64,000 nt of DNA, taken from positions 62,001-126,000 of the forward strand of contig NW_003314271.1 in the NCBI RefSeq assembly GCF_000143415.4, read 5' to 3'. Under the pieces are notes generated by a model. It did not search any database, was not told the DNA's origin, and was given only the letters and a program-made list of their open reading frames with translations. This stretch comes from Selaginella moellendorffii. Taxonomy: Eukaryota; Plantae; Lycopodiophyta. Positions 1-64,000 of the stretch are shown here, in pieces; position 1 is the first letter of the stretch, and the number at the start of each line of letters is the position of its first letter. Position numbers and translations under genes: made by a program.

Positions 1-601
1 ATCCTCATCCCACTTCATTGAAAGCTTGAGAGCATGCATAGCATGCTCTGTCTTTGGGACGTCTTGTGCAGGAGTCCAAATCCTCAGTTGAACATCCCTT
101 CCTGAACGCGTTTTAAAAGTATCGTCTCTGGACGTGAGTTGCCCCGCTACCAAGGCAAAGAGGTAGCAAGGCTTTTTGAAAGGATCCTCCCACACAGCAT
201 AATGAAATCCATTCTGACCACAGCACGTCAGGCTCTACACAATGCCAGTGAAGAAACAATGCCAACCTCGAGGTCTCCGGAGTCTATAAGGTTGCCATTC
301 GACAAAAGAACGGGATACTGTGCTTTGTCCGCTTCTATCCTGGTAGTGAACTTTGCCATAACGTCTGGCCGATCCTGTAATAGCTCGCCAGAATATCAGC
401 CAAACATTGTCACAAACAAAGACCTGATAAAAGGTTATTTTTCTAAAACCTTCAGCTTCGCATTGTGTACAAAACATGCCGCTGGAAGACTTGTAGAGCC
501 CCTGTTGGAGAAAAAAAAGTAACCATACTAAAAAACTTGATCCCACTTACTTCGAGAGACAAGTTAGTCTCCGGGTGTATCTCAGAGCCAATCTCTAAAT
601 C

Positions 602-2123
602 AAAAGGCTGAACAGGAAGTGACTCATTCTTCTATTTCACAGCCTCTGCCGTGTGAAGCACTAGACAACCTTTAACTCAACTCAGGTATGACAATGGCGC
701 ACCATAGAAACTCGTTTTGAATTGAAACTCAAAAGTTCCTTAAGACTAAAGGCAAACGATTGCTGGATCTCAGGCCTAGGATTGCCTTGGTAAACTTGGT
801 TTTGAGAAAAAATTAATGCTTTTTGAGATCAAGTCATAACATCAATGCTTTATTAAGGTTCACTTGTTAGAGTTTGTTCTTTTGCAAGAGGTAAAATGAA
901 AGTCTTCAAAAACTGTGTTGGACTTTCGTTGATTTCCGTTGACTTTGAGCTCTCAGGTCAGCTGGTGCATGTTCCCTTTCTTTCTTTTTTTTTTTTGTGT
1001 GAGACTCCTTTGATTTTGCTACAGTGGTAAAAAACTGTCAGGTAGTGTGGTAGGCCATAATTGTTTATGTTTGAGGGATTTGCAAAAGCTTCCCACAATA
1101 TTTGTTTCTCAAGGATATTATCTATCTATTGTTTATAATCTTGTGGTGCCCAACCGGGAAGCACGTGACAAATGAATGCAAGTGTTTGTGAAATTTGCTA
1201 ATATGAAAGAACAAGGATTTACTTTGGCATTGATCAAATTTGCAAGAATAGTTCTTGGATGCTGCCCTTCTAGACATCACCTGCACATATCTGCGAGAAA
1301 GAGCTTCCACTGTTCTAAGAGAATCGTCGTCTGATCAGCAAGACATTTACCTCCACGATTTTCTCTGAGGCTTCTGGGACCAGGATCGCTTCCACGAAAA
1401 CTTCTGCGACCTGATCCACGAGCCACAAGACCTTTTAGATGCATGCTTTCCTGCTAGAGTTTCTTACCTTATTTTGACAATTATGGTTAATCACTAGGAC
1501 TTATACTTACTTTCTCTTATTTTCAATCTACATATCTCTTATTAAATGGATATCTAAAGTCTCACAAGAAAGTATTTCATTTATTCAATCATCAAGGTTA
1601 AAACCATAAGTTCCCATGATGACCCAACATCAAAAAGCATGTAAAATGTTTAGTTAGTAAGACAATAAATTTTACTTTAGTCGAGAAAATAATTCAAAGT
1701 AGTAGTTAATGCCGTCCGCAGGCAAGGATCCTTATCGGCACTGGGCAAGATTAGCTCAAATTTGTTGTCATCCCAGACAATATGAGGCGATCAAGAACAC
1801 GAATCCCTCTAAACGCCCCATCCAAATCGTACTAGAAAATTCGGCCCAGCTCTCTAATTGCAAGTAGCTGGATAAAGAACGATATAATTTCCTCTCTTTA
1901 GTTAGCTAGTGTCTCTCTTGGTGAAAAGCTTAAAAGCCAAATGCCGGCCTGAGCTAAGGTTGACCAAGCCACGATAAGTCGAACACTTGGACTTTCTTAA
2001 GTCACTAGGAAAGACAATAGCACGTCAGAAACGCCCTCCTTATCACATTTGATCCATTCTTCTCCTGAAACGACCTCCTTATCACATCCAGAACCCTGAG
2101 AAAAGGCTGAACAGGAAGTGACT
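602..2123. other. 1,476-bp insertion (625-2100) flanked by a perfect 23-bp direct repeat AAAAGGCTGAACAGGAAGTGACT
   Basis: The repeat lies at 602-624 and 2101-2123. Removing the insert plus one copy restores the APN reading SLPVQPFDLEIG. Confidence 0.9.
627..1470 (+). repeat. Diverged direct copy of ~10609-11431 (last two exons and introns of the NAD(P)-binding gene plus downstream DNA)
   Basis: Colinear match by eye, e.g. CCTTTAACTCAACTCAGGTATGACAATGG and GCATGCTTTCCTGCTAGAGTTTCTTACCTT in both places. The copy carries a premature stop in the last exon. Confidence 0.9.
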
Positions 2124-3124
2124 TCAGCGTCAGATGACGGCTGGTGAGCGCAACTTCTTCCAGCTTCCGTTCTTCGTCGTTGATTTTAACAAAGAGAAGT
2201 TTCACGTCACGACCATCCAACACCAATGGCGGGCTTTCACCTGCATGGCTTCTGGTTAATGACTACCAAGATAGCGAACGAAACAACGAAAGTGAAAAAG
2301 AAAATACTTGAGTTTCTCGGCAAAACCCGGATCTTAAACACCACGGTTGTCTTTTTCTCAGACAACAAATTTCTCGACCTGGATAGAAGGTGGACAAAAC
2401 GAAATCAGCATCCAATTAGTACGGTGCGTTACCGTGTCAAAGTGATAGCCAGTGGGCTTGTAATCCTCCAAAAAGATCTCGTTGGGAGCCTCTTTGACAG
2501 CCATCTCTTCAGCTACAGGAGAAGCTCCAACACTCACTGTGGAGAATTGGCTAGACCCTGCAAAAGCACGCTACAGTTCGACATGCCTTAGTCCGTAAGC
2601 TTCGCGAAAATGGAAAAAAAAAAAACCTTCCGGCAATTTCAATTGGCTTCCGCGCACGCAACCAAGTTCCTACATTTTTTGTTCGAAGATGAGAACCAAA
2701 AACAATGCTTGAAACGAATTTCGAAGACAAGGCAAACGTGGAACTGGGTTTTCAGTACCGAGTGAAGCTCCTTGCCTGCAAAAGAGAGTAGCAAATTCAG
2801 AGGAAGTAAATTGACATGAAAAGGAAGGACCGAGAGAGAACAAAAAATCTGAAGCAAGAAGAAATAAAGCACCGGGAAAGCTCTGGTGGCTAATGACATT
2901 CGCGAGGAGACGGCCAAGACGAAACTGAGCCCTGATCTCTGGTGACGGTGGCCATTTTCTCCTCTAAAACCCCTAAAATCCAAAGACACAACACAGGCAG
3001 CTCCATTCTTTTAGAATGTCTACTGCTCGAGATCATCAAAGCACGAATGCGCTGCGCACAAAATTGCGAAAAACCTCTCGAGCAAATATTATCGCGCGCT
3101 CCTCTTCAACACGCCACTGAGGTA

Positions 3125-3200
3125 TTAAGGATTAAAAGTTACTAAGGACTAAAAGTTACTAAGAGAAGTTACTAAGGATTTAAAATTTACTACTAAGGAT
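3125..3200. repeat. Short degenerate tandem repeat of an AAAGTTACTAAG-like unit
   Basis: About 3-4 imperfect copies visible. Confidence 0.6.
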
Positions 3201-3246
3201 CGATCACCTCATTGATAAGACGATTTGCATTCAAGAAGAGATGGGA

Positions 3247-3970
3247 TTATTTGGGATTATCGATCCACAGCTCATGGGCAAGCTTGACAATCTCCTCCCC
3301 GGCCTTGCAAGGAGAGCCAGCATCGTATGGCGGCTGCGGATCATACTCGATCATCAGCTGCACCGCTTTGGCAATCTTCTCATTCGTGATGATCGAGGCC
3401 AAGTAGATGGCCATGTCGATCCCTGAAGAAACTCCTGCAGCGGTCACGATCTTTCCCTGCTTGATGTACCTCTGGCTCGTCACCTTGGCACCATATTCCT
3501 TAAGCTGCGGATACGCGGCCCAGTGCGTCGTGGCTTTCACGCCCTTGAGCAATCCCGCCGCGCCGAGGATCAGAGCTCCAGTGCACACTGAAGTGGTGAA
3601 TGTTGTGCATTCGTGAGCCTGGAAGATCGACACAAGAACAAGCAGGGCTGGATCGATCGAAATGGATGAAGAAACGAGCAATTACCTTGCGGATGTAGTC
3701 GAGGAGTGGCTTGTGATCTAACGGCAGGAGCTTGGTAGGGCCTCCTGGAACGAGCAGAATGTCAGGATTGGGCAGATCTTCAAAGCCGGAGCTTGCTTCA
3801 ATCTTGAATGTGCCTTCGTCTGCAACAACGAGGCCCGGCTTGTCGCTCACGAAGGTAACACTCACTCCCGGGAGGCGATGGAGCGCTTCGTACGGCCCAA
3901 TTGCATCCAACACAGTGATGTTGTTGAAGATTGGAATGGCTACCTTGATTGTCGATACCATTGGCTCCAT
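3247..3970 (-). CDS. Single-domain DJ-1/PfpI protein, isocyanide (isonitrile) hydratase-like, 218 aa, 2 exons (3686-3970, 3247-3618)
   Basis: Motifs LDAIGP, LLVPGG, TSVCTGALILGAAGLL, ATTHW, TAAGVSSGIDM and QLMIEYDPQPPYDAGSP. A 67-nt GT-AG intron at 3619-3685 keeps the frame. Confidence 0.9.
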
Positions 3971-4309
3971 GCTCAGTGTTGCTGATTCTTGAGCTGCTGA
4001 GATCGGTATTTATCCTCTGCTCACGCTGAACCATCCCACGGGACCCATGTTTTCCACGTGTTTTCGTTCTAACATAAACAAGTTGAAAGCAACACAATAA
4101 CAGCTGTTACAAAATAGTTATATGCAAATCAAAGTGGCGATTTGTATATTTCATAAAATACAATCATATCTACTTTTATATAAGTAAAAGACAACGTAAA
4201 TATGAACATTAATATTAACTAACTTTAAACACTAACTAGTTTAGTCCTGACCATGGCTAAAACCTCCTGAAATGCCAGCTATGACTTGCTAGAGTCAGGA
4301 TGGCCAAGC

Positions 4310-5190
4310 CCAGTCTCCAAGGAACTTTGTTCTGTTTTGCAGGAAAGACCTTTGTAGAGTTTCTTCAGTGATAGTGTGAAGTACTAGACATCCTTTTAAC
4401 TCAGACAATGACCAGTTCTCACTGAGTGGTGTAGATGAAGCCGACGTGATAGCCATTGGGATAAAACAGGCAATGCAGGCCCTCAAAGCAAGCTACATTG
4501 TCAAAATATATATTATCTATCACACAAGAAGTAATACTTTATAATAAATTAATCCATTGCCAACTTGTCGTCAAACTCATCTAGAAGGCAGTAAAAAAAG
4601 AGTTGATGATTGATTGCAAGTGTATTGCCTTCTGTGACTTTCCTTCTTGTTATTTTGCCCCTCCACCACCTTTTTTATGCCTACCAGTTACTCTGTTGAC
4701 GTGGCATACTTGCCAACTGATGTAATTTGGGGCTTTCTGGGTATTGTTTGCAGCTGGGACAAATGGCAGCTTCAGCCTTATCACCATAGCAAATGCCACC
4801 AATGGCAATTGACATGTAATCCAAGGTAAATCCCTAAAAAAAAAAAATTAAATTTAAAGAAGAAAAACAAAAAGAAAACTTACCATCCAAAAATGGCCCA
4901 GAATTGGTAGAAACTGGATATTTAGTTTCATCTGTTAATATACTTGTGTGTCCGTTAGGTAAGAGGAAAAGGTTACCTCAGGGAAGTTTATTATAAAGCT
5001 CAAGACAAATATAAAGCTTACATTTCTACCTGTTCATTAGATATTCTCCATGCTCTTTATTTAGGTATGGATATGTAGTCTTACGTCAAAATTCATCCAA
5101 TTTAGAACTACACACCTGAGAGAATTCTTGGAGATGATCTGGTTTTCATCACTGGAAAAAGTGTTCACAGCGAATTTAAGAGACGACAGC
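4310..5190 (+). repeat. Left arm of a decayed inverted duplication (partner ~9575-10745)
   Basis: Colinear reverse-complement blocks: CAAGGAACTTTG, GTGATAGCCATTGGGA, AAGGCAGTAAAAAAAGAGT, AAAAGAAAACTTACCATCCAA, AAATATAAAGCTTACATTTCT, AGATGATCTGGTTTTCATCACTGGAAAA. Confidence 0.8.
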
Positions 5191-5371
5191 CAGTAAAGAT
5201 GCAGCGACCAGTACTTCCAGCAATGGCCTCTTGCCAGTCTGGTTCACCAAAAAAAAAAAAACAATTGCTCAGATTCCGCTTTCTCGACCTCCCGAAACAC
5301 AAGCACAATCCTGACCAGCCCCGAAATAACCTGGAAAGTCCAGCGATGGGCTGGTTCACGGCCGTGCTGGG

Positions 5372-5439
5372 ACCGCCTCGTACTTCCTGAGCTCTGGCTC
5401 AAAGATGACGGATCTCTTCTTGAGCACTCCCAAAGGCAC
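5372..5439 (-). pseudogene. Isolated fragment of an LSD1-like (LDL/FLD) flavin amine oxidase
   Basis: Reads VPLGVLKKRSVIFEPELRKYEAV, resembling the conserved VPLGVLK..SI.F.PELP.RK motif. No flanking homology. Confidence 0.6.
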
Positions 5440-5719
5440 TCCATCCAGTTTTTGTTAATGCGATCGGCAAAGGATCTTCACACACAACCTCGTCTGCCCA
5501 CACAACATATGCTTGTTTACGAATTTCTGCCAAACGTCCCGGAGGACATGGAAGTTCCGTTTTGGTACAGCTCTCTGGGTATATCTCCACCAGGTTCTTT
5601 AACTTGTAGTTTCTCTCTTAGCTGGCGGGATCGTTCTGCGTCTACTCTGGCAGTGATGCTGGCTGCCGGAAGACCATCCTTGTCACTGTTGAGAACTTGC
5701 ATGAGTTCAGATGGAGGTG

Positions 5720-7270
5720 ATTCACCACCTCCATCTGAACGAAAACGTTTGAGCTGCTTGCCCGTTTGATTTTCCGCAAGAGATTTGAAAACCTCGAGTT
5801 TTTCCAGAGCTTGTGATTTTGATGCCAGACAGAAAACAAAGGTTTTTCTGCTGTGATCATCAATGAAACTCATGAAAAACCATGAACCTCATGGGGAGAG
5901 GGCCCCAAATGTCACTATGAACAAGTTCTAGTATTTCAGAGCCGCGTCGTGCTCCTCGCTTTGGAAAAGGAAGCTTGTGTTGTTTCCCGAGCTGGCAACC
6001 ATCGCAAAAGGAGAGTTTTGCAGTGGTTGTGAAGGGAATCAAGGCCTTCGACAAGTTCGTGAGCTGAGCAATGCGCTGTGTGGTCGCATGGCCGAAACGG
6101 CGATGCCACAGCTCAAGCTCGTCCAGGGTAGAAGCCATGAACGTGAGGAACTGATGAGGGCGTTCAACCACTTCAGCAGCTCATTGGCTCCATACAAAGC
6201 TTGTATAGACCTTCCCAGCTGTCGAGGCCAGCAAATCCTAAGTCACCCGCGGGAGTGAGCAAAGTGCATCCAGATTTGCCAAAACGAATGTCAAATCCAG
6301 ATTCAGTGAGTTGGCCGACAGAGAGCAAGTTCGCACTTAGTGTTGAAACAAGGTATACATCATGAATCGTGGTGCTAAAACCACTCTCAAGTTTGAGCAA
6401 GATGGTACCTCGACCAGTGATCTGGAGCTGTCTTCCATCCCCTACTGCAACTATGGCTGGTGGATCAACATCTTGGAGCGTCTTGAACCACTGAGCGTCG
6501 TGCGTCAAGTGATCCGTCGCTCCTGAATCAAAGAAAAACGTTTCTTGATTTTTAAATGCAATATAGAGTGAACGTACTGAGACAAAAGCTGTTGCATCAG
6601 CTTGATGAACCATCAATGCCTTAGCCTTCGTCTTCGGTCATTTCTCTGGGTATTTGAACCAACAGTTGTGTTCAGCATGATTTGTTTTCTTGCAATGTGG
6701 GCAGGGGTTGAATTTTCTGGTTGTGCTGGAAGAACTCCCATTGGAACGTGACAGTTTCTTCTTGCTTGGCCGAGCTATGGTATTGTCGGAAGAAGTCTCA
6801 CTCTTTTCCATCGTTTTTCGTTGCAAGGCAGTGTTGTGTAACGCTGTCGTGACTTCTCGCCAGGAAATTTGACCACTGGGGACTGTGGGTTGAAGTGACT
6901 GGATGGTTGCGTCGAAGGAGGAGGGGAGCGAGCTGAGGAGACTCATATTCCTCAGCTTCATCCATCTGTGCGCCCACAGCAACTAGCAACATGTGTGGCA
7001 AGGTCATTGGCCTCAGACATTCCCATGAAGTAGAGCTTCTGGCAAAGATGCACATGATTAGTGGGTGTATGAATTGCTGTAAGGGTTGCCCACACATCAC
7101 ATGCTTTTGTGCAACGTGATATTGCTCAAAAGTCTTGTGTGTGTAAGGCTTGGAAAACCTTGCCAAGGGCTTTGCAATTAAATGCAGCTTATTTGTCCTG
7201 TTCATCTTGGGGAGGGTCAAGGTCTCTAATGGTCATGTCCCACAGCCTTTGTTCATCCAAGTAATATTTG
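5720..7270 (-). mobile_element. Ty1/copia retrotransposon remnant (gag, protease, N-terminal integrase), frameshifted and truncated
   Basis: Gag LLSSLPSSF and zinc knuckle CPHCKKTNHAEHNC; protease FFDSGATDHLT; GAG-pre-integrase LWHRRFGH...CDGCQLGK; integrase LELVHSDIWGP, FIDDHSRKTFV, RFRSDGGGE. No RT or RNase H follows. Confidence 0.9.
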
Positions 7271-8139
7271 ATGTGACTGTAAAGGGTTCTAAATGCATAG
7301 TAGAAATAATGGATAAGTTGGGCATAGCTAATCAATTTAAAGCATAGTTTAAATTTAGCTTACATTTGGCTTAAGTTTAACTCCAAGTTTCATACAATGT
7401 TAGTTGATAGGGTACTTATATTTTATATTAATATGTTAAAATAATGTCAAACTCCATTTAGTTCTATTTTGCATATTGGTCATAATATTAAGATGCTAAA
7501 ACTTTTAAGACTGTTCAATGTCATTTTGTGCTCCTATTTATCCTTTTGCTCCTTGGGCTAAATATTCAAGAGAAGATTTGTGTTTTGGTTCCTTCACTTC
7601 TTGATTGCAAGCTTAAGAGTTTAGCTCCATTTATTCATTCAATGGCCCAAACTCAGATTCTGCTCTATTGTTATTGGACACATACATAAAAGGTTTAAAT
7701 TTCATTTTGTGGTTATCTTATAGTAAATCTATAAGTGTTTCCAAATATTGAAATCAATAGTTCTGAATTTTGGAGGTGTTGTATCAGCTGTGACAGCAAG
7801 AGAGGGGAAAGAGGAGAATTCATTGCCTTGGAAGGCACACTAAGTCCATTCAGATTCCAGTTTGTAACCCTAACTAACCGAGCAATCAATCTAATTCACC
7901 TTGTCTTGCTGCATGCTGATGCATCCTATACTGGTCTCTCTGTCCCTTTTTGGATCATACCCCTCTGATACCTCAATTGAGATTGAATTGTCGAGATTAG
8001 AATTCACAACTTATTAGAGGATTACGCTCCAAGATGACAAGGAGACTATGGCGTGCTCATGCTCACAAGGTGAATTAGCACAAAGAGATTAATCACCTTT
8101 GTCTGGGATAGGCTTGGTGTAAGGAACTAACTTCCGAGG

Positions 8140-9490
8140 TGTCATAGGCTAAAGGATCCCCGAAAGCATGACCAAAATGACAAAGAGTTCATCGGATGGG
8201 AAGTCCAAGACCAACTCTGAGACCAAGTTCGAGATACAGTCCGGAATCGAGTCCGAAGCCGATTCGGAGACCGAGTTTGAGACGGAGTCTGAGATCTGAG
8301 AATTGGGTTCGAGACTGATCCGAAGTCTAGTCCGAAGTTGAGTCCGAGATCGGGTCCGAGATTGAGTCCGAGATCGGGTCCGAGATCGAGTCCGAGATCG
8401 AGTCCGAGACTGAATCCAAAGTCGGGTCCGAGATCGAGTCCGAGATCGAGCCCGAGACCAAGTCCAAGTACTAATACGGGTCAAGGGGTGAAAGCCCAAA
8501 GTGTGTGTCTCCCAGGGGGGGGGGGGGGGGGGGGAACCCCTCCCCCTCTCCAAAGGGAAACCCATTGGGGGGCTCCCCGCTCATGGGGGGGGGGGCCCCC
8601 CTTGAGGACCTTGGGGCCCATTGGGCTTTGCCCTTTCTAGGGGCTTGGGCCTTCCTTTCGGGATGGAAGTGGGGGGGTAGAGGTACTTATACCAAGCCAT
8701 TAGGCCACGGTGTTTCGCCCCAGTGTCCCGAAGCAAGTGTTGCACCCAAGACTTGGGATTTAGAGGGTCCCATGATTAAGTTTTATGGTACCAAGGGATG
8801 TTAGGAACCTGGAGGCTTGGTGTGCTTGGCTGTTTGTGCTTGTGGGGAGTGTAGCCAAACCTTAAGTCCAGTCTAACCCGGGGAAGGGGATTGGGAGAGA
8901 TTTGGGAATTGGTGGATGGATGGCTAACACTCCGTTGCTTGTGCAGTGAGTAGCTGAAACCAAATAAGACCAAGTAGGAGCTGGTACCATAAGCAGGAAC
9001 TTTGGCGGGGGAATTTAGCAAAAGCCAAGGCAGTGTTGTATGGGTAGACGAGGTAAATTGGCAAATGGGAAAGGAAAAATTTGTGGCTTACACTTGGGCC
9101 ATGCCAGGAGGGTGCAGCCAAAGATTGGAAGCACAATAAGCAAGTGCAAGAATAACAGTTTGTGTAATGAGTCATCTTTGTATTTTTGAGAGCTGCCGTC
9201 AGTAAGAGACCCCCCACAATGATCAAGTCCAAGCATGCCAACATCATTGCCAGAGTACTGTGGACCTGATCATCGTTTGAGCCAAATGAGTGCAATCTAT
9301 GCCCAGTATGGGAGATTTCTAGGTTTTTCCAAGGATTGTCTAGGGAATCCGGCGGCCGCTCTCCCAGTTTGTTGTGTCTAACTTTCTCTACAAGCTCTCG
9401 TTTTTCTCTCTTTTTCCTTAGGGATTGTCCTGCTGTTTTCTAGGTTTGTTATGTTTGGGGAGGTCGAGAAGGCCAAATCTCAAGGAGACA
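8140..9490. mobile_element. Putative LTR-derived or other repeat element with an internal minisatellite and G/C tracts
   Basis: Starts TGTCAT, non-coding, distinct composition, contains a 12-bp tandem array and long G runs. Boundaries are approximate. Confidence 0.4.
8215..8466 (+). repeat. Minisatellite, unit ~GAGTCCGAGATC (12 bp)
   Basis: Repeated GAGTCCGAGATC/GGGTCCGAGATC units, followed by a 20-G run at 8515-8534. Confidence 0.9.
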
Positions 9491-9574
9491 GCCAAAGATT
9501 CCCCTATCTAACTGTGCAAGCTTGTTTTTTTCTCTCGTCTTTACAAAGTTTGCCGGTGCAGGTCTGTTCTTGAG

Positions 9575-10745
9575 TTTCGTCTCTTAACTCTGCTGTGAAT
9601 GCTTTTCCAGTGATGAAAACCAGATCATCTCTAGGAATTCTCTCAGGTGTGCAATATTCTAAATTGGATGGATTTGATCTTTTCTTGTTTTGCTTTAAAT
9701 AAGGGGTATCGATCGAGTGAAGACTACATATCCATATGTAGCAGTTAAAAAAGTAGACAGAGAGCATGGAGGATATCTAATGGACAGGTTTTGCTATGAA
9801 AGAAATGTAAGCTTTATATTTGTTGGGCTTTGTAATATTGTTTTTCTTTGTGTAATTTCTAAGGACGAAGGGCCTACTTTCCTCAGCCTGAGGATATGCC
9901 CGTGGAAGTAACCTTTCCCCTTTACTTAAAGGGTATGTGCTTGGAAGAGGCACAACAGGCCTATCAATGGAAGAAACCAAATTACGCGTATGTGTATAGA
10001 CTATTAGTTGCTCAACAAGTATACAAAAAAGAATAAGTACCCTTTGCCAAGGATTGAGGACCTGATCTAGTTTCTACCAAATGGTGCCAAAGCAAAATTT
10101 AGTGAAGCAACCAAAAGTGCATTTTAGATCACTGTTGGATGGTAAGTTTTCTTTTTATTTTTCTTTTTTAGTTTTAGTGTTTTTTTTTTAGGAATTCTAC
10201 TTTGGATAGCATCCAAGCTGCAATAAACTACCTACTCTTTTTTTACTGCCTTTCGAACGAGTTTAACGATGGGTTGGCGATAGACTAGTTTATCAGAAGG
10301 TATTCCTTCTTATGTTTACATGTAAAGTAATATTTTTTTGCTTTTGTTGCAGTAAATGCGAAGCCTTTTTTTACAGATCTCAGCTATTATAAATTTAAAA
10401 TGGTAAAGAGAACCTTTTTAATAGATAATATATAAAAGTCTCAATGTTGTAATCACTTTGATGATAACTCACTTTGAGAGCCTGTGTTGCGTTTTTCCCA
10501 ATGGCTATCACCTCAACTTTGCCTTGTCCTGCAAAAGTTAGTGCTGGCTCCAGGAATGTGAACCACTGTGGAACTCCCATGATGGAATCAAGGAGCTCAT
10601 CACTTGCGTTCTTCTGTTTCACAGCCTCCGCCATGTGAAGCACTGGACAACCTTTAACTCAACTCAGGTATGACAATGGTGCACTATGGAACCTTCACTG
10701 AAAGTCTTGAATTGAAACTCAAAGTTCCTTGAGACTAAGGCAACT
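9575..10745 (-). repeat. Right arm of the decayed inverted duplication (partner ~4310-5190); exon/intron-like, unidentified
   Basis: Reverse-complement matches as listed for the left arm. This copy has fewer deletions. Confidence 0.75.
9987..10067 (+). mobile_element. 81-bp Ty3/gypsy reverse transcriptase fragment
   Basis: Translates RMCIDY*LLNKYTKKNKYPLPRIEDLI, matching the gypsy RT motif RMCVDYRxLNxxTxKNKYPLPRIDDL. Confidence 0.85.
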
Positions 10746-11198
10746 GACTGCCCAGGATTGCCTTGGTAAATGTGGTTGTGAGAAAAAATTAATGCTTTCT
10801 GAGATCAAATTATAGTTTAAGCATTAACTTCAATGTTTTACTAAGGTTAACTTGCTAGAGTTAATTCTTTTGCAAGAGGTAAATGAAAGTCTTCAAAAAC
10901 TGCATTGGACTTTGAGCTCTCGGGTCAGCTGGTGCATGTTCCCAAGTTTTATTTTTTTTCTTTGTGAGACTCTGATTTTGCTGCAGTGGAAAGCATAGGA
11001 AATCATCAGGTAGTGCGGTAGGCCATAGGAGGAACGATCTAGTTGTTTATGTTTGAGGGATTTGCAAAAGCTTCCCACAATATTTGTTGCTCAAGGATAT
11101 TATCTACCTATCGTTTATAATCTTGTGGTGCCCAACCTCGAAGCATGTGTTTGTGAAATTTGCTAATACGAAAGAACGAGGATTTACTTTGGCATTGA

Positions 11199-13136
11199 TC
11201 AAATTCGCGAGAATAGTTCTTGGATGCTGCCTTTCTGGACGTCACCCGCGCATATCTGCGAGAAAGAGCCCCACTGTTCTAAGAGAATCCTCGTCTGATC
11301 AAGACATTTACCTCCACGATTTTCTCTGAGGATTCCGGGACCACGATCGCTTCCACGCAAACTTCAGCGACCTGATCCACGAGCCACAAGACCTTTTAGA
11401 TGCATGCTTTCCTGCTAGAGTTTCTTACCTTTGATCGACTGATACCACCTATGAAGAGCGAGTCGGCTGGCCTCATGACGAGAGCCTCATCCTGGAACAA
11501 AAAGAAACGTTATCTCTAAGAAACTTAGGAGAGAATAGCAACGCTTACAGCGGGTGCGTTCTCTCGTAGACCAGCAGGCCTTACGATAGTGTACTCAAGC
11601 CCTGAGCGTTGCAATGCAAGCTCTGCCTGCCTTTTCCTGAGGAAGGATAAAACGAGTGAGACAACATTCTTGCGAAGTTAAAGCTTGTTTCGCTTACCAC
11701 CACAGAATGGGGATTATCTGGAGGAATGACGAGACTCCTATCGACGTAACCAGTATAAACTGCGAGTTAAATGTCAGTCTGGATAGACAATACTTTGCTT
11801 GCTACCTTTTTCACTTGTCCTTGGTTCTTGGCTGCCGAGATAAGGTTCACAACTCCTTCATACTCGATCTGGAAAAAAATCACTCAGTGTCAAAGAGAAT
11901 GTGATTAACAACTTAAGAACCTGGTAAGTCTTCATAATATCCAGCGGGAAAAACTTCGTCCCAATGACACACACGACCGCATTACTGTAAAGCTTGCTTT
12001 AGACTGGAAGATGAGAAAGAGCCAAACGTACCTATCACCCAGTGCTTGCTTGAGAGTTTCGTATTTACAAATGTCGCCACGGACAGCCTGCTTGTCCAGA
12101 AAGAAGACACGTTACCAGACAACGCAGTGACACCAGCAGCACAAATTTCAACTTACAGTCACGTTGCCCTGCTCGTTGAATCGATTGGCCTTATCACGAC
12201 ACAATGCTCGCACTTTGGCACCTCCTTTCGAGAGCTTTTCCACCACGAGCCTGAGTTTAGAGAATCAAAACTTGGTTACAAAGGAAAAAACGAAAGAAAA
12301 AAGCAAGAACGGAAAAACGAACTCACGAACCTTCCAGTTCTTCCCGAGGCACCGGCCACGAAAACCTTGAGATCAGCAAACCGCCCTTGATCGTGCCGAG
12401 GTTGCTCCTTTGGTTCCGTGCCATCTTGATCGTGCCGGGGCTGCTCCTTTGATTTCTTGCCATCTTGATCGTGCCGGGGATGCTCCTTTGATTTTATGCC
12501 TTTAGACGAATCCACGGGAGTGCTGCCAGAAACTTCTTTCGAGACTGCCTCAGCCCCAGCTTCTACGTTCTCTTTCAAATCTCCTCCCAAAGAAGAGATG
12601 CCCTCGAGCCGGTCTCTCTCTTCTGAGTCTTCCTCTCCATCGTCAGCTTCGTTCTCCTCTCTCAAATCACCTGGCAAAGAAGAGACGGCCTCGGGCTCTT
12701 CCGACTCCTCAACTCCATCCTCGCCATCATCCGACGCAGCATCCTCGTCGGAGATTTCTTCATCCAGCGCATTATCGAGCAAAGATTTCTCTTGCCGATC
12801 TTCCTCAGCCCCGTCGGGAGTGGAGCTATCCAGGATGTGAGGCTGCCGGACGAGCTCTTCCTCCACCGGATCATACAGATTACGCTTATTCAGGAGCTTC
12901 ATATGCCCTGCACAGACCGATGCGATCAACAACAGCCAAGACGCAGGAACAAGAGAAGAAAATTTCCACTCACGAGCTCGCCGATGCTTCGTCCGCGCCA
13001 CAATCTTCTGCATATCGCGCTTGGATCCTCCCGACGCCGTCGAGCATCGCACCAATCCGCGAGCGCGCCTCGCCGGAGGAGCATCCGCATTGGACCGCCA
13101 TTGCCATGCGGCATCGAACCCCAACGTTAATTCCAT
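11199..13136 (-). CDS. NAD(P)-binding Rossmann-fold protein (TIC62/NmrA-like atypical SDR), probably plastid-targeted, with an acidic N-terminal extension
   Basis: KVFVAGASGRTG, FILVTSIG, KRQAELALQRSGLEYTIVRPAGL, ISRSK|VAEVCVEA...KIVE|ICAGDVQKGSIQELFSRI*. Multiple GT-AG introns. Confidence 0.85.
12385..12495 (-). repeat. Coding tandem repeat, about 3 x 39 bp (KE[H/Q]PRHDQDG units)
   Basis: KSKEHPRHDQDG-KKSKEQPRHDQDG-TEPKEQPRHDQG immediately before the Rossmann fold. Confidence 0.85.
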
Positions 13137-13430
13137 ACTCCCTTCTCTTTATTTTTAGGGTTTATGCCACTCGGTTGTTTTGTTCTTGCGCCAAGCGCGT
13201 TGCCGCCTTCCACATCGCCGATCGATCGGGAGGTGGTCGCATAGGCAGCATCTTCCTGAGCGCTGGTCGATCGATCGCGAGGTTTTAGGGTTCTTATTTA
13301 AATCTGCGGGTGGTCGGGGAGAGGCAATTTGGGTATTTTCGCGTGTTTTTTTGCTTTCGTTCGTGTGTGGATTCGTTCGAAGATAGGTGCCTCTTGTAGT
13401 AGCGCGGCAGTCGCCACACAGCGCTGCAAT

Positions 13431-14651
13431 ATGAGGAAGAGTTCGAGGCGCACTGGCGTGATGCCCGCTCCAGCGGCGATGGCTCCACCCGGTAAGCCAG
13501 TTCTTTCACGCGAAAGCCTTACTCTTTCCTTCTTTTTTTCTCCATAGTGAAGAAAAAGAAAAGGACTGACACGAGTTTGAATCCAGCAAAGTCGAGCTCC
13601 AAGGAATTCGATAAGTGTGACACCTTGTTCAGTCGCTATGCTGAGAAGAATGACAAGTGCTTGATCGGGTGAGTGAGAGCTGGAAATTGTTTGATCGGCT
13701 GGTCGTATTGACAAACGTTGTTGCGAAAAAAAAAAGTCCGGAAGGAATAGAGGCGCTGTGCCGGGACTTGCAGATCGAACCCACGGATATGCGTATTCTT
13801 CTCCTGGCTTGGTGAGTATTTCCGAAAGTTAAGAGCTTTGAGCGAATCTTTCGGTTATATGTTCCAGGAAATTCGGAGCTGACAAGCAGGGATTCTTCAC
13901 GCTGGTGAGTCTTGCTTTTGAAAGTTTTTTTCGCGCATTCAAGGATTGTTTGTTCTAGGAGGAGTGGCGAGCGGGCTTGAAGGCCTTGAAAGCGGATACA
14001 CTGGATAAGTTGAAGAAGGCACTCGCAAATCTCCAGCAACAGGTGCGTGAGTGTATGATTCAAGCATCTTTTCGCTTATATAAGTTATCTTGCTTTCCAG
14101 GTTGCGGATGACGAAGAAGAATTCAAGTCCTTGTACAGCTTCTCCTTTCAGTATTGCTTGACAGGTAATCGCAAATCATCCATCCATCGCTGTCGCTGTA
14201 GAGATTGATGAACCTCCTTTCTCTTCCAGAACCAAGGCAAAAGACGCTGGATCTCGATTCGGCGTGCCAAATGCTGGAGCTCATTCTCTCGGGACGACCG
14301 CATTTGGATTCCTTCACTCGTTTCCTCCAGGTACTTCGTTGCTCTTTCAGGTTTCTCCAGAGCTTTCGATTGATCTTCACGCATGGTTGGGATACTTTCT
14401 TCTCAGGAGCAAAAGGAATACAAGGGGATCAATCACGATCAGTGGATTGGATTTCTTCGCTTTTGTGACGAGGTATTCTAAAACTTTTTAAACGTTTTTT
14501 CGCGGGATCCCATCTTAACACTCGCTTTGGATCAATCACGCAGGTGAGCACTGATATGAGTAACTACGATGAGACGCAAGCGTGGCCTCTGCTCCTGGAC
14601 AACTACGTGGAGTGGTCAAAACAGGCCGGTGGCTCCAAAGAGCCCATGTAA
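13431..14651 (+). CDS. DCN1-like protein (defective in cullin neddylation, PONY domain)
   Basis: Exons give [72 protein letters not shown]. Confidence 0.9.
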
Positions 14652-15031
14652 GAGAGAGGTGGCATATGCGATTGAAAATTCTTTTTTGCCCTCCCGCGTG
14701 GCATGGTGCGCTGGCACTGCTAGACAAGTGTTAGCCAGTGTAGGCCCAGTATTCGAATGACGTGTCTCGTGACGTGGTGCATTGTTTCTACAATTTGGGG
14801 GAAGACGATGGATCTGTAGATCTTTCTCCTCGCTCGCGCTGTAGCAACGACGAAAGGAGCCTCAATCGGTGGTGCGCGTTGCTTTTCGCTGAGTGGCCGT
14901 GCTGCGATTGCGGTCTTAGGTCTAGGATTTGTGGCTGTAGGTCGGGATTTCTAGGGGAGCTCCGCTCCACAACAGGGAGGAAGAGGATTTTCGCTGCTAA
15001 TGCTGCTCGATCGATCGAGGCAGCTCACGAG

Positions 15032-16775
15032 ATGGTGAAAGATACGGAGTATTACGACGTTCTAGGATTGACGCCGGATGCGAGCGCGGCCGATGTAAAG
15101 AAGGCGTATTATGTTAAGGTAATTGTCTCGTCTCGCTTGGCAAGCTCTCGATCGAGAGTGATCTTTTCTCTTCCGGCCAGGCTAAGAAGGTACACCCAGA
15201 CAAGAATCCCAATGATCCACAGGCCGCAAGGAATTTTCAAGTAAGTGAGCTAGCTCCTTTCCAGTCTTCCAAGCGATTCTTACAAGCGATTCCATAAACT
15301 CTCTAGCTTCTCGGGGAGGCGTATCAAACGCTGAGCGATCCTGCGAAAAAAGAAGCCTATGACAAATTCGGCAAAGCTGGAGTGTCAACGTAAGTGTCTT
15401 TGCTACGAAGGTTCCATGTGTTCTTATCGAGGCTTTTTTGTTCTTGTGATGTTTCTTTCTTTGCAGAGACCAAATGCTCGACCCCGCTGCGGTGTTTGGC
15501 ATGCTCTTTGGAAGTGAGATGTTTGAAGATTACGTTGGGCAGCTTGCAATGGCATCTATGGCGTCCATAGATACTTCAAGTGGTGATAACCAAGCCATGG
15601 ATCTGAGGCAAGTACAAGAGAAGCTCAAGGTGAGTAGCTAGCGCTTTTGTTTTCTGTCTAGTTGCTTGCTCTTTAGTTTTCCGTCCGTTAACTCGGCCTT
15701 GTCTTTGCTCTTCACAGGTTTTGCAACAAGAGAGGGAAGATAAGCTTACCAAGTGCTTAATCGCTCGTCTACAGCGTTATGTTGACGGCGACAAAGACGG
15801 GTTCAGTGAATGGGCGAAAAGCGAGGCTCAGCATCTTTCGAATGCGGGTATTATATAATCTTGGTGCTGAGCTTTGATCCGTGTTTTTTAACCCGGAAGT
15901 GCTTTCTATAATTTTGCGCTGTAGCTTTTGGAGAGCCGATGCTGCACACGATTGGGTACATATATGCTCGACAGGCTGCAAAGGAGCTTGGTAAAAAAAT
16001 GTTGTTCATGGGAGTTCCTTTCTTGGCGGAATGGGTTCGTGACAAGGGACACTTTATCAAGTCACAAGTGACCGCCGCGGCTGGTTTGTAGAGTTTTACT
16101 CAGCTCCGCTTTTCCCATTATTCTAACAAGCAACTGTTGTCTCAGGTGCGATCGCCTTGATGCAAATGCAAGAGGATATGAAGAGGGAGCTCGCTGCAGG
16201 GGGTGATATGAGCGAAAGTGCCATCGAAAAGTATCTTGAATCCAAGCAACAAGTGATGATCGACTCTCTGTGGAAGCTCAACGTCGCGGACATCGAGGTC
16301 ACTTTATCACATATCTGCCAGAACGTAAGCAAGAGATGTCACAACACTCTGATCACACAAATGTGATATACTGTCCAGGTTTTGCACGATGCTTCCGCTG
16401 GAAGAGAAGTTCAGAGGCAGCGCGCAAAGGCTCTGAAAAAGCTGGGGAATATTTTCCAGGTTTGTTTGCATTCTCCATTCTCTTATCCTTTGTTCCGACA
16501 GGGCTTACAGGGAGCCAAAGTTCCGTATAGAAGAGAGAAAAGCCTTCGTCACGACGCGAAGCTGGGTCAAGACAGCTCGAGCTCCACACCGACGCCTCAA
16601 CCGAGTAATTCATCTCACACCTTCCAGGTTTTTATCACTTAAGTTGTTTCCAAGCTCAAATCTTCCATGAACTTTTCTTTTGTTTGATTTGTTCTTCCAG
16701 AACCCAGCGGATGGTGGTTTTGCTAATCAGCCCACGTCAATGCCATCTCCAGCTGCTCCTCCGGGCATGGCATGA
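15032..16775 (+). CDS. DnaJ chaperone (J domain plus DnaJ-X, ATJ10-like)
   Basis: [66 protein letters not shown]. Confidence 0.9.
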
Positions 16776-17014
16776 AAAAAATGGGAGAGATTGTGAAGAA
16801 AAGATCCATACTCCATTCTTTCATTGCGTGTATTGTGTGTCTATGTGATCTGACGGGTATAATTGAGACACGTGGCTAGTGGGCATTTGAATGATTCTAG
16901 GACCAGAGACAGCAAGGAAAGCGTACTCTCCCGTAGAGTTTCTTGGCATTTGGAAGGCGTGATTAGGGCTTGTGGGAGCTCCGCTAGGGCTCTTCGATCC
17001 CGATCCTCGCCGCA

Positions 17015-18631
17015 ATGTCGGACGCAATGGTAAATGGATTGGCAGGCGCTGGAGGCGGCCTCGTCGCGCAGCTCCTCACTTACCCGCTCCAGACGGTATT
17101 GTTAGCTTCGATCGATCGAACCGAGCGTGATTCTGTGATGCATTCTCAGGTAAATACTAGACAGCAGACGGAGAGGAGATCAAAGAAGGCCGCGTCTTCC
17201 TCCTCGTTGGATGATTCGCAAGCGACAATTCGGAAGAGTGGCACAATTTTGGAGATCTACAGGGTATGTTTTGGATCTTGGAGCGTTGACGCAATTCTTT
17301 TCATAGGTGATAGCGGAGGAAGGATGGGGTGGATTATATAGAGGTTTGACACCCTCACTTTTGGGAACAGTAGCGTCTCAGGTTTGTATGCGTGGTCTAA
17401 AGTCGTGATGAACTTATTGTTTGGTTTGTGCAGAGTGTGTACTACTATTTCTATCAGCTGTTTAGAAATGCGGCCGAGTCTAATGCTAGACGGAGGAGAA
17501 AGAATGGCATTGGAGATGGTACTGTTGGTATGTCCGACTCACTACTTGTAGCAGCATTGGCAGGGTAATTGGTCTTGATGCTTGTCTCTGACTTTGGAGT
17601 TCCTTTTTCCCTATTGCAGAAGCTTGAACGTGCTCCTGACGAATCCTATCTGGGTCGTGGTGACTAGAATGCAGGCATGTTGTGCTAGCTCGTTTTCGTT
17701 GCTTCATATTACCGATGTTTCAGACACAAACGCAAGCGGAAATGAAATCAAGCGCTCTTCAAAGTGAGATTGAGAAACCTCCTGCATCTCGTGAAGCATT
17801 GCCAGCGGATGTTGAAAGTCAAGCAAAACACATAAATATTGTCTCTCCTGCCACCAATCATGGTGCCGCCTACACTGTAAGTTAATGTTTACTTTTTTTT
17901 ATGTTAGTCTTGATGATGATTGCTTGTTAGGTTCAAGACCTCTACCGCGAAGCCGGTTTAATAGGCTTTTGGAAAGGAGTTCTTCCCACTCTTATAATGG
18001 TAACCACCAAACTTTGCATCCGAAACTCTCACGTTCATGTATCGAACAGGTTAGCAATCCCGCTATTCAATTTATGATTTATGAGACCCTATTAAAGGAA
18101 CTCACCAAAAAGAGAAAGATAAACAAGCATGGGATGAAAGATGTTTCCCCTTTAGAGGTAAATGCGATTGCTTCCAACATTCCTCGGTTGACAGTTAACT
18201 GCCAGATTTTTGTGATTGGTTCTATTGGCAAGCTCGGTGCCACAATTGCCACATACCCGCTGCTCGTAGTAAAGGTACTGAAGTTGATGTTATGGTTGTC
18301 CCTTTCACTAAAAGATGTCCTTGGGTTACCAGTCGCGCCTCCAAGCGAAGCAAGCAATCGGTAGGGATAAATCAACGCAGTACACAGGTTCAGTATCGAT
18401 ATTGTTTCGTGTCGTTGAGTTGACGTATGTGACCTTTGAACAACAGGAACTTTAGATGCAATCTTCAAGATGATCAGGTACGAAGGTTTGACCGGGTTCT
18501 ACAAGGGGATGAGTACAAAGATCGTACAGAGCGTGGCAGCTGCGGCCTTGCTCCTTATGATTAAGGAAGAGCTGGTCAAGGTGGCTAGAAAGCTATTACT
18601 GAGGCGGCAAAAGAAACTTGCATCTCGTTAG
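17015..18631 (+). CDS. PXN: Peroxisomal NAD carrier (mitochondrial carrier family)
   Basis: MSDAMVNGLAGAGGGLVAQLLTYPLQTVNTRQQ, NVLLTNPIWVVVTRMQ, VSNPAIQFMIYE, TYPLLVVK, GFYKGMSTKIVQSV. Confidence 0.9.
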
Positions 18632-19499
18632 CTGCTAAGAGGTAAACGCTTCTTCTTTGTGCTGATGTAAGGTAACCTTCGATTTGTTTTTCCAGGCGAT
18701 TTGAAATAATTTCTGACTTGACTTCCCAAGGCGTGAAGGATGTTCCATTCTTGGCTCGTTTGAAAGCTGCCACCCGAAAGATTTAAAGATATGGATCGGT
18801 TGGAATCCACACGGGTGTGGCCAAGCACTTTGTATTGGTAGTCACAAGGGGCCACTCTTTCCTTTGTCGCATTACAAGCCGGAGCAGAGCTGGAGAACAT
18901 GCAGGTGGATTGGACTAGGATCAGAGATCAAGAGAGAGGGTCCGGGATCTTCTTTCCAGCAAGTTGGAGCAGTCGTGAATTGCGTGGATGCTTGGTGGAA
19001 AGAGCTGTCACCAGGTTGCTGGGGCTTGTCAGGGACAAAGTCTTTGGCAAACACACTCTACTAGTATGAAGACCGATTGTCTTGTCAGTACTCTCTCTCG
19101 AATTGAGACTCCGCATCAATGCGGAGAGATGTTGATCAAATGATCCTGCGCTAAGCCGACCGTCGCTCGCAGCAAACACCCGAGCTTATTAACCTTGACC
19201 TCTGACAGTGACTTTGTGGCTGCAGCAGCAAATAGATTGGTGGGACGTTCCCATTCAGCACAACGAGTAAACAAAGAACGAGAGGTATGAGTTGTGCTGC
19301 TTTGGTGCGAGCTGAATATTATACTAACACCTTGGACGTTTGACTGTGTATCCAGAAGGAGCCAAATTGGCGTGTTTACAAAAGCTCGAGCATCTGCGGT
19401 CCCACTCGTTAAGTAGCTACCCTCGTGGAGGAGAGAAAAAAAGAAAGAGGAGAAAAACTGCAAGAGGAAGAAGAAAAGGTTTGCTATTTTATGCTACAG

Positions 19500-21230
19500 T
19501 TCTCATGTTCTTGCTTGTATAGCCGCACATTTGGGACTACGAGCAGCCCGAATGAGACTCGCAACAGCGAGCTCTCAACTACCAGCGTAGCTTCCTATAT
19601 GATTGTGGCTCGAAAGATGGTACTCGTTCTTTTGATTTACCGGCCACTGCTCCTTAGAATTTCTCTCGGCTTTACAACAAAACTTTTAGCGTGTGCAGTG
19701 GTGCTAGATCTACCGCAGCCTGGCACTCTGCAATCAAGGATCGTGCTGTCGGTACGCTTTGACTTCCTGTAGCCGCAGCCGACGTCCTCGCGTTGGCTAC
19801 GGCTTGCTTTGTTTCCTTGCTTTTTCGCGTCCTCTGTATGATGCTAATCAACTCTTTCTTCTGTAGGATAAAGCAGGAACAAGCACAGAGGCCGTGTGCA
19901 TATACCGGCAAACAGATTACGAAAGAAGTGATTATATGTGCACCGGAGAGGGAGGTAGGTGCATGTAAACATCAATCATACGCCTTCTGGAGTTGAGATT
20001 CCCAGAAGAAAATAAAACTCGAATAGACAGGCTCTCTCCGTGCGACACAATGCTCTGCAATTAATGGGGGAATGGAAAATCCCTCTAGAATGGTGAGCCG
20101 TCTCCGTGGTTGCTTTTGTTTTTACTGGATTGTCTCTCGTTTTTTTTTCTTACAGGGTGGAGAAAAGTGGACTTGGAGCCTTGAGGTACAACTGTCCGAT
20201 GGTTCCCGGAGGAACTACAAAAGCTGGTAACTTCACACCGACAAAACTGTTTCCGGATCTATCTCCCGGTGAAAATGTGGCGACCTCGGTGTGCACAGGA
20301 TACCAGGGGTGCTGTCGGACACCACGGCGTGAGATATTCCATTGCTGTTAGATCTTCTAATCCAGGTTCGCCAGTATCTTAGCTTAGCTCACTCTTATTT
20401 CCTTGCTTGCACAAGATATTGACTTAGTGGAAGGTTTATCGCCTTGCGCACAACCTAACGACCGTGCTCTCGTTTTTAAAACATTTGCTCCAGGGAACAC
20501 GAAGAAATACACATGGCCTTATATTCGACTTTGGCTTGGCTCGCCGTGCTACGTGATTTTCCGCAAACTGGCCAAAGAGCTACTAATATCAACCAACTAA
20601 TCTCACCGTCATTTGACGTCAGGCTACATTGCTGCCGAGCTCATGGTGATGAAGGCAAGCCATATTTTCTGTTCTCTTGTTTTGGTTTCTCTTTTCTTTC
20701 GCTCGGTTCTTTTTTTCCCTCATGCTTTGTTCTCTTCCTCGCGCAGGGTGTGTTGCAACTTGGACAGCGATGGCGGTTTCCTGATTGATTTAAACGGGGG
20801 CCGTGTCTCATTCCCAGCCCGTTTTGTTTGCGTGAAGCTTCTTCTCAAAGCGCGTAAGGTTCGTTCTACTGTGCTTGCTTAGAATCGATTTTTCTAACCA
20901 TGGAGATTCTTAAACGTTTCCAAGGATTTCCAAGCTTCGTTTTTTATTTCCAGGAACGAAAGAGCGGTTGTTGGCCAGCGGCGTGGGTGTTCTAAACACC
21001 ACGCAAAACGCGAATTCTTGCGGGTGAGCTCATCGTTTTTCCCTTTTTCCCTTACGATATCCGGGTCTACTGGTAGACATAGATTTGGTTTGTCATATTA
21101 CATGAGCTCATCATTGTTACAGGTTAGTTTATGTGTCGTTACAGGCCTTCATTTAAACAGCAGAGAAATTTGGCCGCGTTTGTGATGCAAGCAAAGCAAG
21201 CCAACAAGCAAGCCTCCACCATCGCCGGGT
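19500..21230 (+). other. Unidentified spliced-gene-like region (orphan gene or pseudogene)
   Basis: Series of short exon-like blocks bounded by T-rich...AG acceptors and GT(A/G)AG donors (e.g. near 19867, 20156, 20747, 20954, 21144). No recognisable protein. Confidence 0.3.
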
Positions 21231-22321
21231 AAAAACATTTCTTTTTCCGCTAATCACAGACTCCAGTTTTTAACCGAGGGGAGGAAGAATGTCGACAAGG
21301 ATGGAGTGTCCTTGAAAGTGAAGGGAATCGAACCCTGTCAACCCGGAAAATTAATCCCGCGGCCGTGGGGCCGCCGGGGTTTTGTCGGAGATGCAACGAC
21401 ATGGGACCCGAAATCATATCGGACGCTGATGCCCGAGCCACTGAGACGCGCACACGTGGCAGTCCACAGTGGCCGCAGTTAATGCTTGGGTCCCGCCACG
21501 TGCGCGCTAGATGCTGGGTTCCAGAAGGCTGACGTGGCCAAACGGTTTTTTTGCCCTGGAGGTCCCAGGCTCGAATCGCAAGCGCGTCGGAAGGGATCTC
21601 GCCAAAGTTTAAAATAATCGCAACTCGCAACGTTTCGCTTGTTGACAAGAATTTTTTTTATAATCTTGTCAATGCAACTTGATCGTATTTTTTGTGGAGA
21701 CCGGATAATGTCGGTGAAGACCCAATCTACAGCGTCCGATCCTTCTTATATTTGTTGTCGTCCGTCCGTTCCGTCCGTCCTTGTGTATGTTTGATACGCT
21801 TGGACCATCTACACGCTGTTTCAAGAAGACACGGGATGACCGCTTCTACAAGCACACAAGAATTGTATATCGTACATGAGAATGCGACCGTCAACTTTAT
21901 GAAAAAGCTCGCGGGAGAAAAAGAAACAAGAAAATTTGATGCGAGATGGAAAAACTACCCTCTGGTCGTTTGCTTGAACTGCAAAGTCACGTCTTATCGA
22001 GCTTTATATTCCTTGGAGACATATCAATGGGGGCCATACCACCTTTCCAAAGTCCGTAAGTCTGTTAAACAAAGGTTTGCTACGCACAAATTATATTGAT
22101 ATTAGTTACACCTTACCAACCACGAATCAGGGAGCCCTAATCAGAGAGGATATTCGGTGATCCATGGCAAGAATATGTGATGATTGATGTGGTGGTGGTA
22201 GCAACCTAGTATTGCGCGCGTTTAAAATCTCCGGGGGTGGGAACAAGGGTTTCTCTGCAGCTCAAGTGTCACAATTCCATCCGGTCTCTGTCACATCCCT
22301 CTCGCTTTCGATCGATCGCTC

Positions 22322-22357
22322 CTCTCTCTCTCTCTCTCTCTCTCCCTCTCCCCTCTC
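22322..22357. repeat. (CT)n microsatellite / GAGA element upstream of MYB #1
   Basis: CTCTCTCT tract. Possible BBR/BPC site (inference). Confidence 0.7.
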
Positions 22358-22539
22358 GATCAATCAATCGATCGAGGCATTCATCCGCTCGCTCTCTCGC
22401 GCTCGCGCTCGCGCGCACTTTCAAAAGAAATACACCATACAATGCGATTGATCGATCGATCCAGCAAAGCGGCCGGGGATGATCCATCGTTCGTGCTCGT
22501 TTTTCCCGCATTAGGTTAATTTGGGGGGAAAAGAGTAGC

Positions 22540-24561
22540 ATGGGGAGGCATTCGTGCTGCCAGAAGCAAAAGCTCAAGAAAGGGCTATGGTCGCCAGAGG
22601 AGGACGAGAAGCTGGTGCGCTACATCACCAAGTATGGCCACAGCTGCTGGAGCACGGTGCCGGAGCAAGCCGGTCAGTAGCAATCGATCGCTCGAATGTG
22701 AGCCGCAAGATCACTCATCCATGGCGCTCGAATTATTTGCAGGATTGCAGCGATGCGGCAAGAGCTGCCGGCTCCGGTGGATCAATTACCTCCGCCCGGA
22801 CCTCAAGCGTGGGAATTTCACGTCGCACGAGGAGAAGCTCATCATCGATCTCCACGCGGCGCTTGGCAACCGGTAAAGAGAGATTCTTCGTTTGGTTTTC
22901 GTTGTGAGAATTCCTCTCATTTGATCGGGGATTCTTGTTCCAGATGGTCGCAGATCGCGGCGAGGCTGCCCGGGCGCACGGACAACGAGATCAAGAATTT
23001 CTGGAATTCTTGCATCAAGAAGAAGCTCAAGCAAATGGGGATTGATCCCAACACCCACAAGCCTCTGCTCGTGGCCACCTCCGCCGCTGCCGCCGCCGCC
23101 GCCGCCACTAGCCCCAGCGGCGCCGCCGCCGCCACCGCCACCACCACCCCGGACGCCAAATCACCCATCATCGAGCAGCAATTCCTGGACAAATCCAGCG
23201 CCAGCGCCGCCATGGTGATCACGCGACAACCCCCCAAACTGTTCGCCTGCCCCGAGGAGGACGACGATGGCGACGACGACACCATGGGTGGAGAGGACGC
23301 CGCCATGAATTTCAAGAATGCCGGTCGATCGGACCAGCACGACCCCCGGAAGTTCTCGTTTCTCGCGAGAACCAAGCCACCCCAGTTCTTCAGCTGCGGC
23401 AGCGATCGCGACGAGGACAACAACGCCATGACACCGCTCACACCGCCATCGTCTTCTTCGAATTCTTCCAGCTATGGATCACAGCAGCTCTATCGTCCAG
23501 CATTTGGGTTCTTCCCCCAGCAGCAGCAGCAGCAAGATCATCCTGGTTTCCTGCCACCAGCGATCAACAACTGGAACCAGCATTGGATCACGCAGCACGT
23601 CCCGCCCATGGCCGCGCCATTCTTCCACCCCGATCACGCCCACCATCCAATGCAGCAGCCGGCGCAAGCTTTCGGTGCCGGTACTAGTGCCTCCCTTTTC
23701 AATTCACCCAGCACGCTCAACAATGTGGCTCCAGTTCACGTTGGATCCTTGGTGTGGTATTTGCAGCAGCAGCAGCAACCGAGCATGATCGAGCAAAATC
23801 ACCACCACCACCACCACCACCAGCGGAGTTCTTCTGGTAGCCGAGCGGAAGAGCCCAGCTTTGGACACCAGGAGATCAAAGGCGACGTAGACGACGACTT
23901 TAGCGCCAAATACTGCGAGAATTTCCTCAAATTCGGTGACTTTGGCACTGGCGGGGATCCGGAGCGAGAATTCAGCAGCAGCCCCAGCGGCGGCGGCGAC
24001 GATGGCGAGCAAGGCTCGCCCGGCTGCTGCTCCAACGATCACGCCGCGTCGAGCTTGATGATCAAGCCACCGGTGGTGACGTCGAGGTGCTCCATCCCGG
24101 ACGATGGTGGTGGCAAGGAATCGCCGTCCATGGACACCAGCTGTAGCAATGCAAGTGGCGGGGACGGGGGATTCCAGTTCTGGGACACATGCACGACCAC
24201 GAGTAACAGTAGCGGCGGCGGCGGTGGCGGTGGTGGTGGTGGCGACGCCAAATTCAGCCTCCCGTTCCTCCGCGCCGCCTCCTCCGCCAATTCCTCCGAC
24301 GACGCCGCCTCCGACAGCTTCTCCAACTCGTCCATCCGGTGGAGCGAGCTCCTCCCCAGCCCCGCCATCGCGCCGCCGGTCTGCCATGGTGGCGCCGCCA
24401 TGGCAAAGCCGCGACAGCACAGCGATCAGTTTGGAGATTCATCGCCCTCCACGATTATGATCAAGTCGAGTGGTACGTCATGGTACGATCGTCGGGAGGA
24501 GGAGGAGGAGTTCTCGCCGGAGCTCCAGCGGATTGCGGCAGCTTTGGATCAAATCATTTAA
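22540..24561 (+). CDS. R2R3-MYB transcription factor, subgroup 13-like (MYB50/55/61/86), 3 exons
   Basis: [77 protein letters not shown]. Long low-complexity C-terminus ending [12 protein letters not shown]. Confidence 0.95.
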
Positions 24562-25767
24562 GATCTTTAATGGCTTTTCTATACATTGCTACACTCGATC
24601 GACCGATGTTGGCGCGCATTATACGCTCACTATATAACCATTGATACGTTATACGTATTATATGGATCCATGCATTTGCTCGGATTTGGATCATATGAGA
24701 TGTTCTTCGTTCCTTCGTTCTTTGTAACATTGATTTGATAGACGAATTGGTTGTTTAAAGAAGGCTTTTGTTGTATGCAACGAAGGTGTCTATAGAAGGC
24801 TTTTCAGAGAGCTTGGTGAAAGTTGGCGATTGATTGATCAATCTTCCAATGTCGCCTGTTTGTTTGCTCGTTTTTGTTTGTTTCGTTTGGATGGTGGCGG
24901 TGATTGACATCGATTATAATTGAGTCCTTGGAACAACAGCAACACAACGCTCCAGAAGATCGTCCATGATTTCCACTTAGTTTTCTCAATCTTCTTGGAG
25001 AGATTTGACAAGACGAGGTATTCTTTGTACTCTAGCCCTCTGAGAGATCGAGTGAATCCCCGGAAAGGATTAAAATAATGCGCTTACTTTAGCGTTGATA
25101 AAGCCGTGCGCTAAACAATCACCGTCGCCCAGAGGGTACAAATCCCTGTTTGCCTTTATTGACCTCGCTCGATCCTTACTTTCTGTCTCCACATCCAGCC
25201 AACTTCATCGAGTGAAGAAACTCCAATCCTGTACATCATTCGCATCCAAGAATCGATGATCTTCCCAAGAACCAACAGTCTGGACTTTGTTTGAATGTCG
25301 GTGGCGGTGCCACGAATTCGAGAGAATCAATCTAGAGAGAACAAAGCGAGCCCGTGATTCGTTTCAATCTCCTCCTTTGACGCATACCACAAAGCAAGGA
25401 AGAAATCGCCCATGGACTTTGTCTTTGACGCAGCCTTTGTACAAAGAAACTATCTCCTTTTTTGCTCTCTTTTCTTCTACTTTCTCCCCTTTTCTTCCTC
25501 GACCCAGAAGCTTCTGAAAAAAGACCAATATCAAACCTTTTTCTTTCGAGTGAATGAATGAACGCTGCCGAGTGAGAACCCTAGAAAATGTTTGTCATAA
25601 ATGCTCTGCCACCTTTTCGTTGTTTCGTTCTTTTCTTTGCATCAAATTGCTTTTCTTCTTTTGCTCTGCCATGCCCGCAACTACCATCTTATTCGCGGTA
25701 CTTTGGATTGAATTCTCGTCCAGAGATCTTTAGGTGATCTTGGAGAGCGCCATCGCTAGCCCTCTTC

Positions 25768-27002
25768 ATGGGTGGGAAGCAATCCTCTTCTTCTACTTCG
25801 TGCTATAACGAGAAGAGGAAGCTCCGCAAAGGATTGTGGTCGCCCGAGGAAGACGAGAAGCTGGTGCAATGCATCACAAAGTTTGGGCATGGCTCATGGA
25901 GCAATGTTCCCAGACAAGCTGGTGATTCTCATTTCTACATTTTTCTTCTATCAATCCCTCCACGATTTCTTCTCTTCGTGCTCCAAGTTCATTGCTTCGT
26001 GTTGTGCGCATAAATTGTCGAATCTCTCTCTTATCGTTTCTTTAGTTTTTAATTCCCTTCAATGGTTTTGGAATGAACTTGGTCGAGACAGGTTACATTT
26101 TCTTCTTTCTAATCTTTGATTGATCGATCGATCGGCACAGGATTGGATCGCTGCGGCAAGAGCTGCCGGCTTCGATGGATAAACTACCTTCGCCCTGACT
26201 TGAAACGAGGTGGTTTTGGCGAGCACGAAGAGCAACTCATCATCGATCTCCATGCCATCGTTGGTAACAGGTCGATTCAATCTCAAAATCAATGTCTTTG
26301 GACTTGACTTTCGCTTGAATTTGTTGTGGCAGATGGTCACACATTGCCCGGCAACTGCCCGGAAGAACAGACAACGAGATAAAAAACTTCTGGAACTCGG
26401 TGATCAAGAAGAAACTACGGAAGATGGGCATCGACCCAAAAACTCACGCGCAGATCACGTCACCCTCGATGACCTCGCCACAATTCAGCAGCAGTGAGCT
26501 CATTATCACCGATGATCATCAGCAGAGTTTCGACGACCCCTCGGGTGTCATAAGCAGCTTCATGAATCACGCTCCATTCTCATTCCAACAAGATCATCAA
26601 GATCCTTCCACTTGTGCCACCAGCAATCTTGTCGTGCTGCATGGCTCCTCGTCCGGATCCCGCGATCAAGAGCTTGCTGGAGCCTCGAGCTCGGCTCTAG
26701 TCGATCATCGATTTTACGACCCAGCAGAAGCAATGGATTACAACTGCGCGGATTTCAACCAGGGTGGTGATGAACGCCATGTGAATCAAGATTCGTCTTT
26801 GCCCGCCATGTCATGCACTGTACAAAGTTTAGCATACACCGGAGATTTTCCAGGCGAGGCTTTGCTCTCGCCGCCTCTCCTGGATTGCTTCCATCGCGAA
26901 GAGCAGCACGAAGACGAGCAACCATTTGTTCTTCCCGCAAATGCCACTAGCTACAACGCAGGGGAGTATTATCCCCTTGGCTTTCACCAGGCATTCATGT
27001 GA
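25768..27002 (+). CDS. R2R3-MYB transcription factor #2, 3 exons
   Basis: [54 protein letters not shown]. Same intron positions as #1. Confidence 0.93.
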
Positions 27003-27361
27003 TTACAAGTTGATACAAAATCTATAAACTCGGCTCAGATTTAAGCTTGTAAATTCACGAGAATACATAAAAAAAAGCTAGTTTGTCACAAAGTATAAAT
27101 CTCTATCACTCCAGTGTCTAGCCTTTTCCGTTTGCGTTGGACTGTTTTGTGTAGTGGCAAAGTACCCAAAACGTTCACAGCCAAGAACTTGTGATCGGCT
27201 TAGAGTCTAGAGCTCCAATAACGTATATTACAGACAACATGGAGAAATAAAAATGTAGTCACATGGTTTTATTTGTCGAGCTCGATCGAGTGAATGAATG
27301 GATGGTATACATGTATGTGTGCCTGTGTAAGTAAAATTTATATACATTTTCTTTTCATCAC

Positions 27362-28973
27362 TCACATGTGTTGTAGCGCCGCTGCCAAGGATGACTGCCA
27401 ATCGGAAGCCGCCAGCTCGGACTTGATGCCGGAATCAAAACTTGGAATCTTTGACGCGGTGGTGGCGCCGCCACCTCCTCCGCCACCACCGCCGAACGTA
27501 AAACCCATGCCACTGTCAAACTGCGTTGACCTGCTCTGACCGTCGTTCGTCAGCGCAAAGTCAACGGCCGCCAGATCGTAAGGCTGTTGCTGGTGCTGCT
27601 GATACTGCGGGTGATGGTGGTGGTGGTGATCAAAGGAAGCCACCGCTGGCGGCGATGCATCGCAGATTTGATACATGAAATTGGATCCGGTGTGAGTAGC
27701 GAAAGCGTTGTTGTAATTCAAATGCACGATGGCCGGAAGAACAGCGCCAGTGGTGCTCCCGGGGAATTGCTGCCTCATCTCATCCCCCTGGTGCTCCTCC
27801 CCTGCCGGATTCCCATCGAAAGTACTAGTACTTGAGCGATGATCAAAGTCTGGATTGTAGCTGCCGCGGCCTGATGGAGTACTAGCCCAGTGATTATCCG
27901 GTCTCATGCTTTGCAGTGGGCTCGAGAAGATCGCTTCGTTAGCACTGTGACTGGCTACTGGAACTAGAGGTGAGTGATCTTCCACGCCGGGCCTGGTGAT
28001 CATCCACTCGTTGTAAATCCTGGAATCCCTCGACACGTTGCTCAAATCGGAGAAGTTCCTCAACAGAATTCTCGCAGCTCCTCCTCCTCCTTCTGAATTC
28101 ACCACTCCAGGCGATGCAAGTGGATTGACGACGCTCCTGGAGTTGCAGCTCTCGTGGTGATTGATTTGCAGCTCGCCAACCAGTGCTGGATTGCGGAGGA
28201 GTTTGGTGTCGGAGAAGCTGCGGCCCAAGCGAGGATGGGCTTCGAGATTGATGTTGTAGGGGTAGAGCTTGGAGGATTTGAGGTCGCTGTGATCGCCCGG
28301 TTGGGACTGCGAGGACTCGGACTCGGCGGAGCCGGATTTGAAGGAAGAGATGTCGTCGCAGGGAGGGAACTGTGGCAAATTCTTGCCGATGCTCGAGCCC
28401 GCCGCGTCGTTCATTATGGGCTTGTGAGTCTTTGGGTCTATCCCCAGGCGCTTGAGCTTCTTCTTGATGCACGAGTTCCAAAAGTTTTTTATCTCATTGT
28501 CGGTGCGGCCGGGGAGCTGTGTAGCGATTTGCGACCACCTTGAAACAAGAAGGAAACTTTAGCAAGCTTTTGCAAAAAAAGTTGTTTTGAAACTTGGAGG
28601 AGTTTCATGGTGTCTTGGGATACTAACCTGTTGCCAACGATCGCATGAAGATCGATGATGAGTTTCTCCTCTTGAAGCGAGAAAGCACCGCGCTTGAGAT
28701 CGGGGCGGAGGTAATTCTTCCATCTCAATCTGCAGCTTTTCCCGCATCTCTCCAGTCCTGTTGGATCGGAATTGGGCCAGGAAAACGCAAAGAAAATATC
28801 CATCTTGGCTTTAGAGAATGGAAGCTTTTCATTTCCTTACCAGCAAGCCGAGGTACATTGCTCCAGCAGCCATGGCCGTAAGTGGTGATGCACTTGACAA
28901 GCTTCTCGTCTTCCTCGGGCGACCACAAACCTTTGCGAAGCTTTTGTTTCTGGCAACACGAGTGTCGCCCCAT
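27362..28973 (-). CDS. R2R3-MYB transcription factor #3, 3 exons, convergent with #2
   Basis: [73 protein letters not shown]. Confidence 0.93.
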
Positions 28974-30879
28974 GCGACGGGGGAAACTGGTTACGAGAAA
29001 ATAGAAAAAGTGAAGAAAAAGAAGGAAAAAAACAGATTATTGCAGAAGAAGGAACAACTTCGCGAAAGAGAAGAAATAAAGTATAAAAAAGGAAAGCTCG
29101 GTGCAAGCAAAGGACCAAAGGACTGAAGGACACACACTATAAGTTTTACTTGCTTGCTTCACTCCTAAAGGCTGGAAGAGAATGAGAGAATGTGTGCATG
29201 CATCAACTGGAGACTGGAGCGCAGCAGCTCCAACAAACGAAATCGGAGATCTTTCCAGAGACAATTCCAGTTGCTCAGTGCAGCAGCAGTAGCAGCAGTG
29301 GGCAGCGCTGCACAGAATTTATAAGCGCAAGCTTTCACTAGGCATTTCTCCTGGGAAGTCTGCGCTGCGAGAGGAAGGAGAAGAGGAAAAAGAGGAAAAA
29401 GAAGAGTGAAAATGGAGCAATTTCTCGTTGAGCACTGGCCACTTTCACCAGATTGACGACTGCTATCGTCATAAGCAGCGAGATCCAGGAGGCGCTGGAG
29501 GAGACTTCCGTGCAGGACTTACAGAGCTTAGGCGAGAATTTGGAGGAGTGATGGCGTTGGAGAAGCTTGTTTGCATCATTGTCAGGATGCCTTTCGTCGG
29601 CGCTGGCAGCGCCGGTGAGCACTGGCGATCGAAGCGCACATCCAAATCGCAGACTTGAATTGCAGCGTAAGGACAAAGATTGCATGCACATGCTGCTGCT
29701 GGCGGAATGGAGAAATCAAAAACAAACGCGGGCGCAATTAAACCCTAACCCCAAGAGCCCTAATTTACAGCGCGGGAATGTGGGGACCATGCACACGTGG
29801 ATCACTTAAACCACACATGGGCCACGTACGGCAGTGGTGGCCCATTTCTTTGTGTACCGCCACCTTTTTCCTATTTCTGTAGCGTGTCTAATGGAGAGCC
29901 TCACATCTAGACCCAAAGAATTTATATGCTTTGATACAAAATATCCGAGAGTTTTCCTTCGTAGAAATATGTACTTGTATCTGTCGTTTTGCCTTGGATC
30001 TCACGAAAGAGAGACTTATTAACGGGGTTTTAGGGTTTAGGGCTAGAATATTTTGCTCGTGAGTTGGGTGGTCGCGCTTCATGCATTTAGACGCTCCCGT
30101 CAATATCATGCATGCGTGCCCGGAGAGATGTATTTCTTGTTATGGATGTCTTTCGCGCATTGGCACCGGAAAGATTCGAACCGGGGCCGCCACGCTCCTT
30201 TTTTCTTGTTCACCTCTCTCCCTCAGGGGAGGGGAAAAAAGAAGCAAGAATACAAGGTGGAGCAAAAGATTGGAATATGTGTGCCTTCTTCTTGCCTGAC
30301 ACAATGTAGGCCCCAAGAAGACACCACCTTTTCCTTTAAAGAGAAAATACAAGATAAGAACTTCACAGGGCTTTGTAAGTATGAATTCCAGAGATTCGAC
30401 AGAGAAGTCTTGTGGAATAGATTATACAAGAGATTAATCCATTTACCATGCAATTTTGGGTTTGACAAAAGAGGGGTCTCTGAAGAAAAAACCGTAAAGG
30501 AATCAATGACGATGTTGATGACGGTTGTTGATCTCTGGGCCTTTATGAGACGATTTAAAGCCTTTTTTTTTCCACCACTGGCTTGCAGATGAGAGATTTC
30601 TCTCGTCCATCTGACGGCATTGCACAAGGTGGTACGGGGAAATTATAGAGCATATTGACGAGGAGAACAACAGGTTGGGATCATAAAAGCGCTCCAAGAC
30701 TTACTACAAGCTTTCTTTCCCCTCCTGGGCAATGAAATGAAACTCTCTCCTCTCGGCATTCTGTATGTAACACAAGACGTACTGGGAAGATGGAGCATCA
30801 AATCAGTCTGTCTCAGCTTTTTAGTTGTTTGTATGTTTCTGTATTTTGGATGGATATATTTTGAATTCAGAAGTTCAGA

Positions 30880-32930
30880 ATAAAAAGTGTTTTTCAATTT
30901 TCTATTTTATTGCTTTAAACACCATACTGTTTCTATCTAGTAAGCGCATAAGGCCGATTTTTAAAGAAGAATGAAAATGAAGAAAATGTTATATGATAGA
31001 TTTCCTCTGTTATCCAAAGTGTTAAACATGATACACGTTTATGAATATTTTAATTGCTTAAAAACAAGAAATATTGCAGAAGTTCTTCAACTCAAGATCT
31101 TGATAAAAATCTATAACTTGTTTCAGTTAACAATTTCAACGACACTTCAGAATAAACGATATAAAACATTTCACAGCTTTGTTACAAACATATCCTGATA
31201 GTTCTAGACCTGAAACTTTAAAAGTTGTTCTGAGCTAAGTAAAATGCCAAGAAGAATCTAAATACAAAAGTGGAATGTATTCCAATTTTGAGTATAACAT
31301 TACACATAAAGGACCTTTGGATATTCCTAAATTTATCCTGACTATAAACTCTTCTGATTCAAACCGTGTGTCTTGTTTCCGAGCCTTACCTTAATTCAAA
31401 TTCCAACTGCAATTAGGGCGCATTAGGGTGGACCTTCAACTTTGGACTATTGTGTTTTCTAAAATATGAAATTAAGTTCCTTACAAAATCATGGAAAGAT
31501 ATGCCTCCAACTTCAACTTTGGACTATTGTATTTTTCTAAAATATGAAATGATTGCATAAGTTCCTTACAAAATCATGTAAAAATATGCCTCTAATGCTG
31601 TGCATTCTAGGTAATGAGGCATTAAGAGTTGGATTTTGATTTCTGAAGGTCTTTGTTTAGGTAGTGCTTCAAAGTGTGATGATGTATCAATGAGACTTTG
31701 TATTTGCAAATGCTTCTTCCCCAAAACAATTTGTTTAGCATTGCAAAAAACAAATTAAAATATTAATATAAGGTTTTCCTTTTTATAAATCCAATATGAA
31801 TTTTTTTATTAAAATTTTCAAACAATAAACCATGATTTCTGCTGCACAGCTATATAATTTTAGGATGATTATGAAATACTTTAAGCTAATATTTATTTAT
31901 AATTTTTAAATATTCTTAAATTAAGTATTTTACATATTTTATAATGATGGAAGGATGAGATTTAAGTGAGAAAATAATTTTTTAATAACAAATGAAGCTA
32001 TTTTATTTGTTCTCGAGTAAGATGTATTCTTTAATTTTAAAATAATATTTCTCTAATTTTGATATTATTCTAATTGATTAAACAGATTTAGAGTTTTTTA
32101 ATACTCAAATTAAGTAATGAAAATAACATCAAAATGGGAATTTTTATTTTATCTTGTTTTACACTTTATTTATATATAATTTTATTCTTTATTAGAAGTG
32201 TGAGTGCATGGAATATAAAACTTTGCATATTCAATTAGCCCAAAAAGTTTAGTTTATAAAGTAGTCCAAATTGAAACCATTCCAATATCCCATTACACTA
32301 ATAATTGTATATAATATCGTAGCTATGGATCTCATATCATCCTCTTCTCTTTGAAGGATAAATGGTAATTAAGGTTTTATGGTTGATGTGAAGGAATATA
32401 AAGAAGAAACACTAATGAATATATAAGTAATGCCACTTATTCTTAATCTTTTTGTATGAAGTGCTTGAGTTATTACATATGTATAATTTCTATAGAATTA
32501 ACTTGTTGAATGTCATACTGAACCTTATAAATTTAAGGTCTAACTTGCTTTAATGTTTGATAAGGTTCCCTTCATTAACTAAGGAGTCCTTTATATAAAT
32601 TATGTATCGTGAAATTGGGAAAATAAATTAACATTAGATTATCCATTTTATACTTTGCAAATGAATGATGATGAAAGTTGTAATGCTACTATTATCCTAT
32701 TTAGATGTGTTATAATTGATGTAGATTTAAATACTCCCATCAAAATTCATCACAAAATGAAGTTCATATACCTGAAACTAATTTGATGACTATCAAGATT
32801 TTATTGCACTAATGATAATATGGCATTGTAACTATATCACTAATGATAATAAATAATAATATATTTATTTGAGACAATTATTTAAAAATCATGACTAGAT
32901 GCTGTTAACCATACAAATAAATATATAATG
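30880..32930. other. Very AT-rich ~2-kb island, probably non-autonomous TE-derived
   Basis: Abrupt composition shift with no credible ORFs. Confidence 0.5.
31434..31595 (+). repeat. Tandem duplication of ~77-85 bp
   Basis: CTTCAACTTTGGACTATTGT...AAGTTCCTTACAAAATCATG...ATATGCCTC at 31434 and 31511. Confidence 0.85.
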
Positions 32931-32945
32931 GTTAACTTTGAACTA

Positions 32946-33734
32946 TCAATACAGATACTCACCTCTAACAAAGGTTGTGACATACGAGGGCCTTACCCGG
33001 TTACACCGAGGCACAGGTTGCGAGCACGGGGGTACACCGTCGCGGCCAAAAGTCTTCTCCACGTATACCTTGAGCTCCCTCTCGATTTTCGCCGACAGCT
33101 CGAACTGATCCTGCTTGTTGAGGCAATTGATAATGGTCCTGTAGGTGCGAACGTTGGGGGGAGCCTCCGATTCCTTCATCATCTCGAACACCTTGAGCGC
33201 ATCTCGGAAACGCCCCGACCCAACGAAGATGTCGATCACTTCCGTGAACATGGCAATGTGAGGCTCGGCTTTCTCTTGCTTGATCGTTTCGAAGAGCGAG
33301 TAGACGCCTTCGACCCTCCCGTTCCTCGCGAGAGACTTGAGCATGTCTCGGTAGAGTGGAACGCTGGGTTTGTACCAGACTTCCTTGCGTGCTCGCTCAA
33401 AAACCTGTAACACCATCTAGATCATCAAAGCCAAGAAGAGAACGAGAAAACAAGGACTTACTTGGAAAGCTAGATCCACTTCGTCGTGTCGCTGGAGCGC
33501 ATGTAGCAGCGCCAATAGATCCAACTTGACAAGCCGGCCGACTTTGGAAGCGAGCACCTCTTGGAGCGCTTTTGAATCTCGCTTGGCCAGTTTCAAAGCT
33601 GCCGCGGCTTGCAACGCCTCAGAGCCGAGATCTTTCTTCCCTCTCCACAGAGGGGCTCGTAGCAGCGATCTCTGTGAAAATGTAGCATACCCAGATACCT
33701 GCGTTTTGCTCCCAGCAATGATCTTGAGCAGCAT
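32946..33734 (-). CDS. Short P-class PPR protein, THA8-like, 2 exons
   Basis: PLWRGKK.LGSEALQA, RLVKLDLLALL..LQR, VF...RKEVWYKP..PLYRDML, followed by PPR repeats. Confidence 0.85.
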
Positions 33735-33880
33735 CCCGTGGAACCCTAGTAGAAACTCTGGTGTGAGAGGGGGGAAAAAGGACTATACATTCGATAAGTT
33801 AGTACAATTGGAAACCGAGCAAAGCTCACCCTGGAGCAGACAAAATGCGTTTTCTTCTTGGTTCTAGAAAAGGAGACCCT

Positions 33881-35716
33881 CTACTTGATTGTGTAGCGAA
33901 GGTGCTGCTCGTAGAAATCGATCAACTGCAACGAGCAGTCAAGCGAGAGTAAAAAAATGTAAATTTTGATCGATAAAACGTACCAAAAGTGGGAAATGCT
34001 GCCTCAAAAACTTGTTATCCACCACCATCTCTTTGCCATCCGACCTGTAGTAATAAGTTAGAAAATACCGAGAGAAGAGAAACAAAAGAATCAAACCTTA
34101 GCGTGCTGAAGAGGACCAAAACTTCTTGCTTGTCGTTCTTGATGGAGCTCGAGTAGCTGAGCGGCTTTAAAATCTTGACGACCGGGACGAAGTTCGCTGA
34201 TTTGGACGACGAAAGCTTCTGGACCCGCTCCGGGGAGGAGAACGCCCTCTTGGTGATGTCCGAGCCTGGAAACGACGACCGATACTCCTGGAGTTGCATT
34301 TTCTCCGCCATTGTTCCTGACATTGCCGCGGCTCGTATGGTGAAACCGCCGTCGGGCGTCTTCTTCACTTCCTCGTAGAGGTGAGCGTTCTCGGAGTCTT
34401 TCTCAGGCAGCGGTGCCTTCGTGTCCTTCGTTTCGGACAGCTTCACTCGACGGACAGTCCCTGCCTTTCTCTTCTTAGCTCCCGTGCACCGGCTGCTTCT
34501 ACCCGTGTTGATCGTGTCTTCCGGCACCTCAGCCACATCTGGCTCATTGATAACGTGCTTCTCGACAGTAACTTCCGGAGAGCCGCTCGCCAGCACGCTT
34601 TCGTCGCAGATCACCGAGCTTGACACCATCACCTTCTCATGGTTGTCGTTAAGCTCGGCCTCGACGACTTGTTTGTCAACCGGCGTAGAAATGGAGTCGC
34701 CAGGCTGCTTGCTTTTGTCTTCCTCCGAGTTAAGTTTGTTTGAGTCTCCGACTTCCGTTGTCGCGGCCAGCATCGTCGTCTCGTCGTCAACTTCGTTGCC
34801 GCTGGGAGAGAAGTTCTCGGGATCGTCACCGAAGCTTTCGGGGTCGCCACCGGGAAAATTGAGAAGAGTTTCGGCCGCCTCTGCCGCTGGTGAGCCCGTA
34901 CCATTGGTTACATTCGCAGCAACATCGTTGTCCGACCTCAGGCTACCGTCTATCGAGGAAGAAACGGCCGACTGACTTGCCTCGCTCGCCGAGAAACTCG
35001 CAAGCTTCTTCTTCCGAGCTGAAGCATTGGAACCACCTCTCTTCCGCTTTCCACCATTCGTTTTCCTGCACACCAACCTACATCAGCTCTCGCTCGCAAG
35101 ACCTCAAAAGGAAAAAGTTTCACTTACCTCCTCTCAAAATCTTCTACAATGTCCTGGCACTGCTCTAGGTGCTCGAATGGCTCCCAGGTATTGACGCTTT
35201 CAGGCCAGCCTCGCCTAAACAGACAAACAGAGAAAAACCGAAAAGGAAAAACGAGGATGAACATAGTGTCGATAAAGAGAGAGGAAAAACTTACCATTTT
35301 ATGAGATACTGTGGCTTTCCCTGAAAACACGAAAGTCTCAGTTTCAGATCTTCCAGAGCGGGAAAAAAAAGAAGTACCTTTCTTATCCTCCTCTTACGTA
35401 TCGCTTCCACCTCGTAAAAGCCCTCTCTCAGATTTTTCCCGCTCGGCTCCTCTCCGCGAGGCTCTTCGTCTTCCTTTTTCCCTTCTTCGTCTTCGTCTTC
35501 GTCTTCTTCTCCCCTAGCTTCCAGCGTTTGCTCGCTCGCAGCAGCTCCACTGGCGATAATCACAAGCTCTTCTTGAGCCGGACCATTCCCGGCAATTAGC
35601 TGAACTTCGGCTGCTTCCATCGGCACCTCCTCGCAGCCCTGGCCATTTCGTTCTTCCGCGGCTCCATCACCGTCGCCCTGATCCAAGCAGCCCGAGAGCT
35701 CGCCCGCATTCTTCAT
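33881..35716 (-). CDS. LHP1: Chromodomain plus chromo-shadow protein LIKE HETEROCHROMATIN PROTEIN 1
   Basis: Acidic N-terminus, chromodomain [37 protein letters not shown], shadow domain VVKILKP...RSDGKEMVVDNKFL...LLIDFYEQHLRY. Confidence 0.92.
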
Positions 35717-36353
35717 TGCGGCTGCCGGAGCTCGCCGGAGCTCTCGGCGCAACCCTACGCGAGGCCTACCTCGTGGAATGGAGAATCAGGGCGCCATGGA
35801 ATCCAAGCTCCTCCCCGCATAGCTCCTCTTGCCCTAAGTTTTGGGAAGTAAAATCTTGGACTTTTAAATTTTCTCCTGGAGCAATCCAGGCCGTTGAATT
35901 TCGCACGATCCCGATGCCTGATTTAGCCTAACTAGGTGGCTTGTACTAAATAGACGCTAACCCTAATAAACTATCTTAAACTAAAGGTATCTTAAGGCCA
36001 GCCCTAAATCTTTGTCTTTGTTTTGGCACCTTTTTAAGGCTCCTTTTTAAGTTTTAATTTAAGAAAGCATAAGGAATCTCTGGTCTATCCATCTAACTTA
36101 TTTAAAGGCCTTTTAGTAGTGTCCACAACTTTGGAGCTCCACTTTGTTTGTGGGTTGGCTTGTTGACTGCCACGATCGCGCAATTCAATGACCTTTCGCG
36201 AAGAATCCAATCACGAAGAGGAAGTAGAGAAAGAAAAGAGACCAAACACCAAAAGAAAGAATTGTTACATGAGAGTCACTATCGATCTGGGCGAATCCTC
36301 TAGTTGTAGATAAGATGATGGAGATAGATGCGATTGATCTTCCGTCGTGTTCT

Positions 36354-37501
36354 TCAGGGAGAAGAGGCCGGAGTGGCGAGTGTGAGCTCGAGCCTGTCCA
36401 CGATCCTGACGGCGGCGTCTCCCAGATTGTGGGCAAGAACAGATCCTCCAGGCGGCGGCGGTGGCGGCGAGACGACCTCGCCATTGTTGCTACTGTTGTT
36501 AAACACGACTCCACACATACTCGAGCAAGGGGAAGATTGCGTCCCTCCTTGCCGGTGATGGATCGGGGAAGAATCGCACTGGTTGTGATTGAGATTGATC
36601 TGGTGCTGCTGCTGGTGTTGCGGCTGCTGGCGCGGTGGAAATGGAGGAAGCTGGTGCTGATTGGCGGCGAAATTGGCGTAGCCATAGTTTGGAGTGACCG
36701 ATCCCGAGTAGTCCGGAGTGGCGGAGCCCGAGAACCAATTCGAAGATCCAGCGCTGCCCCCGACTCGCATCCCATTCACCCATCTCCCAGTGCTCTCGCG
36801 ATACCGGCTCCAGAACTCGAGCGCCGAGTAGTCCGAGTCGCCCACGTCCGACACCGGTGTGTCGCAGCCACCATCGCCGCCGCCACCGCCGCCGCCAGTA
36901 CCGCGCGGCACCGACGACGTCATAAACGTCGGCGTGACGCACGCGTTGTCCCAGTCGGGCTTGAGTGACGCGGCGGTGCCCGCGGCGGCCGCGCGGGGCG
37001 AGTCCAGCGGCGGCGTCACGGGGGCGCTGTGGTGCCAGTGTAGCGGCGGGAGCCCCGCGGTAGCGGCGCCGCCGGGATTGCTCGGTCCCCCATTCGTGGA
37101 GAGCCCGTTTAGCCAGCCGATGAGCGACGATCTCTCGGTGAGCGCGCGGTACGAGGAGGAGGTGGGGCTGGCGGGGGCGGAGGCGCACGCGTCCAGTCTC
37201 TCCATCGGCCTGGATCCCTGGAGCGAGACCCCATTTTAGAGATCGAACAACACGAACAACAGGAAGAACACGAAGAACACGATACCTTTCGATACGTGGT
37301 GCCATCGTCCTCCACAACCCATCCCGCCTCGCGGCACAGCGCCTTGAGCACCTCATTGTTGTCGCAGTGCTTGGGGAGGTTGTAATTCCCCAGCTGCCGC
37401 AGCCCATTGAAGATCTTGGCAGCTATGGCGCGCCGCCGCCGCTCCCGCCGCTTGTTGTTCTCGCGCTCCCGGAATGTGGGTGTTCTCGACCCCGAGGTCA
37501 T
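36354..37501 (-). CDS. BES1/BZR1-family transcription factor, 2 exons
   Basis: [72 protein letters not shown] and C-terminal EAR-like LELTL. Confidence 0.95.
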
Positions 37502-37524
37502 CGCCCAAATCCTCCTTCTCGCCC

Positions 37525-37550
37525 TCTCCTCTCTCTCTCTCTCTCTCTCT
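37525..37550. repeat. (CT/GA)n microsatellite in the BES1-like 5' region
   Basis: CTCTCTCT tract just upstream of the ATG. Confidence 0.7.
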
Positions 37551-37876
37551 GATCGATCGATCGCTCAATCCATTTCCAGCACCATCGCCATCGCCCTCGG
37601 CATTCCTAGCATGATCTGGGCGAGCATTCTACACGAAAGATTCTTTCCCATTTCTTCTCAGGCGCCTTTCGGAGTGCTCGGAGACACACACCCAACTACA
37701 CGACAGCCGCCACGTGGACATTAATCCCCGCCCTCGTGGCACACCCCGTGCTTTATGACATGGGCGGGGCACACACACGTATGGCTCGCACGCTCCCCTG
37801 ACATGACGTGTAATCGATTACACACGTCAGCAGCACGTGAGGAACGGCCCACTCCCCCACCACCACGTGTCCGTTG

Positions 37877-39740
37877 CTAGCCACCACCAGCACCACCACC
37901 GAGCATTGGCCGGACACTCGGCGGGTGGTCACCTCGGCTACCCGATACCAGCGCCCGGTAGCAAAGCACCGAGTAGAACTCGGGCATGAGCTCGATCCTC
38001 CACTCCGGCTCCAGCAGCGCAAAGTGGCGATCGCTAACGCGATGGTAGCACTGGAACCAGAGGTAGCGCAGCAGCGGTAAGCCCCGGATGCCACACACGA
38101 TCGCGGCGTCGCTAAACGGGCAGTTCCTCACCTCCAGCTTGCGGAGATTCGAGCACCCTCTTGCCAGACTGACGAGCCCGCGGTCCGAGGTGTCCGAGTC
38201 GCTCAGGCAGCCGAGAAGGATCCACTTGAGCTGCTGCCCGAGTCGCCCGATGCTCTCCAGGCCCCTGTCCGTGAGTCCGCCTTCCTTGAGGTAGAGTGCC
38301 AACTTGGTGATGCTCGGGCAGCGCTGGAGCAGGGACTGGACGCCGGCGTCCAGTGGCTCGGCCATGTCCGGCGCGGTCTCGAGGATCCCCAGCCGGAAGT
38401 CGAGCAGGCCCGGGCACGACTCCGCTAAGGCCTCCAGGGACGAGTTGGCGGCGTCGTGGACGTACATGGAGAAGCTCTGGAGATGGACGCAGCTCTTGGC
38501 CAGCGCCAGCATGCCGGAGTTAGAGATCGAGAAGCCGTGCTGTTCTTGCTGCCTCATGTTCTCGATCCGGATGCGTTGCAGGCCTTTGCAGTGGCTTGCG
38601 AGGAGCTCCAGCCCGATGTCGCCGATTATATCTCTTGCCTGTCACGGTTCGTCAGTACATCTTTGAGTCACCATCGCAAGAACAAGAGCTAGAAAGTCCA
38701 TGCCAGGAAGAAAACTTGCCTTAAAGACTTGGAGATTGCGACAGCCCTTGATGATCTCCAGGTGTTGCTCGTGATTGGCAGTGGTGTACAAGAGATCCAG
38801 ACTGGTGAGCGCGCTCGCGAGATTCGGCTCCATTGCCAGCTGGAGATCACCAGAGAAAGAGCTCAGTGACGATGGTAAAGAGACTTGAATGAGGCCGCAG
38901 AAACCGAGCTCCTGGAGGGAGCTTTGTCGCAAATCCAGCCTGCGATTGCGAGAAGGGTCCTCCAGATCGTTGAGTTTCAAGCTCTTGAGCTTGGAGCTGC
39001 TCACGATCTCCTCGACCAGCCGGATATCTCTAAGTTCCAAGCCTGTCATGGACAGGTTTAAGGCCTCGAGGCTAGCGCACGAATGGATAAGTTCACGCAG
39101 CCACTGTGATCCTTTGTCCTCGATATCGCTCTCGTCCAGCGAGAGCACCCTCAAATCCCTGCGGGAAATCTTTGTTTCATTCATTCATTGATCGGGGATT
39201 TCTAACGTACCTGCACGATCGAGCGATGGATTCCAGGCCCAGCGATGTGAATCCGGAGCATTTCTCGAGCTTGAGAACCTGTAGCGCGTCGCGGAACGTC
39301 TCGGCCAGGAGCGCCAGATCCTCGTCGGAAATCTCCATGCGCTTGAAATGGAGCGAGGCGAGAGCGCCAAACAGCGATCTCGCCCTCGCCAGCGCCAACG
39401 CGGCGATCCAGGGGCCGCCATAGCCTCCCCAGTCGACTGGAATGAGCCCGAAGTCGCTAGCCCTAGGCTTGCCTTTGATCTTGAGCGCGCGCAGCTGCCC
39501 GAATCGATCGATCACGTAGCCCGGGCTCACGGCGTAGGAGAAATTCACAGTAATCTTCTCCCTGGTGGCGCTCTCGGCATCGCGCCACTGCCGGCACACC
39601 CGCGCGACGCTGGCGTGGTCTTGATCGTCGCCGAGGCGCGAGAAGATGATCTTGAGGAGATCGTCTGGAAGGCGGCTGTTGATGCTGTCTGGATCATCAT
39701 CGGCGTGAATCCACCGCCTGGAGATCTTCATGGAAGCCAT
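37877..39740 (-). CDS. COI1-like F-box/LRR protein, ~576 aa, 3 exons (39211-39740, 38720-39158, 37877-38638)
   Basis: F-box, LKIKGKPRA..F.LIP.DWGGY, LKLEKCSGF, IIGDIGLELLA, LLDFRL, LYLKEGGLTD.GL, KLEVRNC, LRYLW, WRIEL. Intron 2 is GC-AG; exon lengths sum to 1731 nt. Confidence 0.88.
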
Positions 39741-39956
39741 AGCAATTCTTCTTTCTTTTCTAGTTCTTTCTACCTAGTCTTGGGTAGTCGTTACTTCTCC
39801 CTCTTATATCATGATAGAATATTCGCATACCTCTTTACTTTTAAAAAGAAAAGATGCTCTGATGTATGACGCATCCGGTAATGGGGGGGTCACATGACAC
39901 GTTTGATCATAAGCCCTAGAAGGATATTCTATTTGAAATCTTAGGGTTTATGGGCT

Positions 39957-41095
39957 ATGGCACTGTGTAGCTATTCCACTCCGGCTCGGAATTTGGGGTT
40001 CTTCGCTCCGGCCAGGCGCGCCGCGGCCAAAAATGTGGCCATTGGATTGCGGCTTCGCAGATCTTCGCTGGCGCGCGCGGCATTGCGGAACGATTCATTG
40101 CCGAAGAAGAAGCATCAGCAGACGGAGGATTTGCTCGCGGAGCTCGAAGGTGAGGGGAATTAGATGGGATTTGTGGCGCTGACAGGAGATTTTAGATGAA
40201 ATACAACCGTTTCTGGAGCTCCAGCGCGAGAGCGCCATGCGTTTACGCACAAGTAAGATTTTTTCCTTGTTCTTGTCTTCGTGTATTCTTATCGTTTTCT
40301 ACTTTTTTTTCCTGCGATTGCAGTGAAGCATTACGAGATCATGTACCTAGTGCACGAAGCGAAAGTTGGAGAGCTCAAAGAGATCGTGGATAAATTCACT
40401 GGTTAGCTACAATGTTTGTGTTTTTCCTTCTTGATTGAAATGCTGCTCCAGGTTTTGTCAAAGAGAAGAAAGGGAGGATCTGGAGATTCAATGACTGGGG
40501 GATGAGAAGGCTGGCGTACAAGATCAAAAAGACGTGGCACGCGAACTATATCCTGATGAACATCGAGGTTGGGTCCGAGTATATCAACGAGCTCAACGCA
40601 CTCCTGGAGAAGGACGAGAGGATCATCCGGCATATGATCATCACGAGAAAGAAGGCCATCTCCAAGAAAACGGTGCCTCCGGAGGAGCTTCCACCGTCGC
40701 GAGCGGAGCTCTTGGAGAAGGAACTGGCGGCGGAAACGGCCGCCGAGGAGGCTGCGGAGAAAGAAGAGAAGGAAGCTAGAGTTGCGAAAAGGAAAGCTAG
40801 GAGGGAGGAAGCAGCAGCAGCAGCAGCAAAAGCAAAGGATGAAGTGAAGGAAGATGAAGTTGAAGTTGGAGAGGAAGATGACGACGATTTGGAAGATTTG
40901 GATCTATCAGCATTGAAAGAAGAGGATGAGATTGAAGACGAGGAGGAGGAGATTGAAGACGAAGACGATGAAGAAGATTTTGACGACGACGAAGACGATA
41001 GTGAAGAGGACAGTGAAGTGGAAGACGACGATGAAGAAGAAAACGAAGAAATCAGTGCGAAGGCACAGCCAAATCAAAGCCCACGAAAAAGGTGA
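39957..41095 (+). CDS. Plastid ribosomal protein S6-family protein (RFC3-like) with an acidic C-terminus
   Basis: Transit-peptide-like N-terminus, HYEIMYLVHE, GRIWRFNDWGMRRLAYKIKK..HANYILMNIE, DERIIRHMI, D/E-rich tail. Confidence 0.88.
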
Positions 41096-41284
41096 CGAAG
41101 GAACCGGAGATTATCGAAAATTTTGTTCGGCTTTTAAGCCCAGTTAAGTACAAAACTTCGAGAGAGCCAGAGTTCGCTTCTAGCTGCTATTCACTCTTTA
41201 AATCTGCAAGAGAAAACTCCTTATGAAGCACTCGACCGTGCAATACTTCTTTGTTTTTTCTCGCGTGAGGATTTAGATTCGAGT

Positions 41285-43354
41285 CTACCTATGATCAGCA
41301 CCAATTGCTTCCTGGGCAGACTTGAATCCATCTCTTTCAAGGCAAGCTGCTAACTCGGCCTGTGCAAAAAAAAAAAACCAAACAAAACACTTGTAAAACA
41401 CTGAATGGTCTCACGTACTTTGATTCGGGGTATAAGCGCTGGGCCTTCATATGCAAAAGTAGTATACAGTTGCACAAGAGTGGCACCCGCTCGAATCTTC
41501 ACGTATGCCTCTTCTCCACTGAAATATAAAAACTAAGGACCAAGAAAAAAAAAACATTCTTTTCATTGGAGAACATACCTGCTTATACCGCCACAGCCAA
41601 CGAGTGGAATTTTACCCTGTGAGAAAAGAATCAGCTCTGGTCAAGCCTCGAGATTCGCACACACTCACCCACGTAAGCTGGTACATTTCTCGAAGAACCT
41701 CCGTGGATAAGGTGAACAAAGGCTTTCCACTAAGCCCCCCCATTTCATCCGCGTGAACGAGACCAATGACTGAGTCGGGTCTTGAAACAGTCGTGTTAGC
41801 GATTATCTGGAAACATCACAGTACCGGTAAAAGGAAAGCTCAAACAGAAAAGCGCAAGGGCTCACCAAGCCATCCAATCGTAGCGAAAGTGCCACCTAAA
41901 GGGAAGAGAATCAGCTGAAAAGCAAGAAGATAGTTTAAGGAGAGAGTTTGACGTACAGCGGCAATATCCGCAAGATCTTGCTTTGACAGGTCGGGAGCGA
42001 TTTTCACGAGTAGCGGCGGAGGGCCCTCTTCACCCCACTGCATCTCATCTCGCGCTGCCAAAACCTGGAAACGAGTTTAAGCTTGGAAGAGATTCTCAAG
42101 TTACCTTCTTGATCAAGTCCTTGAGCTGCTTACGGCCTTGAAGTTTTCTCAGCCCGGGTGTGTTTGGCGATGAAACGTTTATTACCTGTGAAACGATCCT
42201 CTGCATCAGTACCAAACATAGATTTCTTCCCGCAAAACGTACCAAATAGTCTGCATATTGAGACAAGGTGTGCACACCTTGGACATAGTCTGCCGCGGCA
42301 TCTTCGCTTGTTTTGTTTTTACCCAAGTTTACCCCCAAAATCCCTGGACCAGCCTTGCCACCAAGAACACGTTGTTCCGTGTTCGTCGTTATGGCCGAAT
42401 TTACCGTCTCGGCCATCCTACGTTTACCGTGTTGTGCTCCTAACCTCTTCGCTACTGCTACGATTCCCTCGCTATTAAAACCGTATCGATTGATAATAGC
42501 ACTGCAATCACGGGAAAGAGAAACAAAACGAAGTTGTGAGAAACAACGAAGAGTAAAACCGAAGCACCAAACATGAAAAAACAAAAAAAAACGAATGACG
42601 TACTTGCTTACCCCTGTTCCGGTAATCTGAAAACTCTCGGTTTGGGATTGCCTTCTTGCGGGACAGGAGTTACGGAGCCAACTTCCATAAATCCGAATCC
42701 TATGCCAAGCAATCCCTCGACCGCCTCGGCGTTCTTGTCGAAACCAGCGGCAAGTCCGACTGGATTTGAGAAGGTTCGCCCCCAAACACTCACTTCCAGG
42801 ACGGGAGGATCCGGCCTAGTTTCTCTCGGACACAAGCAGTGCGAGGAGGCCCATATCGCTACCTTGTGAGCGTTCTCGGGATCCAAAAGCCGGAACAAAG
42901 GATTTATATACTTGGCGGCCTCGAACGTCCATGCGCTGCATGCATGGAAAATGGAGGATATATCAGTGTCTTCTTCCAAAGAACGTCTCTACGAGACGAT
43001 GAAGAGAATCGCGACGAAGGGATCGAAGGAAGTACCTGATAGTTGCCTCGTCTCGAGTACCAACATAAGCTCCACCAGCAATGACTGCTCCAAGCAAAGT
43101 TCCAGTTAAAACACGCCCCTGGAGCAAACAATCCAAACAATCGCAGCTAAGCTCGACTGGAAAAATCTCTCAAACTTTCTAATGCGCATACATACCCAAG
43201 TGAGGCGAATTTTTGGAGGAAGCGGTGGCTTCTGAAATGCCGCGGCGACCGCCTCCTTGGCGGATCCAGACGTCTCAGCTGCCGTGTGAATGCATGAGGA
43301 AGATCCATATGCAAACCGCCTCGCGATTGCGGCGAGAAGGCGCCCCTCCCGCAT
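41285..43354 (-). CDS. PYRD: Dihydroorotate dehydrogenase (quinone), mitochondrial
   Basis: [96 protein letters not shown]. Confidence 0.95.
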
Positions 43355-43650
43355 CCTATTTCGTCAATCCCGCGCTATCGCTCGCTCGCCATCGCCAGAG
43401 AGAAAGGAGGAAGGCCCTAATTAGGGCTGCTCTTTGCTTAAACCCTGGGAGGAATATCCTCCTAGGGTTTATGTGCCGCCCGGTCGGGGGTTCGAGTTTA
43501 TTTTCGCTCATCACGTGTAGGGCTGGAGGAGCTCCTGTGATCGCTACCGCTGGCGCTGGAGCTCCACGGCGAGGCGCATTTGTGATGCTCGCCTGGCCTA
43601 CGCATGAATTTCTGCCGCGATCGTGATCGCCGAGAGATCGCGGAGCGAGG

Positions 43651-46365
43651 ATGATCCGGAGAGTTTTCTGTGGCGTTCTCGCTCGCAGCAGTGCAGCGAA
43701 GGGGATTCTAGGTGATAATCGAGCTCTTGTTGCCGGTGAGCTACTCGTTTTCTCGAGATTCTCGTGTCGTCTGTGAGGGTTTATCGTTTTGTTTGATATT
43801 TCCAGGCTTGAATGCCGTGTTGTCTCCAAGGAATTTCAGCAGCCTGCCAGAGAAGGAGCTCAACGATTCACCTGTAAGGATTATCGATTCTCTTTTCCTT
43901 TTGGATCGGAATTCCTGACTGAGTAGATCGCTTTCGGGCAGCCAAAAGTGAAACTTCTCGTGGGAGGCGAGTTTATAGACTCTAAGACCAGCGATTGGGT
44001 TGATGTCGTCAATCCGGTAAGGTTGTTCCTTTTTTTTTACCTCTTTTCTTGACTCTATCAATACTCCAAAACGAAACCAAAAACTACAACAGGCTACGCA
44101 AGAAATCGTGTCTAGACTACCTCTGACGACGCCGTCCGAATTTGATGCCGCGGTCGATTCAGCGAAAGCTGCGTTTCCAAAATGGAGAGATACTCCTGTG
44201 ACAACGCGCCAGAGAGTCATGCTCAAGCTACAGGAGCTTATACGAAGAGATATGGTTCGTAGTTTTTTCCATTGTCGTGAGCTCTGTGCTAAGGACTTGG
44301 TACTGTTACAGGATAAACTGGCGTTGAACGTGACGACTGAGCAAGGAAAGACGCTTGGGGATGCTCGCGGCGATGTCTTCCGTGGATTAGGTGTGGTTGC
44401 TTTCAAGGCTTTTCCTTTTCTGGTTCTGTCTTTCCACGGCCTCACGTCGTTTTTAACGTGACAGAGGTTGTGGAGTTTGCGTGCGGCGCTGCAACTTTGC
44501 AAATGGGGGAGTTTGTGGAGAACGTTTCCACTGGCATTGACACATATAGTATAAGACAACCTCTGGGGATCTGTGCTGGAATTTGTCCCTTCAATTTCCC
44601 TGCGATGATTCCATTATGGGTGAGGCTTCGCTTTTCTACGTGAGGTTTTTATAGTAATCCTGTTTTCGCAGATGTTTCCAGTTGCTGTAACGTGCGGGAA
44701 CACCTTTGTCCTGAAACCCTCGGAGAAAGACCCTGGTAATCATCTTGTTCGCCTGGAGGTTTCAAACTAAACGAGTACGTTTTAATTGACAGGGGCGTCA
44801 TTGATGCTAGCAGAGCTTGCAGCGGAAGCTGGCCTTCCTCCTGGCGTTCTCAATATCGTTCATGGGACAAATGTTAGTGGTTAAGAGTGACTTGTACTGA
44901 TTTCACTGACTGCACTTTGTAGGACGTGGTGAACCGTATCTGCGATCATCCAGACATCAAGGCCGTGTCTTTCGTCGGATCGGACAAGGTTGGTTTGTCG
45001 TGAAATTTTGTCGGTTTAGAGTGAATGCCATCTTTTAATAATTTTTATTTTGGAACGCAGGCTGGCATGCACATCTACTCTCGTGCAGCTGCTACGGGCA
45101 AACGAGTTCAGGTAAGCTGTCTCCGTGGCTTTGAACCGAAACCAACATTTCCGAGTGTTATTCTCAGTGCAACATGGGGGCCAAAAATCACGCGGTGATT
45201 ATGCCTGATGCATCGGCTGAAGCGACAATGAATGCTTTAACTGGTGCTGCCTTTGGAGCCGCTGGCCAGCGTTGTATGGCCATCAGTACTGCAGTATTCG
45301 TTGGCGATTCAAAGCCTTGGTAAGAACAACTTTTTTCCCTTTGTATGATATTTTTTACTCGTCGTCGTCTACACAGGGAAGAGGGCTTGAAACAGCGGGC
45401 AATGAAATTGAAAATCGGCTGTGGCACAGAGCCCGGTGCAGATCTTGGCCCAGTTATAAGTAAACAGGTAAGAGCAACTAGTAGCTTTTGGTGGTTAACT
45501 AGATCTTGGCAGTTCAGGCAAAGGAGCGTATTTGCAGCCTCGTCGAGAGTGGGCTGAAAGACGGCGCGCGAGTTGTTCTTGATGGTAGAAATGTCGAGGT
45601 AGGCACTTGCATTGGTTCCTCGCGAGAGAGAGAGAGAGAACTTACAAGACGTATCAGGTTCCCGGCTTTACAAGTGGAAACTTTGTTGGGCCAACTATAC
45701 TAGCCGATGTTAGACCAGACATGGATTGCTACAAGGTATGGTCTCTTTTGATAAGAATGTCGTGAAGACTGAACACCAGTTGTCACTTTAGGAAGAGATA
45801 TTTGGCCCAGTTTTACTTTGCTTAAAGGTGAGTTTGATTCAAGTCTCGGTTGTGTTACATGAGTACTTACAATCCCAACGCAGGCAGAGACACTTGAAGA
45901 GGCGATTGAAATTGTAAATAGTAACAAGTAAGAACGTTTTTTGAGTTTCGCTCGCGATGATTCTAATCAGATCGTGTATAGATACGGTAACGGGACTGCC
46001 ATATTCACGACGTCGGGCCCGGCAGCGAGGAAGTTCCAACACGAGATTGATGTTGGCCAGGTCGGATTCTCTCTTTCCAGTGAAACATCTTATTGATCCA
46101 AGCGTTAATCTTTCCAGTAGGGATCAACGTCCCAATTCCAGTGCCTTTACCATTCTTCTCCTTCACGGGCTCGAGAGGTTCATTTGCGGGCGACCTCAAC
46201 TTCTATGGTAAGGTGGTGGAAACGTTTCGAGCTCTTAAGTTTTTGCTTGGATTCGCAGGCAAGGCTGGAGTCCACTTCTTTACTCACATGAAAACCGTGA
46301 CGACGCAGTGGAAAGACAGTCCAGGAGGCGTCACAATGGCGTTCCCGACCTCCCAAAAGGTGTAG
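43651..46365 (+). CDS. ALDH6B: Methylmalonate-semialdehyde dehydrogenase (ALDH6B), mitochondrial, many short introns
   Basis: [97 protein letters not shown]. Confidence 0.95.
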
Positions 46366-46526
46366 AACACACAACAATGTGATATAAAAGGCCAGCGGCT
46401 CATTATTTTTGGTTTCCTTTGAATTCAATCTCCTTGTGTTCTCTGCTGAAAAATCTGTAAGTGAATTTTCAGAAATAAAAGTGGATTTCACTCACATAAA
46501 AATTGTGGGAACGATGGCGATTGTCG

Positions 46527-48131
46527 CTATTTTGTTTCCTGATCTCCCTTTGTTTCCTCAGTTCTAGTGTTGGAGGTTTGCTGTTGCTGACTCGTTTGCA
46601 AGTAGAAAATGGAGAGAAATGTTGCAGTGAGGTATGGAAACACGGTCCAAATTCCCTGAGAAAGAAAAAAAAAATTCACTAAGTTTTGCAGCGAAGCTGG
46701 TAAAATCTCAAGTACCACAAAAGCTGCTACTCCTGCCAATGCTATTACTGGTCGATCACGAAGCATGAAACCAACGCTCATCTGTGACAAGGAGCCCACG
46801 GTTTTTGTTTCCCAGATCTTAGAAACGCAAATATATATACCTGTAATGGGAGTGTCAGAAGGCCGCCCAAGCAAACTCCCGCAAAGAACTTCGAGGCTTC
46901 AATCCCCTAGAACACACGTGACTTATATGTTAGAGAAGCTAAGTTTCAGGCAAAGAACTTACTTACACTGGCTCCGGCGAGAAATGAAGTTGGATTCCTT
47001 GCTCCAACTGAAAATCGCTCGACTGGTGCCAAAATCAAAAGAGTTAACTTTGGAGAGAAAGTTGGGCACTAGAATAGCGTACCAAAACCAATGACGTTGC
47101 CATAGCGTTGAACAGCTTTAGCGATCTCTTCTAGCTTCTCCCTGCTGATTCCTAGCTGCAAAATCGTTTTCACTCAAAGACTCAATCGACTTTTAGCACA
47201 CCTTGCTGCGGAAAGTCTCCCCAGAACCGGATTGCGCTGTGAGCTTTCCAGCGTAGAATGGAACCATATCGCTTATACACACTCCCCTGAAAGTCATAGA
47301 TAGAACGTCAAGGTTGAAAACAAAAAATAAAAACACCACCCACCAGTAAACCCACAAGATCGTCGACAGAATGAAAGTTCCATTCTGCGAGACAGAAGAC
47401 CAAAAAACCTCTCGAGTTGAGTTCCAAGTCAAGCTACGAGCAATGGCTGCTCCAACCTGAAAAAAACTTCCAATTCGAATCGATACAACGAAAGAAGGAA
47501 AGCAAACCATCACGAACCCAGACAACGAGCGCTTCCTCACTCACAAAGAGACCAAATCCAGCAGCCATGAGCAAGAGGAAATAAATCCACCTACACGAGA
47601 ACGAAGAAAAAAGAATAAGAGAGACCGAAAGGAAAGAAGCATTTGCATGCTTACCCGGGAGTTCGCTCTCCCAAAAAGATTTGCCTCCCGAAAATGTTGG
47701 CTGTGAAGGAAAATCCCGAGCCGCTACGCGCAAGCTGCGTGGAGCTCGATACATCCACCGATGTCACTCTCTTTACGGCAATGTATCCCACGAAGAGAAA
47801 TCCCGTGAGACCGGTGACAACCCCCAGCCACTTCCATCCAATCCTCCACCGCTGCTCTTGCTTTTGCGGCACTACTGGCGGTGATTCTTCCAAGAAATCC
47901 CGATCATCGGCGGCTGCGCTGCGCCTTGGAACGCTTGCGGATCGCCGCCTGGATTGCCTGGATCCATTTCTTTCGCAAAGCAAGCAAGGAGAGAAAATAT
48001 TACCTGACATTGAGAAGAATCGTCGATCGCAATGCCGAGAAATGCTGGCGCTGGAGACGCGCGTTCTCACATCGGAAATAAGGAGGAGGAGGGACCGTGA
48101 TCGCGAGCGCCGGCAGCAAGCCCACTGCCAT
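46527..48131 (-). CDS. DedA/VTT (SNARE-associated) family membrane protein, probably plastid
   Basis: SEEALV, GVCISDMVPFYAGK, RFSVGARNPTSFLAGA, SKFFAGVCLGGLLTLPLQ, VGFMLRDRPVIALA. Start codon inferred. Confidence 0.75.
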
Positions 48132-48224
48132 GGCTGGAAGCTCGCATAAACCCTAAAAACAGAGCAATGTTAAAAATGGGATATTCTCTTTTAGAACCCA
48201 AAACCCTTTTCACAAAGGGGAGAA

Positions 48225-50441
48225 ATGCCACCCTTGGCTATGGCGGCATTTCCATCGCCTCGCGGATTCTGGAAGCCGAGCTCGTCGCATTGGCAGGGGC
48301 AATGGCGTGGCTTTCGCGGGAGAATGGCGCTGGATCTCGACGAGCAGGCGAGGATTTCGCTCTCCCGCGCTTGCAAATCCGCCGGCATCGCCGTCGTCGC
48401 GCTCTTCTTCTCGGCCGGGGTAAGCCTGAGTGAAAATCCCGCCCTAGCGGCGCCGGCAGTGGTGGAATCATCGTCAGTGAGGGAAGATTGCGCGTCTTCT
48501 TCTCTAGCGGGAGGGATTCCCGACGCCTCGTCGAGCTTGGAGGTAACGGATGAGTCTCTTGTGGAATCGGCGTGGGAGCTCGTCAATGATTTCTATCTTG
48601 ATGCTAGGCACCACAAGTGGTCACCGGATTTGTGGCTGGTAAGTTTTCCAACTTCCATAGCTTCTTCTCTTTGGTTTTGCAGGAAAATCTCATTCTCGCT
48701 TCTACAGGCTCAGAAAGAAAAGGTGTTTCAGAGGCCATTCCAGAATCGAAAGGCTGCGTACTCGGCTATCAGAGAAATGCTTGCTACACTCGACGATCCA
48801 TTTACTCGATTTCTAACTCCCGATGAGGTAAAAAAAACAAAAGAGAAAAATTCTAGCTTTGAGACTTTGCGAGCTAACTCTCTTCTCGCATGCAGGACAG
48901 TTTTCCCAAACCTCAAAGTACGATATCACAGGCGTGGGCTTGAATATCGGAGAGGTACCGGATGAAAATGGACAAATCCAGCTTAGAGTTCTCGGTATTG
49001 TTCTTCAAAGCCCAGCCGAGCTGGCTGGAATTCAGCAGGTTGGTCAGTGGCTTTCACTCGTCCTGCCGCTTAGTTCTGATCTTCGCGTGGCAATTTGCTG
49101 CTTTTTTCCAGGGTGANNNNNNNNNNNNNNNNNNNNNNNNNNNNNNNNNNNNNNNNNNNNNNNNNNNNNNNNNNNNNNNNNNNNNNNNNNNNNNNNNNNN
49201 NNNNNNNNNNNNNNNNACGCAAAGGGACTCCTGTTTCAGTCGAGGTATCGTTCGAATTCTATGTTTTCTTCTTTTCTCTTGATACGCTAAGAGTTTCTCC
49301 ACGTCCAGGTTCGACGGTCTCAATGTGGAGACGTCCAAAGTTACGTGCTCTATCGCCAGCAAGACTTGCGAAGCCCTGTTTTCTACCGTTTAGAGCGTTC
49401 TGATGTCGCTAATGAGCGCCGCGGCTATGTTCGGCTCAAGGAGTTCAATGCCTTGACAAAGCGGGACCTGGTCACCGGTAAGAACTAGCTGATCTTGAAA
49501 CTCTTGGAACATTGATTCGCCTCTAACCAGGAAAGCACTTGTTGCAGCTTTGATGAGATTGCAAGCATCAGGTGCTTCATCGTTTGTTCTTGACTTGCGA
49601 GACAACTTGGGTGGCCTCGTCCAAGTGAGTAGTGTGGCTTATTTGGCTTCGAAGTGAAACGCTGGTGGACCTTACAGGAAGGTATTGAAGTGGCCAAGTT
49701 GTTTCTGGACGACGGGGAAACCGTGAGTAAAAATCTATCATCTCTTTAAACCATCTGGCTTTGACATAACGCGCAGGTTATATACACCACAAGGAGAAAT
49801 AATGCGTCATTACAAAGTATTGTAGCTAAAGGCCAACCTTTCCTGCGAGCGCCCCTCGTCGTAAGCTTTGTTTCTTCCAACCGGCTTGTGTTGTGCTCAC
49901 GTTTCATTCTATTTTGTCAAGGTTTTAGTGAACAACCGGACAGCCAGTGCGAGTGAAATTGTAAGTTTGTGCAGAGAAACGAATATAATATGCTTGGAAA
50001 TCTGGTGCTTTTCAGATGGCTGCTGCTCTCCATGACAACTGTAGAGCTGTTTTAGCTGGTAGCAGGACATTTGGGAAAGTAAGGACTAAAAAAAGAAATG
50101 ATGGTTTCACTGATTTTCTTGCATATCTTGCAGGGCCTGATTCAGTCTGTGTTTGAGTTCAACGATGGCTCTGGTGTAATCTTGACTGTTGGGAAATACA
50201 TGACACCTGCACACAGGGATATTGATGGGAATGGTTTGGAACCAGATTTCTGGAGAATGCCAGGTATTGCATATCAAGAGTCCTTTTATCTTTCTTTTTG
50301 TTCTGTTTTTTTTTTTTTTTTTTTTCTTTTGCCTTTTGTACTTCTTTTTTGTTTGTAATTTTCTAGCTAGGCTCTACGGAATCTAGATACAATTCTAAAG
50401 TGAAATTTGTACAGGCCACCTTGAAGTGGAGCAGAAGTTGA
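48225..50441 (+). CDS. Carboxyl-terminal processing peptidase (CtpA/S41), chloroplast; spans an N gap; 3' end approximate
   Basis: IREMLATLDDPFTRFL, KYDITGVGLN, GYVRLKEFNAL, VLDLRD.LGGLVQ, VNNRTASASEI, ALHDNCRA, TFGKGLIQSVFE..DGSG..LTVGKY. Confidence 0.88.
49117..49216. other. Assembly gap (100 N)
   Basis: Run of N inside the CtpA PDZ-coding region. Confidence 1.
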
Positions 50442-50660
50442 GAGCTTGTCTTTCAAAAAAGGCATCATGAAATTCTTGCTAGCACTAAAAACAAGAGGAA
50501 AAGAAAGAAGAAAAAGCAAATGAAATTTACTTTTTGTATTTGATCTGTTCAATCGATCGATCAAAAAAATAAAAAGTACAAACTCTTTTAACAAGGCTTT
50601 AGAAAAAGGGGAAAAAAAAAAAAGAAGAACCTTTGGCGGAGGAAGAAATTTGCAGTTCTC

Positions 50661-52127
50661 TTAGAACCTCCTCCGCAACGAGCTCGACTCCAAACGTGAA
50701 GACGCGCTGCTCGCCGAATGCTCTTCGCGATCTTCTTGATCACCGTCTTGCAGTGTTTGCTCATCAGGACCCTGGCTTACATTCCCCATGCTCCACGAAT
50801 CCGGGAGCTGCTCAAGACCCGCCGTGACATTCTCGTTGTCCGACGAGTACGAAACTAGCTGTGGATGATCCACGCTGTTGCTGGACGACGCCGGCGAGAG
50901 AGACGACGGGTTGGCGCACTTGAGACCCGAAACTCCTCCAAAACCACCAGCGAATCCGCCCAGCGCTCGGTACGCAAGCGCTCGCTCCAAGTTGTCTCTT
51001 GGATTCTCGCCCTCCTTCGCTGCTGGCTCTGGCTTCTCCAGGAACTCCGGATAGAAGGAATTCCACCAAGACGAATCCCCTCGCTCGCACTGGACAGCAT
51101 CGCCGAGGATCCATCTCGGTAGCGATTCTAGAAAGTCGGTGCGTGCCTGCCGGTCCACCATGTAAGCTAGCAGCGAGCCGAGGCAGTGTCCTGCGATGAT
51201 CCCCAGTAGATGGGAACTGGAAGCTTTGCTGGCTATGGATGCAACTAGCTGGCAGCCGCATCCAAAGCATCTCGATCGGACATGCAAACTGCGAGAGCAC
51301 AAAATCCCAGTCGGTGAGTCACTGACAGGCCAGAGATGCGAGCGAGTTACCAGAAAGGAACACGGTACAAGAAACTTATAAGAATGCATTGAGGAAGGAG
51401 AACCAACGCCATATCCAGTAGCTTCTGCAGAGATTCGAACGCTGTCAGCAAACCACAGAACTCTCGAAACACGGACGCGCCCACGTTACTAGTATGATAG
51501 AGTTGAAGACCTTCCCAAGACCATAACACGATGGCAAACTGCCAGAGCAAGAGCCTCCTGTTTTGCCTGTACCTGGATGGAGCACGCACCCCGTGAGAAC
51601 TTCGTAGCTATTCGAGAGAGCTTACCTCACCATTTAGTGAATAAAAGCTGCGAGGTTATCATCGCCATGCACCACGCAGCAACGCAAACGTGTGACAAGA
51701 TCACCACTCCATCTTTGCTCTGCCGAAAAAAGAAACAAAAACAAAGTTTGCAAATGATCTCGAGATGCAAAGACGATAAGAAAACCAAACGATCACTCAC
51801 CTGGCCAGCATCAATCGTCCACCAAAGCCGCAAGATGCAAAACGCCAATTCGCAAGCCGCGGGACCGAGATCGTTGAAGTCCGAGTCGGAACCACATTTC
51901 CGGCAATACACCGCTTCCAACCTTCTGTCCTGGAACTTGAGGCTCCACGAGCTAAATCGAACTGGAGTGGCTACCGGATAGTAAACCGTGGACACCGCAG
52001 CCGCTGCCACAGCTGCTTGTAGCTGAGCATCACCCTGTCGCTGGGCTTCCTTCGCTGCTTCGTGAGCTCTCTCGTACAGCTCCCTCTCGTGGTCCGAAGC
52101 AAAGCCATCAATCTCACCAGTCGCCAT
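50661..52127 (-). CDS. Uncharacterised ~421-aa multi-pass membrane protein, 4 exons (51801-52127, 51631-51719, 51351-51572, 50661-51288)
   Basis: Canonical GT-AG introns give 1266 nt in one frame. About 5-6 hydrophobic segments are bracketed by SLKFQDRRLEAVY and AYMVDRQARTDFL. Confidence 0.7.
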
Positions 52128-53093
52128 GGACAGAGATGAGTATGAAGATTACACGACAACGATTCGAGCCCGAGCAGCCATTTGTTTCTCCTTTCTCTCT
52201 GAAAAGCAGAGCTCTGATCCACGGAAGCTTCAGTGCCTCATCATGGAGCACATGGGAACCTAGGAAAAGAAAGAGAAAAACAGCGCTCATCAGGCACGGA
52301 AAGAAGCGAGAAAGCGAAGAAAACAAAAATATTTCCACACATAAAGAGCAAGAACAGCGACATCATACCCTACGAGCGCCCGGCGCACGATATTTCGCCA
52401 AGGATCGCGAAATGCAGGATCGCGCAGCCACGAATTCCTCATCCCCGGCGCCGCCACGCAAGAATCATCACAGGAACAAACCAGCTGATGAGCGACGATC
52501 GCTCGCCGCGAGCTGAGACAGCGCCGCGCTCTCCATCGCTTCCCCTGCGATCGATCGATCGATCGAGCCAAAGCCCTAATAAATCGTCGCGAGAGAGCAG
52601 CGATTAGAACCCCTGCCCCACAGCGCCATTGCCTCGCTTCCAAGAGAAGAGAATACCAACCTAGAGAATAGAAACCCAAGCTGACGTGGGTGTCCACGTG
52701 GAGCGTATCCCCAAGCATATCCTGACAGGTGGATACACATGTGCGCTGCTGGCACAGAATAAACCATAAAATCCAATAAAGAATTAAGTAAATGGTCCAA
52801 TTGGCGGCCGTACCAGAGTCACATTCCGGCGGCAGGCCGTACCAGTGGCGCGTGGGCTGCCGACTGACCGTCAGATGACGGGTGAGACCGACCGTCGCGT
52901 GTGGAGCGCAAGCCGTCACACCCGTCAGGCGCGAGTACAGTACGGAATGGCCGTTTTCTCGGAGCCCAGGCGAAGTACATACGCACGAACTTTGTTCCTA
53001 AGTTTGGATGATCATACAAAAAAAGAACCATCGCATTTTTTTGGCATGATTTGGCCTGTCGTGATCGATCTATCGATGGGAGAGAGTTGTCTT

Positions 53094-55253
53094 TTAAAAC
53101 TCTGGCCAAGCAGCCACCTGTTCTTCGCAAGCAATTGCCACTTGAGTTAACTTACTTGGCTTCGATAGGGGCGGGGGTATTGGCTGGAGCATGAGCGCTT
53201 GAACAAGAGCTACAACCTGTGAAGAACCAAGTGAAAAAAAAGGAATTTTGGAATGTATGGTAAGTTTTTTACCATTACGCTTCCAGCAACGATTAGACTG
53301 AATCCTGGGCAATTGAAAGGAGCGTCCTTGGATAGAAACAGTGCTGAACAAAGAGAAAGTTTTAGACAAAAGTTTAAGCAACGAACAGAGAATCTTAAAC
53401 CTGTCAAGGGGCTGATAGCAAGCGGTGATAATATAGTTGCAAACGATCTTATACCCGCAATTAAACCTTGGAACTTACCCTGCTCGAGATAAATTAGAGA
53501 CTAAACGAGATGAAACGATGGAAGTTACCTGTTCTTCCGGTTCCGCTGTCTTTGATACAATACTCCCTATCTGTTAAGAAGAAACAATAAGTTACGCTCA
53601 GCGGTCATAGAGAACTTACGCAAGGGAAGCTCAAGACAAAAAAGATACTGAAGCTGGAACAGACGTATGGCACCTGAAAAATCCAAGATGTTAATACAAA
53701 AAAAATCAATAAATTAACATCAGTTACCCAGTCTGCCCATGCTACTCCATATAAAAGTGCCTTAAGCATACAAACATTAGACGTGTGTGGATTGGTTATA
53801 ACAAGCACGAAGTGACAAAACTTACATGAGAAGCAGAAGCAGAAATAGCTATAAACAGAACGATTTTTTCGCCGAAAAAATGTACAAAGACTGGCATAAT
53901 GAGCAGCTGTGTAAAATGAAAAGGTTTTCAATCTCCCGCAGACTAAGAATAAAGCTTACTTGAGAAAACACTGATGCCAGTCCATTAATTAGCATGAGCT
54001 CTGCAAATTGGTCCTTTGCAAAACCAAAAGTCGCTTTTAAATAATACTGAGAACGAAAAACGAAGTATTAGACAAGAACTTGAGCTGATTATGGCCTACC
54101 AACAGCGAACCCTGTAATCCAGCTTCGCCAAGACTGGAGAAGAATACTATCACCGCCACCTGCGTCAAAAGATTGCTGACAGATGCAAGTTATCATCTAC
54201 GTAAACGTCAAGACTACACTTACTTCTGTTTAAACAGAAGAACAGTGTCTGTGATTGAGGAAGTGCTACGCATGAGCAGCGGTGTAGAGCGACATTCGTC
54301 ACGCTTATGCTGCTGATGCGTGTCACTGTGATTCGGAAGAAGCGGTGGACCACGCTCGGCATTTGTCTCTGGTAAAAATACTTTGACATAGACCGCAGCA
54401 AAAGCAATCACGACAGCAGCCACCTGAAAGGTGGTTGAAGAAACAATCGACTTAAAAGAGTAAAGCTCTCCCACCTTGAAAATTTGATCCTGAGCCAACA
54501 CTCGGGCCAAAAGAATCCCAATGACATAACCGACTGAAAACGATCCCATGAGCACGCCAATGGCAAGAGCTCGGTAGCGTCGCTCGATACAGTCGCTCTG
54601 GAAAAAAGGAAAAAGAAACAAATGTCAAAATCATGGACGCTTTGGAGGCAAGCAAAGCACTAAGTAGAAACTCACCACATACGCAAAAGAGAGGCATGTA
54701 ATGCCACCCTCGGCGAAGATCCTAACCACTGTTCCCACGACCATGTAGGCGTAAACGAACGGCCTGGATTGGCTATAGGCGAGTATCGCTTCGTCCATGT
54801 AAGAAAAGAGTGAGCAAGCGCGATCGATCGATCGGACTCACCCATGGGAAGAACAGCGGCGGAGAATGGAATCATCAGCAGCGGCTTGCGGCCATACTCG
54901 TCCGAGAGCTCGCCGAGAATCGGCGTCACCAGCATCGTCCCAATCCCCGCGACCTGCGAGAAGATCCATGGCAAGAATGCGAGAGCTTAGAACCCTAGTT
55001 TCAAGAAAATGTATAGAGGGAAGAGCTCAACGATTTGCTGGATGCCGGTCAAGTAGATCGCTTCGTTGCATTCGGCCTGGCCGGGGCAGAGCGCTCCAAG
55101 AAGAACATCCGTGAGCGCCGGGATCACCATCATCGTCGCCATGATGTGGAGGAGCGTGGCGAAGATGAGATGGATGAGCGGCCTCAGGACGATGATCTTG
55201 CGCAAGAATCCCCGCCGATGGCCGCCGCTGCTACTGCTCGATGATTCTGTCAT
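53094..55253 (-). CDS. MFS transporter (HIAT/tetracycline-transporter-like); 3' end approximate
   Basis: LRPLIHL, MVIPALTDVLLGALCPGQAECNEAIYLTG, TPILGELSDEYGRKPLL, KVFLPET, YYLKATFGFAKDQFAELMLI, QGKVQGLIAG. Confidence 0.88.
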
Positions 55254-55500
55254 CGTAGAGCGAGGGAGCCAGCGAGCTACAGCGATCGTATTGCTTCCTG
55301 GCGCGATTTATTCTACGCTAGCGGGACGATCACACACACACACAGGGCCCCAAGAAAGTGATCTTCTTGGAGATTCCTTCACGCATCTTGTCCAGGGACG
55401 CTTGCATCCAAAGCAATTGGAAGGATCTCCATGAAGCGAGCGACGATCCTGGCAAAATCTTGCACCTACAAGAAGCTATCGCGATCCAGATCACACACAT

Positions 55501-55612
55501 CCATCGGAGCGCCAAGCATCGAAGCGATCGATCTCTCGCGATCGCGTGGAAAATATCCATCGGAGGGCCAAGCATCGAGGCGATCGTTCTCTCGCGATCG
55601 CGTGGAAAATAT
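55501..55612 (+). repeat. 56-bp tandem duplication in the MFS/PPR divergent intergenic region
   Basis: CCATCGGAG.GCCAAGCATCGA.GCGATCG.TCTCTCGCGATCGCGTGGAAAATAT twice, with 3 mismatches. Confidence 0.9.
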
Positions 55613-55992
55613 TTTGGGAAGGGGAAAGCGCCTATTCTAGGTGGCCATGGGTATATTCCCAGGACCGTTTTTTGATACCATTCCCTTTAAAAGTCCACCC
55701 CCTGCCGTTTGTGTGTGCATGCCAAACGATCCATCTATCAGTTATCTATCGTTGAGTCACCGTTGGATCTTTGGCATTTTGTTGCGTCACCGTAGGATCG
55801 TGGCCTTTTCCTGGTGGAAAGAATCTTGGCAGTTTGCCGTACAAGGCCAGGTAGGGTTTATGTTCTCCCTTGCGAGCGCGCGTGGCAATGCAGAACGATC
55901 GTCGCCGGGATCATCGATTAGGAGTCCCATCCACTGGCGCTCGTGATCTTTCGAGGTAAGGCGGCGGTTCTTTGACACGCGCATGGATCTTG

Positions 55993-58428
55993 ATGATCCG
56001 CCGTGCGCGCGCGCGGCAATGCAAGCGAATCGGCGCCAGATTTTGCAAGCTGAGAGGGGTATCGGCGGGATTTTGCAAGGCTGGCAGGGATTTCGATGTC
56101 GCCGCCTTGATCTCGGCCTTGAAGGATTCCAGGGACCTGCGGAGCTGCAAGAGGCATCACATTGATGCGGTTGAGAAGGGTCTTTGCTCCAACATCCTCG
56201 TCGCCAACACGCTGATTCGAGTGTACGCCAGGTGTGGGAGCTTGGCCGATGCTCGCAGCGTTTTCGAGTCACTGGAAGTCCCGGATGTGGTGTCCTGGAA
56301 TGCGCTACTTCAGGGATACGTCGAGAATGGGGAGAGCCGGCAAGCTCTGGTATTGCTTGGAAGAATGGAACAGGAGGGGTGTCTTCCAGATGGTAGAACT
56401 TTCGTCACAGCTCTCAAGGCTTGCTCGAGTCTAGCAACCAAAGAAGGAAATGCGAAGAAGGTGGAGTACGTGAAGGTGGCCAAGGTTTGCCACTGTGAGG
56501 CCATAGATTCGAGGCAACTAGACATCTTTGTGGCGAACACATTGGTTGATACTTTAGCCAAGTGTGGGAGATTGGAGGATGCTCGTTTGGTTTTCGAGAT
56601 GATGCCAAGTCATGACGTTGTTTCTTGGACAGCTTTGGTGCTCGGACATGTCGACAACGAACAGTGTGAGACCGCTTTGGAGCTGTTTGAACTTATGCAC
56701 TCGAGGGGCTGCATTGGGAATGCCCGGACTTTCTCCTCGGCTCTGACGGGGTGTTCTAGACTGGCAGATAAGGAAGAAGCTAAGCTAGTCGACGGGTCTC
56801 TTGTGAAGGCCGAAAGTCTTGCAGTTGGGATGGCGATTCACTCACGAGCATCAAGCAGTGGCTGTGACTCAGACGTTTTCGTTGGGAACACTTTGCTCGA
56901 CATGTACGTCAAGTGTGGCAGCATGATTAGAGCTCGGCGGGTTTTCGATGGGATGAAGCTTCATGATGTGGTATCGTGGACTACGCTGACACAGGGATAT
57001 GCCGAGAACGGTGAGCCAGTGGTGGCTTTACAGCTCTACGCTCGCATGAAGCTGGCAGGATGTAAACCGGATTCCAGGTGCTACGTCGCCGCGCTTTTGG
57101 CTTGCTCGAGTTTGGCAGCGGCTGAAAAACTCCGGGAGTCCAGTGGGAGCTTGGTGACGCTCGAGTGCTTGGACAAAACCAGGATGGTCTACCAGGAAGC
57201 TGTAAGCAGTGGATTCGGGCAGGATATCTACGTCAACACGGCAGCAGTTCGTGCATATTCAAAGTGTGGGAGCAGCGGTGGTGCTCGACTGATATTCGAC
57301 AACGTGGCACACCGGGACACTTTCCTGTGGAACGCAATGCTTCTGGGACATGTTGAAAACGGGGAAAGCGACTCAGCACTTGGACTGTTTGCAGTAATGC
57401 AAGAACAGGGTCACAAAGGAGATCCTCGGACTCTCAGTGCGGTATTGACGGCTTGTGCAAACTTGGGAGTCAAAGCAGAGAAAGCAGAACCATTATTATC
57501 AGATGGAATGAAGGCCAAGTATCTGGAACAGGGGATGGCTTTACACTTCGAAGCATCAAACTCGGGGTTTGACAAGTCGGACATATTCGTGGGGAACGCT
57601 CTGGTTGACATGTACGCAAAGTGTGGGAGCCTGGAGCGTGCCACGGAGGTTTTCCGCAGCATGCCGCGCAGGGACGTGGTGTCGTGGACTTCCATGATTC
57701 TGGGATACGCCGGGAATGGCAGAGCAGCGCTAGCCTTAGAGCTGTTCTTCTCCGGCATGGACGTCGCGGCAAACGCTAGAACTTACGTGGCTGCGCTTGT
57801 GGCTTGCGGCGACTTGGTGGCACTGGAAAGTGGGAAGCGCGTCGAGGCTCGAGTTTACAGGAGTGGAGTGGAGAGCGATCCGGTGGTGGCAACCGCGCTG
57901 GTGGATTTTTACGGGAACTGTGGAGACATGGCTGCTGGGCGGCGAGTTTTTGACTGGAGCTCGCCAAGGGACGTGAAGCAGTGGAACGCAGTGATCGGGG
58001 GCTACTCTCGATCCGGAGAGATCGACCAGGCATTGTCGCTGTTCCAGAGGACGAGGGACGAGAGCTTGCGAGCTGACGCCATCACTTTCTTCTCCATTCT
58101 CTCGGCTTGCAGCCACGCCGGAGAGATCGACAGGGGGCGGGAGTGTTTCCAGGCCATGGCCGAGTTTGGCATCGCCCCGAGCGTCCAGCACTACTCGTGC
58201 CTGATCGATCTGTTTGGCCGAGCCTCGAGACTGCGCGAAGCAGTGGAGCTTCTCGAGGCTATGCCCCTCCTCAAGGCCGATCGTGTTGCGCGGATGACGG
58301 TCTTGAGCGCGTGCCAGCGCTGGAAAGACGCTGGAACAGGAAAGAATGTGTTTGATTCTCTGTTGGAACCCGATGATAAATGTAACAGTGCTCAAGCATT
58401 GGCGTTCATGGCAAACGCAAATTCGTAG
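55993..58428 (+). CDS. PLS-class PPR protein (organellar RNA-editing factor type), intronless, ends within the E domain, no DYW
   Basis: Repeated DIFVGNALVDMYAKCGSL..A..VF..M...DVVSWT units, ITFFSILSACSHAG, HYSCLIDLFGRA. First ATG at 55993. Confidence 0.92.
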   Translation: MIRRARARQCKRIGARFCKLRGVSAGFCKAGRDFDVAALISALKDSRDLRSCKRHHIDAVEKGLCSNILVANTLIRVYARCGSLADARSVFESLEVPDVVSWNALLQGYVENGESRQALVLLGRMEQEGCLPDGRTFVTALKACSSLATKEGNAKKVEYVKVAKVCHCEAIDSRQLDIFVANTLVDTLAKCGRLEDARLVFEMMPSHDVVSWTALVLGHVDNEQCETALELFELMHSRGCIGNARTFSSALTGCSRLADKEEAKLVDGSLVKAESLAVGMAIHSRASSSGCDSDVFVGNTLLDMYVKCGSMIRARRVFDGMKLHDVVSWTTLTQGYAENGEPVVALQLYARMKLAGCKPDSRCYVAALLACSSLAAAEKLRESSGSLVTLECLDKTRMVYQEAVSSGFGQDIYVNTAAVRAYSKCGSSGGARLIFDNVAHRDTFLWNAMLLGHVENGESDSALGLFAVMQEQGHKGDPRTLSAVLTACANLGVKAEKAEPLLSDGMKAKYLEQGMALHFEASNSGFDKSDIFVGNALVDMYAKCGSLERATEVFRSMPRRDVVSWTSMILGYAGNGRAALALELFFSGMDVAANARTYVAALVACGDLVALESGKRVEARVYRSGVESDPVVATALVDFYGNCGDMAAGRRVFDWSSPRDVKQWNAVIGGYSRSGEIDQALSLFQRTRDESLRADAITFFSILSACSHAGEIDRGRECFQAMAEFGIAPSVQHYSCLIDLFGRASRLREAVELLEAMPLLKADRVARMTVLSACQRWKDAGTGKNVFDSLLEPDDKCNSAQALAFMANANS

Positions 58429-58473
58429 ACAAAATGGTGGTCTGCTAATTCGTAGACAAAATGGTGGTCTGCT
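58420..58473 (+). repeat. Perfect 27-bp tandem duplication spanning the PPR stop codon
   Basis: AATTCGTAGACAAAATGGTGGTCTGCT x2. Confidence 0.9.
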
Positions 58474-58933
58474 GACGTGGCGATGATTATTCGAGGATAT
58501 CCTGACGTCGCATCACTTCGTCCTGAATGAATCTAACTCTTGATTCTTCACCTAGTCTGTTCTTCCTCTAGACTGTCTTACACTACGCTCCTTTCTGCTA
58601 GTCTTCCTTCTTCCTGAGCGCTCTATTTTGTTTGCTATCCCGAGCCTGAAAACTTTCTTTTCACCTCCTTGCTTTCAGAGCAGTCCAAGAGTAGGCAGAC
58701 AGATAGCATGGGTTGAAAGTCTGCCGCTACCTGAACTTTGCTGCTCTACCTCTGCCGTTCCATGAAAATCTGCTGCTCCTAGCTGAACTTTGCTGCTTCT
58801 CTACTGCTATTCCTAGCTGCTTCTCTGCTGCTGCTAACTTTTGACTCTCCCTACTGTCGAATACAATGTGAAACACGAAGAAAACCACTCCGAGTGCATA
58901 TCTCCCTATATGATGCCTGTTCCTCCTCCATTT

Positions 58934-59180
58934 ACGTGCCTAATGCTGCTACCTCTAAACAAAGTCAGAGATCTCTATGCCTCGAGCTTAGCTCACTATT
59001 GTGCCGAATGCTGCTACCTGTAAACAAAATCAGACACGGACTTCTTTTCTCGGAAGTGTTTATGGCACTCAAGGCATCCGTGGGCGTGACGCTGCTGGCG
59101 CTGTTCGTGTTTGGCTACGTCAAGCTGCTTTAGAACTCACTAACGTGCCGAATGCTGCTACCTGTAAACAAATCAGACAC
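58934..59180 (+). repeat. Three dispersed ~35-bp direct repeats GTGCCGAATGCTGCTACCTGTAAACAAA(A)TCAGA
   Basis: Copies at ~58936, 59001 and 59145. Confidence 0.9.
59040..59125 (+). pseudogene. Fragment of a VIT1/CCC1 vacuolar iron transporter
   Basis: Reads ALKASVGVTLLALFVFGYVK, like the VIT1 C-terminal helix ASV..TL.ALF.FGY.K. Confidence 0.65.
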
Positions 59181-59349
59181 CAAGAAACAACCGCTTCTCT
59201 ATACCTCTTGTCTAACTGCTTTGAAAATCCGTGCATTCTTCCTTTCTCCACCGCTGTAGCTCCAGCTCCATCTAGTAGTATAAACCAGCTCCTGCCATCC
59301 TATCACGTAAACCACTTCTCCTTGAAAGCAAAGAGAACGAAAACAGCTT

Positions 59350-60823
59350 ACCTTGTCACCCGGATCGAACACCACGGAAAGCCGCGCAGTGCACCAAGTG
59401 TGGCGTGCTGCAAGCTGGGAAAGCATACACATCTTGGAGATGGACGAGAGGCCACAAGCCGTTAAACGAAAAGCTCGTTGGCATAGCTCATAAGCTTGTC
59501 CTCGGGGCCTCACTGTCGTCGTCCTCGTCGAGCACAATGCTCTGCTGCAGCTGGGCGATCAAGGCTTTCACATGCTGGACATGTTTGCCCACCTGGAAAC
59601 ACAAAAACACAACATTAGGTGAGATTGAGATGAAAAAATGAGGGAACTCATCAAAAGCTCATCATTCTGCTTATTGATCAAATCGCGCTTCCTTGGCATT
59701 GCTTCGCCTCTTTGCAAATCCTCCTCCTTGTTCTTCGTCCCTCCCTCGCCAACTCCATATATTTGTCCCAGGAACAAGGAGCCTTGTGGGAGTTTTTTTC
59801 GCCACTTCAAGGCGCGGACCTCCGGCAAAGCTGTGGAAGACCACTGTGAAGCTGGCGATGTGCAGCAATGCTAGCCATGTGGTGTGAGAGCTTGGAAAGC
59901 TTGGGACAAGTCATCAAGGCAGCGATGAAACGAGGAGATTGGCTCCAGATGCCCAGGAGCTCCCTCTTTGTTGCTCGATTCGCGAGAGAAGGTGAGCTGC
60001 TAAAGCCTCGGAGCAGCAAGTCTCCTTGCCGGTTTTGACGAGGCGAGCTCTCGATGGCTTCCAGCACCGAGCTTGGCAGCCTCCAAACCTCAACACTTCC
60101 TATGTACCTGCGGTTTCGAGTGGTGAAGCTTACGCATTCCTTCTTCCTGTTCTTCTTTCTCCGATCGCTCGCTCGTGATCACACTGTCGTGTGGTCGAGC
60201 CTAGTGCTACCAGAGGTCTCCCGGGATGCTACCAGAGGAGCCGAGACTTCAATGGTCACGCGAGCTCCCTGAGCTCCTTTGCGCAGAGCTCGAGATAAAC
60301 TTCGCCGCTGTCGGCCGTACTCGCCAGTGCTTCAGAAAGTCACCCGGACCATGGGATCGGCACGGTTGAGAACTATGCCAAGTTCGCAGGATTCGACGGC
60401 TCCACCGCCACCCTCACTATCGGAGCCGTCTCGCAACTTAAGCCCGTGAGTGGTCGCCGTCTTGAGTCCATCGCCACCACGTTTCCAGCCGCTGCATTGT
60501 GCCGATCATGCAGTGACAGTCGCCACCTCAAAGCTCCGCTTGTCCGTAGCCACAGTTGGATCGTAGACATCCGAGAGCACGTAGATTCTCTAGCCAGCAA
60601 CGACCAGTCTAGAGCAATCGCAGTTCCCATCCCCAGCCACCGGAGAGAAGTCTGCACAAAACCGAAGTTTCCTCTTCTTCGTGCTGTTCCTCGTCACGGA
60701 AGAAGTAGCTCTCGGATCGAAAGCCACTGACAATGCCCTTCACCTCGGGTAGGCCTCGAGCGGCGAGAGCTTGAGCTCCGTGCCGAGTCTGTCCACCTTG
60801 TTGAGCCTCCCGTTAAACACCAT
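59350..60823 (-). pseudogene. Unidentified exon-like fragments beginning inside the left palindrome arm
   Basis: ATG at 60823 (MVFNGRLNKVDRLGTELKLSPLEAYPR), splice-like signals and charged stretches. No continuous frame. Confidence 0.25.
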
Positions 60824-61761
60824 CCTGATTCACTCTCTCTCCGGTTATTTGGCAATGACGTGGCATCAGGCCTTCTTTTTGTTTTTTCTCCAGCGCACTC
60901 CCTCTCCCGTCCGTCGCCACTGCGCACTCCCGCCCGCCTGCTCACCCTCACGGCTCCCGCCTGCCCCCGCACGTCCGCCTATGCCCAGTAATAACTTCCA
61001 TGTCCACCCATAATTGAACTAAAAACGTTTCCATTCACAAGGGATAGTTGCCCCATAAATGACCCAAAAACATTTCTATTTCTTTTATGATCAAGCATGG
61101 CAGCAGCATAAGAGGTAAGCAATCAATTTAACTTCATATTGATTCAAGAAAATCATTTAAAATCTTTCATGGCTTGATGAAGTGCAAGAATTCTATGAAA
61201 AGGATTATTTTTATGCAGATGATTTAGATTTGTGAGTATGTTTTTCTCAAACAAGAGTATAGCTTGAGAGATAAAGAATTTGATTGAGAGATTCCATGCA
61301 AATATGAAAGTTATACTCTTGTCTGAAAAAAAACATGTTTGCAATTTAAATCATCTACACAAAAATAATCATTTTCATGGAATTCTTGCACCTTATCAAG
61401 CCAAGGGGGATTCTAAATGATTTTCTTGACTCAATATGAAGTTGAATTAATTGCTTACCTCTAGAAATTGATATGTTGCTGCTATGCTTGATCATAAAAG
61501 AAACAGAAACGTTTTTAGGTCAATTATAGGGCAAGTGAATGAAAACGTTTTTAGGAGGCTGTGGCCACGTGGAAGTTATTAGGGCGCACGCTGGGCGCAG
61601 CGGACGTGCGGGTGGGAGTGCGGGCGGGAGCCGTGAGGGCGAGCGCGGGAGTGCGCAGCGGCGACGGACGGGAGAGGGAGTGCGCTGGAGAAAAAACAAA
61701 AAAAAGGCCTGATGCCACGTCACCGCCAGGTAAGCGGAGAGAGAGGTGTTTAACGGGAGGC
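60805..61761. mobile_element. ~957-bp imperfect palindrome (foldback / long-TIR element): arms ~460 bp, loop ~42 bp
   Basis: Outer ends GCCTCCCGTTAAACACC / GGTGTTTAACGGGAGGC, inner ends ACAAGAGTATAGCTT / AAGTTATACTCTTGT, with continuous reverse complementarity between them. Confidence 0.85.
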
Positions 61762-61799
61762 AGGAGAAGCCAATGATCTTAAGGCTGCTGCTGTCGCGG

Positions 61800-62760
61800 C
61801 TTCTGCTTCCGAGGAGGATCTTGAGAGGATGAGACCCCTGGCGTGAATCTTGGCAAGAGCTTCATGGGCAGGAGCAAGTGCTGCTTGCACGTCTCGCACG
61901 CCGAACGTGAAGTAGCTACCGTGAGGTTTACCTTCATCACGTAGGCGAACATTGTCCCACACAAGAAACCCCACGAGACGAGGCGTGGTATCATTTGTGG
62001 CCCTGCATTTGTGGAGCGTCCTGTACGCGTCCACCCGTCTCAGCGTTGGAAACCGTAGTCAAGTCCCTTACCTTGAGAACCACCTCCTTCTGCTTGTACT
62101 TGACGGAGATGACAGATGAATCAGTGTCTCTCGACCACTTGCAAGAGACATCCTCCAAGTCTTTAAAGCTGAGATTCTCCATGCCTTGAACAATTGAATG
62201 ATATGACCTTCGGCTATGGACTTGAAGCTTTCCACCACACGGGAATGAGCTAGCGAGAGGCCAAGCGAGAAGCTTTCATCGCTTGGCCTCTCGAAATCCC
62301 GCGATAATCTTGCAAGCATGGCGCCAGCTGCGACCCAGAGTACTTCATCGGGATGGGCGGTGGTGGCGGGGGTGGTAGCGGCGCCGCTTTCGCCCCGGCG
62401 TGTTGGAGCCACATGTTCCAGCGGATCAAGCGGTCCGAGATGGAAGAGCATCTGTATTCCAAGCTCCGGATCAACGCCAGCGATCCCAGCTCATAGAATT
62501 TGCAGCTCTTTTCGACACGGGAGGAGGCGGTGGTGGTGCATTCGTGCTCGGCGGTAGCGCTGTCGTCCGCCGCCTCCGCGAGCGGCCGCTGCTGCCCGCC
62601 ACCGCCAGGCTCAGCGTCAGTGGCGGAGGAGGAGGCGGCGGCAGTGGCGGCATCGCGGACATTGACGTTAGTGACGACAGATTGTTTGTGCTCCACAGCG
62701 ACGAGAATTTGTTCGATGTGTGGGAAGCTTGGCGAGCTCTGGATATGGCACACTTTACGT
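61800..62760 (-). pseudogene. Decayed kinase-like gene fragment truncated near the palindrome
   Basis: KEVVLKV...DAYRTLH...TPRLVG...ALAKIHARG resembles atypical kinase subdomains II-VIa, but the HxD loop is absent and frames are broken. Confidence 0.35.
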
Positions 62761-64000
62761 ATACATGTCCACCGTGCAGTTGCTTTCTGGCTTCCTCCTT
62801 TTGCAAGACTTTAATTCGACTAGCTTTGCTGCTTTCCCTCGCAGGTGGGCCGATCTAGTTAAAAGGGCGGGGGACAACGATCCGCCGCTCGCGCAGCGAT
62901 GACCGTTGCCGACGAAGAGTCCGACAGCAGCGTCAAATAACACATGTATTCATGACTATGAGAAACTCGAAGAGTTCGAGAGTGTCGTCAGCTTAAACGT
63001 ACCCATGGCCAAGCCATTCCACAGCACGAGAAGCTGGAGCAAAAACTTTCAAAAGAGAAAAAACCGCTCGGAGACAACTGTGTCGTTGTATCGAACTCCG
63101 TGCCTTAGTCTGGAACGAGACCATCTGTCAGAGAAGTAGAGGGGAGGAATATAACTGCAAAAGGAAAAAAGATAATCAGAAAATATGAGATGGTTCTTTG
63201 ATGAACAGCCTACCTGCGTCGAGAATTGACCGGGTGCTGTACGTAGAAAGTGAGATTACAATAAGTGCATATAACCATGCAGAGATGCAGTGCTTCAACC
63301 ACACCACGTCTTGGACTTACTCCGACTGACCAAAAATGATTCTTGTCAGTAATTCACCTGCAGGATCCTCTGTCTGCCATAGAAGATGTTACGTCTCCTC
63401 ACTGATTGAGGTTTTGGTTTGAAACTCAATCTACACCATGGATTTTTCATTAGCACCGCAACATCTATGTTCCTCAGATTTCCCCCAGAATGTCAGTCTC
63501 AAGGCCATGCAACCACCTTGAACGGATCTCTCCTTGTAAAGAAGCAAAACAGTGAATCCTTTGGAGTACTCACGGAATCTGTGAGTGAGGCAATTGGCCT
63601 CAAGGTCATCCTTCAGCTCGTCAGCAGCACTTCAAATTCAATGGAAGTTTACTTGAAAGCCTGAGATGCACCAGAAGGACGTCTCGATCATGATTCCCAT
63701 ATCCAGGCAGCGCAAGCAAACGCATGCAAATCATCAGCACCTTTGGAAGTAAATTGCCGCCTTGGCAGTGCTCATGTTATTGATGTGCAGCGCCACCATC
63801 GAAGACGAACTCCATGGCCTGAGCCGGATAGCCTAACGAACGCCGATCTTGAGAGGAAATTTGGTTTTACTTGGAAAGATAAAAAGATTTGCGTACATGA
63901 TTCATAGCCTCAAATTGCGCGATCGAAGGGTTGGTCTTGCGGGACGGGGATTTCATTCTGTCGTTGAAATGTTCCTACACCCAAGACGAAGAATGAGAAA

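Follow-up and report, generated by a model that had tools for sequence, protein, structure and literature searches.

We found that the window analysed here, a 64,000-nt stretch of DNA from the lycophyte Selaginella moellendorffii (positions 62001-126000 of scaffold GL377575.1, assembly GCA_000143415.2), carries an intact two-exon gene, LOC9631597, which is already annotated and is uncharacterised. The best overall explanation, to which we give a probability of roughly 70%, is that this is an isocyanide hydratase (ICH)-type gene which reached plants in one old transfer from bacteria and has since been inherited vertically. Because the same introns are found in liverworts, mosses, clubmosses and a fern, any bacterial transfer would be ancient and not specific to Selaginella. 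The named matches behind this picture were the best 120 of more than 8000, so "ancient" and "transfer" are the best-supported terms for the history of the gene and not proven ones.

The gene lies on the minus strand, where positions 3970 to 3247 run exactly from ATG to stop and encode a single-domain DJ-1/PfpI protein of 218 aa. Its features are as follows.

3686..3970, minus strand: exon 1, 95 codons, with the ATG at 3970-3968 and Asp22 (codon 3907-3905) in LDAIGP.
3619..3685, minus strand: intron 1, 67 nt, GTAATT..TTCCAG (GT..AG), phase 0, between K95 and A96.
3247..3618, minus strand: exon 2, 123 codons plus the TAA stop at 3249-3247, with Cys107 (codon 3585-3583) in SVCTG, and with ATTHW.
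Within exon 2, minus strand: residues A155-A156-G157-V158, aligned with G149-G150-G151-I152 of ICH.
3456..3457, minus strand: former position of ancestral intron 2, now lost, where the coding sequence continues uninterrupted from Q149 to G150.
3310..3348, minus strand: C-terminal ICH-clade motif EYDPQPPYDAGSP, residues 186-198.

The sequence-only reading had described a single 218-aa domain with D22 in LDAIGP, C107 in SVCTG, ATTHW and the C-terminal EYDPQPPYDAGSP, and all of these are present in the translated exons. The exons were translated and searched separately, and all full-length work used the database protein P0001 (XP_024528907.1, LOC9631597, "uncharacterized protein", Selaginella moellendorffii, 218 aa). 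This entry was found by a word search with a 144-aa ORF containing exon 2, scored on exon 2 only. Compared piecewise, its first 95 residues are those of exon 1 and its last 123 are those of exon 2. No signal or transit peptide was apparent in the 218-aa protein, in contrast to some moss paralogues, and the best explanation is that it is a cytosolic, single-domain DJ-1/PfpI protein of the ICH type.

We assigned the family from profile, sequence and fold searches. Pfam DJ-1_PfpI (PF01965) matched both exons collinearly, at profile positions 2-72 and 96-160 of 165 (exon 1: 25.5 bits, E 1.3e-5; exon 2: 47.6 bits, E 2.2e-12; cut-off 26.6), and the database entry P0001 is annotated with the same family. 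The best PDB sequence matches of both exons were Pseudomonas ICH (3NON/6NI4/6NI5; phmmer E 1e-28 for exon 2 and 1e-8 for exon 1). This search aligned PfICH Asp17 to D22, Cys101 to C107 and the tail EYAPAPPFNAGSP to EYDPQPPYDAGSP. An AlphaFold model from a 27-sequence plant alignment had a pLDDT of 92.5, with residues 1-4 disordered. When the model was searched with Foldseek, the top matches were all PfICH (E 8e-22, TM 0.81, 37-38% identity), and generic DJ-1 and PfpI proteins followed at least 9 orders of magnitude behind. The earlier assignment to an ICH-type single-domain DJ-1/PfpI protein is therefore upheld, with Pseudomonas ICH first in both the PDB sequence search and the fold search.

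With the ICH/InhA of P. fluorescens and P. putida (EC 4.2.1.103; 3NON, 6NI4), the spikemoss protein shares a single DJ-1/PfpI domain of about 220-230 aa, the catalytic Cys (C101/C107) with a Thr after it, the Asp (D17/D22) that replaces the DJ-1 Glu, and the C-terminal segment E-Y-x-P-x-P-P-[FY]-x-x-G-S-P. D22 was kept in 94 of 94 alignment rows and C107 in 92 of 94, and the E, Y, P and G of the tail were invariant or nearly so across the clade. The two differ in that identity is only 37-38%, that G149-G150-G151-I152 of ICH reads A-A-G-V here, and that the spikemoss gene is eukaryotic and has a spliceosomal intron, with an activity predicted by homology. The canonical plant DJ-1/glyoxalase III proteins (Arabidopsis DJ-1a-f) have the superfamily fold and the nucleophile-elbow Cys in common with it, whereas they consist of two domains in tandem and pair the Cys with a Glu (PMC3160306, PMC8170915); Arabidopsis DJ-1D (PDB 4OFW) was a marginal sequence match (E 1.5e-5). 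The contrast with angiosperm DJ-1 proteins had been offered as an argument, but it has no bearing on the genome of a lycophyte.

By homology, at ~38% identity, the protein is probably a Cys-dependent isocyanide hydratase. The gene could also be an old plant gene for some other Cys-dependent hydrolase, amidase or glyoxalase-type enzyme, or for a GlxA/FtrA-like small-molecule sensor. In PfICH, the diglycyl G150-G151 is conserved and is followed by the strained Ile152, by which helix H is gated (bioRxiv 10.1101/524751). The ICH diglycyl motif with its Ile152 is not kept in the spikemoss protein, which has A156-G157-V158 and retains the second Gly alone, and A156-G157-V158 is common to the whole plant clade and the nearest bacterial clade. 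This weakens the claim of ICH membership while leaving activity possible; the G150A variant of PfICH is active, with lower turnover (bioRxiv 10.1101/524751). A function other than ICH is also favoured by the 38% identity to the assayed enzyme and by the matches of exon 2 to the NCBIfam models for AraC-type FtrA (57.5 bits, cut-off 425, E 1e-15) and GbdR (37.6 bits, cut-off 480, E 1e-9). Since the subfamily also supplies AraC-type sensor domains (FtrA, GbdR), the substrate could be something else.

Membership among the AraC-type regulators nevertheless failed, with NCBIfam scores under the cut-offs and no HTH or other DNA-binding domain in the 218 aa. Membership among the glyoxalase III/PfpI deglycases failed as well, at scores far under the cut-offs (TIGR01383, 24.5 against 131; TIGR01382, 22.7 against 139; NF040823, 17 against 330). 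In structure and sequence searches of solved proteins, ICH accounted for all of the top matches, and the protein has both the Asp in place of the DJ-1 Glu, as in ICH, and the ICH-type C-terminal segment. We consider a non-ICH function possible, though clearly the less probable outcome.

If the protein is an ICH, it would be expected to form a homodimer, and its chemistry to resemble that of the bacterial enzyme, in which thiolate attack gives a thioimidate, the Asp acts as acid/base and hydrolysis yields an N-formamide (PMC12570138, bioRxiv 10.1101/524751). The role of PfICH Asp17 as the acid/base partner of the Cys has been described (PMC12570138). By homology with P. fluorescens ICH, the Cys107 thiolate would attack the isocyanide carbon to form a thioimidate, Asp22 would serve as the general acid/base, and hydrolysis would free the N-substituted formamide. 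Fungal isocyanide synthase clusters often include isocyanide hydratases, for which self-protection has been hypothesised (PMC10153163). In view of this, plants exposed to soil could plausibly use such enzymes for detoxification, a role to which we would give about even odds.

To describe the distribution in plants, we searched with a liverwort homologue as the query and with a plant profile. Among the best 120 of more than 8000 matches, the named eukaryotic ones were land plants only. They came from Calypogeia, Riccia, Marchantia polymorpha and M. paleacea, from Sphagnum (two species), Ceratodon (at least 5 loci) and Diphasiastrum (3 loci), and from the fern Ceratopteris richardii, whose protein was near the bottom of the profile list. 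No seed-plant homologue was among these best 120 of more than 8000 named matches. Two further Selaginella loci, SELMODRAFT_91146 and SELMODRAFT_271053, were identified. The Marchantia polymorpha homologues are auto-annotated as "cyclohexyl-isocyanide hydratase". The gene is no peculiarity of this genome: orthologues with conserved intron positions are carried by liverworts and mosses, by the two orders of lycophytes and by a fern. With an old origin that is common to different plant lineages, the locus tells little about this genome in particular.

Several features of individual plant homologues were also observed. In one moss subclade, three proteins (P0151, P0257 and P0163, from Ceratodon purpureus and a moss-like sequence) have hydrophobic, signal-peptide-like N-terminal extensions, which suggests from their sequences that the ICH-like proteins of this subclade are secreted or compartmentalised. 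In a liverwort clade, P0247 (Marchantia polymorpha) and P0314 have a Gly for the catalytic Cys (SVGSG, SVGTG) and are probable non-catalytic paralogues. Tandem pairs of ICH-like genes were found in Marchantia (L002 179-4085), as in Selaginella, and apparent tandem pairs in Diphasiastrum (O6H91_01G045200/045300) and Ceratodon (M758_7G145900/146300). Local duplication of the ICH-like gene is recurrent.

Exon structures were solved exactly for 7 other plant genes, including those of a liverwort, a moss, a clubmoss, a fern and two Selaginella paralogues. Intron 1 was located at the identical phase-0 site, between [RQKV]K and [AV]H, in 8 of 8 plant genes with the window copy included. Intron 2, also in phase 0 and located between [QEH] and GK, was present in 7 of 7 other plant genes and absent from the window copy. 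The window gene reads through the junction of Q149 and G150 (3457 and 3456), and intron 2 has therefore been lost from it. Compared with the land-plant ICH-like clade (Marchantia polymorpha, SELMODRAFT_91146, SELMODRAFT_271053), the window gene shares membership of the clade (100/96), length, motifs and intron 1, and it differs in that the window copy and its near-identical duplicates have no intron 2.

We constructed a phylogenetic tree with IQ-TREE (LG+C20+F+G4) from 94 rows and 224 columns, of which 34 rows were from plants. The plant sequences formed one clade, supported at 100/96 and recovered in 200 of 200 bootstrap trees. Three groups within it were each monophyletic: Selaginella (100/92), the liverworts (94/91) and the mosses (99/87). 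The branches between the major plant lineages were weak (55-67), so agreement with the species tree is coarse only. The sequence-only reading had named orthologues throughout streptophytes that follow the species tree as evidence against its proposal of horizontal transfer. What we found amounts in substance to this pattern for the non-seed land plants, with each major lineage monophyletic. A single plant grouping was also recovered with FastTree. With 238 tips there was one plant clade of named plants and 15 unnamed sequences (support 99), and with 550 tips the SH support was 95; with 319 tips the plant sequences had a single common ancestor, at a node that was not starred.

A rival history, implied by the sequence-only reading, is recent transfer from a bacterium into Selaginella, with an intron gained afterwards. 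It is suggested by exon 2 alone, for which the best non-self matches are metagenomic or actinobacterial at 63-71% identity, above the liverwort match at 61%. The full-length trees, in contrast, place all Selaginella copies in the plant-only clade (100/96), the liverwort, moss, clubmoss and fern genes and two Selaginella paralogues have intron 1 at exactly this phase-0 position, and the three paralogue lineages of Selaginella, with a mutual identity of only 57-60%, are old. Given the shared intron positions and the monophyly of the plants, we regard a recent, lineage-specific acquisition as refuted, with almost no probability left to it. The proposal of horizontal transfer survives in part: a bacterial origin is plausible, with the plant clade nested among mostly Actinomycetota, whereas a recent or lineage-specific acquisition does not agree with intron sites that are shared across plants.

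The position of the plant clade among bacteria was examined further. Plants and 22 bacterial rows grouped together at 100/96, and the stem of the plant clade was short (0.25 changes per site). The 22 bacterial rows were mainly Acidimicrobiia, Ilumatobacteraceae, Iamiaceae, Baekduia and Pseudonocardia, with a few Pseudomonadota and Myxococcota MAGs, and the group as a whole was nested in a wider, largely actinobacterial radiation. The nearest non-plant relatives were "DJ-1/PfpI family proteins" of ~210 aa from Actinomycetota (Acidimicrobiia, Solirubrobacterales, Streptomyces). These share with the plant protein 47-56% identity over the full length, the catalytic residues, A-A-G-V and EYDPQPP, and differ in being encoded by intronless genes in dense bacterial operons and in being uncharacterised. 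The near-sister P0176, for example, is found in a dense, intronless bacterial operon. In the neighbourhoods of 80 bacterial homologues we found lineage synteny only (LeuRS, FadB-like) and no link to isocyanides, and a cluster of 39 antisense or unassignable ORFs in those neighbourhoods had no Pfam match. The family is very large, with 22,156 clusters at 50% identity and E<=1e-3 in a HMMER search of 1.84 billion entries. The top two-domain matches of this search were considered as close relatives and rejected, as their scores are the sum of two weaker domains.

Another alternative is that plants received no transfer and that the gene descended vertically from an ancestor among early eukaryotes or archaeplastids, with many losses on the way. 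In its favour, the named eukaryotic matches come from the best 120 of more than 8000, so that members in algae and other eukaryotes may lie beyond them, and fungi are reported to have isocyanide hydratase genes in isocyanide synthase clusters (PMC10153163). Set against this are the position of the plant clade inside a bacterial grouping (100/96) on a short stem of 0.25 changes per site, and the restriction of the named eukaryotic matches to land plants among those best 120 of more than 8000. In addition, all 10 representatives whose names were looked up among the best 150 were bacterial or metagenomic, and only 2 of the 150 fell in the plant clade. We consider descent without any transfer improbable.

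The history that we prefer, one old bacterial-to-plant transfer, would run as follows, with its direction and date inferred from the trees and introns. There would have been a single entry into plants, no later than in the shared ancestor of vascular plants and bryophytes, and the most likely donor would be a soil bacterium close to present-day Actinomycetota. Two phase-0 introns would have been gained in plants after the transfer, and the gene would then have been passed on vertically to liverworts, mosses and lycophytes and to at least one fern. Recent tandem or segmental duplication in Selaginella would have produced a young set of copies that lack intron 2. In the literature searched, neither a plant ICH nor this family among plant HGT genes is described, and the family is absent from the main table of Yue et al. 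2012.

Selaginella has at least three old paralogue lineages, their age following from a mutual identity of 57-60%. The young set (P0001, P0123, P0121 and P0125) is 95-99% identical and is located on two scaffolds. The copy on GL377571.1 is 94% identical and has the same one-intron structure, with an intron identical to that of the window copy; as it too is without intron 2, the loss predates the young duplications. The window copy is the odd one out of the young set. There are 10 amino-acid differences between P0001 and its scaffold-mate P0123, all in residues 2-79 and four of them in the first nine. Between the window copy and that on GL377571.1 there are 9 non-synonymous and 3 synonymous changes in exon 1, and one of each in exon 2. 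With only 14 differences, the exon 1 dN/dS ratio is near 1 on too few changes to test selection, and it gives no positive evidence of recent constraint on the window copy.

The changes in exon 1 relative to the near copy (9 non-synonymous, 3 synonymous) could indicate a duplicate that is unexpressed or decaying into a pseudogene, and no transcript contig with the exact product of the window copy is on record. Contamination of the assembly was considered as well. On the other side, the frame is open, the splice sites are canonical and every family-invariant residue is intact in the window copy; four of the 10 amino-acid changes lie in the first nine residues, and residues 1-4 are disordered in the model. 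The GC content of the gene (53-55%) can be set beside that of the window (48%), and the scaffold of 3.09 Mb has plant genes on both sides of the locus. We therefore agree with the sequence-only reading that the gene is not a contaminant: contamination is excluded by the spliceosomal intron and by synteny, that is, plant neighbours on a 3.09-Mb scaffold and a 94%-identical copy on a second scaffold. Taken together, contamination or incipient decay is very unlikely, and an intact gene of old descent is the reading that we retain.

A broader interpretation can be offered tentatively. Non-seed land plants may have kept working isocyanide hydratases of bacterial origin since the colonisation of land, including secreted forms in mosses, that neutralise or sense the copper-binding antimicrobial isocyanides of soil fungi and bacteria, with loss in seed plants. 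We regard this full scenario as rather unlikely as a whole. Microbial isocyanides include xanthocillin-type and chalkophore isocyanides. Should the plant proteins prove to hydrate isocyanides, no earlier enzyme from a plant would be known for this microbial metabolite class. The history, if true, would be a clean case of an ancient bacterial gene retained by bryophytes, lycophytes and ferns. Of practical value is the set of orthologues in tractable models, namely Marchantia and mosses such as Ceratodon.

We also analyzed the genes around the locus. The called neighbours are intact and comprise a 214-aa gene without domains, an NmrA/epimerase-like gene, a DCN1-like/cullin-binding gene and two M1 aminopeptidase genes. 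The gene had been described as lying in an otherwise decayed region, which does not fit these ordinary, intact neighbours. Features located elsewhere in the window are as follows.

Window 1-2772, minus strand (L001 11467-20724): two M1 aminopeptidase (aminopeptidase N) genes in tandem, immediately downstream of the DJ-1 gene.
Window 22753-24558, plus strand: ORF of 602 aa with a Myb-like DNA-binding motif, an ordinary plant gene.
Window 55972-58425, plus strand: intronless PPR-repeat ORF of 818 aa, an ordinary plant gene.

Two fused GenBank models, P0124 (673 aa) and P0259 (353 aa), were considered as real fusions and rejected, being chimeric predictions that join the DJ-1 gene to the M1 aminopeptidase and NmrA-like genes downstream. 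The JGI name "aminopeptidase N" is carried by two moss-like DJ-1 homologues, P0155 and P0492 (236-237 aa), and may have been propagated from the P0124 and P0259 chimeras. At one of the other Selaginella loci, a 635-aa gene without Pfam matches (L090 265-2648) lies on the same strand as SELMODRAFT_271053 (3001-3762) and ends 353 nt upstream of it. In the window, a 17-nt unit, TAAGGATTAAAAGTTAC, is repeated in tandem about four times at 3126-3192, 55 nt past the stop codon, and this array is probably in the 3' UTR of the gene or in the intergenic spacer.
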